Source of the DNA: a virus
Taxonomy: Duplodnaviria; Caudoviricetes
Strand: one strand, 5' to 3'
DNA: 64,000 nucleotides
IMG/VR virus record: IMGVR_UViG_2634166419_000001
Span: 9,824 to 73,823 of that record
The notes beneath the pieces were generated by a model. That model worked only from the letters and a program-made list of their open reading frames with translations, was not told the origin of the DNA and did no database searches. The position numbers and the translations under genes are program-made. Of the stretch, positions 1 through 64,000 are shown one piece after another (position 1 is the first letter of the stretch; each line of letters begins with the position of its first letter).

Positions 1-79
1 AAGTGTTATTGATTTGTGTTGTTGTCAACCGAAAAATTAAATGCACTTTACTGGAGATTAAAATCAAAAAATAGAAAAA

Positions 80-517
80 TTGAAAGGTCGTGGAAATGTG
101 ATTGAATTTTTTATGCCGATGAAAATTCCGACGGTTACTCACCAACAGAAAAAAGTAGCGGTCAAAAATGGAAAGCCAATTTTTTACGAAGATAAAAGAT
201 TGCAAGATGCACGCGAAAAATTTATGAGTTACTTATCTCATTTTGTTCCAGACGAACGTATTGAAAATGTGCCTATCAGATTGACAACTAAATGGCTATT
301 TGAATCTGGAAATTTAGTTAAGCATTATGATGGGGAATATAAAATTACCAAGCCTGATACAGATAATTTAGTCAAGTTGCTAAAAGATTGCATGACGGAA
401 TCTCAATTTTGGAAAGATGATGCTTTAGTGGCTAGTGAAATCATCGAAAAATTTTGGGCGAAGACACCAGGAATATATGTCAAAGTCGAGGTATTAGACA
501 ATGGATTTTTGGGTTAG
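80..517 (+). CDS. rusA: RusA-family Holliday junction resolvase
   Basis: KPDTDNLVKLLKDCM...WKDDALV motif; true start is probably slightly downstream of 80. Confidence 0.88.
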   Translation: MKGRGNVIEFFMPMKIPTVTHQQKKVAVKNGKPIFYEDKRLQDAREKFMSYLSHFVPDERIENVPIRLTTKWLFESGNLVKHYDGEYKITKPDTDNLVKLLKDCMTESQFWKDDALVASEIIEKFWAKTPGIYVKVEVLDNGFLG

Positions 518-734
518 CTTTTTCAAAGACTTGTTAAGATGGATGCAACAATCGAATCGACAAGCAGCTAATTTCCCGATTACCACAGACGAGTATTGGA
601 ATTGGGCGTTGGAGAGTTTGGGGAAATTAGAAGTGAAATATCAACGGCATCCGTTAGTGGTCAAAATTTTAACAGCAGTTTTAGAATATCAAGATGAAAA
701 TTTTAGAAAGGAAAGCGATCAGAATGGTAAATAA
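501..734 (+). CDS. Phage hypothetical protein
   Basis: ORF with overlapping start/stop in the early operon. Confidence 0.6.
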   Translation: MDFWVSFFKDLLRWMQQSNRQAANFPITTDEYWNWALESLGKLEVKYQRHPLVVKILTAVLEYQDENFRKESDQNGK

Positions 735-879
735 AAAATGCACCTTATGCAACGGAACAGGTCGCATCGTCACACACAGCGAGAATTTGATTACTGTTCG
801 AGCGTGTCCGAGATGCAATAAACGAGGAACAGTAGTTAATGTCGGAAAAATTAATCAGGAATGGATGCGAAGATTATGA
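724..879 (+). CDS. Small zinc-finger protein (CxxCxGxG...CxxC)
   Basis: CTLCNGTG...CPRC; homolog at 36448-36606; ATG at 724 after a GGAAAG RBS. Confidence 0.7.
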   Translation: MVNKKCTLCNGTGRIVTHSENLITVRACPRCNKRGTVVNVGKINQEWMRRL

Positions 880-1088
880 TGAAGATTACTGTAGAATATC
901 CACCGTCGGCTAAAGGCGAGCATTTTATCGAGCCGTATCTGATTATTAATTATACCGTGACAGTTGGTGGAACGATGATACAGTTGACGGATGGAAAGAT
1001 TTTAAAAATCAAAGAAAGCTATAGCTATGTGGATAATTTTGTGACACAAGCGAATATGGAGGCGACGAGATATGGAAGAATTAATTAA
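861..1088 (+). CDS. Phage hypothetical protein
   Basis: Nearly identical copy at 36588-36815. Confidence 0.7.
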   Translation: MDAKIMMKITVEYPPSAKGEHFIEPYLIINYTVTVGGTMIQLTDGKILKIKESYSYVDNFVTQANMEATRYGRIN

Positions 1089-1551
1089 AAAAGTACAAGA
1101 ATGGAGTATCGAGAGAGGGCTAAATACTGCTGATCCAAACAAACAACGATTGAAGTTGTGGGAAGAATTTGGCGAGTTAAATGCAGCGATTGCTAGAGAT
1201 AATCGTAAAGATGCGATTGACGCTATTGGCGATATGATAGTCGTGATGATTATTTATAAGCAACAACTAGGGTATGACAGCAATGATGTGTTTTGTCCAA
1301 GAAAAGATAACGTTGACCTTCTTTCTAGATTAGACGATACCTCATTGATTGATTGTATCGGACGTGGAATTTCTGACTCACAAAGTTGTATCGAGGGTTT
1401 AGGAATGGTTACTGAAAATCTAACCGTATTAGCGTATCGATTAAATACGAATTTAAAAGAATGTTTAGCTGCTGCATATGATGTGATTAAAGATAGACGT
1501 GGAAAGATGGTAAATGGTGTGTTCGTGAAGGAGTCTGATTTGAATGGCTAA
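1072..1551 (+). CDS. MazG-like nucleotide pyrophosphohydrolase
   Basis: KLWEEFGEL...DAIGD and ECLAAAYDVIKDRRGKMVNGVFVKE phage MazG-like motifs. Confidence 0.85.
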   Translation: MEELIKKVQEWSIERGLNTADPNKQRLKLWEEFGELNAAIARDNRKDAIDAIGDMIVVMIIYKQQLGYDSNDVFCPRKDNVDLLSRLDDTSLIDCIGRGISDSQSCIEGLGMVTENLTVLAYRLNTNLKECLAAAYDVIKDRRGKMVNGVFVKESDLNG

Positions 1552-1684
1552 ATCACAGAACAGATGGAATAAAGTTTATCAGAAACAACGCAACAACCAA
1601 CTCATGCGAGCGTGGAATAAATCAAAGAAAGAAGTGATTTCCGGTGGACAAAGACATAATCAAAGTGTTTTGGGGAAACGTTGA
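1544..1684 (+). CDS. 46-aa basic phage protein (not in the ORF track)
   Basis: MAKSQNRWNKVYQKQRNNQLMRAWNKSKKE...; conserved with many synonymous changes at 37642-37782. Confidence 0.6.
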   Translation: MAKSQNRWNKVYQKQRNNQLMRAWNKSKKEVISGGQRHNQSVLGKR

Positions 1685-1856
1685 TTGGCATAGAAGAAAC
1701 AAAAATATACCATGGAGTGCTTTTTACTCTGGCGCTAACGGTGTGAGTAAAATGAAGAATCATGAGTTGAATGTTACGCTGAAAAAAGTGCAAGAAATTG
1801 CTGATAAATTAGATATTGATGATTATACAATCTTATTTGAAAGGGGTTACGACTGA
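1644..1856 (+). CDS. Small HTH-like phage protein
   Basis: NVTLKKVQEIADKLDI resembles an XRE HTH C-terminus; homolog at 37742-37954. Confidence 0.65.
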   Translation: MDKDIIKVFWGNVDWHRRNKNIPWSAFYSGANGVSKMKNHELNVTLKKVQEIADKLDIDDYTILFERGYD

Positions 1857-2524
1857 TGCCGACAGCCGAGTATTACCAGGCGATTAAATTATTAAATGAT
1901 AAATGCGAAGATAACTGGGTAATTGCTATGGATATGTGCAGCGAAGAAGAAAAGAAATTTATTATCGAATCTATCGGTGGCGATAAATACGTACAAGACG
2001 GATTTAAGGAAATTACCTTGAGAAAATGCGACGATGGTCTTTTAAGACGACATAAGCACATATACAAGCATCATCCAAAGTATTCGAATATTTTAGTCAG
2101 CAATAATGGCCGAATATTTAGAATTGAAGAGAAAGTCAGCGAAAGTCAATTTGAAGTAACCTATACAACTAAACGCTACAGTCGTATTTCGTGCAACCAT
2201 AGCGGAAATCCTACAATATCTTTTTTAGGCGCACCAGTTTTAATCAAAAATATTGTCTATGATACATTTGTTGGTGACAGAAAGAAAAATGAAATAATCA
2301 TAAATATTAATGGCGATAAGCGAGATAATCGCTTGAGTAATTTAAAAATAGAAACGCCATTAGACAGGTTTATGAGTCACGAGCTATACCCATACCTAGA
2401 CGAAATTGTGGAAATGCAGAAACGTAATGTAGCATTAAAATTTATAGCCGGTAAATTCGAAGTGACACGAAGTAAGTTGGTTTGGTTTTTGAGTAATGCT
2501 AGAAAGCTAGGAGTGATTGAATGA
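1856..2524 (+). CDS. Degenerate NUMOD4/HNH-like protein
   Basis: VSNNGRI and ININGDKRDNRLSNL; the catalytic His is absent; homolog at 37954-38625. Confidence 0.65.
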   Translation: MPTAEYYQAIKLLNDKCEDNWVIAMDMCSEEEKKFIIESIGGDKYVQDGFKEITLRKCDDGLLRRHKHIYKHHPKYSNILVSNNGRIFRIEEKVSESQFEVTYTTKRYSRISCNHSGNPTISFLGAPVLIKNIVYDTFVGDRKKNEIIININGDKRDNRLSNLKIETPLDRFMSHELYPYLDEIVEMQKRNVALKFIAGKFEVTRSKLVWFLSNARKLGVIE

Positions 2525-2631
2525 TGAAGATAATTGAAAGGGCGATTTTTATTAGTACATATCCAGTAGAGAGAAAATAGTGTGGACACCTCCTCCGCCA
2601 GATTATCTTAACGCAAAGGAGCATAAGAATT

Positions 2632-3045
2632 TTGAATAGAAATTTAACAAGTTACCTTGAAGAAAAATTTAAGCTATATCCAAAGTATCCATCAATGATT
2701 GCTAGACGAAGAGCAGAGTTGGAATGCAGAAAAGAAGTTGACGAATCGTTGTCAATAAGTAAATCTAACTATGGAAATCACGAAGAAAATAAACGAGTTA
2801 AAATTTTAGATGATGCAGCAATTAATAATTATTATCGGCTATACAAAGGTGTTGAAAAAACATTAGAATATTTAGAGAAAAAAGATCCAGAAAAACGAAC
2901 GTTAATCGAAGATAGATACTGGGGAGAACATTCGTGGAAAAACTGGAAAGAATACGCTGAATCAATTAATTACTCAGTAAGAAGTGCGTATCGATTGCGA
3001 GATGAAGTGTTGGCAATCTTTGCAGAAAAAATTGGTGAGTTTTAA
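2632..3045 (+). CDS. Late transcription activator (RinA-like)
   Basis: Last gene before the packaging module; C-terminal HTH (YSVRSAYRLRDEVLAIFAE). Confidence 0.75.
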   Translation: MNRNLTSYLEEKFKLYPKYPSMIARRRAELECRKEVDESLSISKSNYGNHEENKRVKILDDAAINNYYRLYKGVEKTLEYLEKKDPEKRTLIEDRYWGEHSWKNWKEYAESINYSVRSAYRLRDEVLAIFAEKIGEF

Positions 3046-3180
3046 AAGTTGGCACAAAACAATATAGAATTGACAAGCATATTGAATTATTATGATAGCA
3101 TAAGGTTTTAAGGGAAAGGATAGTATATATCCTTGGCATCCTCCTTATGGTTCCCTGTTTTCATTCAATACCCTCAATAT

Positions 3181-3211
3181 GGCATCCACAGAACGTGGGT
3201 GTCTTTATTTT
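3181..3211 (+). terminator. Rho-independent terminator in the late leader
   Basis: GGCATCCAC-AGAAC-GTGGGTGTC followed by TTTATTTT. Confidence 0.6.
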
Positions 3212-3224
3212 GCAGAAAGGACGG

Positions 3225-3347
3225 ATGAAAATGTTGCTATTAAAATTAATCGGTTATGCATTTGGAATATTAATCGTAGTAGCTATCGTATGTATGATAG
3301 CGGCTATTATCATGGCTACCTTCGACGAGAGCAAGCACGACCGGTAG
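3225..3347 (+). CDS. Small single-TM phage protein
   Basis: AAAGGA RBS then ATG; hydrophobic helix LIGYAFGILIVVAIVCMIAAIIM. Confidence 0.5.
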   Translation: MKMLLLKLIGYAFGILIVVAIVCMIAAIIMATFDESKHDR

Positions 3348-3387
3348 CTAAATAATATGATTAATCAAACACGGGGAGGTTGGACGG

Positions 3388-3729
3388 ATGAGAGCTGATA
3401 GAGTAGGACAACATCGTACAGCTTTTGAGAAAAACCGAAAGCGCATATTAATGACTGAGAACACTTGTGGGATATGTGGTCAACCGGTCGATAAGAACCT
3501 CAAACCACCACATCCATTGAGCCCAGTCATAGACCATATCATTCCGATTAATAAAGGTGGACATCCATCAGATATTAATAACTTACAGCTTGCTCATTGG
3601 CAGTGCAACAGAGCGAAGTCTGACAAGCTGTTCAATTCAAAGGAAATCAAAACAGAAACAAAAACTAATGTAATAGGCAATCGAAATCTGCCTCAAAGCA
3701 TTGATTGGTTAAATTATAGAAGTAAATGA
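3388..3729 (+). CDS. Packaging-associated HNH endonuclease
   Basis: CGICG...DHIIPINKGG...NLQLAHWQCNRAK; located at the start of the packaging module. Confidence 0.9.
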   Translation: MRADRVGQHRTAFEKNRKRILMTENTCGICGQPVDKNLKPPHPLSPVIDHIIPINKGGHPSDINNLQLAHWQCNRAKSDKLFNSKEIKTETKTNVIGNRNLPQSIDWLNYRSK

Positions 3730-3741
3730 GCGATAAGGTAT

Positions 3742-3810
3742 AGCGGGGTGGGTACCCCTTGAATTGTTGCTTAGCACTTCACGCCGTCATTGCAAGTTTT
3801 TTCTCGCGCG
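3742..3810. other. Candidate cos/packaging-start region
   Basis: GC-rich GGGGTGGGTACCCC stretch directly after the HNH gene, the usual cos position in such phages; the cut site cannot be determined. Confidence 0.35.
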
Positions 3811-3830
3811 AGATGAAAGGAGTATGAAAA

Positions 3831-5060
3831 ATGCCATATAAAGGTATAGATTATTTAAAAAGAAAGCTGATTTCAAAGCGTTCTAGGGTTCAGTTGCGTT
3901 ATAAACAATACGCGATGAAGCATAGTGATTATGAAGTAGGTATCACTATTCCAACTGAAATAAGACAGAGATATAAAGCTGTGATGGGATGGTGTGCGAA
4001 AGGCGTAGATGCCTTAGCTGACCGTTTGATGTTTCGAGAATTTGAGAATGACGATTTTGAAGTAAATGAGATTTTCCATGCTAACAATCCAGATATCTTT
4101 TTTGACAGCGCAGTGCTTTCAGCTTTGATTGCATCGTGCTGTTTTGTCTATGTATCTAGTGGCGACGATGGTATGCCAAGATTACAAATCATCGAGGCGA
4201 GCGATGCTACTGGAGTTATTGATCCAATTACCGGATTATTAACAGAGGGATACGCTGTCCTTCAAAGAGACGATAACGATTTACCAATTTTAGAAGCGTA
4301 TTTTCTAAAGGAACGTACTTGGTTTTATCCAAAAGACGGCAAGGCTTATAGCATCGAAAATAAAGCAGGCATTCCATTGCTAGTGCCAATTATCCATCGT
4401 CCTGATGCAGTCCGTCCGTTTGGTCGTTCAAGAATTACGCGTTCTGCGATGTATTATCAAAGATACGCTAAACGAACGATGGAACGTGCAGATATTACTG
4501 CTGAATTCTATTCATTTCCACAAAAATATGTAGTAGGACTTTCACAAGACGCTGAACCGATGGATACTTGGAAAGCAACTGTTTCATCAATGCTGCAATT
4601 TACAAAGGATGATGAAGGGGGTAATCCTACTCTTGGTCAATTTAGTACATCAAATATGTCACCTTTTACTGAGCAGCTTAGAACAGCAGCTGCTGGTTTT
4701 GCTGGGGAAATGGGATTAACCTTGGATGATTTGGGGTTTGTGTCAGACAATCCTTCAAGTGTAGAAGCGATTAAAGCTAGTCATGAGGGGTTGCGTTTAG
4801 CCGGTAAGAAAGCACAGAGAAGTCTAGGCTCAGGACTACTTAACGTAGCTTATGTGGCAGTCTGTCTAAGAGATGAGTTCACATACACTCGGACAAGATT
4901 CATGGACACCATTCCTAAATGGGAACCACTATTTGAAGCCGATGCATCTGCTTTAGGTCTTATTGGCGACGCAGCAATCAAACTGAATCAAGCTATTCCA
5001 GGATTGGTAGATGAAGCGATGATTCGTGATTATACGGGTATGGGTGGTAAAAATGGATAA
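3831..5060 (+). CDS. Portal protein
   Basis: RPFGRSRI and AEFYSFPQK motifs of r1t/streptococcal-type portals. Confidence 0.88.
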   Translation: MPYKGIDYLKRKLISKRSRVQLRYKQYAMKHSDYEVGITIPTEIRQRYKAVMGWCAKGVDALADRLMFREFENDDFEVNEIFHANNPDIFFDSAVLSALIASCCFVYVSSGDDGMPRLQIIEASDATGVIDPITGLLTEGYAVLQRDDNDLPILEAYFLKERTWFYPKDGKAYSIENKAGIPLLVPIIHRPDAVRPFGRSRITRSAMYYQRYAKRTMERADITAEFYSFPQKYVVGLSQDAEPMDTWKATVSSMLQFTKDDEGGNPTLGQFSTSNMSPFTEQLRTAAAGFAGEMGLTLDDLGFVSDNPSSVEAIKASHEGLRLAGKKAQRSLGSGLLNVAYVAVCLRDEFTYTRTRFMDTIPKWEPLFEADASALGLIGDAAIKLNQAIPGLVDEAMIRDYTGMGGKNG

Positions 5061-5769
5061 AGATATTGTACCTGAATTACTTGAGAAGATAAAAAAAGAA
5101 TTCGAAAAAGAAAAAGTTGCAAACAAAAATATCAATCAATTATTAAAGTTGCTAGATGAGAACAGTGCTACATATTTAGAAGCTAATAAATACGCAATTG
5201 AAATTGGTGAATTGCTTTCTAAAATTCTAAATAGGCATATTACTGTAGAAATACTACCTGATGGTAAGATGTATTTTAATATTGCTGATCGCGTATTAAA
5301 CGAAACACTTAAAAATAATTACGAATTAATTTCTGATTATGCAGAAAATGTACAATATCAATTGAATAAAAAGGCGAATTTAGGAATTAAATCAAAACGT
5401 CCATCTATCAATCAAGATAGAATCGATGGAATTGTAAATAGAATATCTACCGAGGAGTCGTTTGATGATATTAAGTGGATTCTAGGCGATCCGATTGTGA
5501 ATTTCAGTCAGAGTATTGTTGATGAATTCATTAAATCAAACGTTGAATTTCACAATGAAATAGGATTAGAACCAGAAATCAAAAGAATTGCAGTTGGAAA
5601 AGCGTGCAAATGGTGTAGAAGCCTAGAGGGAAGTTATAGTTATCCTGATAATGTACCAAAAGATGTGTATCATCGACACGAGAATTGTCGCTGTATGGTA
5701 GATTATCACCCGAAAGATAGTAGAGGAAAACAAAACGTCTGGAACAAGAGTTGGACAAAAAATATTTAG
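5053..5769 (+). CDS. Minor capsid / head morphogenesis protein (MuF-like C-terminus)
   Basis: CKWCRSL...RHENCRC; follows the portal gene. Confidence 0.8.
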   Translation: MDKDIVPELLEKIKKEFEKEKVANKNINQLLKLLDENSATYLEANKYAIEIGELLSKILNRHITVEILPDGKMYFNIADRVLNETLKNNYELISDYAENVQYQLNKKANLGIKSKRPSINQDRIDGIVNRISTEESFDDIKWILGDPIVNFSQSIVDEFIKSNVEFHNEIGLEPEIKRIAVGKACKWCRSLEGSYSYPDNVPKDVYHRHENCRCMVDYHPKDSRGKQNVWNKSWTKNI

Positions 5770-5819
5770 TATTCAACTATTATTATCTCACAACGCGTAA
5801 AATAAAGGTGGTGGTCAAG

Positions 5820-5873
5820 ATGAGTGATGAATGGGATGAGTTAGAAGAATTGGAAAATATTGGACTCATCTAA
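5820..5873 (+). CDS. 17-aa acidic micro-ORF (MSDEWDELEELENIGLI)
   Basis: Strong AAAGGTGGTG RBS, ATG and in-frame TAA immediately before terL. Confidence 0.35.
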   Translation: MSDEWDELEELENIGLI

Positions 5874-5895
5874 AAAGATTGAAAGGGGCGATAAA

Positions 5896-7302
5896 ATGAC
5901 CAACAAACGAGTTGGCAATCAAACTCCTACTCAATCGGTAATAATACCATATCAGAAAACTTTAAGCGATGAAGCTGTTAAGTATTATGAGCGCACAGGC
6001 TTGAAATGTTACGATTGGCAGAAAAATTTGCTAGATAGCATTATGGCTATTGATGAAGAAGGCTTGTGGGTACATCAGAAATTCGGATATGCTATACCGC
6101 GTCGAAACGGTAAGACAGAAGTTATCTACATTAAAGAAATATGGGCTTTAGAACAAGGCCTTAACGTCTTACACACTGCGCACCGAATCAGCACTTCTCA
6201 TGCGTCTTTTGAAAAGGTCAAGCGTTATCTTGAAAAGTCTGGGTACGTTGACGGTACGGATTTCAATTCGATTAAAGCTAAAGGTCAAGAACGTATTGAA
6301 TTATATGAATCAGGTGGAGTCATACAATTCCGTACACGTACATCTAGTGGCGGTCTTGGTGAAGGGTTTGACCTTTTAGTAATCGATGAAGCGCAAGAAT
6401 ACACGATGGAACAGGAATCAGCTCTTAAATACACAGTTACCGATTCGGACAATCCACAAACAATCATGTGTGGAACGCCACCAACTCCTGTATCAAGTGG
6501 TACGGTATTTACAAGTTATCGTGATACAGTGCTTGCTGGAGGGGCTAAGTATTCTGGTTGGGCTGAATGGTCTGTTGATAGCCAGAAAGATATTCATGAT
6601 GTGGATGCTTGGTATAATTCCAATCCATCTTTGGGTTATCATTTGTCTGAGCGTAAAATTGAAGCTGAGTTGGGCGATGATAAACTGGACCACAATATCC
6701 AACGTTTAGGATACTGGCCAAAGTATAATCAGAAGTCGGCTATCACTAAAGGCGAATGGGATACTTTAAAAGTCAATGAATTGCCTACGTTTAATGGGCC
6801 GCTCTTCATTGGCATTAAATACGGCAACGATAATACCAACGTGGCGATGAGTGTAGCAGTCAGAACAGATGATAATCGCATTTTTATCGAGACATTAGAC
6901 TGTCAATCAATTAGAAATGGCAACCAGTGGATTATTAATTTTATCAAAAATGCCGATGTGGCTAAGGTAGTAGTCGATGGTGCGAATGGTCAAAAAATTT
7001 TAGCTGATGAATTTAAGGATTTTGGTCTTAAAAAACCGATTATGCCAACAGTTAAAGAAATCATCGTGGCCAACTCATTATGGAGTCAAGCGATTTACCA
7101 AAAAGAATTGTGTCATAATAATCAGCCATCGTTGGCTAAAGTGGCTACCAACTGTGAGAAGCGCAATATTGGCTCGAATGGTGGATTTGGTTATCGGTCA
7201 CAGTTTGATGATATGGATATTAGTTTAATGGATAGTGCACTTTTAGCACATTGGGCTTGCTATACAACCAAGCCAAAGAAAAAACAAAAAATCAGGTATT
7301 AG
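5896..7302 (+). CDS. terL: Terminase large subunit
   Basis: Walker A PRRNGKT, Walker B LLVIDEAQE, coupling motif GTP; ATG at 5896 after AAAGGGG. Confidence 0.93.
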   Translation: MTNKRVGNQTPTQSVIIPYQKTLSDEAVKYYERTGLKCYDWQKNLLDSIMAIDEEGLWVHQKFGYAIPRRNGKTEVIYIKEIWALEQGLNVLHTAHRISTSHASFEKVKRYLEKSGYVDGTDFNSIKAKGQERIELYESGGVIQFRTRTSSGGLGEGFDLLVIDEAQEYTMEQESALKYTVTDSDNPQTIMCGTPPTPVSSGTVFTSYRDTVLAGGAKYSGWAEWSVDSQKDIHDVDAWYNSNPSLGYHLSERKIEAELGDDKLDHNIQRLGYWPKYNQKSAITKGEWDTLKVNELPTFNGPLFIGIKYGNDNTNVAMSVAVRTDDNRIFIETLDCQSIRNGNQWIINFIKNADVAKVVVDGANGQKILADEFKDFGLKKPIMPTVKEIIVANSLWSQAIYQKELCHNNQPSLAKVATNCEKRNIGSNGGFGYRSQFDDMDISLMDSALLAHWACYTTKPKKKQKIRY

Positions 7303-7328
7303 GCATCTCAAAAAGAGGTGCTTTTTTA
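7301..7328 (+). terminator. Terminator after terL
   Basis: GGCATCTC-AAAAA-GAGGTGCT followed by a T-run. Confidence 0.6.
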
Positions 7329-7368
7329 ATACAAAAATTACCGAACTGCCGGGTAAGCAGGAGAAAGG

Positions 7369-7845
7369 ATGTTTGGAATGTCATTTAAAACAATCGAAAC
7401 ACAAGAAGAGTTGGACAATATTCTTAAAGAGCGTTTAGCACGTCAAAAACAGCAATATGAAGAACAATTGCAAGGATATGGCCAGCTTAAGACTCAATAT
7501 GAGGATTTACAAAAAGAAGCTGCTGGATTTAAGTCAGCGTTAGAAGAAGCTACGCAGAAAGCAAACACAAGTGAGCAATCAATCGCAGATCTGCAATCAA
7601 AGGTAACGAGCTATGAACAAGCTCAATTAAGAACGAAAATCGCCTTACAACAAGGATTGCCATTTGAATTAGCTGATAGATTGGCCGGAACTAATGAAGA
7701 CGAATTGAAGGCAGATGCAGAACGTTTAGCAGGATTTTTAACACCAAAAGAACCGACTGCACCATTAAAAAGTGTGGAAGAACCAGGTATTGTCGGTGAA
7801 AATGCTGCTTATCGTTCAATGTTGCAAAATTTAAGCAAAGATTAA
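7369..7845 (+). CDS. Capsid scaffolding protein (DUF4355-like)
   Basis: TQEELDNILKERLAR; coiled-coil; precedes the major capsid gene. Confidence 0.85.
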   Translation: MFGMSFKTIETQEELDNILKERLARQKQQYEEQLQGYGQLKTQYEDLQKEAAGFKSALEEATQKANTSEQSIADLQSKVTSYEQAQLRTKIALQQGLPFELADRLAGTNEDELKADAERLAGFLTPKEPTAPLKSVEEPGIVGENAAYRSMLQNLSKD

Positions 7846-7860
7846 AGGAGAGAAAATATT

Positions 7861-8766
7861 ATGACAGACAACTCATTAAAAGCAGGAACACTATTTAAAC
7901 CGGAATTAGTAAAAGAATTAATTTCTAAAGTACAAGGGAAATCAGTTTTAGCGAAATTATCAGCGCAAACACCTATTCCTTTTAACGGAACAGAACAGTT
8001 TATTTTTAATTTAGAAGGCAATGCTCAAATTGTCGGTGAAGGTGCGCAAAAAGGCGCAGGCGAAGCGACTTTGACTTCTAAAGTGATTAAACCTATTAAA
8101 TTCGTCTATCAAGCACGTATCACTGATGAATTTAAGTATGCTTCTGAAGAAAAGCAAATCCAATACTTACAATCATTTAGCGATGGATTTGCTAAGAAAA
8201 TTGCTGAAGCGTTTGATATTGCAGCTTTACATGGATTAGAACCAAAATCAATGGCGGATGCAAGCTTTAGAGCGACCAACTCATTTGATGGTCAAATTAC
8301 AGCCAACGTAGTAACTTATGCTGAAGCTACTTTTGACGATAATATTGAAGCAGCAGTGCAACAAGTGACTGCTAAAGGTGGAGAGGTTACAGGTATCGCG
8401 CTATCTCCTGTCGGTGGCCAAGCGTTAGCTAAAATTAAAGATACAAATAAAAATCCGTTATACCCAGAGTTCCGCTTTGGTCAAAACCCTAACTCATTCT
8501 ATGGTATGGCATCCGATATTAATAAGAACTTAACTGTAACTGGCGGAACAGCTGAAACAGACCACGCTATTGTTGGTGATTTCCAAAATATGTTCAAATG
8601 GGGTTACGCAGAAAATATTCCGTTAGAAATTATCGAATACGGCGATCCTGATGGTGCTGGTCGCGACTTGAAAGCATATAACGAAATCTGTTTACGTGCT
8701 GAAGCATTTATCGGATGGGGTATTTTAGACACAGATGCATTTGCTCGTGTAAAAGCAGGTGCCTAG
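7861..8766 (+). CDS. Major capsid protein (HK97 fold)
   Basis: Size, position, VGEG and GDFQN...NEICLRAE motifs. Confidence 0.92.
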   Translation: MTDNSLKAGTLFKPELVKELISKVQGKSVLAKLSAQTPIPFNGTEQFIFNLEGNAQIVGEGAQKGAGEATLTSKVIKPIKFVYQARITDEFKYASEEKQIQYLQSFSDGFAKKIAEAFDIAALHGLEPKSMADASFRATNSFDGQITANVVTYAEATFDDNIEAAVQQVTAKGGEVTGIALSPVGGQALAKIKDTNKNPLYPEFRFGQNPNSFYGMASDINKNLTVTGGTAETDHAIVGDFQNMFKWGYAENIPLEIIEYGDPDGAGRDLKAYNEICLRAEAFIGWGILDTDAFARVKAGA

Positions 8767-8778
8767 AGGTGATTTACT

Positions 8779-9054
8779 ATGAGATATAAAGATATCAAAA
8801 CAGGCGCTATCATCGTAACTGATAGCGTCCTTGGTGGTGATTGGGTGCCAGCTGATGAATTAGCTGCAAACGTCGAAAAAGAACCATCAGAAATTGGAAA
8901 AGAGCCTGATGTAGCAGAAGAAGTAGTTGAAGAAGATGAAAAACTTGATGAATTGACCGTAGCAGAATTAAAAGCTCGACTAGATGAAATGGGTGTAACT
9001 TATCCAAATAGTGCTAGAAAACAAGATTTGATTGATATCTTATCTCAATTTTAG
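8779..9054 (+). CDS. HeH/LEM-domain phage protein
   Basis: LTVAELKARLDEMGVTYPNSARKQDLI. Confidence 0.7.
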   Translation: MRYKDIKTGAIIVTDSVLGGDWVPADELAANVEKEPSEIGKEPDVAEEVVEEDEKLDELTVAELKARLDEMGVTYPNSARKQDLIDILSQF

Positions 9055-9065
9055 GTGGTGGTAAG

Positions 9066-9458
9066 ATGAATTTTGCAACCATTGATGACTTATCTCAACT
9101 TTGGCGACCTCTGAAACCAGGGGAGATAGAACGAGCAGAATCATTGCTAACAGTCGTATCTGATTCGCTAAGGATTGAAGCTCAAAAAGTTGGTAAAGAT
9201 TTAGATGTATTAGTGGCTGATAGTGTGTCTTTTGCTAATGTAGTTAAATCGGTAACGGTCGATGTTGTCGCTCGTACATTGATGACTTCTACGGACCAGG
9301 AACCAATGACTCAGGTTACAGAAAGTGCTTTGGGATATTCAGTTCAGGGTTCTTTTCTTGTTCCTGGTGGTGGTTTATTTATCAAAAATAGCGAATTGGC
9401 ACGATTGGGATTGCGTAGGCAGAGATATGGAGTGATGGAACTATATGACTATGATTAA
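9066..9458 (+). CDS. Head-tail connector (Gp19/Gp15/Gp42-like)
   Basis: FATIDDL N-terminus; position after capsid genes. Confidence 0.8.
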   Translation: MNFATIDDLSQLWRPLKPGEIERAESLLTVVSDSLRIEAQKVGKDLDVLVADSVSFANVVKSVTVDVVARTLMTSTDQEPMTQVTESALGYSVQGSFLVPGGGLFIKNSELARLGLRRQRYGVMELYDYD

Positions 9459-9783
9459 AGGCATTACGGTCATTTTAGTTGATAAGATTAGTGATGGTGT
9501 AGATCCGTTTGGTACACCTATCTATCGCGATGCTGAAATACCAGTCGATAATGTATTAGTCACACCATCCACTACTGATGATATGGTCAATCAACTAAAT
9601 TTGACAGGTAAGAAAGCTGTTTATACCTTAGCTATTCCAAAGGGCGATGAACACGACTGGGAAGATAAGGAAGTCAGATTCTTTGGTCAAACTTGGCGGA
9701 CTTTTGGCTTTGTGACTCAAGGGATTGAGCATCTAATTCCGCTTGATTGGAACAAGAAAGTGATGGTGGAGCGCTATGAGTAG
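9445..9783 (+). CDS. Head closure / head-tail adaptor
   Basis: DPFGTP motif; position. Confidence 0.65.
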   Translation: MTMIKGITVILVDKISDGVDPFGTPIYRDAEIPVDNVLVTPSTTDDMVNQLNLTGKKAVYTLAIPKGDEHDWEDKEVRFFGQTWRTFGFVTQGIEHLIPLDWNKKVMVERYE

Positions 9784-10012
9784 CTTTAAATTCAAACTGA
9801 ATCGAAGCGGTGTGCGTGAACTGATGAAGTCAACTGAGATGCAATCGGTGTTGACTAACTACGCATCTAACATCAGAAACCGATGTGGTAATGGCTATGA
9901 GCAAGATATATATGTTGGTAGCAATCGTGCAAATGCGATGGTCAGTGCTGCAACAGCTAAAGCTAAAAGAGATAATAAAAAGAATAATACGCTATTAAAG
10001 GCGGTGCGTTAA
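9776..10012 (+). CDS. Neck / tail completion protein
   Basis: Small basic protein in the neck module. Confidence 0.6.
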   Translation: MSSFKFKLNRSGVRELMKSTEMQSVLTNYASNIRNRCGNGYEQDIYVGSNRANAMVSAATAKAKRDNKKNNTLLKAVR

Positions 10013-10348
10013 ATGATTGAACTGATTATCAAACAGTATTTAGACAGTCATTTAGATGTACCGTCTTTTTTGGAGCGAAAAAGTACAATGCCAGCTAAAT
10101 TTGTGTTGTTTGAAAAGACAAGTGGGGCTAAGAATAATCATTTAAAATCAGCAACCTTTGCATTTCAAAGTTATGCAAAATCATTATATGATGCAGCAAT
10201 GCTTAATGAGCAAGTAAAAGAAGCTGTTGAGCAAATGATTGAATTACCTGAAATTAATGGCATTGAATTAAATAGTGATTATAACTTTACTGATGAAGAA
10301 ACAAAAGAATACCGATATCAAGCGGTATTTGACATTAATTATTATTAG
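10013..10348 (+). CDS. Tail terminator protein
   Basis: Precedes the major tail gene; YRYQAVF C-terminus. Confidence 0.65.
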   Translation: MIELIIKQYLDSHLDVPSFLERKSTMPAKFVLFEKTSGAKNNHLKSATFAFQSYAKSLYDAAMLNEQVKEAVEQMIELPEINGIELNSDYNFTDEETKEYRYQAVFDINYY

Positions 10349-10360
10349 GAGGATATATAA

Positions 10361-10915
10361 ATGGCAGATGTAAAAAATGTAACTGCAGCTAAACCTAAAG
10401 TCGGTGGAGCGGTATATTCAGCTCCTCTTGGAACTACACTACCCACAGATGCAACAACAGCATTAGACGCAGCATTTAAAGCTTTAGGATATATTTCAGA
10501 AGATGGATTAACTAATGAAAATAGTCCATCATCGGAAAACGTTAAGGCTTGGGGTGGCGATACGGTATTAACTACCCAAACAGAAAAGGAAGATACGTTT
10601 AGTTATACTTTAATTGAGTCGTTGAATGTTGAGGTATTAAAAGAAGTCTATGGTGCTGATAACGTAAGCGGAACTTTAGATACCGGTATTACAATCAAAG
10701 CCAACTCTAAGGAATTACCCGAGCATTGTTTAGTAATCGAAGTAATCCTTAAAGGTGGGGTATTAAAACGAACAGTATTACCAGTGGCGAAAGTATCAGA
10801 AATTGGCGAAATTAGCTATACAGATGGTGATCCTGTTGGCTACGAAATTACGATTCAAGCCTTGCCAGATACAAATGGCAATACGCACTATGAATACATC
10901 AAGAAACCTGAGTAG
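10361..10915 (+). CDS. Major tail (tube) protein
   Basis: LGYISEDG...KAWGGD siphovirus tail-tube motifs. Confidence 0.88.
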
Positions 10916-10940
10916 GTGCTGAGGTTGGAGGTTAAATCAG

Positions 10941-11201
10941 ATGATTAAAGGAAAAACAAAGTCAGGATTCAAATTTGAAATTGATGATGCAGTATTAAAT
11001 GACTACGAAACAATCGAACTATTAGGCGACGTGGAAGAAAATCCGTTACTATTTCCGAAAGTTGTCAAACGAATTTTAGGCGATGAACAGACTACAGCTT
11101 TAAAAAATCATATTCGTGATGAAAAAGGACGAGTGAATGCAGAAAAAATGACTGCAGAAGTTACGGAAATTTTTCAAAGTCAGGCTCAACTAAAAAAATA
11201 A
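10941..11201 (+). CDS. Tail assembly chaperone (gpG-like)
   Basis: Between the tail tube and tape-measure genes; ends in slippery A AAA AAA TAA. Confidence 0.75.
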   Translation: MIKGKTKSGFKFEIDDAVLNDYETIELLGDVEENPLLFPKVVKRILGDEQTTALKNHIRDEKGRVNAEKMTAEVTEIFQSQAQLKK

Positions 11202-11215
11202 TAATCCTTGCCAAA

Positions 11216-11593
11216 ATGCTCAAAGTAGACGAAGATGCGATTATTTGCGACTTAGCTGAGACATACAATATCTACGATTATAGACAGCTACCTGTATCAA
11301 AGGTGGCTGTTTTTGTTTGTGGTTTAAGGTCAGATTCGCGAATCATGATGAAGATTAGCGATTCTAAATTGCCTTTAGACACGTTGTTACTTGCTGGAGT
11401 AGCTGACAGATTAAGTATCATGCTTTGGCAAAATACGAAAGATGGTCAACGCGGAAAAAATCAACCTGTATCTATTGTTGATCAACTAACTAAGCAGCAA
11501 ATCGAACGCGAAGAAGTATCATTTGAGTCTGGCAAGGATTTTGAAGCAGAAAAAGCAAGAATTTTAAGAGGGGGTGTGGTGAATGGCGACTGA
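11216..11593 (+). CDS. Tail assembly chaperone, -1 frame part (gpT-like)
   Basis: The -1 frame is open from the A7 run at 11192-11198 into this ORF. Confidence 0.7.
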   Translation: MLKVDEDAIICDLAETYNIYDYRQLPVSKVAVFVCGLRSDSRIMMKISDSKLPLDTLLLAGVADRLSIMLWQNTKDGQRGKNQPVSIVDQLTKQQIEREEVSFESGKDFEAEKARILRGGVVNGD

Positions 11594-12113
11594 ATTAGGT
11601 CAAGCGTACGTCCAAATTATGCCATCAGCGAAAGGTATTAGTGGTATGATTCAGAAGCAAATAGAGCCTGAATCAAAATCGGCTGGTGCTAGTGCAGGAA
11701 TTAGTTTGGGTAAATCAATGATTACCGCAGTTACAGCTGCTATTGCGGCTGCTGGGATTGGAAAGATGTTTGCTGCATCAATTTCTGAAGGAGCGGCACT
11801 TCAACAATCTTTGGGTGGTGTTGAGACGCTATTTAAGAGTAGCGCTGATACGGTCAAAAACTACGCTAACCAAGCATACAGAACAGCCGGAGTGTCGGCT
11901 AATAAGTACATGGAAAATGTTACTTCCTTCTCGGCTTCCTTAATTTCTTCGCTTGGTGGCGATACTGCTAAGGCTGCAGAGTTAGCCAATACGGCTATGG
12001 TTGATATGTCGGATAACGCAAACAAGATGGGTACCGATATGGAATCCATCACACAAACTTACCAATCTTTAGCGCGTGGAAATTATGCCATGTTAGATAA
12101 CTTGAAGCTCGGT
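11583..12113 (+). CDS. Tape measure protein, exon 1
   Basis: MATELGQAYVQIMPS...GNYAMLDNLKLG; joins in frame to YGGTKSE at 13024. Confidence 0.9.
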
Positions 12114-12211
12114 AGAAAATCCATAGCCGAGTATAAACCTAGTGAAAACGGTGAAACTCTAAGTTTAGCGGCTTAGACAATACCGTGCTAAGCAAGAATT
12201 AGATACTTTGC

Positions 12212-12240
12212 TTGAATTTTACGTATTAGTTTGATAAAAT
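12212..12240 (+). promoter_or_regulatory. Intron-internal sigma-A promoter for the homing endonuclease
   Basis: TTGAAT-17 nt-TAAAAT with TGn extension. Confidence 0.55.
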
Positions 12241-12270
12241 AAAACATATAAATACGTGGAGGGTTGCAAA

Positions 12271-12831
12271 GTGTGGAAGAAAATTGGTAGAAATCCAAAT
12301 TATTCAATTAATGAAAACGGCGAAGTTAGAAATGATAAAACAAATCATATAAAAAGTTGTTTTGTAAATCCTAAAAATAACTATCTCATGGTTGACCTTT
12401 ACGAAAATAATCAACCAAAGAAAGTCCCTATTCATAGATTGATTGCAGAGGCTTTTATTCCAAATCCAGAGAATAAAGCGACTGTAGATCATATAGATGG
12501 AAACAGACAAAACAACGATATTTCTAATTTGAGATGGGCAACTTACTCAGAGAACAATTCTCGGTTTGGAACCGTTGGAGTAAGAAGCGAAGCGGTTGTT
12601 GTTACTAAGTATAAAGAAGAACGGAAAAAACGAGGCGGTGGACATTTAGCGTGGTTAGATGTCATCGAAAAACTTGAGTTCGAGAGTATATCGGCAACTG
12701 CAGAATATTTCGGTTGTACTATTTCTAACGTTTCTTTAATGTTAGAAAAAGGTACAATCGGGCAGCGCGGAAAAACGAGAGGATATCAATTTTCTTATAA
12801 GAACGGTAAACGTTCGACTTATAATTCTTGA
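12271..12831 (+). CDS. Intron-encoded NUMOD4-HNH homing endonuclease (I-HmuI-like)
   Basis: WKKI...YSINENGEVRN, HRLIAEAFIPNP, VDHIDGNRQNNDISNLRW; GGAGG RBS before GTG 12271; lies in the P6 loop. Confidence 0.9.
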   Translation: MWKKIGRNPNYSINENGEVRNDKTNHIKSCFVNPKNNYLMVDLYENNQPKKVPIHRLIAEAFIPNPENKATVDHIDGNRQNNDISNLRWATYSENNSRFGTVGVRSEAVVVTKYKEERKKRGGGHLAWLDVIEKLEFESISATAEYFGCTISNVSLMLEKGTIGQRGKTRGYQFSYKNGKRSTYNS

Positions 12832-13023
12832 AAGTGTAACGACTATCGAAACAGAGAAAACACCTGAAAGGGTGTTTTTTTTAATGGAGTAGAGTAGGAT
12901 TCAAGCGAATTCGAAGCGCTAGGATGCAGAAATGCATAAGAGATAGTCTACTCTCTATGGTGACATAGAGCAGCTCTAAAAGAGCGGTCATGAGTTAGCG
13001 ACTTGTGGCGAATGTGTACCAAG

Positions 13024-14853
13024 TATGGTGGTACGAAATCTGAACTGGAACGCTTGATGCGAGATGCAGAAAAACTGACTGGTGAGCATTACACAGTTGG
13101 GGATTTTGCCGATACCGTCAAGGCGATTCATGCAGTGCAAGAGAGCATGGGCATTACAGGCACAACAGCCAAAGAAGCAGCAACAACTTTAAGTGGTTCA
13201 CTAGCAAGTATGAAGGCAGCGTTTAGTGATGTTTTGGGTAAATTATCGTTAGGTCAAGATATTGTTCCGTCTTTAAATGCGTTGGCTGAAACAACTGCTA
13301 CATTCTTATTTGGCAATTTCATTCCGATGGTTGGTAACATTCTAAAAGGATTACCAACTGCAATCACCACGTTCATTTCTGCAGCAATCCCTCAAATGAC
13401 CGCAGGATTACAATCGGTGTTTTCTGATATAGGTGTAGATATTGATTTTTCGGGGTTAACTTCTAAATTTTCAGGAATTATAACTGCTATTCAGCCGATA
13501 ATCAACGGACTAAAAACAGCTTTTGGACAGCTTCCAAGCCTATTTAATTCAGTAGTAAGTTCTGTTACACCGGTCATTAATACATTAGTCAGTGGCTTTA
13601 GTCGATTAGATTTTAGTGGTATTCAGACATTGATTTCTTCAATTATTCCGGCTATTCAAACTGGATTTAGCACAATGATGTCTATTGTCGGTCCAGCAAT
13701 CGATAGTGTGGTCAATTCGTTTGTATCAATGTGGAATGCAGCACAACCACTTATTTCTGTGATTAGCGGTGCTTTGATGCCTGCTTTTCAAATCTTAGGT
13801 TCATTTTTAGGCGGTGTGATTAAAGGTGCATTAATGGGTATATCGATGGCTTTTGATGCGGTAAAAATTGCAATCGAATTTTTAACACCAATTATTACAA
13901 TTGTCGTAAATGCATTTAGTACATTATCGCCAATTTTGAGTACGATTGCTCAATGGGTAGGCACGGTAATTGGATTATTTGGTAATTTGGGTACTGCTGG
14001 TCAAGGATTGAGCAGCTTCATTCAGTCAGCGTGGTCAAACATTCAAACAGCTATTTCTACTGCAGCAAGTGTAATCGGAACAGTTATTGAATATATTAAA
14101 CTAGCTTTTTCGGGAGTTGGTAATGCTGCTCAAGTTGTCAAAAATATCATATCGATTGTTTGGATGGCTATTGGCGATGTCATTCGAACAGTGGCATCAG
14201 CAATCAGAAGTGCGATGTCAGCTGCAGGAAGCGCGTTTAGTGGCTTTGGAAGTGTCGTATCAGCTATATCAGGTACGATTAAAGGCGTTATAAACGGTGT
14301 AAAAAATACTTTTAATAGTTTAAAAAATATTAACTTAGTTGGTGCAGGTAGCGCAATCATGAATGGATTTTTAGGCGGTTTGCAAGCTGGTTTTAATAAA
14401 GTAAAAGGATTTGTTGGTGGTATTGCAAGCTGGATTAAAGAACATAAAGGTCCAATCAGCTATGACCGTAAAATCTTGATTCCGGCCGGTAACGCAATTA
14501 TGAAAGGTCTGAATGAAGGGTTAAGCACACAATTTAAAGATGTGCAATCAAATGTTTTAGGCATGGCTGATACACTGGCTAATACATTTAATCCTGATTT
14601 GAATGCAGAATTGAGTGCAGTTGGCGATGTGCAATTAGCTGTATCGTCAAAAGGTTTATATGATAGTTCTAGCCAACAATCAAACAAAGAATCATATTTA
14701 ATGGACTTATTGGTTAAAATGGCTAATCGTCCAGTAATTATCGAAAATAAAATGGATGGTAAAAAGATTGGTCAGATGGTAGCTGAACCGGTGACAGATG
14801 AACAAAATAAACGACAAGCAATATTAAATGCTGTGTATGGATTGGGGTGGTAA
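13024..14853 (+). CDS. Tape measure protein, exon 2 (spliced product ~786 aa)
   Basis: YGGTKSELERL..., amphipathic repeats, HKGPISYD motif. Confidence 0.9.
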   Translation, partial: YGGTKSELERLMRDAEKLTGEHYTVGDFADTVKAIHAVQESMGITGTTAKEAATTLSGSLASMKAAFSDVLGKLSLGQDIVPSLNALAETTATFLFGNFIPMVGNILKGLPTAITTFISAAIPQMTAGLQSVFSDIGVDIDFSGLTSKFSGIITAIQPIINGLKTAFGQLPSLFNSVVSSVTPVINTLVSGFSRLDFSGIQTLISSIIPAIQTGFSTMMSIVGPAIDSVVNSFVSMWNAAQPLISVISGALMPAFQILGSFLGGVIKGALMGISMAFDAVKIAIEFLTPIITIVVNAFSTLSPILSTIAQWVGTVIGLFGNLGTAGQGLSSFIQSAWSNIQTAISTAASVIGTVIEYIKLAFSGVGNAAQVVKNIISIVWMAIGDVIRTVASAIRSAMSAAGSAFSGFGSVVSAISGTIKGVINGVKNTFNSLKNINLVGAGSAIMNGFLGGLQAGFNKVKGFVGGIASWIKEHKGPISYDRKILIPAGNAIMKGLNEGLSTQFKDVQSNVLGMADTLANTFNPDLNAELSAVGDVQLAVSSKGLYDSSSQQSNKESYLMDLLVKMANRPVIIENKMDGKKIGQMVAEPVTDEQNKRQAILNAVYGLGW

Positions 14854-14856
14854 ATC

Positions 14857-16344
14857 GTGTTAAGAGTGACTTTTAATGGCGTTGATTTAACTAGATATTT
14901 AGTAGTACTCAAAGGATTTACCGCCTTTGATGGAGCAGATTTTAAAGTATCAACATTGGAATATCAAACATTAAACGGCGAAGAATTTAACTACACTCGC
15001 AAAGGCAGTAAAAAAATTGAGATGCCTTTTTATGTGAAATATGAGAATGCTGCTGAGTATGATCGTCTACAACAGATTTTGAATGTTAGTGAACCAAAAC
15101 CATTGGAGTTTAGCCATATACCAAATCGTGTATTTTATGCTATACCGTCTGGCACACTTGATTTTGAAGAATATAAGATGAACGGTAAAGGTACGATTAC
15201 ATGGTTAATACCTGATGGCTTGGCTCATGCAAAAAATATCAAATCTTTTCAGTTTAATTTCAATTCTGCTAAGGGATGTTACGAGACCACTATTGTAAAC
15301 AATGGAAGTGAATCAGTCCCTATCAATTACCGCGTAAAACTTAAGAAAGAATCAGGCTATCTAGGAATTGTCAGCCAACACGGAGTCATCCAATATGGCA
15401 ATCCGAAAGAACAAGATTTTACTGAAGCGAAAAAGAGTGTCAAATTGTTAAATAATGCCGGCGGAGATTTTGCTAACTGGACCAAAGGCACGGTCTTTTA
15501 TGAAAACCAATCAAAGAAAACAGTAACCGACATGAGCGTTTGGAGTTCGTTTGGGGGTTGGTTAGGCAAATTACCTAGTGGATATTCAAATACAGCAAGT
15601 GCTAGCTATTTTGGTGATATCAAAGAAATAACCTTACCTGAACAAGCAACTGATTGGTATTTATGGGCTCGTGCGTGGTTCGAGACCGGCTTGATGGGCC
15701 AGACTGGAGAGTGGGCATTAACAGTCATTGACGAAAATAATAAACTTATTGCCGGTATGGTTTTGGAAAAATACGATAGAGTCGGAAACACAGCGCAATG
15801 TTCTTTTCTAATCGGCGACAATGGTGGTTCGCTCGTCAAAAAGACGATTAATTTCACACCAAGCGTTTGGGTTAGCCAAAATCCTTATGGTGGGGAAGGA
15901 CGTGACCAAAACAGAAACATGTTCGATTTGAAAAAGACTTCAGACAAAGTGACTTATTATTGGTATGGCACACACTACACATATAGTGATAGTCGATTGA
16001 GAGATAAAAAAGCAACTAAAATACAATTTTTTGTTGGACAAATGGCAGGTCGTAATACCACAAATCAGCTAGTAACACATCATTATTTGAGTGACCTGTC
16101 CTTTACCAAACTCAACGTCCCTTACTGGGTGGACGTGCCTAATAGATTCCCAGCAGGGGCCAATATGTATGTAGATGGCGAAAAGGGAAATCTTTATGTC
16201 AATAATCTGATTTCACATGATGATGAAGTTGTGGGTACCGATTATTTCCACGCGCCACCAGGAGAAACGACTATACAGCTTTATGTATCGTCATTCAGCG
16301 AGATTGAATCAGCTACTGCAGAAATTAAGGAGGCTTATATTTAA
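14857..16344 (+). CDS. Distal tail protein (Dit), enlarged
   Basis: Follows the tape-measure gene; VTFNGVDL N-terminus; 495 aa suggests an inserted binding module. Confidence 0.8.
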   Translation: MLRVTFNGVDLTRYLVVLKGFTAFDGADFKVSTLEYQTLNGEEFNYTRKGSKKIEMPFYVKYENAAEYDRLQQILNVSEPKPLEFSHIPNRVFYAIPSGTLDFEEYKMNGKGTITWLIPDGLAHAKNIKSFQFNFNSAKGCYETTIVNNGSESVPINYRVKLKKESGYLGIVSQHGVIQYGNPKEQDFTEAKKSVKLLNNAGGDFANWTKGTVFYENQSKKTVTDMSVWSSFGGWLGKLPSGYSNTASASYFGDIKEITLPEQATDWYLWARAWFETGLMGQTGEWALTVIDENNKLIAGMVLEKYDRVGNTAQCSFLIGDNGGSLVKKTINFTPSVWVSQNPYGGEGRDQNRNMFDLKKTSDKVTYYWYGTHYTYSDSRLRDKKATKIQFFVGQMAGRNTTNQLVTHHYLSDLSFTKLNVPYWVDVPNRFPAGANMYVDGEKGNLYVNNLISHDDEVVGTDYFHAPPGETTIQLYVSSFSEIESATAEIKEAYI

Positions 16345-19300
16345 TGGATCATATTCGTATAGCAATACGCGACTCAACCGATAGCATGAATATTTGCTTT
16401 TTAGATAATAAGGCAGGAATTAAATTTCATGAGGCAACCTTACAGCGATTTCTAAAAGGTACGTGTAATTTTCTAACTTTAAAATTCTACGGAAAAGACA
16501 TAGATACTATTTATCCAGGTTGCAGATTAGCGTTTAAATATGCAGATAACGATTATTGGCTAACGATTAATAGCTTTGAAAAAAATGGCTATGAGTGTAG
16601 CTTGACTGCATACTCTTTATCGCTTGAAACGAACAAAGAAAAGCGCAAGGCATTTAAAGCGCCGAAGTGGACATTTAAGCAATATCTTGATTATATAGAT
16701 CCTGAACACAGTTTAACGTTAGGTCTCAACGAAGTCGCAAGTCAATCAATGCAATTGGAATGGTCGGGCACAGATACGATTCTGGCTCGACTTTTTAGTA
16801 TAGCCAATAGTTTTGGCGCGGAGTTGGAATTTGTCACCGAACTCAATGATGACTACTCGCTTAAACGCCATGTTTTGAATGTTTATAAGGTCGGCAATAT
16901 CGGCAAGGATAAAACAGGAATGCCGATAAGAGTAGGAAAATCATTAAAGGTCATTAATTACACAGCTAATATTGATGAGTTATACACTGCTATTCGTGTG
17001 CATGGGAAAGACGGGCTAACCATACAAGGTCTTGATAAGAAGGTTTATGACGAAGATAATAACTTACTTTACTATACGCAGGGCGACACGCTGTATGCGC
17101 CACAGGCTAGAGATAGATTTCCAGCTATTGCGCACAAAGCTAGCGACAGTTTTATTTGTTTGGAAAGTGAAGACACAGAGCACGCTACCAAAGAAGCACT
17201 GTATGCCTACATGCTTGGAGAACTCAAAAAGCACTCTGAGCCTAAAATCGACTATGAGACAGAAGGCTATGTGGACGGGGAGATTGGCGATAGAATGCTA
17301 CTGATTGACAGTGTGCATTACGATCCACCACTTTATGTCCAAGCTAGAATCAGCGAACAGACCATATCGCTATTAGACAAATCTAAAAATAAGACAGTAT
17401 TTACGAACTATGAGCGGAAAAAGTCGGAGATTGCTAATGAACTATTAGCTAAAATGAATGCCTTAATCGAAGAAAACAAGGTATTTGACGTGCAAATCCT
17501 AACTACCAATGGATATAGTTTTAAAAATGGATTTGGCGAGACTACACTTACAGCACGCGTCATGGACGGACCTAAAGACGTCACGAATGAGTTTAGCCTT
17601 ACCTGGTTTAAAAATTCGACAGAGTATTCCCACGACGCAAGTATAATCGTAAGAGCCGGTAGTATTGACGAATTAGCGACCTTTTTAGTTATAGCTGAAA
17701 AAGACGGTCGTGAACGTGGGCGGAACGAGTTAACAGTTTTTAATATTAAAGACGGTCAGCCAGGTAAAACACCAGTCGTGCATCTAGCATGGGCAGACTC
17801 AGCAGACGGTAGTGTAGGATTTACTTTGGAATTACCTACAGACTGGATACCAAAATATCGTGGTTACTATGTCGATTATTCCACGGTCGCAAGCACGAAT
17901 CCGAAATTGTATAAGTGGGAAAGAAATCCAGACGACGCTGCTAAAGTGGCAGATGAAGCAAAGGATAAAGCAGATGCGGCCGATAGTAAAGCAGATAGCG
18001 CTATAGACACAGCGAATAGTGCTAAAGATACAGCTGACGAAGCAAGTAAGCAGACAGCCTTAGTTAACGGATTGGCGAACGCTGCCAAAGATTTAGCAGA
18101 TAAAGCTAAAGCAGACGCAGCCGAAGCAAACAGATTAATTGGCCTTACAAACACGGAAATTAGTAAGTTAAATACGAATGTGGATAATGTGAAGTCTGAT
18201 TTAGCGAGCGCTGAAACTGAATTAGCTAGTAAAATTGAGACCGTCAAGACTACGCTCACTCAAAATTATGCTACTAAGACGAATTTATCTGAGACACAGT
18301 TAACGTTAAATAAGACAATAACTGACTCAGTGGCAAGCGTGAAGCAGGAAATGTCAGAAAAATACGCGGTTAAATCTGACTTAACCACACTACAAGGCGA
18401 ATATAACAGCTTTAAGGAAGAAACCGCAAAGAAAATAAGTCAGCAAGTATCTAGTATTGAAACTATACAGACAAATACGACTGAAGCCCAAAAGCTAGCA
18501 GGGAACGCTTATAATAAGGCACAAAGTGCGGCCACGAGCGCCACTAACGCAAGTAGCACAGCAAACAGCGCATTAGACAAGGCCTCAAATGCGACAAACG
18601 TAGCTAATAGTGCTAGCCAAAACGCCACTAATGCAGTGGCGAGTGCGAACAGTGCAGTATCAACAGCAAATACAGCGAAAGAAAATGCTATTAAGGCGAT
18701 AGCCGATGTAGCCGCATTGACTAAGACAGTAAGCAGTCAGAGTACGAAAATTGAGCAAACAAGTAATCGTATTGACTTAGTAGCGAATGGAATCACTGAA
18801 GTTGGGAACAAGCTAGATAACCTAAAACTAAGTGATGATAACTTGTTGGAAAAAACTGACACAAGCGTATTTGGAAAAGGTAATTGGTTTAATAATGGAG
18901 ATGGGAATATATCATTAGATAATAGTGTAAAATACCAAGGCAGACCAACATTGAAACTAGATTTTACTCAAAACAGCAGCGGAGCTAAAAACAATCAATA
19001 CATAACGCTTAAACCAGATACAGAATACTACTATTCAGCGGTTATCAAATCTAATAAATCTTTTAATGTTGGTAATTCTACCCCATTGCATATTTGGATG
19101 CACAACACTACAGCAACTGGCAACCATGCAGAAATAAGCATCTCGTATGAGCCAAATACCGTTAAGGCTAATGAATGGACAACTGTTATTAGAAAATTTA
19201 AAACGCCAAAAGATTACGATACTTACTATTTATACGTACTTCTATACGGATTGTCAGGTGTCGTAATAAACGTTGCTGATATTCAGGTTAGAGAGGGTAG

Positions 19301-21326
19301 CAAATATATTCCGTGGAGTCCTTCTAGCAAGGATAGTCAATCACAGATTGATGGTATAAACACAAATCTATCTGATAATTTTTATCAAAAAACAACAGTA
19401 GATAGCAAATTATCTACAGCGGTAAGTGGAATAACAGCTCAATACACAAAAGATATTAATACTAAGTTAGGTAATTACTATGATAAGTCAACGATTGATA
19501 GTAAGTTGACAATTGATGGTCAAGGGATTGCTACATACGTTAAGAATACTCAAAGTAAGCTAGATAATTTAAGTGTCGGTGGAGCCAATTTAATCAGAGA
19601 TACTGGCGAACCTTTTATTATGGGATGGGGTATCCCAAATACAACATGGGAAAATGGTAGGACGATATTAAGGTATGGCAGTGGGAACAACCCTATGACA
19701 AAAACTGAAATACTCCCCCAAAACGGGGCTTTTGATGAGTTTGTTATGAAACGAGGAGTGGTATATACTCAGTCGCTCATTGTAGAAACAGATGCTACTT
19801 TTGCACCTAATGGGGAATTTAATTTTTCGTGGTTTAGAATGTCTCCTACAGCACACAATTATAAAAAAGGAAATATTAAAAAAACCGGAAACGAGCAATA
19901 CTTGATTTGGTGTACAGCTAGCGTAAATGAAGATAATTTCCGGTTAAGAGCTTTTGATGTTTTTGACTTACAAAATGTTCTTAGTTTTAATAATTCGGGT
20001 AGCTATATCGCTTTTTCTAAGCCGAAATTAGAAGAAGGTAATACACCTACGGCATGGTCTCCATCTCCAGAAGACATGGCTACACTTACCCAATACACAG
20101 AAGTCAAGCAATTAGCCGACCGTATCTCATCAACCGTGTACGACAGCAGTACAGGCCTCGCAACTAAGGTCAATCAGCTGGCTGGCAAATATGCCATAAC
20201 AGCTTTAAATAGCGCTGGCGATATATTAGCGTCGCTTAACCTAAACGCTAACACGTCAACAGCTGAAATTAACGCTAAATTAATCAGGTTAAATGGCTCC
20301 ACGAAGATGGACGACGCGTTCGTTAATAAATTGGTGGCTAACAGTATTATTACCAACAAAATTAAGGCGACTGAGATTAGTGGAGATATTATTAAAGGTG
20401 GAACGATACAAGGGGTTAAAATTATATCTAACAATGGTTCTGGCAACGTAGTATTAAATAATGGACGAATCGATATGGACTTAACCGAACAAAACGTTAA
20501 TAGAAAGAGTGTGGGTAAATTTACCCCGTCGTATATAACAATGGCCAGCTATATTAATGGGTCAAATTTAGATGGGTCAGTCTCCTTTGATTACACTGGA
20601 TTTGTTTCAAAAATAAAAGATGACAGCGGAACAATTCGAGAACGTCGTACACAGTTCGGCTCGGAGTCCTTGAGCATATATCCACTCACAAGTTCTGGAG
20701 ACACTTTAAATTCTGGGATTAGATTATACGGAAAATATGCTTATATCGATTTAAACGGTAATAAAACTACTAAAGTTAACGGTACTGTATCTCGAATTGT
20801 ATCGAATCCAGATGGAAATATGCAGATTATTAATTATGACGGTAATATCTATTTAAACACGAAAAACGGCGAAAATCCCGTTTCGAACGGATACAAGATA
20901 CCTTACACGTTTACAGATGGTAATATGGGAATACGAGTTGCAAGGATAGCGAATCCGACATCTTCTGGGGCGTATTTAGAATTATCTAACATGGTAGGTA
21001 AAGCGTGGGGCGTATCAATGTGGGCATCTGACCAACGCCTAAAATCAAATATTAAACCACCAACGCAAGACGCCTTAGATACAATCAACAAACTACAAGT
21101 ACGTCAGTTTGACTGGAAATCTGACAACGTACACGAGGATTTTGGGTTAATCGCTCAAGAAGTCGAACAAGTCCTACCTAATGCCGTATTTAAGGTGGGA
21201 GACTATTACCAAATCAAAGATAGTGGCTTAATCCCAGTATTAATTGGCGCAGTCCAAACATTATCAAAAAAAGTAAATCTATTAGAAAGCATAATCTATA
21301 ACACAAAAGGAGGTAATCTATTATGA
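16344..21326 (+). CDS. Tal / tail spike host-specificity protein with coiled-coil, two CBM-like modules and a C-terminal intramolecular chaperone (S74)
   Basis: Tal-like N-terminus; Ala-rich coils; NLL...WSPS modules; SDQRLKSNIK...GLIAQEVE. Confidence 0.85.
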   Translation: MDHIRIAIRDSTDSMNICFLDNKAGIKFHEATLQRFLKGTCNFLTLKFYGKDIDTIYPGCRLAFKYADNDYWLTINSFEKNGYECSLTAYSLSLETNKEKRKAFKAPKWTFKQYLDYIDPEHSLTLGLNEVASQSMQLEWSGTDTILARLFSIANSFGAELEFVTELNDDYSLKRHVLNVYKVGNIGKDKTGMPIRVGKSLKVINYTANIDELYTAIRVHGKDGLTIQGLDKKVYDEDNNLLYYTQGDTLYAPQARDRFPAIAHKASDSFICLESEDTEHATKEALYAYMLGELKKHSEPKIDYETEGYVDGEIGDRMLLIDSVHYDPPLYVQARISEQTISLLDKSKNKTVFTNYERKKSEIANELLAKMNALIEENKVFDVQILTTNGYSFKNGFGETTLTARVMDGPKDVTNEFSLTWFKNSTEYSHDASIIVRAGSIDELATFLVIAEKDGRERGRNELTVFNIKDGQPGKTPVVHLAWADSADGSVGFTLELPTDWIPKYRGYYVDYSTVASTNPKLYKWERNPDDAAKVADEAKDKADAADSKADSAIDTANSAKDTADEASKQTALVNGLANAAKDLADKAKADAAEANRLIGLTNTEISKLNTNVDNVKSDLASAETELASKIETVKTTLTQNYATKTNLSETQLTLNKTITDSVASVKQEMSEKYAVKSDLTTLQGEYNSFKEETAKKISQQVSSIETIQTNTTEAQKLAGNAYNKAQSAATSATNASSTANSALDKASNATNVANSASQNATNAVASANSAVSTANTAKENAIKAIADVAALTKTVSSQSTKIEQTSNRIDLVANGITEVGNKLDNLKLSDDNLLEKTDTSVFGKGNWFNNGDGNISLDNSVKYQGRPTLKLDFTQNSSGAKNNQYITLKPDTEYYYSAVIKSNKSFNVGNSTPLHIWMHNTTATGNHAEISISYEPNTVKANEWTTVIRKFKTPKDYDTYYLYVLLYGLSGVVINVADIQVREGSKYIPWSPSSKDSQSQIDGINTNLSDNFYQKTTVDSKLSTAVSGITAQYTKDINTKLGNYYDKSTIDSKLTIDGQGIATYVKNTQSKLDNLSVGGANLIRDTGEPFIMGWGIPNTTWENGRTILRYGSGNNPMTKTEILPQNGAFDEFVMKRGVVYTQSLIVETDATFAPNGEFNFSWFRMSPTAHNYKKGNIKKTGNEQYLIWCTASVNEDNFRLRAFDVFDLQNVLSFNNSGSYIAFSKPKLEEGNTPTAWSPSPEDMATLTQYTEVKQLADRISSTVYDSSTGLATKVNQLAGKYAITALNSAGDILASLNLNANTSTAEINAKLIRLNGSTKMDDAFVNKLVANSIITNKIKATEISGDIIKGGTIQGVKIISNNGSGNVVLNNGRIDMDLTEQNVNRKSVGKFTPSYITMASYINGSNLDGSVSFDYTGFVSKIKDDSGTIRERRTQFGSESLSIYPLTSSGDTLNSGIRLYGKYAYIDLNGNKTTKVNGTVSRIVSNPDGNMQIINYDGNIYLNTKNGENPVSNGYKIPYTFTDGNMGIRVARIANPTSSGAYLELSNMVGKAWGVSMWASDQRLKSNIKPPTQDALDTINKLQVRQFDWKSDNVHEDFGLIAQEVEQVLPNAVFKVGDYYQIKDSGLIPVLIGAVQTLSKKVNLLESIIYNTKGGNLL

Positions 21327-21544
21327 TTACAACAAACATTACAAACGTAAACTTACAAGTAGAAGAAGGACAAATTACTAATGCAACAGTATTTATGAAC
21401 GCAAATATCGGCTTTATTAGCTTAGCTGCTAACGTTCCTTTGAATAACGAAAGCGGCTATAATTTAAACGAGCTAACACCTAACAAATGGTTTGAAAAAG
21501 CCAAAGAAGAATTTGTCAAAGAATTAACTGGAGGTATTGAATAA
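21323..21544 (+). CDS. Phage hypothetical protein
   Basis: AGGAGG RBS; ATGA overlap. Confidence 0.65.
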   Translation: MITTNITNVNLQVEEGQITNATVFMNANIGFISLAANVPLNNESGYNLNELTPNKWFEKAKEEFVKELTGGIE

Positions 21545-21545
21545 T

Positions 21546-21704
21546 ATGATGAACCAGTTAGTACAGGAACGCTTAGGGCAATTGGAGTTAGAACGATTGC
21601 AACTAGTAGCTACGATTGGCGAAAAGGATAAGGAAATTGCTGATTTGAAGGCAGAGTTAGCTACTTATAAGGAAAACGAAGTAGAAGCAGAAAGTGAAGA
21701 ATAG
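21546..21704 (+). CDS. 52-aa coiled-coil phage protein (not in the ORF track)
   Basis: GGAGG RBS; MMNQLVQERLGQLELERLQL... Confidence 0.55.
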   Translation: MMNQLVQERLGQLELERLQLVATIGEKDKEIADLKAELATYKENEVEAESEE

Positions 21705-21712
21705 TTAACTAT

Positions 21713-21747
21713 GGGTGTGGATATCTTCGTCCACATCCTTTTATTTT
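21713..21747 (+). terminator. Terminator before the lysis module
   Basis: GGGTGTGGA...TCCACATCC followed by TTTTATTTT. Confidence 0.6.
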
Positions 21748-21767
21748 AGGAAGAATTGGTGGTTAAA

Positions 21768-22157
21768 ATGATGATAATTGATAATTTAAAACTGTTAGCA
21801 GAATTTAGACATTTATTAAACAATGCGTTTATTCAGATTTTAGTATTGATAGTGTTATTTGATATTTTAACAGGTATGGTTAATGGGCTGAAAGGCAAGA
21901 AAGGTAATAGCACGAAAGGCCTTTTGGGAGTAGTTAAACACTTGCTAGTTGTGTTATTGGTTATCGTGGCTTATCCATATATGCGAGTCATGGGAATGTC
22001 ATTGACAGCCAACGCATTCGTAATTTTCTACATTGCAGTTTACGGCATTTCGGTCACTGAAAATCTAGGACAGTTAGGATTGCCACTACCTAAATTTGTA
22101 ATTGAACGTTTGGAAAAATTACGTGATGAAGCAGACAAAGGAGATGATGTAAAATGA
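21768..22157 (+). CDS. Holin (toxin secretion/phage lysis family)
   Basis: DILTG...SVTENLGQLGLPLP; TM helices; upstream of the lysin. Confidence 0.88.
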   Translation: MMIIDNLKLLAEFRHLLNNAFIQILVLIVLFDILTGMVNGLKGKKGNSTKGLLGVVKHLLVVLLVIVAYPYMRVMGMSLTANAFVIFYIAVYGISVTENLGQLGLPLPKFVIERLEKLRDEADKGDDVK

Positions 22158-22870
22158 TAGATATTAATAAAGCTATCGATTATATGTACCAACTAAAAAA
22201 TCGTGGTGTTACTTACAGTATGTCAGGTAGTCGTATCGGTACAGATGGGACAGCAGATTGCTCAGGCGCAGTCTATATTTCACTTGTTAAAGGTGGAGCA
22301 AAACCGCATAGTTATCCAGTTAACACAGAGAGCGAACACGCATGGTTAATCGCCAACGGTTTTGAGTTAATAGCTTTTAATAAATCATGGAATATGCAAC
22401 GTGGAGATGTGTTGATTTTCGGACTCAAAGGACAATCCGCAGGTGCAGGAGGACATACAGCTATTGCGGTTGACCACAACAACGTAATTCATTGTAATTA
22501 CGCACACAACGGGGTTAGTGTTAATCCTGAGACGACCATGCCATACAGTATGGGTTGGTATGTTTATCGTTATAAAGGTGCCAAACCTAATCCACAACCA
22601 CAAGCAAAACCGCAGCCTACAGGCATTCACTGGATTAAAGAAGAATGGCACTTTACATTAAGCGAACGCATTAAATTGCGAACAGCGCCAAACACATCGG
22701 CTACAATCATTGCAGAATTGCAACCAGGTGATGTGGTTAAATATGATGCATATTGCTATAGTGGCGGCTACGTGTGGATTCGTCAAAAGCGTGGAAATGG
22801 CTATGGGTATTTAGCTACTGGTCAATGCGTAGGAAACAAACGCACAAGTTACTGGGGGTCGTTTAATTAA
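22154..22870 (+). CDS. Endolysin (Amidase_5 / NlpC-P60-like catalytic domain + SH3b)
   Basis: YSM...DCSG...GAGGHT...IHCNY; PQ linker; SH3-type C-terminus. Confidence 0.92.
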   Translation: MIDINKAIDYMYQLKNRGVTYSMSGSRIGTDGTADCSGAVYISLVKGGAKPHSYPVNTESEHAWLIANGFELIAFNKSWNMQRGDVLIFGLKGQSAGAGGHTAIAVDHNNVIHCNYAHNGVSVNPETTMPYSMGWYVYRYKGAKPNPQPQAKPQPTGIHWIKEEWHFTLSERIKLRTAPNTSATIIAELQPGDVVKYDAYCYSGGYVWIRQKRGNGYGYLATGQCVGNKRTSYWGSFN

Positions 22871-22873
22871 ACG

Positions 22874-22902
22874 TTGACCACGCGATTAATCAGTGATATA
22901 TT
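22874..22902 (+). promoter_or_regulatory. Sigma-A promoter downstream of the lysin
   Basis: TTGACC-17 nt-TATATT with TGn extension. Confidence 0.55.
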
Positions 22903-22952
22903 TAAAACACCTAAATAATATTTAATCATATTATTGTAGGCCGTTTTCACAT

Positions 22953-22987
22953 AGCCCTAGCCATTCGTGGTTAGGGCTTATTTTTTT
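22953..22987 (+). terminator. Rho-independent terminator
   Basis: AGCCCTAGCCA-TTCG-TGGTTAGGGCT followed by a T-run. Confidence 0.85.
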
Positions 22988-23170
22988 AAGTGGCAAAAAA
23001 GGGGCATAATTTGGCAAATGGTTGATATATTTTGATATATCAGATAACAAAGAAAACCGTATAGATTGTTAGTCTGATACGGTTTGAGATGCTTTGATAT
23101 AACTTGGTATATGTGTGTTAAGTTCTGTATAGGGGAAGTAATCTAAATGATTGGAAAAAGGATAGCAGTA

Positions 23171-23221
23171 AATTAAATGGTGCTTTTGTCTGAAAAAACA
23201 AGAGTGCCATTTAATTTTTTT
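23171..23221. terminator. Host terminator upstream of truB
   Basis: AATTAAATGGTGCTTTTGT...ACAAGAGTGCCATTTAATT followed by a T-run. Confidence 0.7.
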
Positions 23222-23335
23222 ATGCACACTTTGATTCGCTCAAGGTGTTTTTTTGTGCCTGATTTGTTAACTTGTTTTTATTCCATATGTAGGATAAAAT
23301 GGAGAAGTGTGATTTTATAGAAAAGGAAGGAAATC

Positions 23336-24271
23336 ATGGAAGGCATTTTACCTTTATGGAAAGAACGTGGCTTAACGAGTCATGACTGTGTATTTAAGTT
23401 ACGCAAAATTTTACATATGAAAAAGATTGGTCATAGCGGGACTTTGGATCCTGATGTTGATGGCATTTTACCAATCTGTATCGGACGAGCGACTAAGGTT
23501 GTTGAATTTTTGACGGATTCTGGAAAAGTATATGAAGGCGAAATTACTCTAGGCTATTCGACGACGACAGAGGATGCGAGTGGGGAGATTGTTGATTTAA
23601 CACCCGTTGAAAAAGTTCTGTCAAATGAATTGATTGATAGCACAATGCAGACTTTTATTGGTGAGATTACGCAAATTCCACCCATGTATTCAGCAGTTAG
23701 AGTGAATGGTAAGCGATTATATGAATATGCACGTAATGGCGAAACTGTTGAAAGACCTGTCAGAAAAGCTCAAATTTATCGCTTTCAAAGAATCACGGAA
23801 CCGGTCTTTGATGCGCAAAAACACACGCTATCTTGGCGCTTTCAGGTAGCTTGTGGCAAAGGTACTTATGTTCGTACGCTAGCTGTTGATTTAGGGAAAA
23901 AATTAGGCTTTGCTGCTCATATGTCCGATTTAACACGGATAAAAAGTGGTGGTTTTACCAAAGAGCAAGCCGTAACTTTAGACCAAGTAGCTCAAGCGAT
24001 GGCAAACAATGAGGTAGAAAAGCTGCTTTTACCCATTGAGTATGGGGTTCGTGATTTTCCACGCATTGATATTTCTGAAGAGTTGACCAAAAAAGTGATG
24101 AATGGGATGCGGATTCCGTATTGGCAATTTGGTTTTAATACTTGTCCAGATCGTCCAATCGCCTTATATTATAACAATCAGGTATTAAGTATCTATGAAG
24201 TAAGTCCAAGTGACAAAAATAAGCTTAAACCACAGAAAATGTTAAGAACGCAATTAGAAATGAAGGAATAA
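23336..24271 (+). CDS. truB: tRNA pseudouridine(55) synthase
   Basis: GHSGTLDP, PPMYSAV, GTYVRTL. Confidence 0.97.
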   Translation: MEGILPLWKERGLTSHDCVFKLRKILHMKKIGHSGTLDPDVDGILPICIGRATKVVEFLTDSGKVYEGEITLGYSTTTEDASGEIVDLTPVEKVLSNELIDSTMQTFIGEITQIPPMYSAVRVNGKRLYEYARNGETVERPVRKAQIYRFQRITEPVFDAQKHTLSWRFQVACGKGTYVRTLAVDLGKKLGFAAHMSDLTRIKSGGFTKEQAVTLDQVAQAMANNEVEKLLLPIEYGVRDFPRIDISEELTKKVMNGMRIPYWQFGFNTCPDRPIALYYNNQVLSIYEVSPSDKNKLKPQKMLRTQLEMKE

Positions 24272-24276
24272 TAGTT

Positions 24277-25230
24277 ATGAATATCATTGAATTAAGACAT
24301 CCGTTTGAAAAAGAACGCGTAATCAAGGAAGAGGTTGTTTTGGTGCTAGGCTTTTTTGACGGGGTACATCGCGGACATCAAGCAGTGATTGAACAAGGGA
24401 AAAAACTAGCAAAAGAAAAGAATCTGAAACTAGCACTGATGACTTTTAACCAACACCCATCCATTGTTTTTCAAAAAATGTCTAAAGAAACGATGACCTA
24501 TTTAACGAGCATGAATCAAAAAGCGCAATTGTTTGAAAAAGCTGGGGTGGATTTATTATATGTGGTTGATTTTACTTCAGCCTTTGCAAAATTAACGCCC
24601 GAAGAATTTATCGAACAATATATCATTGGGTTACATGCTAAAGTAGTTGTGGCTGGATTTGACTATACATTTGGCTATCAAGGAAAAGCAACAATGACAG
24701 ATTTAGCGCAATTAGCGAACCAACGCTTTGAAGTAATCGAAGTGCCTGAATTAAGCGAACATGGACAAAAGGTTAGTTCGACCGCCATTCGCCAAGCTTT
24801 GGCAAAAGGCGATATGCAAGCAGTCAATGAATTATTAGGCTATCCTTATACGATAGAAGGAACAGTGATGCATGGCGATGCGCGTGGCCGAACACTGGGA
24901 TTTCCTACAGCGAATATTCGTTTTGCCCCAACGACGCGCTTACCAATCGAAGGCGTGTATGTTTGTGAATTTAAAGTGGGGAATACCTGGCATCAAGCAA
25001 TGGGATCAATTGGCCATAATGATACGTTTGGAGAAGGCCGTAAATTAACAGTAGAGGTCTATATTTTAGATTTTCATCAAGAAATTTATGGAGAATTTGT
25101 GGAAGTGCGTTGGTTACATCTACTCCGTGAACAAATTAAATTTGATGGAGCTGAGCGTTTGATTCAACAACTCCATCAAGATGAGGTAGATACAAGAGCA
25201 TATTTTGCGACCTTAGCGAAGGAATCATGA
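24277..25230 (+). CDS. ribF: Bifunctional riboflavin kinase / FAD synthetase
   Basis: GFFDGVHRGH, SSTAIR, GRTLGFPTAN. Confidence 0.97.
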   Translation: MNIIELRHPFEKERVIKEEVVLVLGFFDGVHRGHQAVIEQGKKLAKEKNLKLALMTFNQHPSIVFQKMSKETMTYLTSMNQKAQLFEKAGVDLLYVVDFTSAFAKLTPEEFIEQYIIGLHAKVVVAGFDYTFGYQGKATMTDLAQLANQRFEVIEVPELSEHGQKVSSTAIRQALAKGDMQAVNELLGYPYTIEGTVMHGDARGRTLGFPTANIRFAPTTRLPIEGVYVCEFKVGNTWHQAMGSIGHNDTFGEGRKLTVEVYILDFHQEIYGEFVEVRWLHLLREQIKFDGAERLIQQLHQDEVDTRAYFATLAKES

Positions 25231-25422
25231 TTTTTGAACATTAATTAGCTGAAATTCTTCGCTATCAGGCACTTTTATGATGAGAAATCCGTCTGGCAAA
25301 GTCGCAGGGGAAACGTCTTTGATATTTTTTCCGCTTGCAATCTGTGCCATACGGATTAATTCTTTTTCATCTTTGCTGCTGGCTACCAGATTTCCGAGAT
25401 TAAAAAGGGCATTTTCTTCCAT
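25225..25422 (-). CDS. Small hypothetical protein (65 aa)
   Basis: Perfect AAGGAGGTGA RBS on the minus strand; fills the ribF-hemW gap. Confidence 0.6.
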   Translation of the reverse strand: MEENALFNLGNLVASSKDEKELIRMAQIASGKNIKDVSPATLPDGFLIIKVPDSEEFQLINVQKS

Positions 25423-25472
25423 GACAATCACCTCCTTGTGTATATTATATCAAAAATGAGAAAGAAAGGGGG

Positions 25473-26621
25473 ATGGAAATGTTAGAGGCGGTTTCAAGTT
25501 ATATTCATATACCTTTTTGTGAGCATATCTGTTATTATTGCGATTTTAATAAAGTCTTTTATGAAGGACAACCCGTAGATGAGTACCTAGAAAAACTGGA
25601 TTTGGAAATGAAATTATGGATAGAAAAATATCCGCAACAACAAACACCAACCATCTACATTGGGGGAGGGACGCCAACTTCTTTAAATGATGCTCAGTTA
25701 CGTTCCTTATTAACAAGCGTAACCAAATATTTTGATGTGACGACAACCAAAGAATTTACTGTTGAAGCGAACCCAGGAGATTTAACAGAAAATAAACTTC
25801 ATATTATGCAAGAATTTGGGGTCAATCGGTTATCAATGGGTGTGCAGACTTTTAATGACCGCTTGCTAAAGAAAATTGGTCGGAAGCATACGGTTAAAGA
25901 TGTGGATGATACACTGAACTTTTTAGCGAAGAATCATTTTGATAATGTGAGTATTGATTTGATTTATGCTTTACCAGGTCAGACGCAGCAAGATTTTGAT
26001 GAGACCTTAAAGCAAGCACTTAGTTATGACTTGCCACATTACTCGATGTATTCTTTGATTTTGGAAAATAAGACGATGTTTATGAATTGGGTGCGCAAAG
26101 GTCGATTAGAATTACCTAGCCAGGAAGAAGAGGCGGGAATGTTTGCCTTGGCGATGGATGTGATGTGTCAAAAAGGTTATGAGCAGTATGAAGTTTCAAA
26201 CTTTGCTAAACCAGGCTTTCAGTCACAGCACAACCTTGTTTACTGGAATAATGAGTACTACTTTGGCTTCGGCGCTGGGGCTAGTGGATATGTCGACAAA
26301 GTAAGATATAAAAATCATGGCCCGATTCAACATTATTTAAATCCTTTACGAAACCAACAATTGCCCATTTTCTCTGAAGAAACCTTAGATCAAAAAGCAC
26401 GTATGGAAGAGGAGATGTTTTTAGGGCTCCGTAAAGCACAAGGCGTCTCCATTGCGCACTTTAATGAGAAATTTGGTGTTGATTTCCATCAAATATACGG
26501 TTCTGTTGTTGGAAATTATGTATCTAAAGGATTACTCAATCAAACGGATAACGGCTATATTCAACTAACCAAAAAAGGACTTTTTCTAGGGAATGAAGTA
26601 TTTGAGGGATTCTTACTTTAG
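25473..26621 (+). CDS. hemW: Radical SAM heme chaperone (HemN-like)
   Basis: YIHIPFCEHICYYCDF and HNLVYW. Confidence 0.95.
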   Translation: MEMLEAVSSYIHIPFCEHICYYCDFNKVFYEGQPVDEYLEKLDLEMKLWIEKYPQQQTPTIYIGGGTPTSLNDAQLRSLLTSVTKYFDVTTTKEFTVEANPGDLTENKLHIMQEFGVNRLSMGVQTFNDRLLKKIGRKHTVKDVDDTLNFLAKNHFDNVSIDLIYALPGQTQQDFDETLKQALSYDLPHYSMYSLILENKTMFMNWVRKGRLELPSQEEEAGMFALAMDVMCQKGYEQYEVSNFAKPGFQSQHNLVYWNNEYYFGFGAGASGYVDKVRYKNHGPIQHYLNPLRNQQLPIFSEETLDQKARMEEEMFLGLRKAQGVSIAHFNEKFGVDFHQIYGSVVGNYVSKGLLNQTDNGYIQLTKKGLFLGNEVFEGFLL

Positions 26622-26794
26622 CTTGTGATTTCATTGTATCTTAATACTGAATAGCTTTCAAAAGTTATGATTTTTCGTGTATCTTTTTTGATATTGATAC
26701 TTATTTGTTAAATTGATATTTTTTCAAAACTTTTGAACGAAATACAGTAGGAAGTATTCAGATGAATAGATTATACTTATAATGAATACAATAT

Positions 26795-26852
26795 AGACTC
26801 ACTAGGTGTAAGATCATTTATTTTGTGATATTACACCTTAGTGAGTCTTTTG
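26795..26852. repeat. Long inverted repeat (terminator-like)
   Basis: AGACTCACTAGGTGTAA / TTACACCTTAGTGAGTCT, 17 bp with one bulge. Confidence 0.7.
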
Positions 26853-27004
26853 TGTCAAATATTTATATTGCAAAAAGATAGCTGTACTATTAGTGTGAGT
26901 GATCTAAATGATATGAGTTATATTTCATGTTTTTCAAGTTTGTACATAACTATAATAAAATCGCTCGGAACGCTGGTATCAACGCTTTTGCTCCTCTGTC
27001 TAAA

Positions 27005-28174
27005 TCATTGACTGCCATTTTGAATGCCATTGACAAAATCGACGAACTTATCCAAAGTGCCGACTTCGTATTCTTTAGATAAGTGACCATACGTGTCCAT
27101 AGTCACGGTAATGGATCCGTGGCGCAGACGAGTTTGCACCTCCTTAAGGTTAGCACCTGCCTCGATTAAAAAACTCGCGTGCGTGTGCCTGGTTGCGTGG
27201 TTGCCATAAAAAGGCACGCCCGCGTTTTTGGTTGCTCTTCTGAGTTGATAATAAACATCAGAGGAAAATACCCAGTCGCCCTCAAGTTTGCTAAAAATAG
27301 GCGGCTCGCCTGTTAAGCCAATTGCTAAACGGGCCTTTTTCTTATACGCTCGCCACGTTTTTAAAATCCTTAATGTTTGCTCATCAACGGGTAACACTGC
27401 AACACTAGCCTTTGTTTTAGGTTTGCCAACAGTCAGCTTACTATCAACAAGCTTGAGCGTTTTGTCAATGTTTAAGGTTTTAGCCTTAAAATCTATATCG
27501 GACCATTCGAGCGCGAGAGCCTCATTGATGCGCAAGCCAGTGAAGAAAAGTAAACGAAACAGCGCGTACATGAAATAACCATCATAATCAGATTGGTTAT
27601 CTTTTAGATACGCCATAAGTGTATTAAAATCTTGTTTAGCGTACACTTTAACGCGTTTGTGAGCATCTCCTTTAGGCTTAATAACAGACTCCATTGGGTT
27701 AATACTTATCAAGTCCATGGTAATGGCGTATTTAAAGATACGACTAGCCTTGCATGTCAGTGCTCCGAGTGCTGAGTATTGTAAATACCAATCATTCACC
27801 GCCTGTTGGCATTCCACCCTTGTGATGTCCTTAATAGGTCGGTCACCAAATTTAGGGTATAGATAGTTTTTTAAGATGTTTTTGGTTCCTTGATACGTTA
27901 CATCCTGCACGGTTAACTTGTAGCTGGTTAACCAAAGCTCGGCCACCTCTTTAAAAGTTAAGCTATCTATGCTATCATTTTCTTGTGAGGCCCACGTATC
28001 TGCATCAAATTCAGCGAGTAACTGACTGCAGGCGCGTTGGGCTTGTTTTTTTGTCTCAAAGCCACGCCTTGTGGTCTTGATACGCTTTCCTGTTTTCGGG
28101 TCAGTACCAAGATAAGCGGAAAATTGCCACGCTTCTTGGCCGTTCTTTTTGGTGTATTTTTTAAAATTTGCCAT
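27005..28174 (-). CDS. int: Tyrosine integrase
   Basis: TGLRINE, HATRHTHA, LRH and DTYGH catalytic motifs; N-terminal arm-binding domain. Confidence 0.96.
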   Translation of the reverse strand: MANFKKYTKKNGQEAWQFSAYLGTDPKTGKRIKTTRRGFETKKQAQRACSQLLAEFDADTWASQENDSIDSLTFKEVAELWLTSYKLTVQDVTYQGTKNILKNYLYPKFGDRPIKDITRVECQQAVNDWYLQYSALGALTCKASRIFKYAITMDLISINPMESVIKPKGDAHKRVKVYAKQDFNTLMAYLKDNQSDYDGYFMYALFRLLFFTGLRINEALALEWSDIDFKAKTLNIDKTLKLVDSKLTVGKPKTKASVAVLPVDEQTLRILKTWRAYKKKARLAIGLTGEPPIFSKLEGDWVFSSDVYYQLRRATKNAGVPFYGNHATRHTHASFLIEAGANLKEVQTRLRHGSITVTMDTYGHLSKEYEVGTLDKFVDFVNGIQNGSQ

Positions 28175-28231
28175 TTTAATTCCTCCTAAAGTTTGTCCGG
28201 GCGGGGCTTATCTTTAGGGAATATTAGGCAA

Positions 28232-28269
28232 TAAAGGCCTGAGACGCATTTACTACACCCAGGCCTTTT
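28232..28269. terminator. Hairpin terminator between ltp and int
   Basis: AAAAGGCCTG...CAGGCCTTTT. Confidence 0.6.
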
Positions 28270-28274
28270 GCTTA

Positions 28275-28739
28275 CTACTTATTAAGATTATCTACCGCAT
28301 ATTGGGCTTCCTCTGGGGTAAATTTCTCAAACTCAGAGGTTAGTTGATCTTTGATTGCATCAGGCGACATAGCCATTTTATCCTGATATGATTTAGCTTT
28401 TTCTAAGGCGTTGGCATTATAGTCTGCTTTTAAATTATCTACCGCGTATTGAGCCGCTTCCGGAGAAAACTTCTCAAAATCAGAGGTCAGCTGGTCATAA
28501 ATGCCTTGCTTAGACATGTGCATAGTTTTTGAATAAGTCTCAGCTTTCTTTAGTGCTGCAGTATATTCAGCAGGCACCGCAGGTTTTTCCTCAGCTTTAG
28601 AGGATGAAACTGTTGTTTGTTCTGTTTTAACACTGCTTGCTGTTGCGTTATCACCTTTGGCAGATGTGTCTGAGCTGCCACACGCAGCCAATAGTAACGC
28701 AGTTGAGCAAACTAGCCCTAAACTTAAAATTTTCTTCAT
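28275..28739 (-). CDS. ltp: Ltp-family superinfection-exclusion lipoprotein
   Basis: Lipobox LAAC; two repeats ALxKAxxY...MS...DQLTSxFEKFxPExAQYAVDNL. Confidence 0.9.
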   Translation of the reverse strand: MKKILSLGLVCSTALLLAACGSSDTSAKGDNATASSVKTEQTTVSSSKAEEKPAVPAEYTAALKKAETYSKTMHMSKQGIYDQLTSDFEKFSPEAAQYAVDNLKADYNANALEKAKSYQDKMAMSPDAIKDQLTSEFEKFTPEEAQYAVDNLNK

Positions 28740-28821
28740 TTGTACCACTCCCTATGATATAATTTATTTGCATATGAATATATCGGCTAGGGAGTGGACG
28801 GAAACATTCCCTAGCCATTTT

Positions 28822-29496
28822 TTATAAAGCTACCACACCGACAACTTTAAAATCATCATATTCATTAATTAAAATATCTTTATATTTTTTATTTAACGAT
28901 ACTAAACGATTCCCCATTATCTTCTTGACGTACGTTTCATTATTAAGCGTACAGACGATTATTTGTCCGTCGCGTACTTCGTGGGTTTTTCTGATGAATA
29001 TTATTTGGTTATCTTCAAATAATGGTTGCATCGAGTCGCCGTTTACTCTTACCACATAATCGTGATTAGGAATCTGACCGTCATATTCAATTTCTTCTTT
29101 AAAATTATCATCTTGCCATTCGCCAGTACCGGCCGATACGACTGCATCTAAATTTAAGGTAGTTGGGAATGGAACGACGTTGTCAGAAATGGTATTTTGT
29201 TCATCTAATTTGGATTTGGCGAAATCGTAGACGATGGCTTGGTTATCAGAATTTAGCAAGTTATACACTTCGTTGATATCTTTAGTTTCAACACGTGGAA
29301 AAAACGTATTAATAGAAATTCCGAAAATATCTGCCAATTCAAAAAGTATATCTTGATTTGCTTTTCTATCGCCATTTTCGTATCTGCTGATTGATTGTCT
29401 TGTTGTTCTCAACTTCTTAGCTAGATCTTCTTGCGTCATTCCCATTTGTTCGCGGTAGTATTTAATTTTGCTACCAATATACACTGATAATTCCAT
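28822..29496 (-). CDS. cI: CI-like repressor (XRE HTH + S24 peptidase)
   Basis: HTH MTQEDLAKKL...ISRYENG; AG cleavage site; GDSM and VKK catalytic residues. Confidence 0.93.
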   Translation of the reverse strand: MELSVYIGSKIKYYREQMGMTQEDLAKKLRTTRQSISRYENGDRKANQDILFELADIFGISINTFFPRVETKDINEVYNLLNSDNQAIVYDFAKSKLDEQNTISDNVVPFPTTLNLDAVVSAGTGEWQDDNFKEEIEYDGQIPNHDYVVRVNGDSMQPLFEDNQIIFIRKTHEVRDGQIIVCTLNNETYVKKIMGNRLVSLNKKYKDILINEYDDFKVVGVVAL

Positions 29497-29535
29497 GATT
29501 TTCACCTCCTTTACAAAAATTATTATACCACTCTT

Positions 29536-29672
29536 AGCACCAAAACGGAACTATTTTTTTCTATTTAATAGAAATAATTCTATTTTTTTAGAATTAAAAA
29601 AAATTTTTTAGAAAAAATACTTGTCATGTAACCGAAATGGTGCTATTATGTGAATGTAACCAAAATGGTTAC
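29536..29672. promoter_or_regulatory. Genetic switch: divergent promoters and three 17-bp operators
   Basis: Operators at 29536-29552, 29628-29644 and 29656-29672 (perfect GTAACCA-AAA-TGGTTAC); lytic promoter TTGTCA-17-TATTAT at 29621-29649; cI extended -10 TGGTATAAT on the minus strand at 29522-29530. Confidence 0.75.
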
Positions 29673-29681
29673 TAGAAAGAG

Positions 29682-29897
29682 GTGAAAAAAATGCAAACGA
29701 AATTGTGGGAAATTCGAAAATCCAACAAAATGAATCAAAGTGAAGTAGCTGATATTTTGGGAATAACAGTACAAGCGTATCGTTTAAAAGAGCAAGGAAA
29801 AAATCAATTTACACAAGATGAAATGTTTTCGCTAAGCAAGTATTTTAACCTTGATATTGAAGATATTTTTTTACCACGAAAAGCACCAAAACGGTAA
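29682..29897 (+). CDS. Cro-like HTH repressor
   Basis: XRE HTH, divergent from cI; start may be ATG 29691. Confidence 0.88.
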   Translation: MKKMQTKLWEIRKSNKMNQSEVADILGITVQAYRLKEQGKNQFTQDEMFSLSKYFNLDIEDIFLPRKAPKR

Positions 29898-29917
29898 CAA
29901 AAAAACAGATAGAAAGG

Positions 29918-30697
29918 ATGATGAACATGGAATTACAAACATTTAGCAACAACTTATTTGATTTAACAGTTAAAACAGAAAACGGCGAAGCGCTATTTGA
30001 TGTTGAAACAGTAGCAAGAAGTTTAGGATTTGTTCAAACGAAGAGCGGAAAAGAATACGTCAGATGGGAAACAGTCAATAAGTATTTAAGAAAATATCTT
30101 TCCCAAGAAGTTGGGAAAAACGATTATATCAGCGAACCAATGGTATATAAGTTGGCATTTAAAGCAAACAACGCATTAGCCGAACAGTTTCAAGATTGGT
30201 TAGCAACTGAAGTTCTTCCAGTGATTAGAAAACACGGGGCTTACTTAACTCCAGATAAAATCGAAGAAGTGCTTTTAAACCCAGATACGCTAATTAATTT
30301 AGCTACACAATTAAAACAGGAACGTGAAGGTCGCTTGATTGCTGAACAGCGAGTCAACGAACTAACACCAAAAGCGAGTTATTACGATAAGGTTCTTTCT
30401 AACAAGGCGCTAGTGACAATTACTGTGATTGCTAAAGATTATGGAATGAGCGGTAAAGCTATGAATGCATTGCTGCATGAGTTAGGCATTCAGTATAAGC
30501 AAGGTACAACATGGTTACTATATGCACGCTATCAAAAGAACGGTTGGACTCATTCTGAAACGGTTATGATTACCGATAAAGACGGTAATGAAAAAGCTGT
30601 TCTGAACACTAAATGGACTCAAAAAGGGCGCTTAGGATTGTATGAATTATTAAAGAGAAAAGGCTATTTACCAGTAATTGAAAGAGAAACAGCTTAG
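29918..30697 (+). CDS. Antirepressor (Bro-N + KilAC/ANT)
   Basis: FQDWLATEVLPVIRKHGAY; TKWTQKGR. Confidence 0.9.
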   Translation: MMNMELQTFSNNLFDLTVKTENGEALFDVETVARSLGFVQTKSGKEYVRWETVNKYLRKYLSQEVGKNDYISEPMVYKLAFKANNALAEQFQDWLATEVLPVIRKHGAYLTPDKIEEVLLNPDTLINLATQLKQEREGRLIAEQRVNELTPKASYYDKVLSNKALVTITVIAKDYGMSGKAMNALLHELGIQYKQGTTWLLYARYQKNGWTHSETVMITDKDGNEKAVLNTKWTQKGRLGLYELLKRKGYLPVIERETA

Positions 30698-30700
30698 GAG

Positions 30701-30973
30701 GTGGCAGTTATGAAAGGAAGTATCGACTTGCTACTAAGTCAGATAGACGGCTACATCAGGCGCGTGATACGTGAAGAAGTCAGTGCTGTGATCAAAGCAA
30801 GTCAAACAACTGATGCGTTTCCTCAAAAGGAAACGGCTCAAATATTGGGAATGAGCGAGGCGACGCTCATTAAAAAGCGTAAACAAGGCATGATACAAGC
30901 CTACGAAAGTGGGCGGCATGTAATGTATACGCAATCGGAAATAAATAAGTTTAGAGAAAATAACACGATTTGA
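30701..30973 (+). CDS. Excisionase-like HTH protein
   Basis: QKETAQILGMSEATLIKKRKQG winged HTH. Confidence 0.7.
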   Translation: MAVMKGSIDLLLSQIDGYIRRVIREEVSAVIKASQTTDAFPQKETAQILGMSEATLIKKRKQGMIQAYESGRHVMYTQSEINKFRENNTI

Positions 30974-31008
30974 GTCCGGGCGGGGCTGTGGAAAAAGAGG
31001 CAAAGAAA

Positions 31009-31242
31009 ATGAACAATAAAATGAAAAAAATACAAAAAAATATAGGTATGTTTAGAATCATCCTATTTGGATGGATGATGTTTGGGTTAGGTTTGCTAGC
31101 AAGTGGAGAATTTAACGGAAAAATTGCAATAGGCTTTACTATCACTTCTGTTGTTGTTTTGCTAGCTTATGACGCATATTTTGACCGCTATCTAAAGAGT
31201 AGACCGATTTATTTTAAGCTAACAAGAAAAGAAGGGAAATAA
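31009..31242 (+). CDS. Small membrane protein
   Basis: Two hydrophobic helices; AAGAGG RBS. Confidence 0.55.
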   Translation: MNNKMKKIQKNIGMFRIILFGWMMFGLGLLASGEFNGKIAIGFTITSVVVLLAYDAYFDRYLKSRPIYFKLTRKEGK

Positions 31243-31243
31243 A

Positions 31244-31444
31244 ATGGAACTAATCGCATATTGTAGTCAAGCTATGGTGATTAACGAAAAAATAAACGAG
31301 GTAATGATACGCTACGACGATTTGAATGTCGTATGTGTTTCAAAGGGATTAATGGATAAATACGCTGAGTGGTACATCAGAGAAAACTTCGAGATGTCTG
31401 AAAAAGACGGATGGATTAGGAGGTTAGAATCTGATGAAAGTTAA
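31244..31444 (+). CDS. Phage hypothetical protein
   Basis: ORF in operon. Confidence 0.55.
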   Translation: MELIAYCSQAMVINEKINEVMIRYDDLNVVCVSKGLMDKYAEWYIRENFEMSEKDGWIRRLESDES

Positions 31445-31763
31445 ATATAAGAAATGGAATTGCATCGTTCAATGGTCAATGTACTACGAAAATAATAACA
31501 TTGCTATCCAGTTGGTTGATGAAAAAACAAAAGAATTAATTTCGGTAGCTACTACTAATACAGGACATAAAAATAGCGAATCTAATGTCCAAATTAAAGA
31601 CTGGTCTGAAAACAAAGGAATGTGGCAAGCGTTAGTTGATGCAGGTGTCATTAAAGACAAGATTGTCAACATAATACCTACTGGATACGTAGAAGTGAAA
31701 GTAGCTGAATTGACGGAAGAAGCAAAGAAAGATTTTGAAAATTGGTTAGAAGAGTGGTGTTGA
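31434..31763 (+). CDS. Phage hypothetical protein
   Basis: AGGAGG RBS; ORF in operon. Confidence 0.65.
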   Translation: MKVKYKKWNCIVQWSMYYENNNIAIQLVDEKTKELISVATTNTGHKNSESNVQIKDWSENKGMWQALVDAGVIKDKIVNIIPTGYVEVKVAELTEEAKKDFENWLEEWC

Positions 31764-31953
31764 CATATAATGAGAAACTTTGATTTCGAAGCAGCAAATG
31801 AATGGCTGGCAGAGAATTGGAATGTAATTAAATCTCAACAGTATATTGATGTGATAAAAAGATGCATAGAAAAAGAAAAAGCCACTGACGGCAATCAGTG
31901 ACTAACAAAAATAATTTACAAGTTAAGTATAGCACGAAAGGGGCAATTTTGGA

Positions 31954-32319
31954 ATGACACCTGAACAAGAATGGATTGATAGAAATCTGCAACCGCCAGA
32001 AGAGAGAGTGGCAGATATCGAACGAGAACCAGTAGATAAATCTTTTATTTCGGATGAACCAATATACGAAGGACAACAAGTAATTGTCACTGAATTTGGA
32101 TACAAAGCATTTCCTGATGAAGTCGACGCATTAATTGGCGAACAATTAGAGATGTATTCAAAAGACGAATTGATAGACGTTTTAGAAGCGTTCTCTGGCG
32201 ACGGAATAATGATTTATCTGAAAGGCAAAATCATTAAATATATAAATCTTTTTAAGCAACAAGGAAGAGATGAAGAAATCATGGAAATACTAAGATTTGA
32301 AGAAAGGGTGATTGACTAA
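31954..32319 (+). CDS. Phage hypothetical protein
   Basis: AAAGGGG RBS; precedes the recombinase. Confidence 0.65.
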   Translation: MTPEQEWIDRNLQPPEERVADIEREPVDKSFISDEPIYEGQQVIVTEFGYKAFPDEVDALIGEQLEMYSKDELIDVLEAFSGDGIMIYLKGKIIKYINLFKQQGRDEEIMEILRFEERVID

Positions 32320-33002
32320 TGGAAGAAGAAAAGAAATTAGATGTAGCAGAAATGACGTTTTATGAACGGTTAGTTAAAACGCAAATTGAAGTGAAAGCGC
32401 CGAAGAGTCAATATAATTCGTTTGGTAAATATCACTATCGATCAGCGGACGATATTTATCAAGCAGCCAAGCCGATAAACGAAAAATACGGCTTGTACCT
32501 AACTTTAACTGATGAACCATTCGAAATCGGCGGAAGAGTCTATATCAAAGCAATCGCAAAAATCGTCGATTGTTTTAATCCGTCAAATTCAATATACGTA
32601 ACAGCTTATGCACGAGAAGCAGAAATAAAGAAAGGCATGGACGATAGCCAAATTACCGGCGGTGCGTCATCTTACGCGAGAAAATACGCATTAAACGGTC
32701 TTTATTTACTAGATGATACAAAAGACGCAGATACAGAAGAGTTTAAACAACAAGTTGATAGCGCGAAAGCTAAGATAATTGACGAAACAAAAGTAAAAGC
32801 ATTGAAACAGAAAGTCGAAAATCTAGCTAAATTTATTTCAGAAAAAACTGGAGATGAACAATCATTTGATAAAATCTACAGCTATTTATCTGACCATAAA
32901 TTCATGAAAGTTATTCCGATTGAAAAATTAGATACGGAACAATACGTGACAATCAACCGATTTGCTGACGAATTAAAAAAACGATATGAGAAACAAAAGT
33001 AG
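32319..33002 (+). CDS. ERF-family single-strand annealing protein
   Basis: KAPKSQYNSFGKYHYRSA and SQITGGASSYARKYAL. Confidence 0.9.
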   Translation: MEEEKKLDVAEMTFYERLVKTQIEVKAPKSQYNSFGKYHYRSADDIYQAAKPINEKYGLYLTLTDEPFEIGGRVYIKAIAKIVDCFNPSNSIYVTAYAREAEIKKGMDDSQITGGASSYARKYALNGLYLLDDTKDADTEEFKQQVDSAKAKIIDETKVKALKQKVENLAKFISEKTGDEQSFDKIYSYLSDHKFMKVIPIEKLDTEQYVTINRFADELKKRYEKQK

Positions 33003-33665
33003 ATGGAATACTCAGGAAAGATTATAAAATTAGATAACAGAAGAATAGTTATCGACACAAACGAAGATATCAATATTGAACGACTCAAAACATTGTATTT
33101 TGGATATCAAGGTCACATGAATGTAGAAGTGACAATCAGTGACCCTAGAAAATTCAGCAAACAACAACGACTATTTTATTACGCAGTGCTAGGCGATATC
33201 TATCGCTACACAGGCGAATCAGTAGAGATACTTGATGAGTTTTTCAAAAATCGCTATACCGTGCTAACAGGCGCAAGTATCAGCCTATCCAATCATTCGC
33301 AAGCGACGATGGAAGAAGTCGGTAAGTTATGCGATATCGTGATTGCGTTCGTGCTAGAGTGGAATATCCCGTTTAAAAACGGTTATGAAATTCCACCACA
33401 AAACACAGAGTGGTTTTTATACAAATGTTTAACAGAAAGAAAATGCTGCTTGTGTGGCAAGAAAGCAGATATCCATCACGCAACGCATTTAGTCGGTATG
33501 GGAAACAACAGAAAAAAGCACGACCACATTAATAGCTCGTTTATGGCGTTATGCAGAGAACATCACATTTTAATTCATAACATAGGGCTAAGCGAATTCA
33601 TGAAAAGATACAATGTTTTTCCTGTTAAGTTAAATAACGAAACAATCAAAAGATTGAATATATAA
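33003..33665 (+). CDS. Putative HNHc nuclease
   Basis: CCLCG...DIHH...ALCREHH. Confidence 0.8.
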   Translation: MEYSGKIIKLDNRRIVIDTNEDINIERLKTLYFGYQGHMNVEVTISDPRKFSKQQRLFYYAVLGDIYRYTGESVEILDEFFKNRYTVLTGASISLSNHSQATMEEVGKLCDIVIAFVLEWNIPFKNGYEIPPQNTEWFLYKCLTERKCCLCGKKADIHHATHLVGMGNNRKKHDHINSSFMALCREHHILIHNIGLSEFMKRYNVFPVKLNNETIKRLNI

Positions 33666-33677
33666 GGAGGTAGAAAA

Positions 33678-34514
33678 TTGGGAGATAGAAGAATGATCAG
33701 TAAAAAGATAACTGATACCGACAAATTTCTAGCTATGCCTTTATCCACTCAAGCGTTATATTTTCATCTTAATACACACGGAGATGATTATGGTTTTGTC
33801 GACAAAGCAAAGACCATCCAAAGAACGATTGGAGCTAGTGAAGATGATTTGAAGTTGTTGATTGCTAAACAATATATCATCCCTTTTGAAAGTGGTGTTG
33901 TGGTTATTAAAGATTGGTTTATCCATAACATCATTAGAAAAGATAGGTTGAAAGAAACTTCATATATTCAAGAAAAGCAACAATTACAAATAACTGAAAG
34001 TAGAACGTATGAACACACGACAACCAATTGTCAACCAACCGACAACCAATTGTCAACCAATTGGCGCCCTAACCTAACTAAACCTAACTTAACTAAACCT
34101 AACTTAACCCAACCTAACTTAACTAAACCGTCTAAAGACTATATATTGTCAGGCACGCCCGACTTCACATTTCCAAAATGGCTAGATGAAAAAGCAATCA
34201 ACGAAATTCAAAAAGGGAATCCTCAAAATTATGAGCAACGTATTCCGATTGCTTACCTCAACCAAAAATTAGACAAAAACTACAAGTACGTTGAAAAAAA
34301 TACAAAGTTAGTAAAGACAAGATTAAACGAAGGATACACGCTTGATGACTTCAAAACAGTCATTGATAAAAAAGTCACTGAATGGCAAAACAATGAAAGT
34401 ATGGCTAAGTATTTGCGACCAGAAACGCTATTCGGAACGAAATTTGACGGTTACTTAAATCAACCAACAGCCAAATCAAAAGGCTACGACAATGATATAG
34501 ATTTACCATTTTAG
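33678..34514 (+). CDS. Phage replication initiator (replisome organizer)
   Basis: RRMISKKITDTDKFL N-terminus; YLRPETLFGTKFDGYLN C-terminal domain. Confidence 0.88.
   Translation: MGDRRMISKKITDTDKFLAMPLSTQALYFHLNTHGDDYGFVDKAKTIQRTIGASEDDLKLLIAKQYIIPFESGVVVIKDWFIHNIIRKDRLKETSYIQEKQQLQITESRTYEHTTTNCQPTDNQLSTNWRPNLTKPNLTKPNLTQPNLTKPSKDYILSGTPDFTFPKWLDEKAINEIQKGNPQNYEQRIPIAYLNQKLDKNYKYVEKNTKLVKTRLNEGYTLDDFKTVIDKKVTEWQNNESMAKYLRPETLFGTKFDGYLNQPTAKSKGYDNDIDLPF
34019..34129. repeat. Iterons / phage replication origin inside the initiator gene
   Basis: GACAACCAATTGTCAACCAA x2 (34019, 34041), then ~4 tandem 15-mers CCTAACTTAACTAAA (PNLTK). Confidence 0.75.
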
Positions 34515-34526
34515 GAGGAATGAACT

Positions 34527-34904
34527 ATGTTAAACAACACGACACTAGTAGGAAGATTGACGAAAGACCCAGATTTAAAGTACACACAATCAGGAAAGGC
34601 GGTTGCACAATTCACATTGGCAGTTACTAGAGATTTTAAAAATGCTGATGGAGAATATGACGCTGATTTTATTAATTGCGTGATGTGGGGCAAGCCGGCG
34701 GAAACGTTAGCTGACCGTGTGAAGAAAGGCGAACGTATCAGTTTAGCTGGGCGTATTCAAACGAGAAACTATGAAAACAACGACGGTCAACGGGTGTATG
34801 TGACGGAAGTTGTAGCAAACACTTTCCATTTTTTAGAAACGAAAGGCGGAAACGGTGGCAACAATCAACAGAGACCAATCACTGATGACGATTTGCCATT
34901 TTAG
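34527..34904 (+). CDS. ssb: Single-stranded DNA-binding protein
   Basis: LVGRLTKDP...ADFINCV...DDDLPF. Confidence 0.95.
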
Positions 34905-34914
34905 GAGTTAGAGC

Positions 34915-35730
34915 ATGAATATAGCAAATATGATGAGTCGTATTAGATACACGACAGAACATTGTCCGAAGCATGATGTTCCGCTGATTTATATGGCTAG
35001 GCTAGAAGTAGATGGAAAGCCAATAGCACCATTTTGTCCAGAGTGCAATCGTGAAAAAGTCAATCAGCAAGAAGAACAAGATACGACTGAAAGAGTAGCC
35101 AAGAAACGCAAGGAACGCACATACGGAATGTTAAAGCGTAGTTCGATTGTTGGAAATGACAAGATGTTTAGCAAGACGTTTGATAATTTCGACGTGACTT
35201 GCAATGAAACGCAAAAGGTTAAGATGCAAGCTATGAGAATTGCTGAAAGCTATTTAGCTAGAGAAGAATTTAATTGCATCTTAACCGGCCAACCAGGTAC
35301 AGGTAAAAGTCACTTAGCTATGGCTATTTTGCAACACGTCAACGAAAATGCGCAACCTTACATGAGTTGTTTGTTTGTCAGTTTGATTGATTTGCTAGCT
35401 GAAATCAGAGAGAGTTTTAACAGCCAAACGGAAGGTATTTCTGAATCCCAAGCTACGCGATTATTGCAGCGAGCAGATGTATTAGTGATTGACGATTTAG
35501 GTAGTGAGTCGAATTTTACAAGCGACAATAGTCAAGCGAGCGATTTTATTCAAAGGGTTTTGTTTCAAATTTTGAACGCTAGATCTAGGACAATCATTAC
35601 AACCAATCTAAGTGGTCAAGAGTTAAAAAAGATTTACAATCCAAAAATTGTTAGTCGAATGTTAGAAAATGCAAAACAGGAACATTTTCTAAACATGACA
35701 GGAATCAAGGATAACAGGAGGAAATTTTGA
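34915..35730 (+). CDS. DnaC/IstB-like helicase loader ATPase
   Basis: GQPGTGKSHLA, VIDDLGSE, TIITTNL. Confidence 0.9.
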   Translation: MNIANMMSRIRYTTEHCPKHDVPLIYMARLEVDGKPIAPFCPECNREKVNQQEEQDTTERVAKKRKERTYGMLKRSSIVGNDKMFSKTFDNFDVTCNETQKVKMQAMRIAESYLAREEFNCILTGQPGTGKSHLAMAILQHVNENAQPYMSCLFVSLIDLLAEIRESFNSQTEGISESQATRLLQRADVLVIDDLGSESNFTSDNSQASDFIQRVLFQILNARSRTIITTNLSGQELKKIYNPKIVSRMLENAKQEHFLNMTGIKDNRRKF

Positions 35731-35865
35731 TGTTAGTTAATCAAGGAATGGGCGTTTTTAAATTCGTAGCTGAACCTGTGACAGAAGAAAGACGCAAGGA
35801 AAGTCAAAGAGAATTAGAGCGAATTATTGAAGAAGCTAGCAAATATCTTGGAAATGAGGTTGTTC

Positions 35866-36318
35866 ATGAGCAAGTACAAAAATAAAAAAGTCGTAGTGGA
35901 TGGCTATAATTTTGACTCAAAGGCTGAAGCGAGGTACTACGAAAAGTTAAGAGATAGTGGCGAGTCATTCTCGTCGCTATCAAACGAATACTGGGAGATG
36001 CAGAAGTCTATTGCAGTGTTGCCTGGATATACATTGCCAAACGGTAGAAAGATATTGCCAATCAAATACAAAGCTGATTTTGTTAAATACCGTGATGGCG
36101 AAATAGTCAAGGTAGTTGATGTCAAAGGCTACCAGGACAATACATCAAAGCTGAAGATGAAAATGTTTAGCTACGTGTACAGATACGAAGTTGTGTTTGC
36201 CAAATACGACAGAAAGACAGACACGTTCGAGGAAATGAGCTGTTTTGACAGTCTTAAATTGCAAAATCAGCGAGCTAAACTTAGACGTGAGAAAAAGAAA
36301 GTCAAGAATAGCCTTTAA
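35866..36318 (+). CDS. DUF1064-like PD-(D/E)xK nuclease
   Basis: MSKYKNKKVVVDGYNFDSKAEARYY...YKADF...DVKG. Confidence 0.8.
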   Translation: MSKYKNKKVVVDGYNFDSKAEARYYEKLRDSGESFSSLSNEYWEMQKSIAVLPGYTLPNGRKILPIKYKADFVKYRDGEIVKVVDVKGYQDNTSKLKMKMFSYVYRYEVVFAKYDRKTDTFEEMSCFDSLKLQNQRAKLRREKKKVKNSL

Positions 36319-36447
36319 AATCATTTCTAAGGCGTTTAAGCAATCTTTGGTATAAATATATTAAATCAAAATAAAAATAGCTTAGAAATGAAATTAGGGA
36401 CTAAAAACACATATTTTTAAGCTGAAGAGATTGTACAGGAGGAAATC

Positions 36448-36606
36448 ATGAAGAAGAAATGCACATTATGCAACGGAACAGGCAGAATTGTGACAGAGAG
36501 ACATTCGGAAAATTTGATAACCGTCCGATCTTGTCCGAAATGCAACAAGAAAGGACCAGTTGTAGACGTCGGTAAATTAAATCAAGAATGGATGCGAAAA
36601 TTATGA
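36448..36606 (+). CDS. Small zinc-finger protein (not in the ORF track)
   Basis: AGGAGG RBS; homolog of 724-879. Confidence 0.7.
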   Translation: MKKKCTLCNGTGRIVTERHSENLITVRSCPKCNKKGPVVDVGKLNQEWMRKL

Positions 36607-36815
36607 TGAAGATTACTGTAGAGTATCCACCGTCGGCTAAAGGCGAACATTTTATCGACCCGTATCTGATTATCAACTATACCGTGACAGTCGGCGGAAC
36701 GATGATACAACTAACTGATGGAAAAATTTTAAAAATCAAAGAAAGTTATAGCTATGTGGATAATTTCGTCACACAAGCGAATATGGAGGCGGCAAGATAT
36801 GGAAGAATTAATTAA
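36588..36815 (+). CDS. Phage hypothetical protein
   Basis: Near-identical to 861-1088. Confidence 0.7.
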   Translation: MDAKIMMKITVEYPPSAKGEHFIDPYLIINYTVTVGGTMIQLTDGKILKIKESYSYVDNFVTQANMEAARYGRIN

Positions 36816-36843
36816 AAAAGCACAAGAAAGGAAAGTGATTTGA

Positions 36844-37649
36844 ATGAATAAGATTAAATGCGAGTTGTTCAATGACCACTTTCAAAATTACAAAAGATAC
36901 AGTATTCCAAAAGCGCAACTTGTAATAGCAGATATTCCCTATAATTTAGGGAATAATGCTTATGCAAGTAACCCCGATTGGTATAAGGGGGGCAAATTGC
37001 AAACGGCGAGTCTGAAAAAGCAGGTAAAGCATTCTTTGATACCGACCATAATTTTAGAATCGCTGAATTTATGCACTTTTGTTCAAAAATGTTAGTAAAA
37101 GAGCCAAAAGAAAAAGGCAAAGCACCGGCAATGATTGTATTTTGTGCGTTTCAACAAATGCAAATGGTTATTGATTATGGCAAACAGTACGGTTTCAACA
37201 ACAGCTATCCTATTTTCTTTCTAAAGAAATCTAGTGCGCAAGTTTTAAAAGCGAACATGAAAATTGTAAATGCTATGGAGTATGCCGTTGTACTATATCG
37301 TGACAAGTTGCCTAAATTCAATAATAACGGGCGAATGATTAAGAATTATTTTCAGTGGCAAAATGACAACCGCAAAATTTATCCAAAATTGCACCCGACA
37401 CAAAAGCCTATTGGTACTTTGAAAGAACTGATTGAAATTTTTACAGATAAAGATGAAGTTGTGATTGATCCTTGCGCCGGAAGTGGAAGCGCTTTGCGAG
37501 CTGCATGGGAATTAGGAAGAAACGCATACGGCTTTGAAATTAAGAAAGATTTTTACAAGTTAGCTAAAGAAGAAATGTTGAATACTGATGAAATTGCACT
37601 ACAAACAGATATTTTTGATTTTATTGAAGGAGATGTAATGAATGGCTAA
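36844..37649 (+). pseudogene. Beta-class N6/N4 DNA methyltransferase frameshifted at a G6 tract (possible phase-OFF allele)
   Basis: Motif IV-like DIPY in the first ORF; HPTQKP and DPCAGSGS in the second; one extra G at 36987-36992 gives a single 268-aa ORF. Confidence 0.85.
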
Positions 37650-37782
37650 ATCACAATCACGGTGGAATAGAATTTATCAGAAACAAAGGAATAACCAGTT
37701 AATGAGAGCGTGGAATAAATCAAAGAAAGAGGCGGTTATCGTTGGAAAAGGATGTTATAAAAATATTTTGGCAAAACGTTGA
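37642..37782 (+). CDS. 46-aa basic phage protein (not in the ORF track)
   Basis: Homolog of 1544-1684. Confidence 0.6.
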   Translation: MAKSQSRWNRIYQKQRNNQLMRAWNKSKKEAVIVGKGCYKNILAKR

Positions 37783-37954
37783 CTGGCACAGAAAAAATAA
37801 AAACATACCGTGGAGTGCATTTTACTCAGGCGCTGACGGTGTGAAAAAGATGAAAAATCATGAGTTGAATGTGACCTTAAAGAAAGTGCAAGAAATTGCT
37901 GATAAATTAGATATTGATGATTATACGATTCTGTTTGAAAGGGGTTACGACTGA
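37742..37954 (+). CDS. Small HTH-like phage protein
   Basis: Homolog of 1644-1856. Confidence 0.65.
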   Translation: MEKDVIKIFWQNVDWHRKNKNIPWSAFYSGADGVKKMKNHELNVTLKKVQEIADKLDIDDYTILFERGYD

Positions 37955-38625
37955 TGCCAACAGCCGAGTATTACCAAGCGATTAAAATTTTAAACAGCAA
38001 ATACGAAGATAATTGGGGAATTGCGATAGATCTATGCACGGAAAGCGAAAGAAATTTTATTCGCGAAGCAGTTGGAGCATACAATTGCGAAGCTAGTGAC
38101 GCAGTAAGAGTTACGACTTTCAAGAAAAGCAGTAGTGGTGGACTATATCGCAATGGAAATATATTTAGAATCCATCCACAATATAGCGATATGTTAGTCA
38201 GCACGACTGGACAGATTTATTTAATACTAAAAAAGCTAGAAGAGAATCCAGCGAATGCGATTTATCGTATTAAACGATTAGAGCGGTCAAAATATCGTTC
38301 AGAGACAAGAACGAGTATTGTGTATTTAGGAACGTGTCTGATGGTTAATTATTTAGTGTATGACACCTTTGTAGGACGAGAAGACAAAAAAGGTAAAGTA
38401 ATCAATATCGACGGAAATATCAGAAATTGTAGATTGTCTAATTTGAAGATAGAAACACCTTTAGATAAATTCAAGCGTTCTGAATTGTATGAGCATCTAG
38501 ACAAGATTATTGAAATGAGAAAACAGAAAATTACGTTTGAGAAGATGTCGGATATTTTGGGCGTGAATGTACCAGCGCTTAAACATTTTGTACAAAAAGC
38601 GAAAAAGCTAGGAGTGATTGAATGA
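37954..38625 (+). CDS. Degenerate NUMOD4/HNH-like protein
   Basis: VSTTGQI; INIDGNIRNCRLSNL lacks the catalytic His; homolog of 1856-2524. Confidence 0.65.
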   Translation: MPTAEYYQAIKILNSKYEDNWGIAIDLCTESERNFIREAVGAYNCEASDAVRVTTFKKSSSGGLYRNGNIFRIHPQYSDMLVSTTGQIYLILKKLEENPANAIYRIKRLERSKYRSETRTSIVYLGTCLMVNYLVYDTFVGREDKKGKVINIDGNIRNCRLSNLKIETPLDKFKRSELYEHLDKIIEMRKQKITFEKMSDILGVNVPALKHFVQKAKKLGVIE

Positions 38626-38699
38626 TATGGCATATTCAGGTAGTTGATAGTGAAAACAATATAAGACAGCAAGTTGATTTCGAAGGTAGTGAAGAAATA

Positions 38700-38784
38700 A
38701 GCTATCAAGTATGCTCTATTCCCAAGAAGCTCCCACTTCAAGCGTTAAGAACCGTTAGGTTTAGCTAAGTGGTGAGTAGTTCAC
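38700..38784 (+). mobile_element. IS200/IS605-family right-end remnant (omegaRNA 3' part)
   Basis: TTCCCAAGAAGCTCCCACTT...AAGTGGTGAGTAGTTCAC hairpin ending in TCAC; no tnpA or tnpB present. Confidence 0.7.
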
Positions 38785-38809
38785 TTATATCATAAAAGGG
38801 GCGATTTGG

Positions 38810-39223
38810 TTGATGTTATTGCAAGAAGTTGATATTAAGAAAACAAAGACAAATGCACGCAAGACTCTGAAGAATTACAGGCGCTTGGAACGGATAGTTG
38901 GAAGATCTAGCATTGATATTAAGTCGCCGATTATCAGTGATATGCCACGAATTCCAACTCATGGAAATAAAATTGAAGACGCCATTGTACAGTTAGCTGA
39001 TGCAGAATTAGAAATTAATGCAATTATTGCTGCGTTAAAAGCGTTGAGTTTGATTAGTAGGCAAGTGCTTCTATACAGTTTTTGCTCAAAAGAAATGTAC
39101 ACCAACTATAAGATTAGTCAAGAGATGGGCTATTCGGAAAGAAGTATCGAAAGAATGAAAAGCATTGCCTTGGTCGAGTTTGCTGAAGCTTATAGGAATG
39201 GTAAATTAATTGCTTACCGATAA
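38810..39223 (+). CDS. ArpU-family late transcription activator
   Basis: TKTNARKTLKNYRRL...IKSP...ALVEFAEAY. Confidence 0.88.
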   Translation: MMLLQEVDIKKTKTNARKTLKNYRRLERIVGRSSIDIKSPIISDMPRIPTHGNKIEDAIVQLADAELEINAIIAALKALSLISRQVLLYSFCSKEMYTNYKISQEMGYSERSIERMKSIALVEFAEAYRNGKLIAYR

Positions 39224-39226
39224 CTT

Positions 39227-39281
39227 TGGCGGTTTTTTGGCGGAAATATGGCGGTTTTAACCGTAAAATAGGTGTTATTAT
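39227..39281 (+). promoter_or_regulatory. Late promoter with activator-binding repeats
   Basis: TGGCGG x3 at an 11-bp period (39227, 39238, 39249), then extended -10 TGTTATTAT. Confidence 0.65.
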
Positions 39282-39349
39282 GGTATTGTCAGATAGGGAC
39301 GGGAACTACCAACTCGTCCTTTTTATTTTTATCGAGGAAGTGAGGCGGT

Positions 39350-39799
39350 ATGGCGAATGAGGAAAACTTAAACGGGCATGGATTTCATGAACGACCAGCG
39401 AGCGAACAGCGAGAAATTGCTAAAATGGGCGGAATAGCATCAGGAAAAGCCAGAAGGAAAAAAGCCAACCTAAAAAAGGCTTTAAATACCATTTTGACAG
39501 CCGAGGCTACTAACAAGACTGCAGCAGTATTGGAGTCTTTGGGGTTCGAAAATACAAACGAGATGGCCATCATGCTATCTCTGACGCAGCAAGCTTTAAA
39601 AGGTAACGTGCGAGCGATTGAATTAATTAATAAGATGGCCACGAGTGAGAAAGATGAGCTTGATCGCAAAGAACAAAAAGCTCGTATCAAACAGCTTGAG
39701 TTATCAAACAAGGCAGCTGCAGAAGATACAACCGTTAACGATGAGCAGATTATTATCGTTGACGAATGGCAGGAAGATGAGGTGGAAACAGATGGCTAA
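39350..39799 (+). CDS. terS: Terminase small subunit
   Basis: MANEENL...KMGGIASGKARR...ALKGNVRA; directly upstream of terL. Confidence 0.78.
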   Translation: MANEENLNGHGFHERPASEQREIAKMGGIASGKARRKKANLKKALNTILTAEATNKTAAVLESLGFENTNEMAIMLSLTQQALKGNVRAIELINKMATSEKDELDRKEQKARIKQLELSNKAAAEDTTVNDEQIIIVDEWQEDEVETDG

Positions 39800-41135
39800 A
39801 GTTTTCAATGTGCAAAAAAATGTCAACCCTCATTTTAAAAGCGTCTGGAATTCCAAGTATCCTTATAACATCCTAAAAGGTGGCCGGAACTCATTCAAAA
39901 GCTCAGTCATTGCACTGTTGTTAGCTTATAAAATGATACAGTTTACACGTCAAGGACAGGTAGCTAATGTAATCGTCATTCGCAAGGTTGGCAATACTAT
40001 TCGCGACTCCGTTTATAAAAAAATTCATTGGGCTTTAAATATGCTAAACGTTGGCTCACAATTTAAGCCGACTGTATCGCCTTTTAACATCATTCATAAA
40101 AAGACGGGTTCGACCTTTTATTTTTATGGGCTGGATGACTTCCAAAAGCTAAAATCAAACGACGTGTCTAATATCATAGCCGTTTGGTACGAAGAGGCCG
40201 CGGAGTTTAAGAATGAGGAAGAGTTTAACCAAACCAATATCACGTTTATGCGGCAAAAGCATCCTAGACTTAACTATGTGCAGTTTTTCTGGTCTTACAA
40301 TCCTCCACGTAATCCATACAGCTGGATTAACGAATGGGTTGAGAGTTTAGAAGGTGAAAAAGATTATCTGATACACTCATCTAGCTATTTAGACGACGAA
40401 CTCGATTTGATACACGAGCAAACTTATGCGGAAATTGAACGAATTAAACGCAATGACTATGAGTATTATCGGTACTTGTATTTAGGCGAGCCAGTTGGTC
40501 TTGGCACAAACGTATATAATTTGAATCTTTTTAAACAAATAAATGCTATACCAAGCGAAGAACGCATCGTCTATGTATATTTTGCATGCGACTCTGGTCA
40601 CCAACAATCAGCGACAACCTGCCTGTGTTTGGCTTTGACCAACGCAGATAACGTGTATTTGATTGACACTTATTACTATTCTCCTGCAGGTAAGGTTGAC
40701 AAAAAAGCGCCGAGTGAATTATCGCGTGACTTGCACGACTTTGAACAGTCAATGATGAGTCAACCCCTTTTGATAACGCGGAACGTTCGCAAGCGCACCA
40801 TAGATAGCGCTGAGGGAGCTTTGAGAAATCAGTACAAGAAGGACTACCACGTGAAATGGCATCCGGTTAAAAAGAAAAAGAAAATAGTCATGACGGAATT
40901 CGTTCAGTCGCTTTTAGCGGAAGGACGATTTTTTTATTTACCGACCGAAAACAATCTAAAGTTTTTTATCGAAGAGCATAAAAAGTACCAGTGGGACGAG
41001 AAAACTGTCATGAATGATGATCCTCACGTTATCAAAGAGGACGACCATACTTGTGACGCGCTGCAGTATTTCGTGGTCGATAATTTAAAGGACCTTAAGC
41101 TTAAAGATAAGACCGGCGCGAAAATTATGAAGTAA
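39792..41135 (+). CDS. terL: Terminase large subunit (PBSX family)
   Basis: GGRNSFKS, WYEEAAE, SYNPP, DHTCDA; ATG 39792 after GAGGTGG. Confidence 0.93.
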   Translation: MAKVFNVQKNVNPHFKSVWNSKYPYNILKGGRNSFKSSVIALLLAYKMIQFTRQGQVANVIVIRKVGNTIRDSVYKKIHWALNMLNVGSQFKPTVSPFNIIHKKTGSTFYFYGLDDFQKLKSNDVSNIIAVWYEEAAEFKNEEEFNQTNITFMRQKHPRLNYVQFFWSYNPPRNPYSWINEWVESLEGEKDYLIHSSSYLDDELDLIHEQTYAEIERIKRNDYEYYRYLYLGEPVGLGTNVYNLNLFKQINAIPSEERIVYVYFACDSGHQQSATTCLCLALTNADNVYLIDTYYYSPAGKVDKKAPSELSRDLHDFEQSMMSQPLLITRNVRKRTIDSAEGALRNQYKKDYHVKWHPVKKKKKIVMTEFVQSLLAEGRFFYLPTENNLKFFIEEHKKYQWDEKTVMNDDPHVIKEDDHTCDALQYFVVDNLKDLKLKDKTGAKIMK

Positions 41136-41148
41136 AGGAGGCTATCGC

Positions 41149-42186
41149 TTGTTAACTTATGAAGATTACTATTCTTGCGCGGAAAATGTGAAGCAGCATG
41201 CGCAGTTTGAGAAGTTTTTAGAGTCTGCCGTGTTTGATAGAAAAAAACGCGAGACTTTTTACGATAAACTGCACGAGCGCTTAGTTGATAATGGCATCTA
41301 TAGTGCAGGCATTGACACGTTTAAGCCTTACTTTGAGGAGTATGCCGCCGAGCGCAAGACCAACAAGCAAGACTATACACCTGATGCCGTGGCTAAGTTA
41401 GTCGCGACTTTAACGCAGACCGAAGCTACTGGCAAATTTAGCGCTTATGACCCTGCAGCAGGGACAGGCGCTTTAATTATCAGTAAATGGTATGACGACC
41501 GATTGCAAGAGAGTCCTTTTAGTTACGCGCCGCATCGTTACTTGTATTGCTGCGAAGAGTTAGCCGATAACGCGATACCTTACTTGTTGCACAATCTAGC
41601 TTATCGAGGCATGAATTGCATCGTGATACACGGTGACAGTTTGGCGCGTAAGGCTAAACAAGTGTATTTCGTGCAAAACAGCAAGGACGATTACCTAGCC
41701 TACTCTGATATTAATGTGCTGCCACACAGCGACGACGTGATGCGTGAGTTTAACATTAAAGAGTGGGAAGAGGAAGCTATCAAGCATATCGAGTCCCAAG
41801 AAGTAAGAGCACAGTACGCGTTACCGATGAAGAAAAAGATGCGCGAAGTAAATACTATCCCGCAATTAGTTGAGCGCCCAAAAGCTTGGTGGGTAAATCG
41901 GCCTCGACTGAAAAACATTGCGACGGTGGAACGCGCACAGAAAGACAAGATTTACCCAAAACACTCAATCGTGATACAAATCTCAGCGACTCGCGGTCAA
42001 GTGGGTTTGCTGAAATCCAGTGGTAAGGTTGGCAGTCAATACGCGGTCATTTATGACACGATACCGGACTCAAGGTGGCTATTCTTTTACCTTAAGACTT
42101 TAGCGCCTTGGTGGTTTCATCGCGTACAGGAGGGCTTAAATATTAAACTTGAGGACGTGGCCAACATCCCACTACACTACTTTTAA
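41149..42186 (+). CDS. HsdM-like N-6 methylase-family protein with a C-terminal specificity-like domain
   Basis: QDYTP (motif X), YDPAAGTG (motif I) and HGDSL; no NPPF/Y motif IV found. Confidence 0.75.
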   Translation: MLTYEDYYSCAENVKQHAQFEKFLESAVFDRKKRETFYDKLHERLVDNGIYSAGIDTFKPYFEEYAAERKTNKQDYTPDAVAKLVATLTQTEATGKFSAYDPAAGTGALIISKWYDDRLQESPFSYAPHRYLYCCEELADNAIPYLLHNLAYRGMNCIVIHGDSLARKAKQVYFVQNSKDDYLAYSDINVLPHSDDVMREFNIKEWEEEAIKHIESQEVRAQYALPMKKKMREVNTIPQLVERPKAWWVNRPRLKNIATVERAQKDKIYPKHSIVIQISATRGQVGLLKSSGKVGSQYAVIYDTIPDSRWLFFYLKTLAPWWFHRVQEGLNIKLEDVANIPLHYF

Positions 42187-42204
42187 ACGAGAGGAGGTTA
42201 ACAA

Positions 42205-43620
42205 ATGGAACTAGCAACTGCAAGAAAATTAATTAAAAAGTTGGAAAATAAGGCAGCGGAAAAGCAAGCAGCTATTCAGCAAGCTGAGCGCTATTACGCT
42301 AATCAGAACGACATCCTGTTTAAAAAGGACACTCGCACGGACAAAAACGACAACCCCTTGCGAACGGCTGACAATCGCTTATCGCATGCGTGGTATAGCT
42401 TACTTGTCGACCAAAAAGCGAGTTATGTGGCTGGTTATCCGCCAACCTTTGACCTGGGACGCGACGATTTAAATGACAAAGTTAAAAGCTATCTAGGCGA
42501 TAACTTCACACGATTATTTAGGCAGCTGGTTGTTAACGCATCTAATGCCGGTATCGCTTGGCTACATCCTTACCGTGACACAGATGACGTTATCAGGTTG
42601 GCCGTGGTGGATGCCGCACAGATTATCCCGATTTACGAGCCAGGTTTTAAAGCTAATAAACTGGCCGGATTTTGGTGGATTTATGACAGCTATGATGACA
42701 ATGCTGACGAGATTACCGTGTTTGAGTTTTGGGACGATGAGAAATGTACAAGTTTCTACATCGAAAAAGGCGAAACGCACGATTTGGATAGCAGCCTTAA
42801 AACCTATGACATTTTCCGCTTGATTGACCTTAGCACGCGTGAAAATATTGGCATGACCAACGAATACGCGCACGGTTTTGGCTGCGTGCCACTGTTTGCC
42901 TTTAGAAATAACCCACAAGAGTCCGTTGACCTGGATAAGGTTAAACAGCAAATCGACGTTTACGATAAGGTCATGAGTGGTTTTGTCAACGATGCAGACG
43001 ACGTGCAAGAAATTATCTTTGTCTTAACCAATTACGGCGGCGAAGATAAAAACGAGTTTTTAACAGACTTGAAACGCTATAAGATGATACAGCTGGAAAG
43101 CGACGAAGAAAGCAAAGGCGAGCTGAACACGTTGGCTATCGACATCCCAGTTGAAGCGCGTAGTAAGATTTTAGAGATTACGCGCGAGGCTATTTTTGTG
43201 CTTGGTCAAGGCGTGGACCCTCAAAAAAATATAGGGACTAACAACAGCGGCGTGGCATTAAAGCAGATGTATGCCTTGTTAGAGTTAAAAGTATCGGCTT
43301 TGGAGGCAGAGTTTCGTGCTGGCTTTAACGAATTACTGCGATTTATTTTAAGTCAAATCGGTGCACCTGCTGATACGATCATTACGCAGACCTGGACACG
43401 TACGCTGATCAGCAATGACGCGGAAATGGCTGATATTATTAGCAAATTGGCAAGTGTCACCTCGCGTGAAAATATCGCGAAAAGTAATCCGATTGTTGAG
43501 GACCCAGAAGAAGAGCTGGAAAACTTGGCCAGAGAAAAACAAGAGGACTATCAAATGGCGGACGGTTACCGCACTGACGCTGAGATAGAAATCGACGAAG
43601 AAGAAAGTAGTGACGAATAA
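42205..43620 (+). CDS. Portal protein (SPP1 family)
   Basis: LLVDQKASY, VPLFAFRNN, SGVALK. Confidence 0.92.
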   Translation: MELATARKLIKKLENKAAEKQAAIQQAERYYANQNDILFKKDTRTDKNDNPLRTADNRLSHAWYSLLVDQKASYVAGYPPTFDLGRDDLNDKVKSYLGDNFTRLFRQLVVNASNAGIAWLHPYRDTDDVIRLAVVDAAQIIPIYEPGFKANKLAGFWWIYDSYDDNADEITVFEFWDDEKCTSFYIEKGETHDLDSSLKTYDIFRLIDLSTRENIGMTNEYAHGFGCVPLFAFRNNPQESVDLDKVKQQIDVYDKVMSGFVNDADDVQEIIFVLTNYGGEDKNEFLTDLKRYKMIQLESDEESKGELNTLAIDIPVEARSKILEITREAIFVLGQGVDPQKNIGTNNSGVALKQMYALLELKVSALEAEFRAGFNELLRFILSQIGAPADTIITQTWTRTLISNDAEMADIISKLASVTSRENIAKSNPIVEDPEEELENLAREKQEDYQMADGYRTDAEIEIDEEESSDE

Positions 43621-44627
43621 TGGCCACGTATTTTGAAAAGCGTATGAACCGCCTCGCTTTAAGACGCGAGAAACAAATCGACGACTACTTGTCCGCTTTT
43701 GCACGCAGGCAAGTGAGCCTTGAAAACTCAATCCAAGCTGAAATTGACCGTTTTATCGAGCGTTACGCAGATAAAAGTGGACTGGACATAGAAGACGCAG
43801 AAAAGCTTTTGAGTAAGCAGGAGCAAGCAAATTGGTCCATAACGTTGGCAGAGTTTCGCGAAAAAGCGATTAAAGGCGGTTATCAAGACGAGCTTGATTT
43901 AAGCTATTTTAAAAGCCGTGTGAGTCGTTTACAGCGACTAAAGGGACAAATATACCTGTTAGGGGCTAAACAAGCTGTGAGCGAGCGTGAGAGCCTTTTA
44001 GACTACCTTGCACGCTTTGGACATGAGAGCTTTTATCGGCTACTCTACGAAATCACGGATAAAGGTGCGGTCGACTTATATATTGACTGGGGCAAGTTTA
44101 ACCTGACTTACTTTAAACGTGTGGCGTCGTATCAGTGGAAAGGCTCTGATTTTAGCAAGCGTATCTGGCATAACTACACTAAAGAAATACCCGAACGCGT
44201 TTCTCGAGCGCTAACTTTAGGCGCGGTGCACGGTTGGGGCGTGGACGAAATGAAACAAGAGGCGTTTAAAGGTGTAACCAATGTAACTAAGTATCGTATG
44301 TACACTTTAATTCAAACAGAAGCTGCCCACGTTGCGGAAATGGCTGCAGCGGACACCTACAAAGAGGCAGGCATTGAGCGCTGGCGCTGGCGAGCGACTT
44401 TAGAAGTGCATACTTGCGACAGGTGTGCTAGCTTAGACGGCCAAACGTTTGATGTAGATGGTAACCAAGCACCTCCGCCAAGTGCGCATCCGAATTGTCG
44501 GTGTTTTAGCGAGCCAGTTATAGACGGTTGGGAGCCAGCCAAGCGCTGGAGCCGTGACCCTGTGACTGGTAAAGGCGAGTTTGTCAGTAATTTAACTTTT
44601 AAAGAGTGGAGGGACCAAGTCGCGTGA
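43620..44627 (+). CDS. Minor capsid protein (SPP1 gp7 / MuF)
   Basis: ATLEVHTCDRCASLDG...HPNCRC. Confidence 0.9.
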   Translation: MATYFEKRMNRLALRREKQIDDYLSAFARRQVSLENSIQAEIDRFIERYADKSGLDIEDAEKLLSKQEQANWSITLAEFREKAIKGGYQDELDLSYFKSRVSRLQRLKGQIYLLGAKQAVSERESLLDYLARFGHESFYRLLYEITDKGAVDLYIDWGKFNLTYFKRVASYQWKGSDFSKRIWHNYTKEIPERVSRALTLGAVHGWGVDEMKQEAFKGVTNVTKYRMYTLIQTEAAHVAEMAAADTYKEAGIERWRWRATLEVHTCDRCASLDGQTFDVDGNQAPPPSAHPNCRCFSEPVIDGWEPAKRWSRDPVTGKGEFVSNLTFKEWRDQVA

Positions 44628-44767
44628 TACTTTTAAAAATTTTAATGTATGCCGCGCTAGTCTGTGTAACGGCGCCATGCGTGGTGTTTTTAGTCGGTAT
44701 AAGTGCAGTCTTGTGCTCTACGATTATCAGGGCAGCAATTGACTGGATAAAGGATGATTTTATTTAA
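44624..44767 (+). CDS. Small single-TM protein (not in the ORF track)
   Basis: GGAGG RBS; GTGA overlap; hydrophobic 47 aa. Confidence 0.4.
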   Translation: MILLKILMYAALVCVTAPCVVFLVGISAVLCSTIIRAAIDWIKDDFI

Positions 44768-44772
44768 AAATT

Positions 44773-44808
44773 TAGAGCGTATCTCAAGCAGATAGGCTCT
44801 ATTTTTTA
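44773..44808 (+). terminator. Terminator before the scaffold gene
   Basis: TAGAGCGTATCT...AGATAGGCTCTA followed by a T-run. Confidence 0.6.
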
Positions 44809-44893
44809 TACACTCGACCCGGTCACGTCGTAAAACTGAGACCTAATCCAATCGAGGTCGTTACTCGTAAAAATAACGTAAGGAGGAAAAATT

Positions 44894-45475
44894 ATGAAAC
44901 GAGAAGATTTAGAAGCATTAGGTTTAGAAAAAGAAGTCGTCGATAAAGTGATGGGCTTATATGGTCAATCCGTTAACCAGCTTAAAACGGATTTAGAAAC
45001 AGAAAAAGCTAAAAATGCAGGACTGGAAAAGGATATTAAAGAACGCGACAAAGCCTTGAACGAGCTACAAAGCAAGAACAAGGATAACGCAGACTTATCT
45101 GAAAAGCTGGCAGACCTGCAAGCAACTTACGCTGACTTAAAGAAACAATCCATGCAAGAAATCGAAAATCTCAAACGTGACAATGCAATCGCCGCAGCAT
45201 TAGCAGAGGCGAAAGCAAAAGACCCAGCCTTAGTGGCCAAGTCTTTAGATTTAGAATTAATCAAGCTAAACACAGACGGCACGGTGGCTGGATTAAAAGA
45301 ACAAGTGGAACAATTAAAAACCACACACGCGTATCTGTTTGATATGGGCACGGGCGCAGCTGCAGATAACAGTCGTGAACGTAAAACACCTCAGTTTTCG
45401 AGCGACTTAGCTACGGCTATGGCCTCAAAAGATTTTAATCTTACAGAATACGTACAGCATTTACAACAACAATAG
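44894..45475 (+). CDS. Capsid scaffolding protein (GP20 family)
   Basis: MKREDLEALGL...GLKEQVEQLKTTHAYLF. Confidence 0.88.
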   Translation: MKREDLEALGLEKEVVDKVMGLYGQSVNQLKTDLETEKAKNAGLEKDIKERDKALNELQSKNKDNADLSEKLADLQATYADLKKQSMQEIENLKRDNAIAAALAEAKAKDPALVAKSLDLELIKLNTDGTVAGLKEQVEQLKTTHAYLFDMGTGAAADNSRERKTPQFSSDLATAMASKDFNLTEYVQHLQQQ

Positions 45476-45488
45476 GAGATGATTAAGA

Positions 45489-46496
45489 ATGGCAGATGAA
45501 TTAACTAAAGTAATTGACGTGATTACGCCTGAGCTGTACACGGACTACATGAACATTTTTACAAAAGAAAAATCGGCTCTTTTACAATCTGGTGCAGCCG
45601 TAGCAGATAGCACTGTATCAGAAAACATTTCAGCAGGCGGCTTATTAGTAAATATGCCAATGTGGAACGACTTAAACGGAGAAGATGAAGTCATTGACGA
45701 CGGCGCAAAAGGCTTAACGACTGGCAAGATTGTAGCGAGTGCCGACATTGCAGCGGTTATGTACCGTGGGAAAGGTTGGTCAGTTAACGAGTTAGCTGGA
45801 CAAATTGCAGGAAGCGACCCACTACAAGCCTTAATGACTAAAATCGGGACTTATTGGTTACGCCGTGAGCAACAAGTGTTTATCAGCGTATTAAATGGTT
45901 TGTTTGCTGCAGCAAATAGCGGCTCAAGCACACCAGCTGGAGTATTAAACGGCAGCCACTTGTTAGATAAAAAAGGCTCTAACATTGATAAATATACAAT
46001 TTTAGATGCCAAGCAATTGCTAGGAGATGCAGCGGACCAATTATCCATGATTGTCATGCACTCAGCTATCTATACAAGTTTGCAAAAATTAGAGCTTATC
46101 GACTACATCCAACCTAGCCAAGGCGGTCAACGCATCCCTACTTATCAAGGCTATCGCGTGGTCGTTGATGATGGCGTGCCAAGTTATGGCTCTGGCGCGG
46201 CGAAATATTACACGACTTACTTATTTGCTGAGGGCTCTATTGGTCGTAACACTGGTACACCAGGGCGCTTGACAATGTTTGAGACAGCTCGTGATGCAGC
46301 TAAAGGTAACAATAATATCTTTACCCGTCGTGCGTTCACAATGCACCCTTATGGCGTTAAATTTACCAACGTGGATCGCGAGGCTGGATTTATCACGCCA
46401 ACCAACAAAGACTTGGCCAACCCTAAAAACTGGGAAAAGGTTTACGAAGATAAAAATATCGGTATTGTGGCTCTTTGGTGCAAACCTTTAGCGTAG
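45489..46496 (+). CDS. Major capsid protein
   Basis: TKVIDVITPE...MHSAIY...RVVVDDG...HPYG...NWEKVY. Confidence 0.9.
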   Translation: MADELTKVIDVITPELYTDYMNIFTKEKSALLQSGAAVADSTVSENISAGGLLVNMPMWNDLNGEDEVIDDGAKGLTTGKIVASADIAAVMYRGKGWSVNELAGQIAGSDPLQALMTKIGTYWLRREQQVFISVLNGLFAAANSGSSTPAGVLNGSHLLDKKGSNIDKYTILDAKQLLGDAADQLSMIVMHSAIYTSLQKLELIDYIQPSQGGQRIPTYQGYRVVVDDGVPSYGSGAAKYYTTYLFAEGSIGRNTGTPGRLTMFETARDAAKGNNNIFTRRAFTMHPYGVKFTNVDREAGFITPTNKDLANPKNWEKVYEDKNIGIVALWCKPLA

Positions 46497-46499
46497 GCG

Positions 46500-46883
46500 G
46501 TGGTCGACATGATGACCGCTGAACAAAAGCAAGCCATGACCGATACACTGACTAAGTTAGTCAGCCCTGAGATTGATGAGTTTCGTGTGACATTTATTTT
46601 AAACGCAGTAGTGGACTACATTTTAAACTACTGCCATTTAGACGAGTTGCCGGACAAACTGGTTAACGTGGCGATTTTGATGGCGACAGATGCGCTGATT
46701 GATTTAAATCTGCAAACCAACGCACCTGACCAGTTAGGCGAGGCTAAGAGCTTAACTGAGGGCGACTTTACCATACAAGCCTTTACCTTGGCTGACATGA
46801 CCGCAGCTATGGCAGGCTTGTCGAGTAAGTCGTATCTCAAAAAGTACTATAAGCAGCTGAACGCATGCCGGAAATTACCTTAG
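46500..46883 (+). CDS. Head-tail connector
   Basis: ILNYCHLDELP...SLTEGD. Confidence 0.75.
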   Translation: MVDMMTAEQKQAMTDTLTKLVSPEIDEFRVTFILNAVVDYILNYCHLDELPDKLVNVAILMATDALIDLNLQTNAPDQLGEAKSLTEGDFTIQAFTLADMTAAMAGLSSKSYLKKYYKQLNACRKLP

Positions 46884-46886
46884 GAG

Positions 46887-47285
46887 GTGGTCGTCATGGG
46901 TTTTTACGACCACGCGAGGGATATTTTTGAGCGACAGTACAATTGCACTTTTAAGCTGTTTAACTTGCAGACGGTAACTAAGGAGTCGGACAGTCCTTTT
47001 GATGATCCGTATGACGTAAGTGAGTGGGTTGAGGTCTTAAGCGACCAACCTTGTCGGATTAGTATGCGCACGCAGTCAGGACCAGCAGAGGTTAAACAGC
47101 CTTATGCTGAGGCTGACTTGGTCCCTTATCTGTATTGCTCGCCACTGGTTGACATTGCCGCAGGTAGCCGCGTAGAAGTGACAGACGTGCATGGACATGT
47201 AACCTTGTACGAGCTAAGCGGCTTGCCACTCAATCATTACGTGACGCATCAAGAGATACAGCTGCGAAAGGTGGTTAAAGCATGA
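46887..47285 (+). CDS. Head closure protein
   Basis: PCRIS...IAAGSRVEV...YVTHQEI. Confidence 0.7.
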   Translation: MVVMGFYDHARDIFERQYNCTFKLFNLQTVTKESDSPFDDPYDVSEWVEVLSDQPCRISMRTQSGPAEVKQPYAEADLVPYLYCSPLVDIAAGSRVEVTDVHGHVTLYELSGLPLNHYVTHQEIQLRKVVKA

Positions 47286-47701
47286 CTTTTGATTATTCCG
47301 AGATTAAAGAATTTGCTAACCACCTCAGCGCGGTTAAGTTTTCCAGCGACGAGTTTAAGTTAGACGCAGGTAAGACAATCGGCGCCATGATGAACGCGAG
47401 CCTTAAAAGTCTGACCCCTGTTGGCCAGTATCCTGAGGGCAGCGGAAAACAGGGCGGAACGTTAAGGCGTGGCTGGTTTAAATGCCCAACCGTGTTGCAA
47501 GGCTTAGATGTAATAGTCGAGTCACAAAACAACACGTATTATGGGCCTTTCGTCAATTACGGTCACCGCACACGAGGCGGAAAGGGCTGGGTCGAGGGTC
47601 AGTTTTTTGTTGAGAAAGCCTTGGCAGACATAGATAGTAACGTAGACCCTATCTTAGAGGCGCGATACATGGCTTATCTTGAGGAGTTAATGGGAGGCTA
47701 G
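47282..47701 (+). CDS. HK97 gp10-like neck protein
   Basis: TPVG...GTLRRGW...FVNYGHR...WVEG. Confidence 0.85.
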   Translation: MTFDYSEIKEFANHLSAVKFSSDEFKLDAGKTIGAMMNASLKSLTPVGQYPEGSGKQGGTLRRGWFKCPTVLQGLDVIVESQNNTYYGPFVNYGHRTRGGKGWVEGQFFVEKALADIDSNVDPILEARYMAYLEELMGG

Positions 47702-47705
47702 GCGG

Positions 47706-48131
47706 ATGGATATTATGGCAGCAATCGGTAAAGCCTTAAAGCAGGCTGTACCGGACATCAAAAAAATTTATCGCGAAAAAACCGAGCAAGGCTTTGTCGG
47801 CCATAGCTTTTATGTGTATCCCATCTTTGAGCGAGCAGCTGCTGAGATTAGTAACTATGAAATGCGCCGACTATCGTATTGTGTCGTGTATTTTCCTGAT
47901 GAGAGCAAACGTAATGTAAATGAGCAGCTAGACACTATGCGCGCGCAGCTAATGGCGAGCTTTACGCATCTACCTGAGGTCAATCTAAGACTTTTGGAGC
48001 GCGAGGCGACACCAGTAGATGGCGCGTTAAATTTTACCTTTAGTGTACGCTATCGAGGCCTTTATACGCAGGATGAGACCTCGATGGCAACCTTAACACA
48101 GAAAGGAGGAGTTGCAGAAAATGGCAACTAA
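47706..48131 (+). CDS. Tail terminator protein
   Basis: IYREKTEQGF; position. Confidence 0.7.
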   Translation: MDIMAAIGKALKQAVPDIKKIYREKTEQGFVGHSFYVYPIFERAAAEISNYEMRRLSYCVVYFPDESKRNVNEQLDTMRAQLMASFTHLPEVNLRLLEREATPVDGALNFTFSVRYRGLYTQDETSMATLTQKGGVAENGN

Positions 48132-48312
48132 AAAAAAGAGCGAGGCAAAATCCGAGCCTACTTACAGCAAGTTAGAGATTTTGCAAGCGACAGACGCCTT
48201 TACGCGCATCGAACGAGATTTTTTATCTGTCTACCTATCAGACGGAGAGGTCTACTCGATTACCGACGCGCGCGAGGTACTAAATAAAAAATTAAAGGAG
48301 GCTATTAAATAA
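48121..48312 (+). CDS. Small phage tail protein
   Basis: AGGAGGAG RBS; precedes the sheath gene. Confidence 0.6.
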   Translation: MATKKKSEAKSEPTYSKLEILQATDAFTRIERDFLSVYLSDGEVYSITDAREVLNKKLKEAIK

Positions 48313-49616
48313 TGGCTGGAGGTATTTGGACAGCGCAGGACAAGGTACGTCCAGGCGCTTATATCAATGTACAAGGCAATGGTAAGGTCGGCACTAGCTC
48401 TGCAGTTAGCGGCATCATGACCATCCCATTACCTTTAAAATTTGGACCAGTTGGCAAGGTCCTAGAGTTAGATGCAACAAGTGATTTAACAATTTTAGGT
48501 AACACGTTGAGCGATCCTGAGTTACTGTTAATACGTGAGGCATTTAAACGCGCAAGCAAAGTCTTGCTTTACCGTGTAGGTGGTGGGACAAAAGCGACTA
48601 AGACAGAGGGCACTTTAACTGTTACTGCACAATATCCAGGCACACGCGGAAATGCTATCTCAGTGGTGGTTACTGCTAATGTTAACCCCGAGTCGACTTT
48701 TAATGTGGTGACTTACCTTGACGGAGTAGCAGTAGACACGCAAACAGTCAAGAAAGTGGAAGAGTTACAAGCTAATAAGTTGGTTACGTTTAGCGGTACT
48801 GGAGCAGCCGCTAAAGCAACCATCGCTTTAGAGGGCGGTACCGATACGGAAGCGCAAGCCAACGATTACGCGAAATATTTTGAAGCTATCCAAGTGTACG
48901 AATTTAACACGATGGCGCTACCTATCTCTGATGATGGAATTAAGGCAACCGCAGCAGCCTTTATCAAACGATTACGTGATGAAGAGGGCTACAAAGTGCA
49001 GTTAGTGGTGGCTAACCATGATGCTAACCACGAGGCAGTGATTAACGTATCTAATGGGGTTGTTTTAGCAGACGGAACCAAGTTGACAGCGGAACAGTGT
49101 ACTGCTTGGGTGGCTGGAGCAACTGCAAGTGCTGGTGTGGCTGGAAGTTTAACGTATGCCACTTACGACGGTGCAGTTGACGCGAACCCTCGCATGATTA
49201 ATAGCGACATTATTGACGCGTTAAAAGCTGGTAAGTTTATTTTTACCGAAAAACGCGGAACCGCAGTCGTCGAACAAGACATTAACAGCTTGCATACCTT
49301 TACCAAAGAAAAAGGTAAGGACTTTAGTAAGAACCGTGTCTTACGTGTATTAGACGACATCGCGAACAGCTCTAAAAAGACCTTTGAAGATAATTACATC
49401 GGCAAGGTTAACAATAACACAGACGGTCGTGAGTTATTTAAAGCAGACCGCATCGGCTACTTTGATCGTTTAATGGGTATGGGCGCAATCGAAAACTTTG
49501 TGCCGGATGACATTACCATCGCGCAAGGCGATAGCAAAGACAGCGTATTGCTAGATGTTAAAGTCCAACCAGTAGACGCAATGGAAAAATTATACATGAC
49601 GGTAGTCGTCGAGTAA
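48312..49616 (+). CDS. Tail sheath protein (XkdK-like)
   Basis: MAGGIWTAQDKVRPGAYIN...KNRVLRVLD...PVDAMEKLY. Confidence 0.93.
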   Translation: MAGGIWTAQDKVRPGAYINVQGNGKVGTSSAVSGIMTIPLPLKFGPVGKVLELDATSDLTILGNTLSDPELLLIREAFKRASKVLLYRVGGGTKATKTEGTLTVTAQYPGTRGNAISVVVTANVNPESTFNVVTYLDGVAVDTQTVKKVEELQANKLVTFSGTGAAAKATIALEGGTDTEAQANDYAKYFEAIQVYEFNTMALPISDDGIKATAAAFIKRLRDEEGYKVQLVVANHDANHEAVINVSNGVVLADGTKLTAEQCTAWVAGATASAGVAGSLTYATYDGAVDANPRMINSDIIDALKAGKFIFTEKRGTAVVEQDINSLHTFTKEKGKDFSKNRVLRVLDDIANSSKKTFEDNYIGKVNNNTDGRELFKADRIGYFDRLMGMGAIENFVPDDITIAQGDSKDSVLLDVKVQPVDAMEKLYMTVVVE

Positions 49617-49631
49617 GGAGGTAAGTAAGAT

Positions 49632-50096
49632 ATGGGATTTTTAAATGCTAATGATGTGATCAACGGTCGTGAGGGCACTGCCTTTATTACGATTGACGGT
49701 AGAAACATTCCGATGTTTTTCCTCAAAAATATTGAGGCGACTGTTGAGTTAAATAAAGCTGAGGTACCTGTTTTAGGTACACGAATGGTCCAACAAAAAG
49801 TGACCAATGCCTCAGGTAGCGGCTCGATGACCATCCATAAAGTGACAAGTGAGTTTGCTAAAATCGGTGTTGATTACTTAAAATCAGGTCGTATCCCAGA
49901 CATCACGATTAAAGTCACTAATGATGACCCTCAATCGTCAGTCGGTCGTCAATCGACTTTATTAAAACACGTTATTTTAGATAGCGTGGTCATTGCTAAA
50001 TTAGATGTTGAATCCGATACTTTGGACGAGGATTGTGACTTTACATTTAACGACGCAGATTTATTGGAAACATTTGTAGAGCCTACCTTGTTATAA
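49632..50096 (+). CDS. Tail tube protein (XkdM-like)
   Basis: Follows the sheath gene; NDDPQSSVGRQ. Confidence 0.9.
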   Translation: MGFLNANDVINGREGTAFITIDGRNIPMFFLKNIEATVELNKAEVPVLGTRMVQQKVTNASGSGSMTIHKVTSEFAKIGVDYLKSGRIPDITIKVTNDDPQSSVGRQSTLLKHVILDSVVIAKLDVESDTLDEDCDFTFNDADLLETFVEPTLL

Positions 50097-50171
50097 TCGT
50101 ATGGCTCTTTTTTGTGCAGCAGGAGTGCACTGCTGCTGCACACGTTTTTAATTTAAGGAGGACTAAAAACA

Positions 50172-50576
50172 ATGGCAGGAATTATTGATATTAAATCTTT
50201 TTTGGTTAAACCCGTAGCAGAGCGTCGTGAGATTAAGTTTGACCGCTTTGACGCCCCTTTTATCATTGAGAGCATTACGGAGCATGAAAATGCACGCTTA
50301 CGTAAGATCAGCACTACACAAAAGCGCAATCGCCAAGGGCAGACAGAAAAGTCTTTAAATACAGACTTGTATGTAGCTAACTTAATGGCACGCAGCGTGG
50401 TACAGCCTGATTTAAACAATGCTGAACTGCAAAGCTTTTTTGCTACCGAGGGCTCAGCAAGTGATACTTTGAGCGCTATGTTACTACCAGGTGAGTATGC
50501 TAACTTGCAAGAAGCTGTGCTAGAGCTTAACCACTTTGATGACGAGTTAGAGGTTAAAGAACAAGTAAAAAAATAA
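50172..50576 (+). CDS. Tail assembly chaperone (XkdN-like)
   Basis: PDLNNAELQ...LLPGEY; ends in A AAA AAA TAA. Confidence 0.85.
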   Translation: MAGIIDIKSFLVKPVAERREIKFDRFDAPFIIESITEHENARLRKISTTQKRNRQGQTEKSLNTDLYVANLMARSVVQPDLNNAELQSFFATEGSASDTLSAMLLPGEYANLQEAVLELNHFDDELEVKEQVKK

Positions 50577-50764
50577 TGCAGGATGAGGGGAGTGGCGACT
50601 TTTGGTATGCGTATCATGCTTATCACAATAACAATATGTTACCCTCTCAATATGCACGCCTCAGTACAAAAGAAAGAGGTATGATCATGGCCTTTATCGA
50701 CTTAAAAATTGAGGCGGAGGAAAAGGAATATAAGAAAATGAAATCTCAATCTAAAAGGAGGTAA
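50576..50764 (+). CDS. Tail assembly chaperone, -1 frame part
   Basis: -1 frame directly after the A7 run at 50567-50573. Confidence 0.7.
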   Translation: MQDEGSGDFWYAYHAYHNNNMLPSQYARLSTKERGMIMAFIDLKIEAEEKEYKKMKSQSKRR

Positions 50765-50769
50765 GGCCA

Positions 50770-53700
50770 ATGGCTAAGACATTAACAGCGACCCTTGCTT
50801 TGCGTGATAAGTTTACTAAGACTTTAAGTAAGATTGACTCAAGTCTTGCAGCAACTGTTCAACGTATGGAGGAGTTAAAGCAAAAGGCAACAGGACCTGC
50901 ACAAGCCTTTAATACCTTAGCAAACAAAGCACAGAGCGCCATGAGTCGCCTGAGTAATGGTATTAAATCAGGCATGAGTGCAGCAAGCAACGTAGTCAAG
51001 TCGGGCGCGAGTCGCATTATTAGCTTATTTGGCAACTTTGGTAACCGTATTTCCAGCGCATTAAAATTAGACAGCGCTAAGAGTGCATTTAGCAATACAT
51101 TTAACACATTTACAAGTACTGCCAAACGCGTCATGAGTAATGTCGTATCTAGCGTACAGACAGGCATGGCTAAAGTTGGGATGGCGATTAAAGCTAGCGC
51201 ACCTTACTTTAAACAGTTTGGCCAAGACTTTAAAAAAGGATTTGTCCAATCAGGTCAAGTGGCTGTGGGATTTGGCGACAAGTTGCTAAACGTGACTAAG
51301 GTTGCAGCTCTAGGTGGTGCGGCCGCAGTCGTTGGATTAGGTAAAAAGGTCTATGATGTGGCCGGTGGCTTTGACCAACAAATGGCCAGAGTTAACGCGA
51401 TTACTGATGAGGTTGGCGTGTCATACGCTGACTTACGTAAAAAGGCAATCGACTTAGGGGCACAGACAGCCTTTAGTGCGAAAGAGGCAGCCGCTGGTAT
51501 GGAAAACATGGCATCTGCTGGTTTCAATACCAAAGAGATTTACGACTCGATGCAAGGGGTGCTTGCGTTGGCCGCCGTATCAGGTGGAGACGTGGCCCTT
51601 GCAGCAGAAAACAGTGCATCGGCTTTACGTGGCTTTGGATTAGAGGCAAGTCAAGCTGGTCACGTTGCGGATGTGTTTGCGCAAGCTGCAGCCAAGACGA
51701 ACGCGGAAGTAGCTGACATAGGCGAGGCTATGAAATATATCTCGCCGGTGGCACATTCCATGGGCATCTCACTTGAAGAAACAGCCGCCGCGGTTGGTAT
51801 CTTATCAGACAGTGGGATTAAAGGTTCCCAGGCCGGTACCTCTCTACGTGGGGCGCTCTCTCGTCTGGCTAAACCCACAGACGCAATGCGCGAAACTATG
51901 GACGCGTTGGGGTTGTCTTTTTACGACTCAAATGGAAACATGAAATCTTTAGCAGACCAAGTCGGTATGTTAAAAACAGCCTTTAAGGGCTTAACGCCTG
52001 AGCAACAACAAAATGCCTTAGTAACCTTGTACGGCCAAGAGTCATTATCAGGTATGTTAGCCTTAATCAGTGCAGGGCCTGAAAAATTGCGAGAATTGAC
52101 TAAGTCCTTTGAGCAATCAGGTGGGGCTGCAGATAAGATGGCTCAACAGATGCAGAATAACCTACCATCTAAGATTGAGCAGATGTTTGGTGCGCTCGAA
52201 TCTGTGGCTATCCGTATTGGTGACAAGCTGTTTCCAATTATCGCGCCACAAATTGAGAAGTTAACCGACTGGATTGACAAGACTTTTAGTGAGGTCAATA
52301 TTGATAAGTTTATCGACAATCTAGGCAAGTATGGCCAAGTGCTTGTAAGTACTTTTAACGATGTTAAAGGTCCAGTATCAGAGGCTTTTGGCGCAGTCAT
52401 GGACAGCCTAGACAAGCTTAACGGTAAGTTTGGCAGCGCTAAAAGTGTGGATAGATTTAAACAGACGATGGAGTCTGTAGGCGACGCAATTAAAGGCGTG
52501 GCCAAGTTTGCAGAAAATCATAGCGATGCCATTGCTAAAATCATCGACATGCTACCTAAACTGGTGGTCGGTTTTGCAGCCTTTAAAATTGGTAAAGGCG
52601 TGCTCAGTCCATTACTTAAATTTGGTGGGGGTCTAGCCTCAATGGCCAAAGCATCGGGTACACTAGTTAAAAATCTTGCCAAGCTTAAAAAGCCTAAAGT
52701 ACCTAGTGTACCAAGTACGCCGAGTGCGCCTACACCAAGCACACCAACCGTACCAACAGCGCCGGACACGACTGCGGTCGATACCGCGGCTAACAGTGCA
52801 CAGAGCGCGGCTGGTAAGTGGGTGCAATATGGCAAGGCACTATTTCTTGTGGGTGCTGGCGTGGCTTTAGTAGGTGCAGGATTTTGGCTTATGGCGGATG
52901 CTGCGACTAATCTAGCCAGTGCAGGTGGGGCTGCCATTGCTACATTCTTCGGCATGGTGGTAGCTATCGGAGCACTTCTCGCGGTCGTCGCTTATCTCGG
53001 ACCACAGCTCTCAGCAGGTGCAGTAGGCATGTTGGCCTTTGGTGCAATGACTGTTCTAGTGGCTGCAGGTATGTGGCTTGCCTCAACCGCAGCGATACAG
53101 TTAGCCAGTGCAGGTGGTGTCGCAATTGCAGTGTTCTTTGGTATGTTCGTGGCAGTGGGCTTGCTTGCTGCAGTGTTTGCCGCTTTAGGTCCAGCCTTAA
53201 CAGCTGGCGCTATTGGTATGCTAGCCTTTGGCGCGGCTATGGTGTTAGTAGGGCTCGCCCTTGCGATTGCTACACCGGCGCTGGAAGTATTACCGCCCGT
53301 TATTGAGGCACTCGGCACAGCCTTTGCTACTGCAGCAGAGGGCGTTGGTAACGCGGTCAACACGATTTTAGATGGCGTGTCTCAAGTAATCGACTCGATT
53401 GGTAATGGCTTGCGAAACGTATTAGACGGAGTGGCTGGTGTGTTTGACAGTATTGGTAATGCTGCTTTAAACGCTGGGAAAGGATTAAAAGCAGCCGCCT
53501 CTGGTCTTAAGACGATTGCAGGTATAGGCGCTTGGGGCTTAGCTAAGGCCTTGGGAGCATTGACCGCAGGGTTAGGTTCGTTAACCGCTCACAGTGGCGC
53601 GTTACAAGAGCTGGGCAGCGGCATGCAGACACTTGCTGCTGCGACAATGATGCTTGGTGCAGGTGTGGCGGTGTTTAGCGCCCTATCTAGTGCAATTATT

Positions 53701-54783
53701 AGTGTAGGTAGCGCTATGCAAGTCATGTCAGGCAACTTTACGACTTTTACAAGTCAATTGACTAATCTAGGCGCTAACATCATGGTGGCTGTTCCGCCGT
53801 TTATGGTGTTGGCAAACGCAAGCACGCAATTAAGCGCGACCTTATTAGCTAGCATGGCTGGTATCACGATTTTTGCGAGTGCTTTAACTGTGTTAGTCGG
53901 TATGGCGAGCGTGGCAGGTGCGGCCGTAATGATGCTAGCTAGTGGCATCGCCTCAATCGGTGGCGCAATTGGCGCTTATACAGGCGCAATCATGACCGCT
54001 GTTGCTATAACAATGTTGTTAGGTGCAACCGCTCAAATGGTGGCCGCCTTAGTTGTGGCAAGCTTTACCTCTAGTATGGCACAAGCGAGTGCTGCGGTTA
54101 CAAGTGGCATGTCGCAGATGACGGCTGCAGTTACCGCTGGTATGGCCATCGCTTTAAGTATCGTTACCGCTGGTATGGCACAGATGACTGCCGCCTTTAG
54201 TGCGGGTATGGCCGCTGCTTTAAGTATCGTTACTGCAGGCAGTGCGTCAATCGTCTCTGCGTTTAGTGGTTTAGCAGGTCAGTTGAGAGCGGCTGGCTCA
54301 TACGCTATGGCAGGTCTGACTGCAGGACTTGCCAGTGGTGCAGGTGGTGCTATCGCGCAAGCGCGATCCATCGCCAATCAGATTGCCTCTACTATTCAAG
54401 GGGCACTTAAAATTCACTCACCGTCAAGGGTTATGATGGAAATCGGGGACTTTGTCGGCCAAGGCTTGGCGAAAGGTATCGAGGGCACCAAACGCATGGT
54501 GCAGTTATCAAGTAGCAAGCTAGCCGATCAAGTTAAACCTAAACCTTTAGGCGGTGAGGGCCCAGACTTTGACCCAGGCGAAATGGGATACACGATGACG
54601 CTTGATGATCGTAACAAGATGCAGGCTAGCGGCACGCAAGCGGTGTATGTAAATCAAAAACAAGTCACGCCTCAGGTAACGTTGAACGTAACAAACAATA
54701 ACGGCGAGCCGGTCGATACAGATGCGCTCGTTGCTAAAGTTGAGGACGCAATCATCGCTGCGGCTGAGTCAGATTTAAGTTAG
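50770..54783 (+). CDS. Tape measure protein (TP901-family core)
   Basis: TAFSAKEAA...GIKGSQAGTSLR...IHSPSRV. Confidence 0.93.
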   Translation: MAKTLTATLALRDKFTKTLSKIDSSLAATVQRMEELKQKATGPAQAFNTLANKAQSAMSRLSNGIKSGMSAASNVVKSGASRIISLFGNFGNRISSALKLDSAKSAFSNTFNTFTSTAKRVMSNVVSSVQTGMAKVGMAIKASAPYFKQFGQDFKKGFVQSGQVAVGFGDKLLNVTKVAALGGAAAVVGLGKKVYDVAGGFDQQMARVNAITDEVGVSYADLRKKAIDLGAQTAFSAKEAAAGMENMASAGFNTKEIYDSMQGVLALAAVSGGDVALAAENSASALRGFGLEASQAGHVADVFAQAAAKTNAEVADIGEAMKYISPVAHSMGISLEETAAAVGILSDSGIKGSQAGTSLRGALSRLAKPTDAMRETMDALGLSFYDSNGNMKSLADQVGMLKTAFKGLTPEQQQNALVTLYGQESLSGMLALISAGPEKLRELTKSFEQSGGAADKMAQQMQNNLPSKIEQMFGALESVAIRIGDKLFPIIAPQIEKLTDWIDKTFSEVNIDKFIDNLGKYGQVLVSTFNDVKGPVSEAFGAVMDSLDKLNGKFGSAKSVDRFKQTMESVGDAIKGVAKFAENHSDAIAKIIDMLPKLVVGFAAFKIGKGVLSPLLKFGGGLASMAKASGTLVKNLAKLKKPKVPSVPSTPSAPTPSTPTVPTAPDTTAVDTAANSAQSAAGKWVQYGKALFLVGAGVALVGAGFWLMADAATNLASAGGAAIATFFGMVVAIGALLAVVAYLGPQLSAGAVGMLAFGAMTVLVAAGMWLASTAAIQLASAGGVAIAVFFGMFVAVGLLAAVFAALGPALTAGAIGMLAFGAAMVLVGLALAIATPALEVLPPVIEALGTAFATAAEGVGNAVNTILDGVSQVIDSIGNGLRNVLDGVAGVFDSIGNAALNAGKGLKAAASGLKTIAGIGAWGLAKALGALTAGLGSLTAHSGALQELGSGMQTLAAATMMLGAGVAVFSALSSAIISVGSAMQVMSGNFTTFTSQLTNLGANIMVAVPPFMVLANASTQLSATLLASMAGITIFASALTVLVGMASVAGAAVMMLASGIASIGGAIGAYTGAIMTAVAITMLLGATAQMVAALVVASFTSSMAQASAAVTSGMSQMTAAVTAGMAIALSIVTAGMAQMTAAFSAGMAAALSIVTAGSASIVSAFSGLAGQLRAAGSYAMAGLTAGLASGAGGAIAQARSIANQIASTIQGALKIHSPSRVMMEIGDFVGQGLAKGIEGTKRMVQLSSSKLADQVKPKPLGGEGPDFDPGEMGYTMTLDDRNKMQASGTQAVYVNQKQVTPQVTLNVTNNNGEPVDTDALVAKVEDAIIAAAESDLS

Positions 54784-54796
54784 GAGGTGGTGCGCT

Positions 54797-55492
54797 TTGG
54801 CTATACGCTTTTATCTCGAGATTGCTGGCAAGCGGTATGTTTTGCCAGTCAATCCTGAGTCAATCAAAATGGATATCCCGAGTAATAATCAATCTAACGA
54901 GGTCGTTAAACTCGGCGAGATTACCCAGCTCGCCGTTAACGGCCTTAAATCATTAAGCTTTGATAGCTTTTTTCCATCGCAACAAGGCAGTTACATCAAC
55001 GAGGACGGCGACACGACTGCGCCTCAAGAAATGGTCGACAAGATTGAGAAAGCCATGAACGATAAAAAGCCCGTGCGGATTATTGTGACGGGCACCTCGA
55101 TTAATATGTTGGCGTCAATTGACCAGTTTGAGTGGGAAATTAAGGACGCAACAAACGACTACTACTACTCGATTACATTAAAAGAGTATCGAGAGTACGG
55201 CGCAAAGTATCTTAAAAAAGTAGATCAACCTCAAGTTAAGCCAGTACCTAAACCGGCGCCACGGCCTGCGCCAACGCAAGTCATTACCGTCGGCTGCAGA
55301 GTGGTCGTTAATGGCCAACTCCATCGAGACAGCTATGGCAGTGGCCCAGGACAGACTGAGGTCAACGCAACAAGGATTGTTAACATTATCGTTGGCAATC
55401 CTCGACCCGGTCAAAATTATCCGTATCATGTCACGACCTTAAATGGTGGCTGGCGAGGCTGGGTAAGTAAAAGTGCGGTGAGACGTATATGA
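54797..55492 (+). CDS. Tube-initiator / XkdP-like protein
   Basis: LPVNPESI...YSITLKEYR. Confidence 0.75.
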   Translation: MAIRFYLEIAGKRYVLPVNPESIKMDIPSNNQSNEVVKLGEITQLAVNGLKSLSFDSFFPSQQGSYINEDGDTTAPQEMVDKIEKAMNDKKPVRIIVTGTSINMLASIDQFEWEIKDATNDYYYSITLKEYREYGAKYLKKVDQPQVKPVPKPAPRPAPTQVITVGCRVVVNGQLHRDSYGSGPGQTEVNATRIVNIIVGNPRPGQNYPYHVTTLNGGWRGWVSKSAVRRI

Positions 55493-56466
55493 GTATTACA
55501 GTTAAAGGGACCTCGATTACACATTGGACACAATTTGACTTGTCCGAGATTGTGAGCGAACCTGAGTGGTATACGAGCATCGAGGGCCAGCCTGGTAAGT
55601 TTACCTTTAAGATCTTAGACGACCCTAACGTGTTTTATCGTACGGGCGACATTATCGAGTTTAGTGATGGAGGTAAGACCTACTTTAAAGGCAAGATTTT
55701 CAAACGACAAAAAACTAAAGACGGTCTTTGGTCGATTACCGCGTATGACAATTTAAGGTACTTACAAAACGAGGACACAATGGTCTTTAACGCGACGACT
55801 GCTGCTGAGCGCTTTAAACAGATTTGTGAGACACAAGGCCTCCCTTACAAAATAGGGATGACCCCAGGTTATAAATGCGCGGCAGTGGTAGCCGATGGCA
55901 AGACCTACTTTACGATGCTGGACGAGGCTTTAGAGGAGACCAGGCGCTCCGCAAATAACAGCCGGTACACGGTATACGATGATGCCGGTACGTTAAAATT
56001 TGTGGCCTTGCAAGAGTTAAACACAGCGCTCTTGCTAGGGGACGCCTCCTTGATTACCGACTACGATTACGAGTCGAGCATTGACGAGGCATTTAACACG
56101 GTTAAGGTCATCCGAGAGGACGACAATACTAAAACGCGTCAAGTTTTTGTGGCCAGTGATAATCAAAACATCACTAGATGGGGGAAATTGCAAAAAGTGG
56201 AAAAAGCATCAGATGCCGATTTAAACGCGCAACAGCTACAGCAGATGGCTAATGACAAGTTAAAAGAGCTTAATGTGGTCGGTACCTCCTTTAAATTAGA
56301 TAGCGTTGGCCACATGGATATCCGCGCAGGCAGTAGCTTTAATCTATTGCTAAGCGATATGCAGCTAGAGTGGGGGCGCACACAAGTCGTAGTGCTTGTA
56401 AAATCATGTACGCATCGCTTTAGCCCCGTGCATACCATGAGTTTAGACGTGGAGGTGGTCCATTGA
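55489..56466 (+). CDS. Baseplate hub (XkdQ/YqbQ-like)
   Basis: TAYDNLRYLQNED...WGKLQ. Confidence 0.82.
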   Translation: MSITVKGTSITHWTQFDLSEIVSEPEWYTSIEGQPGKFTFKILDDPNVFYRTGDIIEFSDGGKTYFKGKIFKRQKTKDGLWSITAYDNLRYLQNEDTMVFNATTAAERFKQICETQGLPYKIGMTPGYKCAAVVADGKTYFTMLDEALEETRRSANNSRYTVYDDAGTLKFVALQELNTALLLGDASLITDYDYESSIDEAFNTVKVIREDDNTKTRQVFVASDNQNITRWGKLQKVEKASDADLNAQQLQQMANDKLKELNVVGTSFKLDSVGHMDIRAGSSFNLLLSDMQLEWGRTQVVVLVKSCTHRFSPVHTMSLDVEVVH

Positions 56467-56768
56467 TGGCCGGCGAAAAATTAGCAAAATTAATCAAACA
56501 ACAGCGAGTGAGTGCTGGCAGTTTGACTGATTTAATGTATGGCGTGGTCACAAGTACAGCGCCTTTAAAAATCAGAGTAGACAGCCGGTTTGAGGTAGGT
56601 GCAGCCCATCTTATCCTCTCTCAAATGGTTAAGCGTTACGAGGTTCCGGTCTATGTGGCTGGCTATACAGGCTCGGTTGTTGTGTTTAGAGATTTGGCCG
56701 TCGGAGACCGTGTTAAACTCCTGCGAGTATCAAACGGCCAAAAATTTTATGTGTTAGAAAGGGCGTGA
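56463..56768 (+). CDS. Baseplate spike (XkdR / DUF2577-like)
   Basis: GVVTSTAPLKI...LAVGDRV...GQKFYVL. Confidence 0.8.
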   Translation: MMAGEKLAKLIKQQRVSAGSLTDLMYGVVTSTAPLKIRVDSRFEVGAAHLILSQMVKRYEVPVYVAGYTGSVVVFRDLAVGDRVKLLRVSNGQKFYVLERA

Positions 56769-56772
56769 GGCA

Positions 56773-57147
56773 ATGGACGAGGAAACAGTTGATCTAGCGC
56801 TAGAGTCATCCAAGACGTATCGAGTGCTCAACGGTCGTGTCATTGGCTGGATTGACAATAAACAGGCGCTCAGGCAAGCGGTCGAAAAGCTGCTGCATAC
56901 AGAGCGCTATATGTATGAGATTTATACAGACGAGTACGGTATTGAATTGCAAGCGTTAATCGGCGAGAGCTTTGACCTGGTCGAGGCAGAAATCGGGCGC
57001 GTCATAAAAGAGGCGCTTTTAGCCGATGACCGTATTGTTAGCGTGGAAAATATCCAAGCGACCAAGCTAGACAGCACCTCACTTTTAATTACGTTTAGTG
57101 TAGCGTCCATTTTCGGCACGCTAGCTTTTGAGGAGGTGGTGGCATGA
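56773..57147 (+). CDS. Baseplate wedge (XkdS / DUF2634-like)
   Basis: TERYMYEIY...YGIE...DDRI. Confidence 0.82.
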   Translation: MDEETVDLALESSKTYRVLNGRVIGWIDNKQALRQAVEKLLHTERYMYEIYTDEYGIELQALIGESFDLVEAEIGRVIKEALLADDRIVSVENIQATKLDSTSLLITFSVASIFGTLAFEEVVA

Positions 57148-58280
57148 ACCCGGAGGAAATTGGTCAGTTTTTAGAGTCAAAAACTTACGATTATTATTTA
57201 GAGCAAGCGCTAGAGCAAGTACCAGCTGAGATTGACAAGCGTGAGGGCTCGATTATTTACGACGCATTGGCACCCGCTTGCTACCAGTTAGCGTTATTTA
57301 CGATGGATTTAAAAAATGTGTTGCTTAACGCGTTTGTGCAAACAGCCGTTGGTGGCTATTTAGATTTAAAAGCCGAGGAGCATGGCATCAAGCGCATCCC
57401 GGCCACGCAAGCCTACGTTAAAGGCGTGTTTACGGATAGCGCAGGGGCTCCTTATCAACTACTAAATGAGGGCGACCGATTTAGTAGTATCGGGGAGGAC
57501 CCTGTTTACTATGACGTGGTTAACCAAATCAGTGAGGGAAATTACACATTAAAATGTGAGGTAACCGGCTCGGTTGGTAATCAATATGTCGGACAGTTAT
57601 TGCCGATTGACCATTTTAATGGTCTCGGTGGTGGCAAGATTACTGAGGTGACTATCCCAGCACGAGATGAGGAGGACGACGAGTCACTCCGAGCGCGTAT
57701 CTTAAAAACCTATGAGGTCAACCAATACGGTGGTAATATTGAGGATTATATACGGTTTACCTCTCAACAAGAGGGCGTCGGTGTGGTGCAGGTTTACCCG
57801 GCTTGGAATGGTGGCGGAACGGTCAGAGTCGTGCTGTTAAATAGTGCTTTTGAGATACCTAACGGTACTTTAATCAATAAGGTGCAAGAGGCGTTGGACC
57901 CGCATAACGCGCAAAAAGGATATGGTGTTGCACCAATCGGTCATTTAGTAACCGTGGCTGCGCCAAGCAAGCGAACCATTGACATCAGCGTACACGTAGA
58001 CACGGAGGTCGGTACATCGTTAAGCACGGTGCAGCCATTGATTAAAGAGGCGATTGAGGCGCACTTTTTAGCGATACGCAAAAACTGGAGTAGCCACAAT
58101 GAGCTCTACCAATACAGTCAAACCGTGTATCGCTCGCAACTGATTGCCGCTATTTTAAAAGTGGCAGGTGTGGCCAACGTCAGCAACCTACGTTTAAGCG
58201 GTAAAGATGCGGATGTCGTCTTAACCTTTAATAACAGCTTACAAGAGTGTGCGTTTGTCGGGGCGGTGAGCTACACATGA
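57144..58280 (+). CDS. Baseplate J-like protein (XkdT)
   Basis: DKREGSIIYDALAP...GGNIEDY...WNGGGTV. Confidence 0.9.
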   Translation: MNPEEIGQFLESKTYDYYLEQALEQVPAEIDKREGSIIYDALAPACYQLALFTMDLKNVLLNAFVQTAVGGYLDLKAEEHGIKRIPATQAYVKGVFTDSAGAPYQLLNEGDRFSSIGEDPVYYDVVNQISEGNYTLKCEVTGSVGNQYVGQLLPIDHFNGLGGGKITEVTIPARDEEDDESLRARILKTYEVNQYGGNIEDYIRFTSQQEGVGVVQVYPAWNGGGTVRVVLLNSAFEIPNGTLINKVQEALDPHNAQKGYGVAPIGHLVTVAAPSKRTIDISVHVDTEVGTSLSTVQPLIKEAIEAHFLAIRKNWSSHNELYQYSQTVYRSQLIAAILKVAGVANVSNLRLSGKDADVVLTFNNSLQECAFVGAVSYT

Positions 58281-59059
58281 TAACCTTACTAGAGTTAAAG
58301 GAGTTACTGCCTACCTGGTACACGGGTCTATTAGAGTTTGAGACGCTGATGCAAATCGAACAGCACTTGTTAGAGGACCTCGTGGCTAGTATCGAGCGCG
58401 CACAAGGCAACTTGTATGTATCGACTGCAGATAGTGAGACGATTGCACTCTACGAGCGCATGTTACGTATTACTAGACAAGCTGATGACACGTTAGACAT
58501 GCGACGCTTTAGAGTATTAACTCGCCTAGCTAGTCAAAAGCCGTACACGATACGTTATTTGACTGAGATGTTAAACAGTATCGGTACAGATATTACAGTC
58601 ACCTGCTTGTATGATGAGTACACTTTGCTCATTAACAGCGCGTTTGAACGTAAAGGGCAGATGGTTGATGTTGATTATTTAATCCGGACGATTGTCCCAG
58701 CTAACCTGCAGGTAGACGTCCGTAACGTGTTACGGAGCAACGCGGCCAATCTAAAATTAAAACAAGCGTCGGCTTTGACTAGCGATGAGGTGATTTACAT
58801 TACCCACGACTTTACGAGTCAACAACATACGCAGCAGGTCTTGGTCGCAGCAGCTGCTAACGTAGCTGTTGGTCAAGCTACCTTAACGCATGACTTTAAG
58901 ACCGGTCAAAGCACAACGGTTAGTGCTGTCATCGGAGGTGGCTCGACCACCGTTGCTACATTAACAAGTACACAAGATTATAAGTCTGTAATTACTATCT
59001 CAGACACATTAGACACTGCTGGAGGAGTAGTAACGGCAGACTTTTACACTATTGATTAA
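58277..59059 (+). CDS. Baseplate protein (XkdU / DUF2313-like)
   Basis: LPTWY...TLDMRRFRVL...IVPANL. Confidence 0.78.
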   Translation: MITLLELKELLPTWYTGLLEFETLMQIEQHLLEDLVASIERAQGNLYVSTADSETIALYERMLRITRQADDTLDMRRFRVLTRLASQKPYTIRYLTEMLNSIGTDITVTCLYDEYTLLINSAFERKGQMVDVDYLIRTIVPANLQVDVRNVLRSNAANLKLKQASALTSDEVIYITHDFTSQQHTQQVLVAAAANVAVGQATLTHDFKTGQSTTVSAVIGGGSTTVATLTSTQDYKSVITISDTLDTAGGVVTADFYTID

Positions 59060-59074
59060 GGAGAGTGAGTAGAG

Positions 59075-60841
59075 TTGGAATTAAACCAATCAGTAATTAC
59101 TAACAAGGGGCGCACGCTAATGGCCAAGCTGTTATCAGGCCGTGCGACGGCTACCTTTACAAAAATCTCAATTAGCTCGACGGTTTACGCATCTGGAGAC
59201 CTAGCTGCCTTAACGGCCTTATCTAACGTTAAGCAGACAGCTACCTGCCAAGCTAAACCTAATAACGGGGCTACCGTGAGCGTGGAGGCAGCATTTAACA
59301 ATACCGGTCTTACCGCAGGCTACGATGTCAACACGATCGGTGTTTACGCCACAGATCCTGATGAGGGTGAGATTTTATATGCTGTGGCCACAGCTAAGCA
59401 AAATGGCTACATGCCTGCAGATACTGGTGTAAGTAAAACGGGCTTAACCGTCGCCTTTTATACAGAGGTCGGTAACGCGAGTCAAGTCAACTTAACGGTT
59501 GAACCTGGAGCAGTAGCAACCAAATTAGACGTTAAAAATCTACAGGCCAATATCGAGGACTTACAAGGCTTTGTCGGTTACAATGATGCCGATGTTTATG
59601 GCGTTGAGGTAGATATGGTTAATAAGACCTTTAAACGTTTAGCCGGTGCAGTTAATCGTACACCGGGGGCAGGCTTTGATAGCATTAAAGCCTTTGGTGG
59701 CCGTAAACGTTGTATTTTAACTAATGAGGGTAAGGTCGTTGCTTATTACGGCGAGCCTGGATATACCGAGACCGGAGCGCTCTTACAGCAAGTATCAAAA
59801 GGATCTGATACGTTTACTGTTGGGACTAAAGTGCAAGTGATGGTCGAGCAGCCATTATTCTATTACAAGGTGAGTCCAATCGAGCTTGCACCGATTACTG
59901 ACGGTAAAGGTTACCACATGCGCAAAGGGCGCTACTATGTATCGGATAAGCCTAAAGCAGGTTTTAAAATACATCCAGCCTTTATCGTCAACGGAGCTGT
60001 TAAGGACAAGATTTACTTATCTGCTTATGAGGGCTGCATTTACGATGTATCAACTAATAGCTACGTATTAAATGACGAGCAGATTGCAGATTTTGATAAT
60101 GATATGTTATCTAGTATCGCAGGGGCTAAGCCTGCGAGCGGCTTAACACAAAACTTGACACGTGCGAACGTACGTAAGCTTGCACAAAAACGTGGTACGG
60201 GATGGCAGCAAGCTTATGCTGCAACAATTTCAGCTACACAGTTGTTATTTTTAGTTGAATATGCTAAATTTAATATGCAAGATGTTTTAGGTCCAGGCGC
60301 GACAGGTAAAACAGATGATAGTACCTCTAACTTGGCTGAACCTACAGGGGCTACTACAACGTTAGGCAATCAGTCTGGTCATGTGACAAATGGCAACAAT
60401 ATCCAAATTGTATCGTATCGTGGTGAGGAGAACCTGTACGGTAATATTTGGAAATTTATCGATGGAATTAACGTCATGGCCAATGGTATCCATGCAGCGT
60501 ATGTGGCCGACCACGACTTTAACGACAAGCAAAGCACGGGCAGTTACGCAGATGTCGGCTTTACTTTAGCCAAGACAAATGGCTACGTTAGCGCATTTGG
60601 TTACAGTCCAGAGTTTGACTGGCTATTTTTAACGTCAGAAACAACAGGTAACTCAAGCGTTCCTGTCGGGGACTACTTCTGGCAAAACTACGCAGCTACC
60701 GATGATGGCGGCTGGAGAACCGTTCAGCTCGGTGCGAATTGGGACGGTGGCTCTGTTGCGGGTGGTTTCCGCTGGCGTGTGAGTGATCCGTCGGTTAATC
60801 GGGGCCGTGGTCTGTCGGGGCGCCTGGTGTATGCGGCCTAA
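59075..60841 (+). CDS. Tail fibre / receptor-binding protein; DGR target with a C-terminal CLec-like domain
   Basis: Fibre-type N-terminus (ITNKGRTLMAK); GEENLYGNIW; C-terminal GANW...GRL encoded by the VR. Confidence 0.9.
   Translation: MELNQSVITNKGRTLMAKLLSGRATATFTKISISSTVYASGDLAALTALSNVKQTATCQAKPNNGATVSVEAAFNNTGLTAGYDVNTIGVYATDPDEGEILYAVATAKQNGYMPADTGVSKTGLTVAFYTEVGNASQVNLTVEPGAVATKLDVKNLQANIEDLQGFVGYNDADVYGVEVDMVNKTFKRLAGAVNRTPGAGFDSIKAFGGRKRCILTNEGKVVAYYGEPGYTETGALLQQVSKGSDTFTVGTKVQVMVEQPLFYYKVSPIELAPITDGKGYHMRKGRYYVSDKPKAGFKIHPAFIVNGAVKDKIYLSAYEGCIYDVSTNSYVLNDEQIADFDNDMLSSIAGAKPASGLTQNLTRANVRKLAQKRGTGWQQAYAATISATQLLFLVEYAKFNMQDVLGPGATGKTDDSTSNLAEPTGATTTLGNQSGHVTNGNNIQIVSYRGEENLYGNIWKFIDGINVMANGIHAAYVADHDFNDKQSTGSYADVGFTLAKTNGYVSAFGYSPEFDWLFLTSETTGNSSVPVGDYFWQNYAATDDGGWRTVQLGANWDGGSVAGGFRWRVSDPSVNRGRGLSGRLVYAA
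60722..60829 (+). repeat. DGR variable repeat (VR)
   Basis: 108-nt ungapped match to 60920-61027; all 20 differences lie at TR adenines. Confidence 0.96.
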
Positions 60842-60919
60842 TTAAACAACTTGTTGGCAATAATACGATAGCAGTTTAACGATTAAAAAACTTTCCTTTG
60901 CTCCCGTTTTGGGCCTGCC

Positions 60920-61027
60920 GTTCAACTCGGTACGAATTGGAACAATGGCTCTAATGCGGGTGGTTTCAACTGGAATGTGAATAATCCGTCGGTTAATCGG
61001 AACCGTAATCTGTCAGGGCACCTGGTA
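60920..61027 (+). ncRNA. DGR template repeat (TR)
   Basis: Non-coding copy of the VR with 11 AAY codons and 28 adenines. Confidence 0.96.
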
Positions 61028-61160
61028 CATGCAATACACTTAAAAATAACCTTTAGCCCTATTGCCATGCCTCTTGGCAAAACATAGATTTTAAGTTACC
61101 CCCGTGTGAGTAGCACGGTCGAAAGCGCGGGAAACTTGCATACAAAGGAGCGATTAAATT

Positions 61161-62204
61161 TTGAAAAGAGTCGGACATTTGTACGCTCAAATTACAGATA
61201 TACACAATCTAGCTTTAGCACATCAACATGCTAAACGCGGAAAAGGCTGGTATAGAGAGGTGTTAGCGATTGACGCAAACCCTGAGCCTTACTTAACTAA
61301 ATTACAGACACAATTACTCACTCGGACCTATCAAACGAGTGAGTATTTTACTTTTACCAAGCGTGAGGGTAAAAAGGAGCGCTTGATTTACAAGCTACCC
61401 TACTATCCTGATCGCGTGTGTCAATGGGCAATTATCCAAGTCATTGAGCCGTATCTTTTAAAATATATGACGGACGATACGTACTCAGCCCTGCCTGGTC
61501 GAGGGATACATTCTTGCTTGGCCAAAGTGCAAAAGGCCATGCGCAAGGATCCAGAGGAGACTAAGTATTGTCTTAAGATTGATGCGCGTAAATTTTATCC
61601 GTCTATCAATCATGCGATTTTAAAAGCATGCTACCGTCGTTTATTTAAAGATGCGGACTTGCTTTGGCTATTAGACGAGATCATTGACTCGACTCCAGGC
61701 GAGACAGGTATACCGATTGGTAATTATCTGTCTCAATATAGCGGTAACCTCTACTTAGCACGCTTTGACCATTATGTTAAAGAGGTCCTGCAGGTTAAAT
61801 ACTACTACCGCTACATGGACGATATGGTCTTTTTTGGCAGCAGTAAACAAGCGCTGCATCGCCTTAAGCAAGCGGTCGAGCGCTATCTAGCTGAGGAGTT
61901 AAAACTGCAGCTAAAGGATAATTGGCAGGTCTTTCCGACACAAGTAAGAGGAGTAGACTTTGTCGGCTATCGCATTTTTAAAGACTACACGCTGCTGCGT
62001 AAGTCAACTGCGCTTAATTTTAAAAAGCGTATGCGTGCCATCAATAAAAAAGTTAAGCAAGGCCAACCTTTAAGCGATAGCGATTATGCCTCTATCCAGG
62101 CCTATCGCGGCTGGCTAAACCACTGTAATAGCTACAGATTGACGCGTAAATATCTCACTCCTTTAACAGCAGCTATCGCTGCGTACGAAACTAAAAAATC
62201 ATAA
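61161..62204 (+). CDS. DGR reverse transcriptase
   Basis: KERLI, PDRVCQ, GRGIH, LKID...FYPSI, GIPIGNYLSQ, YRYMDD, DFVGY; AAAGGAG RBS with TTG start. Confidence 0.96.
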   Translation: MKRVGHLYAQITDIHNLALAHQHAKRGKGWYREVLAIDANPEPYLTKLQTQLLTRTYQTSEYFTFTKREGKKERLIYKLPYYPDRVCQWAIIQVIEPYLLKYMTDDTYSALPGRGIHSCLAKVQKAMRKDPEETKYCLKIDARKFYPSINHAILKACYRRLFKDADLLWLLDEIIDSTPGETGIPIGNYLSQYSGNLYLARFDHYVKEVLQVKYYYRYMDDMVFFGSSKQALHRLKQAVERYLAEELKLQLKDNWQVFPTQVRGVDFVGYRIFKDYTLLRKSTALNFKKRMRAINKKVKQGQPLSDSDYASIQAYRGWLNHCNSYRLTRKYLTPLTAAIAAYETKKS

Positions 62205-62221
62205 AAAAAGAGGTGATCTAC

Positions 62222-62467
62222 ATGATCGAGCACGGTAAAGTAGAGAGTACAGTACAGCCACAAGCACTGATGATTGATGATTACAGTGTTTGGGTGGCAA
62301 AAGACATCGAGCAAGTCAAGACAGAGGAGTTTGAGGGCTATCGGTATAGCCTAACACAGTACTCAAAAGACGAGTACATCATGGAGTTGGCTGCGCGAGA
62401 CAATGCAAAAGCAGATGCACTTATGGAGCTATCAGAGTTGGTAGCTGCGATGTCAGGAGGGAATTAA
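62222..62467 (+). CDS. Small tail-fibre-associated protein (XkdW-like position)
   Basis: GAGGTG RBS; coiled C-terminus DALMELSEL; does not resemble Avd by eye. Confidence 0.55.
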   Translation: MIEHGKVESTVQPQALMIDDYSVWVAKDIEQVKTEEFEGYRYSLTQYSKDEYIMELAARDNAKADALMELSELVAAMSGGN

Positions 62468-62468
62468 A

Positions 62469-62633
62469 ATGGTCAACTTTTTTATTTATCAAATCATTGA
62501 CGATCGCTGCACATTGCAGGACATCCATCCACTATGGCGCTCTAAAGTGCAAGCACGTTTAAGGGAGTTAGGTCTTGACGATAACGGTCGGCCACTACCT
62601 ACAGATACTGATGACGAGGGACAAGCGATGTAG
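62469..62633 (+). CDS. XkdX/CD1375-like small protein (not in the ORF track)
   Basis: AGGAGG RBS; TLQDIHPLWRSKVQARL. Confidence 0.65.
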   Translation: MVNFFIYQIIDDRCTLQDIHPLWRSKVQARLRELGLDDNGRPLPTDTDDEGQAM

Positions 62634-62648
62634 CTTGTCTCTTTTTAG

Positions 62649-63008
62649 GTGGTGGCAATATTGATAGACTTTTTAATTAATATTTTAACTAAATCCTACG
62701 AGATTGCCTTGCCTGCGTTACTCGGCTATATCGTATGGCTGTTAAAAGAGCAGCGACGTAAGACAGACCTTGAGGACAAAAAGCGCGAAGATAATAGCAG
62801 AGGGACAATGTTATTATTACGCGTAAAATTGATTGAGTATCACGATGAGTACGTTAAACGAGGACATATCAGCAGCTATGCGTATCAAAATTTTTGTGAA
62901 ATGTATGAAGTTTACCACGCCTTAGGCGGTAATGGCATGATCACGAAAATGATGCACGAGATAGAAGAGCTGCATCTAGGAAACGGAGGAGATCGATATG
63001 AAAATTAA
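62649..63008 (+). CDS. Membrane protein of the lysis module (holin-associated)
   Basis: One TM helix; YHALGGNG motif. Confidence 0.7.
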   Translation: MVAILIDFLINILTKSYEIALPALLGYIVWLLKEQRRKTDLEDKKREDNSRGTMLLLRVKLIEYHDEYVKRGHISSYAYQNFCEMYEVYHALGGNGMITKMMHEIEELHLGNGGDRYEN

Positions 63009-63264
63009 CTGGAAAGTACGGATTAAGAACAAAATGTTTTGGTTGTCAATCATTCCTGCGGTGTTGCTACTCATACAAACGGTAGCGGCGCCATTTGGCT
63101 ATAAGTTTGATTTTGGCGTGCTTAATCAACAGCTAGCCGAGATTATCAACGCCGCTTTTGTTGTGTTGGCCATTTTAGGCGTGGTGGTTGACCCTACCAC
63201 GACAGGCGTTGCTGATAGTACGCAAGCGTTAGGTTATGAGCAACCTAAAAAGGACGGTGAGTAA
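62998..63264 (+). CDS. Holin (phi LC3 family)
   Basis: MKINWKVRIKNKMFW...GVVVDPTT.GVADS. Confidence 0.92.
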   Translation: MKINWKVRIKNKMFWLSIIPAVLLLIQTVAAPFGYKFDFGVLNQQLAEIINAAFVVLAILGVVVDPTTTGVADSTQALGYEQPKKDGE

Positions 63265-63265
63265 A

Positions 63266-64000
63266 ATGATAGATATTAACAAAGCTATTGATTATATGTA
63301 TCAACTTAAAAATCGTGGTGTTACTTACAGTATGTCAGGTAGTCGTATCGGTACAGACGGGACAGCAGATTGTAGTGGAGCAGTATACATTTCATTGGTT
63401 AAAGGTGGAGCAAAGCCACACAGTTACCCAGTTAATACAGAGTCAGAACACGCTTGGTTGATTGCCAACGGCTTTGAGTTGATTGCATTTAATAAGGAGT
63501 GGAATATGCAACGTGGAGATGTGTTGATTTTCGGACTCAAAGGACAATCCGCAGGCGCTGGAGGACATACGGCTATTGCAGTCGACCAAAACAACGTAAT
63601 CCATTGTAATTACGCTCACAATGGGGTTAGTGTTAATCCGGAAACCACTATGCCGTATAGCATGGGTTGGTACGTTTATCGTTATAAAGGTGCCAAACCT
63701 AATCCACAACCACAACCACAACCACAACCACAAACAAAACCACAACCTACAGGCATTCACTGGATTAAAGAAGAATGGCGATTTACATTAAGCGAACGCA
63801 TTAAATTGCGAACTGCTCCGAATACATCAGCTACGATCATTGCAGAATTGCAACCAGGTGATGTAGTTAAATATGATGCATATTGCTATAACGGCGGCTA
63901 CGTGTGGATTCGTCAAAAGCGTGGAAATGGCTATGGGTATTTAGCTACTGGTCAATGCGTAGGAAACAAACGCACAAGTTACTGGGGGTCGTTTAAATAA
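63266..64000 (+). CDS. Endolysin (Amidase_5 + SH3b)
   Basis: Near-identical to 22154-22870, with a longer PQ linker. Confidence 0.92.
   Translation: MIDINKAIDYMYQLKNRGVTYSMSGSRIGTDGTADCSGAVYISLVKGGAKPHSYPVNTESEHAWLIANGFELIAFNKEWNMQRGDVLIFGLKGQSAGAGGHTAIAVDQNNVIHCNYAHNGVSVNPETTMPYSMGWYVYRYKGAKPNPQPQPQPQPQTKPQPTGIHWIKEEWRFTLSERIKLRTAPNTSATIIAELQPGDVVKYDAYCYNGGYVWIRQKRGNGYGYLATGQCVGNKRTSYWGSFK

Follow-up and report, generated by a model that had tools for sequence, protein, structure and literature searches.

The DNA discussed here is a 64,000-nt stretch, referred to as the window, that covers positions 9,824-73,823 of the virus record IMGVR_UViG_2634166419_000001 (Duplodnaviria; Caudoviricetes). 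The gene for its tape-measure protein (TMP) lies in two pieces, which are separated by an insert with the architecture of a group I intron. The three parts are the following:

11583-12113, plus strand: TMP exon 1, 177 codons; PHROG 6900 'tail length tape measure protein', E 1.1e-70
12114-13023, plus strand: group I intron, 910 nt, IA-type architecture without P2 and with P7.1 and P7.2, ending in the terminal G at 13023
13024-14853, plus strand: TMP exon 2, 609 codons and a stop; PHROG 58 'tail length tape measure protein', E 1e-63

Taken as an ORF, exon 1 reads on into the intron and stops at 12176. Its product is 79% identical in amino acids to the N-terminal part of the uninterrupted TMP of Javan263. 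The last bases of exon 1, CTCGGT, end at 12113 and the intron begins at 12114. As the first-pass annotation had claimed, excision of 12114-13023 (910 nt) joins the two TMP ORFs in frame; the computed product is 2361 nt long, or 786 codons and one stop, and its junction reads ...DNLKLG-YGGTK... This motif is uninterrupted at the junction codon in all four intron-less homologues examined (Javan263, Javan221, SM1 PblA and phiLC3), and the TMP of Javan263, with 787 aa, is 66% identical to the joined protein. The insertion point is in phase 0 and lies between two highly conserved codons (...LKLG and YGGT...). Removal of the insert restores a conserved frame, as it should for a group I intron. The TMP is matched best by prophages of S. 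infantarius, S. equinus and S. ruminicola. Judged from its sequence, the TMP gene of this prophage is predicted to be intact and not broken.

All of the coordinates and motifs proposed in the first-pass annotation (splice sites, P1, P10, P3, P4, P6, P7 and the terminal G at 13023) are present. The helices of the ribozyme are arranged as follows:

12108-12131, plus strand: P1, exon bases 12108-12113 paired with the internal guide sequence GCCGAG at 12126-12131, with U12113·G12126 at the 5' splice site
12121-12125, plus strand: P10 5' strand CCATA, whose partner is exon-2 TATGG at 13024-13028
12138-12143, plus strand: P3 5' strand CCTAGT, whose partner is GCTAGG at 12918-12923
12148-12186, plus strand: P4 (ACGGT at 12148-12152 with ACCGT at 12182-12186) enclosing P5 (12158-12163 with 12172-12177)
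12193-12200, plus strand: P6 5' strand CAAGAATT, paired with AATTCTTG at 12823-12830; the promoter-like site and the HNH ORF lie in its loop
12841-12847, plus strand: P7 5' strand GACTATC, whose partner is GATAGTC at 12942-12948; it crosses P3 to make the core pseudoknot
12857-12912, plus strand: P7.1 (12857-12878, a hairpin and then a U run) and P7.2 (12897-12912), between P7 and the P3 3' strand
12918-13009, plus strand: P3 3' strand, P8 (12924-12937), P7 3' strand, P9 (12953-12970), P9.1 (12973-12985) and P9.2 (12987-13009)

The fold was scored on an alignment of 52 distinct homologous introns (A1). The pairs scored were those of the helices first proposed together with P5, P7.1, P7.2, P8, P9, P9.1 and P9.2, which gives 84 proposed pairs and 4158 cells. 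92.9% of these cells are paired, compared to 32.7-46.3% when the 3' partners are slid by 1-3 columns. Compensatory changes on both sides are found at 51 of the 84 pairs, including the pair between the exon Leu codon and the guide in P1, and none of 500 shuffles attained the observed value on any of five measures. The fold is far above chance expectation.

The support is spread over most of the helices. P1 (helix 1) is paired in 98.4% of cells in the 52 introns, 51 of which retain the U·G pair of the 5' splice site. Pair 9:31 is CG in 30 sequences, GC in 20 and AU in 2, thus the third base of the exon Leu codon covaries with the guide; across the family the guide is adapted to three synonymous Leu codons. 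P3 (helix 3) is 99.7% paired, and its pair 43:870 is AU in 29, CG in 20 and UA in 3 sequences. P4 (helix 4) is 100% paired with compensatory changes at four of five pairs, and helices 5 and 6 of the P4-P5 region are 100% and 80% paired. In P6 (helix 7), 93.6% of cells are paired and all eight pairs have compensatory changes; in ORF-less relatives this stem closes a short loop. Six of the seven pairs of P7 (helix 8) are invariant across all 52 sequences. In the P7.1/P7.2 region helix 9 is 76% paired, helix 10 is 91% paired, and helix 11 is 100% paired with compensatory changes at five of six pairs. Helices 12-17, in the 12918-13009 region, are 87-100% paired and most of their pairs have compensatory changes. 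The terminal guanosine, or omega-G, at 13023 (alignment column G922) is invariant in all 52 introns. P10 (helix 2) is the weakest helix. The CCATA/TATGG pairing that had been proposed is present, but it is paired in 77.6% of cells and has no compensatory changes. A terminator reading of the 12857-12878 hairpin was considered and rejected, as the hairpin is P7.1.

Subgroup IA, in the classification of Michel and Westhof 1990, is said to have extra P7.1 and P7.2 elements between the P7 5' strand and the P3 3' strand. Both are found at this position in the window intron. It also has the hallmarks of group I introns as a whole, that is, a P1 formed with a guide and carrying the U·G pair, the omega-G, and a P3-P9 core with the P3/P7 pseudoknot.

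The loop of P6 holds two features:

12212-12240, plus strand: promoter-like site (TTGAAT, 17 nt, TG-extended TAAAAT) in the intron upstream of the HNH ORF, with a putative promoter function
12271-12831, plus strand: I-HmuI-like HNH homing-endonuclease ORF, 186 aa and a stop; the longest ORF runs from GTG 12256

The most likely start of the HNH frame is GTG 12271, which has a GGAGG Shine-Dalgarno sequence at 12258-12262, rather than GTG 12256, since in the longer ORF the first five residues lie outside the alignments with homologues. Most relatives in A1 have ATG as the start codon. The ORF matches Pfam HNH_3 (PF13392) with E 6.8e-14 and 51.7 bits against a cut-off of 24.8, and it is similar to I-HmuI over its full length (PDB 1u3e, E 2.3e-14, ORF residues 2-177 against residues 3-171, an alignment that takes in the DH...N...N stretch). 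NUMOD4 and the I-HmuI NUMOD-like domain gave weak scores (E 0.06 and 0.13). The ORF is also assigned to PHROG 59. I-HmuI and the window ORF are of the same endonuclease type, with HNH_3 and NUMOD-like DNA-binding parts, but they differ in host gene and target sequence. Landthaler et al. 2004 are said to have found that homing by I-HmuI is initiated by a nick, and by analogy the homing of the window intron is likely to start in the same way. The promoter-like site lines up among the HNH-bearing introns of A1 (columns about 120-155). The number of promoter-like sites in the region is not higher than in shuffles.

A search with group I models, which the first-pass annotation had suggested as a check, gave a divided answer. 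Against a gathering threshold of 50 bits for Rfam RF00028, the window intron scored 26.7 bits (E 1.7e-4) with its 3' half alone aligned, and at that threshold Rfam had no matches in the whole window or in the whole 73.8-kb provirus record. Several ORF-less copies from the same site score above the cut-off: MissG1 with 69.4 bits, IPP23 with 64.3, 33888 with 63.4, L017 with 52.4 and one more with 52.1. Of these L017 is a natural ORF-less derivative that is 99% identical to the ribozyme parts of the window intron. Other ORF-less copies are below it, Javan271 with 43.3 bits and L020 without a listing at E 0.001. The ORF-bearing copies fare like that of the window, as r1t gave no match and C41431 gave 28.2 bits. 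Rfam misses the window copy because the 630-nt insert in P6, with its ORF, splits the core and breaks the alignment to the model. The sub-threshold score is a limit of detection and not the absence of the feature, and since the ORF-bearing r1t copy is missed too, the lack of matches at the gathering threshold is no argument against an intron.

When 75 IMG/VR loci were fetched with a core 17-mer, 54 of them were at the same TMP site. The first-pass annotation had described a tape-measure intron as rare rather than unprecedented. Precedents do exist, the closest being r1t at the same site and not Bacillus, but with 54 of 75 fetched loci occupied at this site the intron is common and not rare. 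Among 63 copies at the site, an ORF of 164-191 aa is present in 35 and absent from 28, and some of these 28 retain remnants of its ends. Identity to the window is 75-99% in the ribozyme parts and 55-90% in the flanking 300-nt exon stretches. The same-site intron was found in Lactococcus phage r1t and in several Streptococcus and Lactococcus phages. HNH-bearing copies include Javan520 (a S. pyogenes prophage), proPhi7 and Lactococcus phages 28201, 50901 and 62501. The TMP location was taken from annotation for MissG1, IPP23, 33888, r1t, Javan520, proPhi7, C41431 and Javan271, and 28201, 50901 and 62501 are rows of search matches alone. The same arrangement is retained in many phages of three genera, some of them deposited as complete genomes. 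It had been expected that annotators would call such a gene broken, and the GenBank records of homologues do list two separate tape-measure or 'minor tail' CDSs that flank the insert. The MissG1 record has an ncRNA annotated at the intron. Both the promoter-like site and the hairpin with its U run are conserved across the family.

The family first became known from Lactococcus phage r1t. van Sinderen et al. 1996 (Mol Microbiol 19:1343) reportedly described an ORF of this phage within a self-splicing group I intron. The r1t intron, with ORF41 between ORF40 and ORF42, is located as in the window, in the tape-measure gene after ...LKLG and before YGGT. Its ribozyme has the same architecture with the ORF in the P6 loop, and the 3' halves are 74-78% identical (74% over 99% of the query). 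The HNH ORF and r1t ORF41 are equal in length and 75.8% identical in amino acids. The window intron shares with r1t the site, a homologous TMP, the ribozyme and the ORF, and belongs to the r1t type. The window intron resides in a streptococcal-type prophage and the exons are only about 64-68% identical. The window guide GCCGAG fits a CTC Leu codon, whereas r1t pairs CTG with GCTCAG, and P10 (CCATA) is clearer in the window than in r1t. PMC4177764 cites Lactococcus phage r1t as an intron-bearing phage. By sequence comparison the window intron is not new in kind, as r1t, whose intron was reported in 1996, has it at the identical insertion point, and the HNH proteins of the two are 76% identical. 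It is a member of a widespread family, real but ordinary. The ORF-less Streptococcus phages MissG1, IPP23 and 33888 have the same site and ribozyme, with 3' halves 81-84% identical and a guide identical to that of the window. In their introns, which are 275-277 nt long, a short hairpin in P6 takes the place of the window's ORF.

Foley et al. 2000 (J Virol 74:611) are said to have found an intron in the lysin gene of S. thermophilus phages together with its deletion derivatives. As in the family discussed here, ORF-bearing and internally deleted ORF-less copies coexist at one late-gene site in phages of lactic acid bacteria, but the host gene, a lysin, differs. The lysin or tail-hydrolase genes of Staphylococcus phages StB12 and IME1367_01 also contain a ribozyme half about 69% similar to that of the window. 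The first-pass annotation had pointed to tape-measure introns in prophages of the Bacillus cereus group, and this was correct. According to Tourasse and Kolstø (2008, PMC2504315), these introns, IVS1-3, are group I introns of the IA1/IA2 classes, some with and some without a homing-endonuclease gene, whose P1 and guide are fitted to the local target. By that description, through which alone they were compared, they resemble the window intron in being group I introns of prophage tape-measure genes, but they occupy three other sites in another TMP family (over 1200 aa) in other hosts. The portions of PMC6195288, PMC5601072, PMC3952083 and PMC3888941 that were available deal with other introns. 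In the literature on group I introns in tape-measure genes (r1t, P335, Streptococcus, HNH), so far as its texts were accessible, no account was found of the streptococcal TMP intron of the window or of a splicing experiment on an r1t-type intron.

The data of all four public runs compared, X19, X20, X3 and X5, are contigs. One 1494-nt contig from X19, an RNA library, skips 12102-13023, joining 12101 to 13024 with 12 other letters at the joint. This contig is about 88% identical to the window, and since its codons are those of known intron-less DNA alleles it may represent an intron-less relative and not a spliced product. X20, also an RNA library, gave six short pieces, one of them within the HNH ORF. 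In X3, summed contig depth, which is not a measure, was 99.5 in the intron bins 12243-12792 and up to 283 near the intron ends versus 313-2575 in the exon bins, and one joint runs from 12112 to 13030. This pattern fits a mixture of intron-plus and intron-minus alleles. A 20.9-kb contig from X5, possibly DNA, covers the whole stretch with the intron at about 95% identity (166 differences). There is a presence/absence polymorphism at this exact site.

The anatomy of the insert, the exact exon junction, a fold backed by covariation and the homology of the ORF point to one reading, that a mobile group I intron, with a self-excising IA ribozyme and an HNH homing gene in the P6 loop, interrupts the TMP gene of a siphovirus prophage of streptococcal type. 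This is very probably correct. Both the covariation of the fold and the I-HmuI homology agree with the original claim that the TMP gene holds a group I intron and, within it, an HNH endonuclease ORF. The intron RNA would fold into an IA-type ribozyme, with P1 made of the last six exon bases and the guide, and a core from P3 to P9. Two transesterification steps, initiated by guanosine, would then excise the intron and restore the 786-aa TMP frame. The window copy presumably splices, and tail assembly would then require splicing. The HNH gene in the P6 loop may be expressed with its own Shine-Dalgarno sequence and promoter-like site. The endonuclease is probably active and, by analogy with I-HmuI, would nick or cut the intron-less alleles of co-resident phages, close to the insertion site. 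Recombinational repair would copy the intron into the cut allele, which completes homing.

It could be argued that the element has a genuine ribozyme but has lost its mobility, with an HNH gene that is silent or inactive and an intron that is inherited vertically with the prophage on its way to an ORF-less derivative. The loss of the ORF from 28 of 63 same-site copies, with remnants in some, and the GTG start of the window ORF, where most relatives have ATG, are in keeping with this. However, the ORF is of full length (186 aa, as r1t ORF41) without frameshift or stop, HNH_3 is well above its cut-off, the match to I-HmuI runs from end to end, and the Shine-Dalgarno sequence and promoter-like site are retained. 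An immobile element therefore seems unlikely. That the gene is simply broken, with a free-standing HNH cassette inserted into a tail-defective prophage and no splicing, is almost certainly wrong, even though no group I match in the window reaches the Rfam gathering score and pipelines annotate two separate CDSs in homologues. The sequences on either side of the ORF together make up a complete group I core that covaries strongly, and several ORF-less copies pass Rfam. The insert is bounded exactly by the U·G pair and the terminal G, with a phase-0 junction that restores a conserved motif, and the arrangement recurs in many phages, from three genera and with complete genomes among them. A free-standing HNH insertion was rejected on account of the complete covarying core around the ORF and the exact in-frame junction.

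The intron might also act as a regulator, in which the amount of TMP or its timing is governed by splicing efficiency, the internal promoter and the U-run hairpin (P7.1). The conservation of the promoter-like site and of the hairpin with its U run would suit such a role. However, the U run pairs with an upstream A run (helices 9-10) within P7.1, so that its conservation is explained by the fold of the ribozyme, and promoter-like sites are no more numerous than in shuffles. Intron-less alleles are common in close relatives, therefore no regulatory role is required, and this alternative is highly improbable.

The mobile intron reading adds nothing to what is known of group I introns, and its main value lies in annotation. 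The same correction is due in many deposited phage genomes where an HNH gene or a gap lies between two 'tape measure' or 'minor tail' CDSs. Pipelines will go on mis-calling the ORF-bearing copies, because the Rfam group I model misses such copies, r1t included. The family also offers a natural series for the homing cycle, with full-length, partly deleted and ORF-less copies at one site. It is a long shot that the intron is more than a passenger, either a splicing checkpoint that makes TMP supply, and with it tail assembly, depend on the state of the induced cell or, through its endonuclease, a weapon against co-induced intron-less relatives. The features that bring such roles to mind are the conserved internal promoter-like site, the terminator-like U-run hairpin P7.1 and the guide that tracks the third base of synonymous Leu codons. 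The same record holds a second prophage, an example of a possible co-induced relative.

The insert in the tape-measure gene had been read in the first-pass annotation as a group I intron with a homing endonuclease. This reading is correct down to the helices and the intron is real; it is a member of a long-known and common family, here called r1t-type after Lactococcus phage r1t. All the motifs on which the reading was based were found at their coordinates, and the proposed removal of 910 nt leaves 2361 nt, which read as 786 codons plus a single stop and are joined at ...DNLKLG/YGGTK.... The features of the split gene are as follows.

11583-12176, open reading frame (ORF) of the tape-measure N-part (PHROG 6900, E 1.1e-70)
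12114-13023, group I intron
12212-12240, promoter-like site (TTGAAT, 17 nt, TG-extended TAAAAT), inside the intron and upstream of the HNH ORF
13024-14853, tape-measure C-part (PHROG 58, E 1e-63)

An ORF with an HNH_3 domain sits between the two parts. In all four uninterrupted tape-measure proteins examined (Javan263, Javan221, SM1 PblA and phiLC3) the sequence ...DNLKLG/YGGTK... is continuous at the junction codon; that of Javan263 has 787 aa and is 66% identical overall to the window protein. The first base of the intron is A and the last is G, whereas the exon bases before and after it are both T, therefore the cut is unable to slide and the splice sites are exact to the base. The tape-measure protein is required for siphovirus tail assembly, and this phage would have no other route to one, so that its tail assembly would depend on splicing. 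A pair of short ORFs (10941-11201 and 11216-11593) lies directly upstream of the gene, the usual place of the tail-assembly chaperones. An Rfam match to the astrovirus frameshift element in exon 1 (12029-12084; 16.9 bits, cut-off 70) is almost certainly due to chance.

By its sequence the insert is a ribozyme, more than a plain insertion. Pairs were counted on an alignment of 52 distinct homologous introns, using the helices proposed in the first-pass annotation together with P5, P7.1, P7.2, P8, P9, P9.1 and P9.2. Standard pairs occur in 92.9% of 4158 cells, and in 32.7-46.3% after a shift of the 3' partners by 1-3 columns; this comparison favours the proposed pairs as the structure was taken from the window sequence. 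The compensatory changes are not accounted for by such a bias; both sides have changed in 51 of the 84 pairs. On each of five measures all 500 shuffles fell short of the observed value. The exon Leu codon in P1 has C, G or A as its third base, and the guide sequence covaries with it (CG 30, GC 20, AU 2); the splice-site U·G is conserved in 51 of the 52 introns. Six of the seven P7 pairs are invariant and the terminal G does not vary. P10 is the weakest helix, with 77.6% paired and no compensatory changes in the alignment. Extra helices P7.1 and P7.2 between P7 and the 3' strand of P3 define subgroup IA; both hairpins are present there and no P2 helix was seen, therefore the architecture is of the IA type. 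The hairpin at 12857-12882 with its run of eight T resembles an intrinsic terminator and gives a weak Rfam match to RNAI. The terminator reading was rejected as an explanation of the hairpin, because its T run and an A run upstream of it together form P7.1, a helix conserved in the family; the hairpin may also end transcripts of the HNH gene.

The ORF is predicted to encode an I-HmuI-like HNH homing endonuclease. The HNH_3 match has an E value of 6.8e-14, the matches to NUMOD4 and the I-HmuI NUMOD-like domain are weak, and residues 2-177 align with the solved I-HmuI structure 1u3e (E 2.3e-14), the D-H...N...N stretch being matched in the same register. The alignment of the relatives begins at residue 6 of the 191-aa ORF, where most have ATG and the window has GTG (12271), 8 nt downstream of GGAGG. 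This start makes a product of 186 aa most likely, the same length as the HNH protein of r1t (ORF41). Since promoter-like sites in the region are not more numerous than expected by chance, it is conservation alone, the site at 12212-12240 being aligned in the HNH-bearing relatives, that suggests separate transcription of the endonuclease from within the intron.

The r1t ORF41 protein is 75.8% identical to that of the window; ORF41 is flanked by ORF40 and ORF42, annotated as the two halves of the tape-measure gene, and occupies the same ...LKLG/YGGT site. The r1t intron was reportedly described in 1996. Phage r1t is listed among phages with group I-like introns (PMC4177764). The tape-measure introns of Bacillus cereus-group prophages mentioned in the first-pass annotation are indeed described in PMC2504315; they occupy different sites in a different tape-measure family. 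In Cluster J mycobacteriophages, capsid genes and minor-tail genes contain introns that are spliced (PMC3706429). Introns in late and tail genes were thus already established.

The r1t-type family is widespread and common. Megablast and blastn searches of phage records found the same element in the same place in other phages. Javan520, an S. pyogenes prophage, and proPhi7 share the arrangement of the window and r1t, as do Lactococcus phages 28201, 50901 and 62501, judged from match tables only. In the copy C41431 the ribozyme is the same and the ORF differs. Streptococcus phages MissG1, IPP23 and 33888 have ORF-less forms of 275-277 nt, whose P6 stem has a short loop in place of the ORF. A 17-base core motif retrieved 75 loci from IMG/VR, 54 of which have the same tape-measure site occupied; the other 21 were excluded because one or both exon motifs were missing. 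Adding the window copy and eight from GenBank to these 54 gives a set of 63, of which 52 are distinct. In Staphylococcus phages StB12 and IME1367_01, split coding sequences for a lysin or tail hydrolase flank a ribozyme half that resembles the 3' half of the window intron (about 69% similarity), therefore this ribozyme lineage also occurs in lysis genes of staphylococcal phages.

An ORF of 164-191 aa is present in 35 of the 63 copies and absent from 28. Some short copies (e.g. the loci L017, L020 and L060) retain bases from both ends of the ORF region and are internal deletions of ORF-bearing introns. Identity to the window is 75-99% in the ribozyme parts and 55-90% in the flanking 300-nt exon stretches; the exon-1 values of Javan271 and locus L029 are artefacts, as the exon there is very short. 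In public runs, the intron is present in one 20.9-kb contig (about 95% identity to the window) and another contig (about 88%) has the exons joined without it. The identity gap, the ORF-less copies and the two contigs appear to be signs of mobility and decay.

The window lies in a provirus record of 73.8 kb with only one r1t-type intron copy. Siphovirus late genes (capsid, tail, tape-measure and a 1660-aa fibre with an endosialidase-chaperone domain) fill the first 23 kb and are followed by:

25473-26621, HemN-like radical-SAM gene, downstream of the first phage's late genes
27005-28174, minus strand, integrase gene that opens a second prophage
39645-41135, terminase of the second prophage
50770-54783, uninterrupted 1337-aa ORF of the second prophage with a minor-tail-protein domain

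The last is probably the tape-measure gene of the second prophage. An integrase, a separate terminase and this ORF after the radical-SAM gene indicate two prophages in the record, separated by a host gene (window 25473-64000). The host is probably a streptococcus of the S. infantarius/S. ruminicola/S. equinus group, because the tape-measure N-part of the first phage most resembles prophages of these species (76-79% amino acid identity).

The practical value of these results lies in the correct annotation of the split gene and in an Rfam blind spot for ORF-bearing copies. At the gathering threshold Rfam gives no group I match for the window or the provirus record; the window intron scores 26.7 bits, with only its 3' half properly aligned. 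The ORF-less copies of MissG1, IPP23 and 33888 pass the 50-bit cut-off with scores of 69.4, 64.3 and 63.4, and the MissG1 record has an ncRNA annotated at the intron position. The low score of the window is explained by the 630-nt insert in P6, since L017, a natural ORF-less derivative with ribozyme parts 99% identical to the window, passes at 52.4 bits, whereas ORF-bearing C41431 (28.2 bits) and r1t (no match) fail. Some ORF-less copies are also below the cut-off: L020 is unlisted at E 0.001 and Javan271 reaches 43.3 bits. The tape-measure gene of Javan271, an S. iniae prophage, seems to have two tandem introns (about 1009-2199). In the first of these an HNH ORF is annotated (1304-1816), and the second, an ORF-less r1t-type intron (1902-2199), gives the sole Rfam match of the pair. 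A mini-exon of about 22 nt, encoding (M)LDNLKLG, lies between the two.

What the first reader, a model, noticed from the sequence alone, without database searches (positions are those of the whole stretch)
59075..62204. Intact DGR diversifying the tail fibre of a contractile-tailed prophage
Seen: VR 60722-60829 aligns without gaps to TR 60920-61027 (offset 198). All 20 mismatches over 108 nt fall at TR adenines; 20 of the 28 A's are changed and the TR has 11 AAY codons. Identity breaks down just after (TAT GCG GCC vs CAT GCA ATA), as expected for IMH/IMH*. An intact RT with GIPIGNYLSQ and YMDD follows. Established: this is BPP-1-type mutagenic retrohoming onto a CLec-fold C-terminus. Inference: the phage performs tropism switching in an enterococcal host.
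Basis: partly seen in the sequence, partly recalled or inferred. Interest (0 to 1): 0.85.

Follow-up and report, generated by a model that had tools for sequence, protein, structure and literature searches.

The report
Tail-fibre diversity-generating retroelement without Avd
A temperate contractile-tailed phage carries a genuine, recently used retroelement that rewrites about 14 codons at the tip of its tail fibre; it is a correct call but an ordinary member of a well-known kind of system.

Summary
VR 60722-60829 and TR 60920-61027 align without gaps. All 20 mismatches sit on TR adenines (chance about 1e-15), and the TR has 11 AAY codons. An intact RT follows. Its nearest solved relative by sequence is 8ub7_A (E 2.6e-33).

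The target is the only fibre-like gene of a PBSX-like myovirus tail module. Its predicted C-terminal domain matches the Thermus DGR variable protein TaqVP (Z 27.3).

A metagenome relative, 93.5% identical, differs in the TR at 6 places. Each phage's VR follows its own TR at all 6. Another 12 VR differences all fall on shared TR adenines. The element therefore worked after the two phages split.

It is not a BPP-1-type cassette. No avd is present, and an RT-17-like RNA with covariation support lies between TR and RT. This matches architecture A of Wu et al. 2018.

In relatives the last ~15 nt of the repeat is A in TR and G in VR almost without exception. That looks like IMH/IMH*, not mutagenesis.

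The host belongs to the family of Enterococcus timonensis; its genus is not named.

The scan had already reported such Avd-less tail-fibre DGRs in 8 other windows.

The parts
59075..60841 (+). DGR target gene: 588-aa tail fibre, the only fibre-like gene between the baseplate genes and the lysis cassette
   Evidence: Open frame. phrog_5302 'tail protein' E 3.3e-145; phrog_7037 'tail fiber protein' 8.9e-36 on residues 3-158. Pfam Phage_tail_fib 22.9 bits, just under its 23-bit cut-off.
59075..59494 (+). N-terminal fibre or baseplate-attachment domain (residues 1-140)
   Evidence: Model range 1-140 matches the HFTV1 tail chain 9h4p_BD (Z 9.6, rmsd 2.4, 120 aligned). Range 17-132 matches Listeria phage A511 gp105 (Z 7.5) and the phi812 arm segment (Z 7.5).
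59696..60838 (+). Predicted C-type-lectin (FGE-subtype) domain, residues 208-588, with the VR at its very C-terminus
   Evidence: AlphaFold2 model, mean pLDDT 89.3. TaqVP 5vf4_C Z 27.3, rmsd 2.8 over 268 residues, model range 208-588. A profile of 43 homologues against PDB sequences gives 5vf4_A as the only hit, E 5.3e-9.
60720..60829 (+). Variable repeat (VR)
   Evidence: Ungapped match to the TR; 20 of 20 mismatches at TR adenines.
60737..60812 (+). Randomised core of the VR (pairs with TR 60935-61010)
   Evidence: In 162 distinct VR/TR pairs of relatives, TR adenines in these columns are kept in 39.8% of cells and otherwise become G, T or C.
60815..60838 (+). IMH-like 3' end of the VR (G-rich; pairs with the A-rich TR 61013-61036)
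   Evidence: In columns TR 61013-61027, A is kept in only 4.2% of cells and 92.3% of changes are to G, including at synonymous sites. The first non-A mismatch is at 60830.
60918..61027 (+). Template repeat (TR): non-coding, 28 A, 11 AAY codons in the VR frame
   Evidence: There are 14 variable codons, about 6.9e14 protein variants, and no stop codon is reachable.
61063..61145 (+). Structured RNA between TR and RT, like Rfam RT-17 (RF03020)
   Evidence: 37.8 bits (gathering score 40.4), E 8.2e-6 over the full model 1-95. 13 of 19 related loci score over the gathering score at the same place. 10 predicted pairs, 9 with compensatory changes; 96.5% of cells paired against 78.7% in shuffles, 0 of 500 shuffles as high.
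61161..62204 (+). DGR reverse transcriptase (347 aa, TTG start after AAGGAG)
   Evidence: RVT_1 E 1.6e-19; phrog_1423 E 3.5e-128. Best solved relative 8ub7_A, E 2.6e-33, against 1.8e-14 for a group II intron RT. IGNYLSQ and YMDD present. 40 synonymous and 6 non-synonymous codon differences from L133.
62213..62467 (+). Acidic 84-aa protein directly after the RT; a fibre-module gene, probably not part of the DGR
   Evidence: pI 4.3. Of 78 loci with a homologue and enough upstream DNA, 67 have a full RT directly upstream, 4 an RT fragment, 6 the fibre gene with no RT, and 1 neither.
48312..49616 (+). Tail sheath (context: contractile tail)
   Evidence: phrog_279 'tail sheath' E 4.8e-139.
27005..28174 (-). 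Integrase at the left end of the DGR-bearing prophage (context)
   Evidence: phrog_1 integrase E 2.4e-74. Host truB, ribF and a HemN-like gene lie just to the left.

Best explanation
This is a functional, or at least recently functional, diversity-generating retroelement of the accessory-free type (target-VR, ~80-nt spacer, TR, structured RNA, RT). It sits in a temperate PBSX-like myovirus integrated in a bacterium of the Enterococcus timonensis family.

Inferred mechanism, by analogy with the studied Bordetella phage system:
1. The TR and the RT-17-like RNA downstream are transcribed.
2. The RT copies the TR into cDNA and misincorporates opposite template adenines.
3. The cDNA replaces the VR, from a fixed 3' boundary (the G-rich IMH-like end of the VR) towards a looser 5' boundary.

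The result rewrites up to 14 codons (11 of them AAY) on the C-terminal face of the C-type-lectin domain at the fibre tip. The likely function is to change which host surface structure the phage binds.

Shown here: the repeat pair and its adenine rule; the intact RT under purifying selection; the predicted fold; the conserved RNA; the absence of Avd; and transfer of TR changes into the VR since a close relative diverged. Inferred: the biochemical steps, present-day activity, and that the fibre tip binds the receptor.
For: - Adenine rule: 20 of 20 mismatches at TR adenines, P about 1e-15; 11 AAY codons; 25 of 28 A at codon positions 1-2. No stop codon is reachable and about 6.9e14 protein variants are possible.
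- RT: open, with IGNYLSQ and YMDD. Nearest solved sequence is 8ub7_A, E 2.6e-33 over residues 2-319; group II intron and retron-type RTs score 1e-12 to 1e-14. Five Bordetella phage records are among 107 phage records matching at E<=1e-20.
- Use after divergence: L133 is 93.5% identical over 4,882 aligned bases. It has 17 of 17 VR/TR mismatches at TR adenines. Six TR differences between the two phages are each mirrored in that phage's own VR. Twelve VR-VR differences lie at shared TR adenines and none at non-A columns. The 71-nt spacer 60846-60916 is identical.
- Selection on the RT: 40 synonymous against 6 non-synonymous codon differences from L133.
- Fold: TaqVP Z 27.3. The window's VR aligns to TaqVP 342-384, and the paper gives TaqVP's VR as residues 341-381 (passages read, PMC6328139).
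- Family context: 97 of 132 RT-relative loci show an A-biased repeat pair. In 92.6% of 162 distinct pairs the VR-TR offset is at most 300 nt.
- RNA.
- In the gut metagenome run X3, the 6 VR differences among the 40 rows shown all lie at TR-adenine columns (151 further rows were not shown).
Against: - No direct evidence of activity today. The two assemblies that hold the stretch (X1, X2; either may be the source of this DNA) are identical over 59000-62300, VR included. They are contigs, which hide minor variants.
- The only raw-read run offered (X23) holds no read of the stretch, so it tests nothing.
- No Avd-family protein was found in the record (PF05635 and TIGR02436, E<=1). Yet Avd together with the RT is described as necessary for adenine mutagenesis in the Bordetella phage system (passage in PMC6328139). 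The mechanism here must differ in that respect.
- No hairpin that beats shuffles follows the VR (z 0.25).
- The RT-17 match in the window itself is 2.6 bits under Rfam's gathering score.
- Ten of the A>G changes are shared by the window and L133, so not every adenine difference reflects an independent event. Three of the window's 20 mismatches (60817, 60822, 60829) lie in columns that are fixed A/G across the family.
Confidence: 0.88

Rival explanations
1. Fossil element. The cassette looks intact but no longer homes, for example because a needed cofactor or cis element is lost. The VR/TR pattern would then be a record of past activity only.
For: X1 and X2 contigs carry an identical VR. No Avd. 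The window's RT-17 match is below the gathering score. At TR 61028 the window and L133 have C where the 5 nearest of the relatives shown have A, and the VR keeps T there.
Against: The RT is open and under purifying selection (40 synonymous, 6 non-synonymous). TR changes were copied into the VR after the split from a 93.5%-identical relative. Avd is also missing from 5 of 5 nearly complete related phage records that carry A-biased VR/TR pairs, so its absence is a trait of the lineage and not a loss here. X1 and X2 may be one strain and are consensus contigs.
Confidence: 0.1
2. The DGR diversifies the fibre tip for a purpose other than switching the host receptor, for instance binding to mucus, to other cells, or to a non-receptor ligand.
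For: No binding data exist. DGR targets of other gut prophages have been proposed to serve adherence to the environment rather than entry (discussion passage of PMC11792537).
Against: The target is the only fibre-like gene between the baseplate genes and the lysis genes. Its N-terminal domain resembles the baseplate-attached fibre parts of A511 and phi812. Its C-terminal domain shares the fold of Mtd, whose entries are titled 'Major Tropism Determinant'.
Confidence: 0.1
3. Not a retroelement product. The two repeats are an ordinary duplication that diverged by point mutation or was homogenised by DNA gene conversion.
For: None beyond the existence of a repeat.
Against: All 20 mismatches fall at A of one copy only (P about 1e-15). 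The same holds in L133 (17 of 17). 97 of 132 related loci show an A-biased pair (at least 80% of mismatches at A of one copy), in nearly all of them the copy next to the RT. Only the copy inside the ORF varies between relatives at shared-A columns.
Confidence: 0.01

Closest known systems
Accessory-free DGRs: architecture A (A1, TR-RT core with adjacent target) of Wu et al. 2018 (PMC5758913)
   Same: Order target(VR)-TR-RT on one strand with no accessory gene. The paper counts 75 of 372 DGRs in this architecture, and says its RT 'Lineage 3' lacks avd and may use a variant of retrohoming that does not need Avd (passages read). The phage association and a C-type-lectin VR also match.
   Different: I could not place this RT in their tree or assign their VR class (CLec1-3), because no reference sequences or supplements were consulted. 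The RT-17-like RNA and the fixed A/G 3' segment do not appear in the passages I read.
Bordetella phage BPP-1 DGR (mtd-avd-TR-brt)
   Same: Adenine-specific TR-to-VR differences; an AAY-rich TR; the VR at the C-terminus of a CLec-fold tail-fibre protein; a non-identical 3' end of VR and TR; a structured RNA between TR and RT. 8ub7_A (328 aa, titled only 'Reverse transcriptase') is the nearest solved RT, E 2.6e-33. That 8ub7 is the Bordetella enzyme is my recollection; no call confirmed it (one search found no paper naming it).
   Different: No avd. No hairpin after the VR. The RNA matches RT-17, whereas Weinberg et al. place RT-10 in BPP-1. The fibre has a different N-terminal part and is far closer to TaqVP (Z 27.3) than to Mtd (Z 11.1). 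The phage is a myovirus of a Gram-positive host. Standing VRs of this family are G-skewed (59.4% of core changes). bRT-Avd cDNA in vitro misincorporates A>C>G opposite adenine, which corresponds to sense A>T, then A>G, then A>C.
TaqVP, variable protein of the Thermus aquaticus prophage DGR (PDB 5VF4; PMC6328139)
   Same: Best structural match (Z 27.3, rmsd 2.8 A, 268 residues) and the only sequence-profile match among solved structures (E 5.3e-9). In both, the VR is at the very C-terminus.
   Different: TaqVP is a single-domain protein of 381 residues, and its DGR has an avd gene. Here the domain is fused to an N-terminal fibre domain and a linker (residues 1-207), and there is no avd. Sequence identity is 19%.
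DGR-bearing prophages of gut Firmicutes, e.g. Faecalibacterium phage Pioen (PMC11792537)
   Same: A temperate phage of a gut Gram-positive host whose DGR target has an N-terminal domain like Listeria phage A511 gp105 (passages read; here Z 7.5 to 6hhk_A).
   Different: The passages place Pioen's variable region in DUF6273. The window's protein gave no such Pfam hit. No sequence comparison with Pioen was made here.

Membership tests
Diversity-generating retroelement (general) | Reverse transcriptase of the DGR kind | tested here: met
   IGNYLSQ and YMDD in the translation. That [I/L]GxxxSQ marks DGR RTs is recalled, not taken from a call. 8ub7_A E 2.6e-33 against 1.8e-14 for the best group II intron RT. 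Below NCBIfam cut-offs for group II, retron and DRT models. Bordetella phage RTs are among the phage hits at E<=1e-20.
Diversity-generating retroelement (general) | TR/VR near-repeat that differs (almost) only at TR adenines, with the VR inside an ORF | tested here: met
   20 of 20 mismatches at TR A, P about 1e-15. The VR lies in the last 40 codons of the 588-aa ORF; the TR is intergenic.
Diversity-generating retroelement (general) | One-way flow of information from TR to VR | tested here: met
   By comparison only. Six of 6 TR differences between the window and L133 are mirrored in each phage's own VR. Twelve VR differences lie at shared TR adenines and none at non-A columns. The direction is inferred from the adenine rule.
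Diversity-generating retroelement (general) | IMH at the 3' end of the VR and a non-identical IMH* at the 3' end of the TR | tested here: inconclusive
   A conserved boundary pattern appears in 13 of 13 pairs inspected, and columns TR 61013-61027 are almost always A in TR and G in VR. Its function as a homing signal cannot be tested here.
Diversity-generating retroelement (general) | Observed RT-dependent adenine mutagenesis in a living population | not testable with these tools
   Only contigs were on offer for the runs that hold the stretch, and the one raw-read run holds none of it.
BPP-1-type cassette (avd-TR-RT; architecture B of Wu et al. 2018) | Avd accessory gene | tested here: not met
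   PF05635 and TIGR02436: no match at E<=1 in the 73.8-kb record. 0 of 5 nearly complete related phage records. 0 of 3 closest host-like genomes. There are only 76 nt between the target's stop codon and the TR.
BPP-1-type cassette (avd-TR-RT; architecture B of Wu et al. 2018) | GC-rich inverted repeat just downstream of the VR's IMH | tested here: not met
   DNA fold of 60800-60925: -14.5 kcal/mol, z 0.25, and 122 of 200 shuffles fold at least as well.
BPP-1-type cassette (avd-TR-RT; architecture B of Wu et al. 2018) | RT-10 RNA between TR and RT (Weinberg et al. 2017) | tested here: not met
   An Rfam scan of 60840-61260 at E<=1 returned RT-17 only. The RT-10 placement in BPP-1 comes from PMC5737381, section 22.
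Accessory-free DGR, architecture A (Wu et al. 2018) | Core TR-RT with an adjacent target and no avd, HRDC, MSL or CH1 gene | tested here: met
   Gene order. Avd is absent. The only adjacent small gene (84 aa, acidic) also occurs next to fibre genes without any RT. HRDC, MSL and CH1 were not searched by name; Pfam gave nothing for the three small ORFs after the RT.
Accessory-free DGR, architecture A (Wu et al. 2018) | RT falls in their avd-less 'Lineage 3' | not tested
   No reference RT sequences of that tree were at hand.
CLec-fold (FGE-subtype) DGR variable proteins | C-type-lectin fold with the VR forming the C-terminal face | tested here: met
   This rests on a predicted structure, not a solved one. 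pLDDT 89.3. TaqVP Z 27.3, TvpA 12.6, FGE 11.7, Mtd 11.1, all reaching model residue 588. The profile alignment puts the VR onto TaqVP 342-384.
Rfam RT-17 RNA (RF03020) | Score at or above the gathering score of 40.4 bits | tested here: inconclusive
   The window scores 37.8 bits over the full model. 13 of 19 related loci pass, at the same place between TR and RT. Both helices are kept in the window and show covariation across 30 sequences.

The most novel reading that the evidence does not exclude
In this Avd-less lineage the conserved RT-17-like RNA may do the job that the Avd protein does in the Bordetella phage system, namely hold and prime the template. The RT may also have its own error spectrum that favours C opposite template A, giving A>G in the gene. 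Finally, the homing signal may be written as a run of fixed A(TR)/G(VR) differences over the last ~15 nt of the repeat, including at synonymous sites. Together these would make a mechanistically distinct sub-type of mutagenic retrohoming.
Probability: 0.2. Interest if true: 0.5.

Novelty: new member of a known kind. Interest (0 to 1): 0.28.

Why it matters
It adds a well-supported tail-fibre DGR in a prophage of an Enterococcus-family host. Named examples seem scarce there. In the one full-text search made, the only listed paper naming Enterococcus in its title reported finding no DGR in its phage. The nearest named record is an Enterococcus timonensis prophage with an RT 64% identical.

The pair window/L133 is a clean natural experiment. 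TR substitutions were copied into the VR while the DNA between them stayed identical.

The family-wide columns give two testable leads for the poorly understood Avd-less DGRs:
- what replaces Avd, given a randomised core flanked by fixed A/G positions and a covarying RNA between TR and RT;
- where homing starts.

As a kind of system it is already well known, and this scan had reported it on 8 other genomes.

Tried and rejected
- Megablast of 59075-62204 against 50,697 phage records found no match. Of the 25-kb stretch 27005-52000, only a 99-nt piece matched.
- Reads. X23 (raw reads, same species label) holds no read of the stretch, so it tests nothing. X3 (gut metagenome contigs) holds a fragmented relative. 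Overlapping contigs also occur outside the VR (60419-60571), so at least two strains are present and its VR contigs cannot be read as within-population DGR variation. X1 and X2 are identical consensus contigs.
- Hairpin after the VR: none beyond shuffles.
- Promoter and terminator scan of 60600-62600: 4 promoter-like sites against 3.1 expected. Of 5 terminator-like sites (1.7 expected), none lies between the VR and the RT start.
- The 84-aa ORF after the RT as a new DGR accessory protein: rejected as the main reading. It is acidic (pI 4.1-4.8 in 44 homologues), whereas Wu et al. give Avd a mean pI of 9.5. In 6 of 78 loci it follows a fibre gene with no RT, and in 4 more only RT fragments remain. 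It has no significant hit in PDB sequences (best E 0.21) and no hit in Pfam, NCBIfam or the phage collection.
- Avd in trans from the host: none in the 3 closest host-like genomes. The host's own genome is not held.
- The DGR in sister species: 0 of 3 closest genomes have this RT; the best is a 27%-identical 482-aa RT.
- Other Rfam families in the whole window at gathering score: none. tRNAs: none.
- Literature. 'RT-17' as a whole word gave only unrelated papers among the 10 listed of 37. '8UB7' gave 0 papers.
- Host genus.
- Not used: complex prediction, the search of protein representatives, the search for homologous proteins, the protein-atlas search.
Full report
**Observation.**
- At offset 198, VR 60722-60829 and TR 60920-61027 align without gaps. 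All 20 mismatches have A in the TR (17 to G, 2 to C, 1 to T). The TR stretch has 28 A.
- The chance that 20 of 20 mismatches fall on the 28 A columns of 108 is about 1e-15.
- In the frame of the target ORF the TR has 11 AAY codons, and 25 of its 28 A are at codon positions 1 or 2.
- Fourteen codons can vary, giving about 6.9e14 proteins, and no stop codon can arise.
- The repeat starts two bases earlier than stated (60720/60918).
- After 60829 comes a T/C mismatch, four matches, and then loss of identity.
- The record holds no second VR.

**The genes.**
- ORF 59075-60841 (588 aa) matches phage tail and tail-fibre families: phrog_5302 at 3.3e-145, and phrog_7037 over residues 3-158. Pfam Phage_tail_fib scores 22.9 bits against a cut-off of 23.
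- Upstream lie a sheath (phrog_279, 4.8e-139), a tube, an XkdN-like protein, a 1,337-aa tape measure, YQBQ-like, DUF2577, sheath initiator, Baseplate_J and Mu gp48-like genes.
- Downstream lie three small ORFs, a holin, and an Amidase_5/SH3_5 endolysin that runs off the end of the record.
- The tail is therefore contractile, and the target is the only fibre-like gene of the module.
- ORF 61161-62204 (347 aa) is an RVT_1 protein with IGNYLSQ and YMDD. Its nearest solved relative by sequence is 8ub7_A (E 2.6e-33 over residues 2-319). Group II intron and retron-type RTs follow at 1e-12 to 1e-14. It stays below every NCBIfam cut-off for group II, retron and defence RTs.

**Fold of the target.** Pfam sees no lectin or FGE domain. 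A profile of 43 homologues taken from related loci finds one solved protein, 5vf4_A (E 5.3e-9). It aligns the window's VR to residues 342-384 of that chain.

An AlphaFold2 model built on the same alignment has mean pLDDT 89.3. Foldseek ranks the Thermus aquaticus DGR variable protein TaqVP first (E 3e-11), and Mtd of BPP-1 follows at about 1e-4. VIA-align gives these scores, all reaching the last residue:

| Match | Z | Detail |
|---|---|---|
| TaqVP | 27.3 | rmsd 2.8 A, 268 residues, model 208-588 |
| TvpA | 12.6 | |
| Formylglycine-generating enzymes | about 11-12 | |
| Mtd | 11.1 | |

The TaqVP paper puts its VR at residues 341-381, the very C-terminus (passages read, PMC6328139). Residues 1-140 resemble fibre or baseplate-attachment parts: HFTV1 tail Z 9.6, A511 gp105 and the phi812 arm Z 7.5. 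The CLec claim is thus supported, on a prediction.

**Was it used?** A metagenome contig, L133, is 93.5% identical over 4,882 aligned bases. Its RT is 98% identical and its fibre 95% identical in protein.
- Its own VR and TR differ at 17 places, all TR adenines.
- The two TRs differ at 6 places, and at all 6 each phage's VR agrees with its own TR wherever that TR base is not A.
- Twelve further VR-VR differences lie at columns where both TRs have A. None lies at a non-A column.
- The 71 bases 60846-60916 of the spacer between them are identical.
- One recombination tract cannot make matched changes in two places 198 nt apart, so TR information entered the VR after the split.
- The RT differs by 40 synonymous and 6 non-synonymous codons, which indicates purifying selection.

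Direct evidence for activity today is lacking. The two assemblies that hold the stretch (either may be its source) are identical, and they are consensus contigs. The one raw-read run holds none of it. A gut metagenome holds at least two related strains, so its several VR contigs prove nothing. Still, the 6 VR differences among the 40 rows shown all sit at TR-adenine columns.

**How it differs from BPP-1.**
- Only 76 nt separate the target's stop codon from the TR.
- Neither PF05635 nor TIGR02436 finds an Avd in the 73.8-kb record at E<=1.
- Avd is also absent from 5 of 5 related phage records that are 93-100% complete, and from the 3 closest host-like genomes.
- Among RT relatives, 97 of 132 loci show an A-biased repeat pair. 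In 92.6% of 162 distinct pairs the VR-TR offset is at most 300 nt, too short for a gene.
- Wu et al. 2018 describe exactly this. Architecture A has no accessory gene (75 of 372 DGRs), and an RT lineage lacks avd (passages read, PMC5758913).
- No hairpin follows the VR.

**The RNA between TR and RT.** Region 61063-61145 matches Rfam RT-17 over its whole length at 37.8 bits (gathering score 40.4; E 8.2e-6). Thirteen of 19 related loci pass the gathering score, each between TR and RT.

An alignment of 30 TR-to-RT spacers gives two helices and 10 pairs, 9 of them with compensatory changes. 96.5% of cells pair, against 78.7% in shuffles (0 of 500 as high) and 27-50% when partners are slid.

Weinberg et al. 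2017 placed their RT-10 motif at this position in BPP-1, and speculated that other RT motifs serve other DGRs (section 22 read, PMC5737381). These loci bear that out for RT-17.

**The 3' end.** I aligned the TRs of 162 distinct pairs and laid each VR on its TR.

| Columns (window TR) | A kept | Of changes: G / T / C |
|---|---|---|
| Core, 60935-61010 | 39.8% | 59.4% / 23.5% / 17.1% |
| 3' segment, 61013-61027 | 4.2% | 92.3% to G |

- The 3' pattern includes synonymous Leu and Val sites, so protein-level selection does not explain it.
- It holds with 79 representatives under 90% TR identity.
- I read this segment as the IMH (VR, G-rich) and IMH* (TR, A-rich) pair.
- Three of the window's 20 mismatches (60817, 60822, 60829) then belong to it rather than to mutagenesis.
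- A few 5' columns behave alike (84% of changes to G), which I cannot explain.
- The G skew of the core differs from bRT-Avd cDNA in vitro, where A, then C, then G is misincorporated opposite adenine (passages read, PMC7826257). Standing VRs are filtered by selection and the pairs are not independent, so the enzyme's own spectrum is unknown.

**The 84-aa ORF after the RT.** It follows the RT in 57 of 211 RT-relative loci. It is acidic. Of 78 loci found through it, 6 have it straight after a fibre gene with no RT or TR, and 4 keep only RT fragments. It belongs to the fibre module, and the TR-RT unit is present or absent between the two genes.

**Host and setting.** The window is the right-hand 64 kb of an IMG/VR 'provirus' record. 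That record in fact holds two prophages:
- a siphovirus-like one up to 22870;
- then host truB, ribF and a HemN-like gene (23336-26621);
- then the integrase (27005-28174, minus strand) of the DGR phage.

The host genes are 65-69% identical to the Enterococcus timonensis genome. They are 92-98% identical to 6 of the 134 genomes of that genome's family group, with the next best at 71%. None of the 3 genomes in its genus group matches. NCBI files E. timonensis under Enterococcaceae.

The nearest named cassette is in E. timonensis (RT 64%, fibre 70%). The nearest named phage RT is Psychrobacillus phage Perkons at 52.5%. 'Enterococcal' is therefore right at family level, and the genus is unnamed.

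**Verdict.** This is a correct call of a real, recently used DGR of the already described Avd-less type. Eight earlier reports of this scan describe the same kind on other genomes, and one notes adenines that always read G. It is a new member of a known kind and of modest interest.

Noticed in passing
window 1-28174: The IMG/VR 'provirus' record joins two prophages. A siphovirus-like one (capsid, tail tube, Sipho_tail, a 1,660-aa protein with Peptidase_S74, holin, Amidase_5 endolysin) ends near 22870. Host truB, ribF and a HemN-like radical-SAM gene follow at 23336-26621. Then comes the integrase of the DGR myovirus. Both prophages carry an Amidase_5 + SH3_5 endolysin.
   Followed up: partly
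window 38687-38785: A 99-nt intergenic stretch is 98% identical to an unannotated intergenic stretch of the lytic Enterococcus faecalis phages EF1 and EF5, and 94% to the E. faecium phage EFP01. It is the only megablast match of the 25-kb stretch 27005-52000 in the phage collection. There is no Rfam match at E<=1, and its fold is not exceptional (z -1.57). What it is remains unknown.
   Followed up: partly
window 62213-62467 and loci L217, L222, L227, L255, L295, L296: An acidic protein of about 85 aa (invariant Y, K, D, I in a Y-x-K-D-E-Y-I motif; phrog_18126, function unknown) always follows the fibre gene. The TR-RT unit may or may not lie between them. L217 has a fibre 72% identical to the window's, but no TR or RT in the 7.2 kb held. 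This looks like presence/absence of the DGR core at one fixed site.
   Followed up: partly
TR columns 60915-60932 (5' end of the repeat) in 162 related VR/TR pairs: Several 5' columns also read G in the VR almost whenever the TR has A: 80 of 83 at 60920 and 50 of 53 at 60932. The IMH idea does not cover this end of the repeat.
   Followed up: no
L133 5888-5987 against window 22888-22987: The close relative of the DGR phage carries, about 1 kb past the end of its match to the window (L133 position 4873), 100 nt that are 93% identical to the stretch just after the endolysin of the window's other (siphovirus-like) prophage. This may be a shared module end or attachment region.
   Followed up: no
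window 61028 (TR) and 60830 (VR): The window and L133 have C at this TR position, where the 5 nearest of the relatives shown have A. The VR keeps T (a Tyr codon) in both. This is a TR point change that was not passed to the VR, as expected if the position lies outside the transferred segment.
   Followed up: partly
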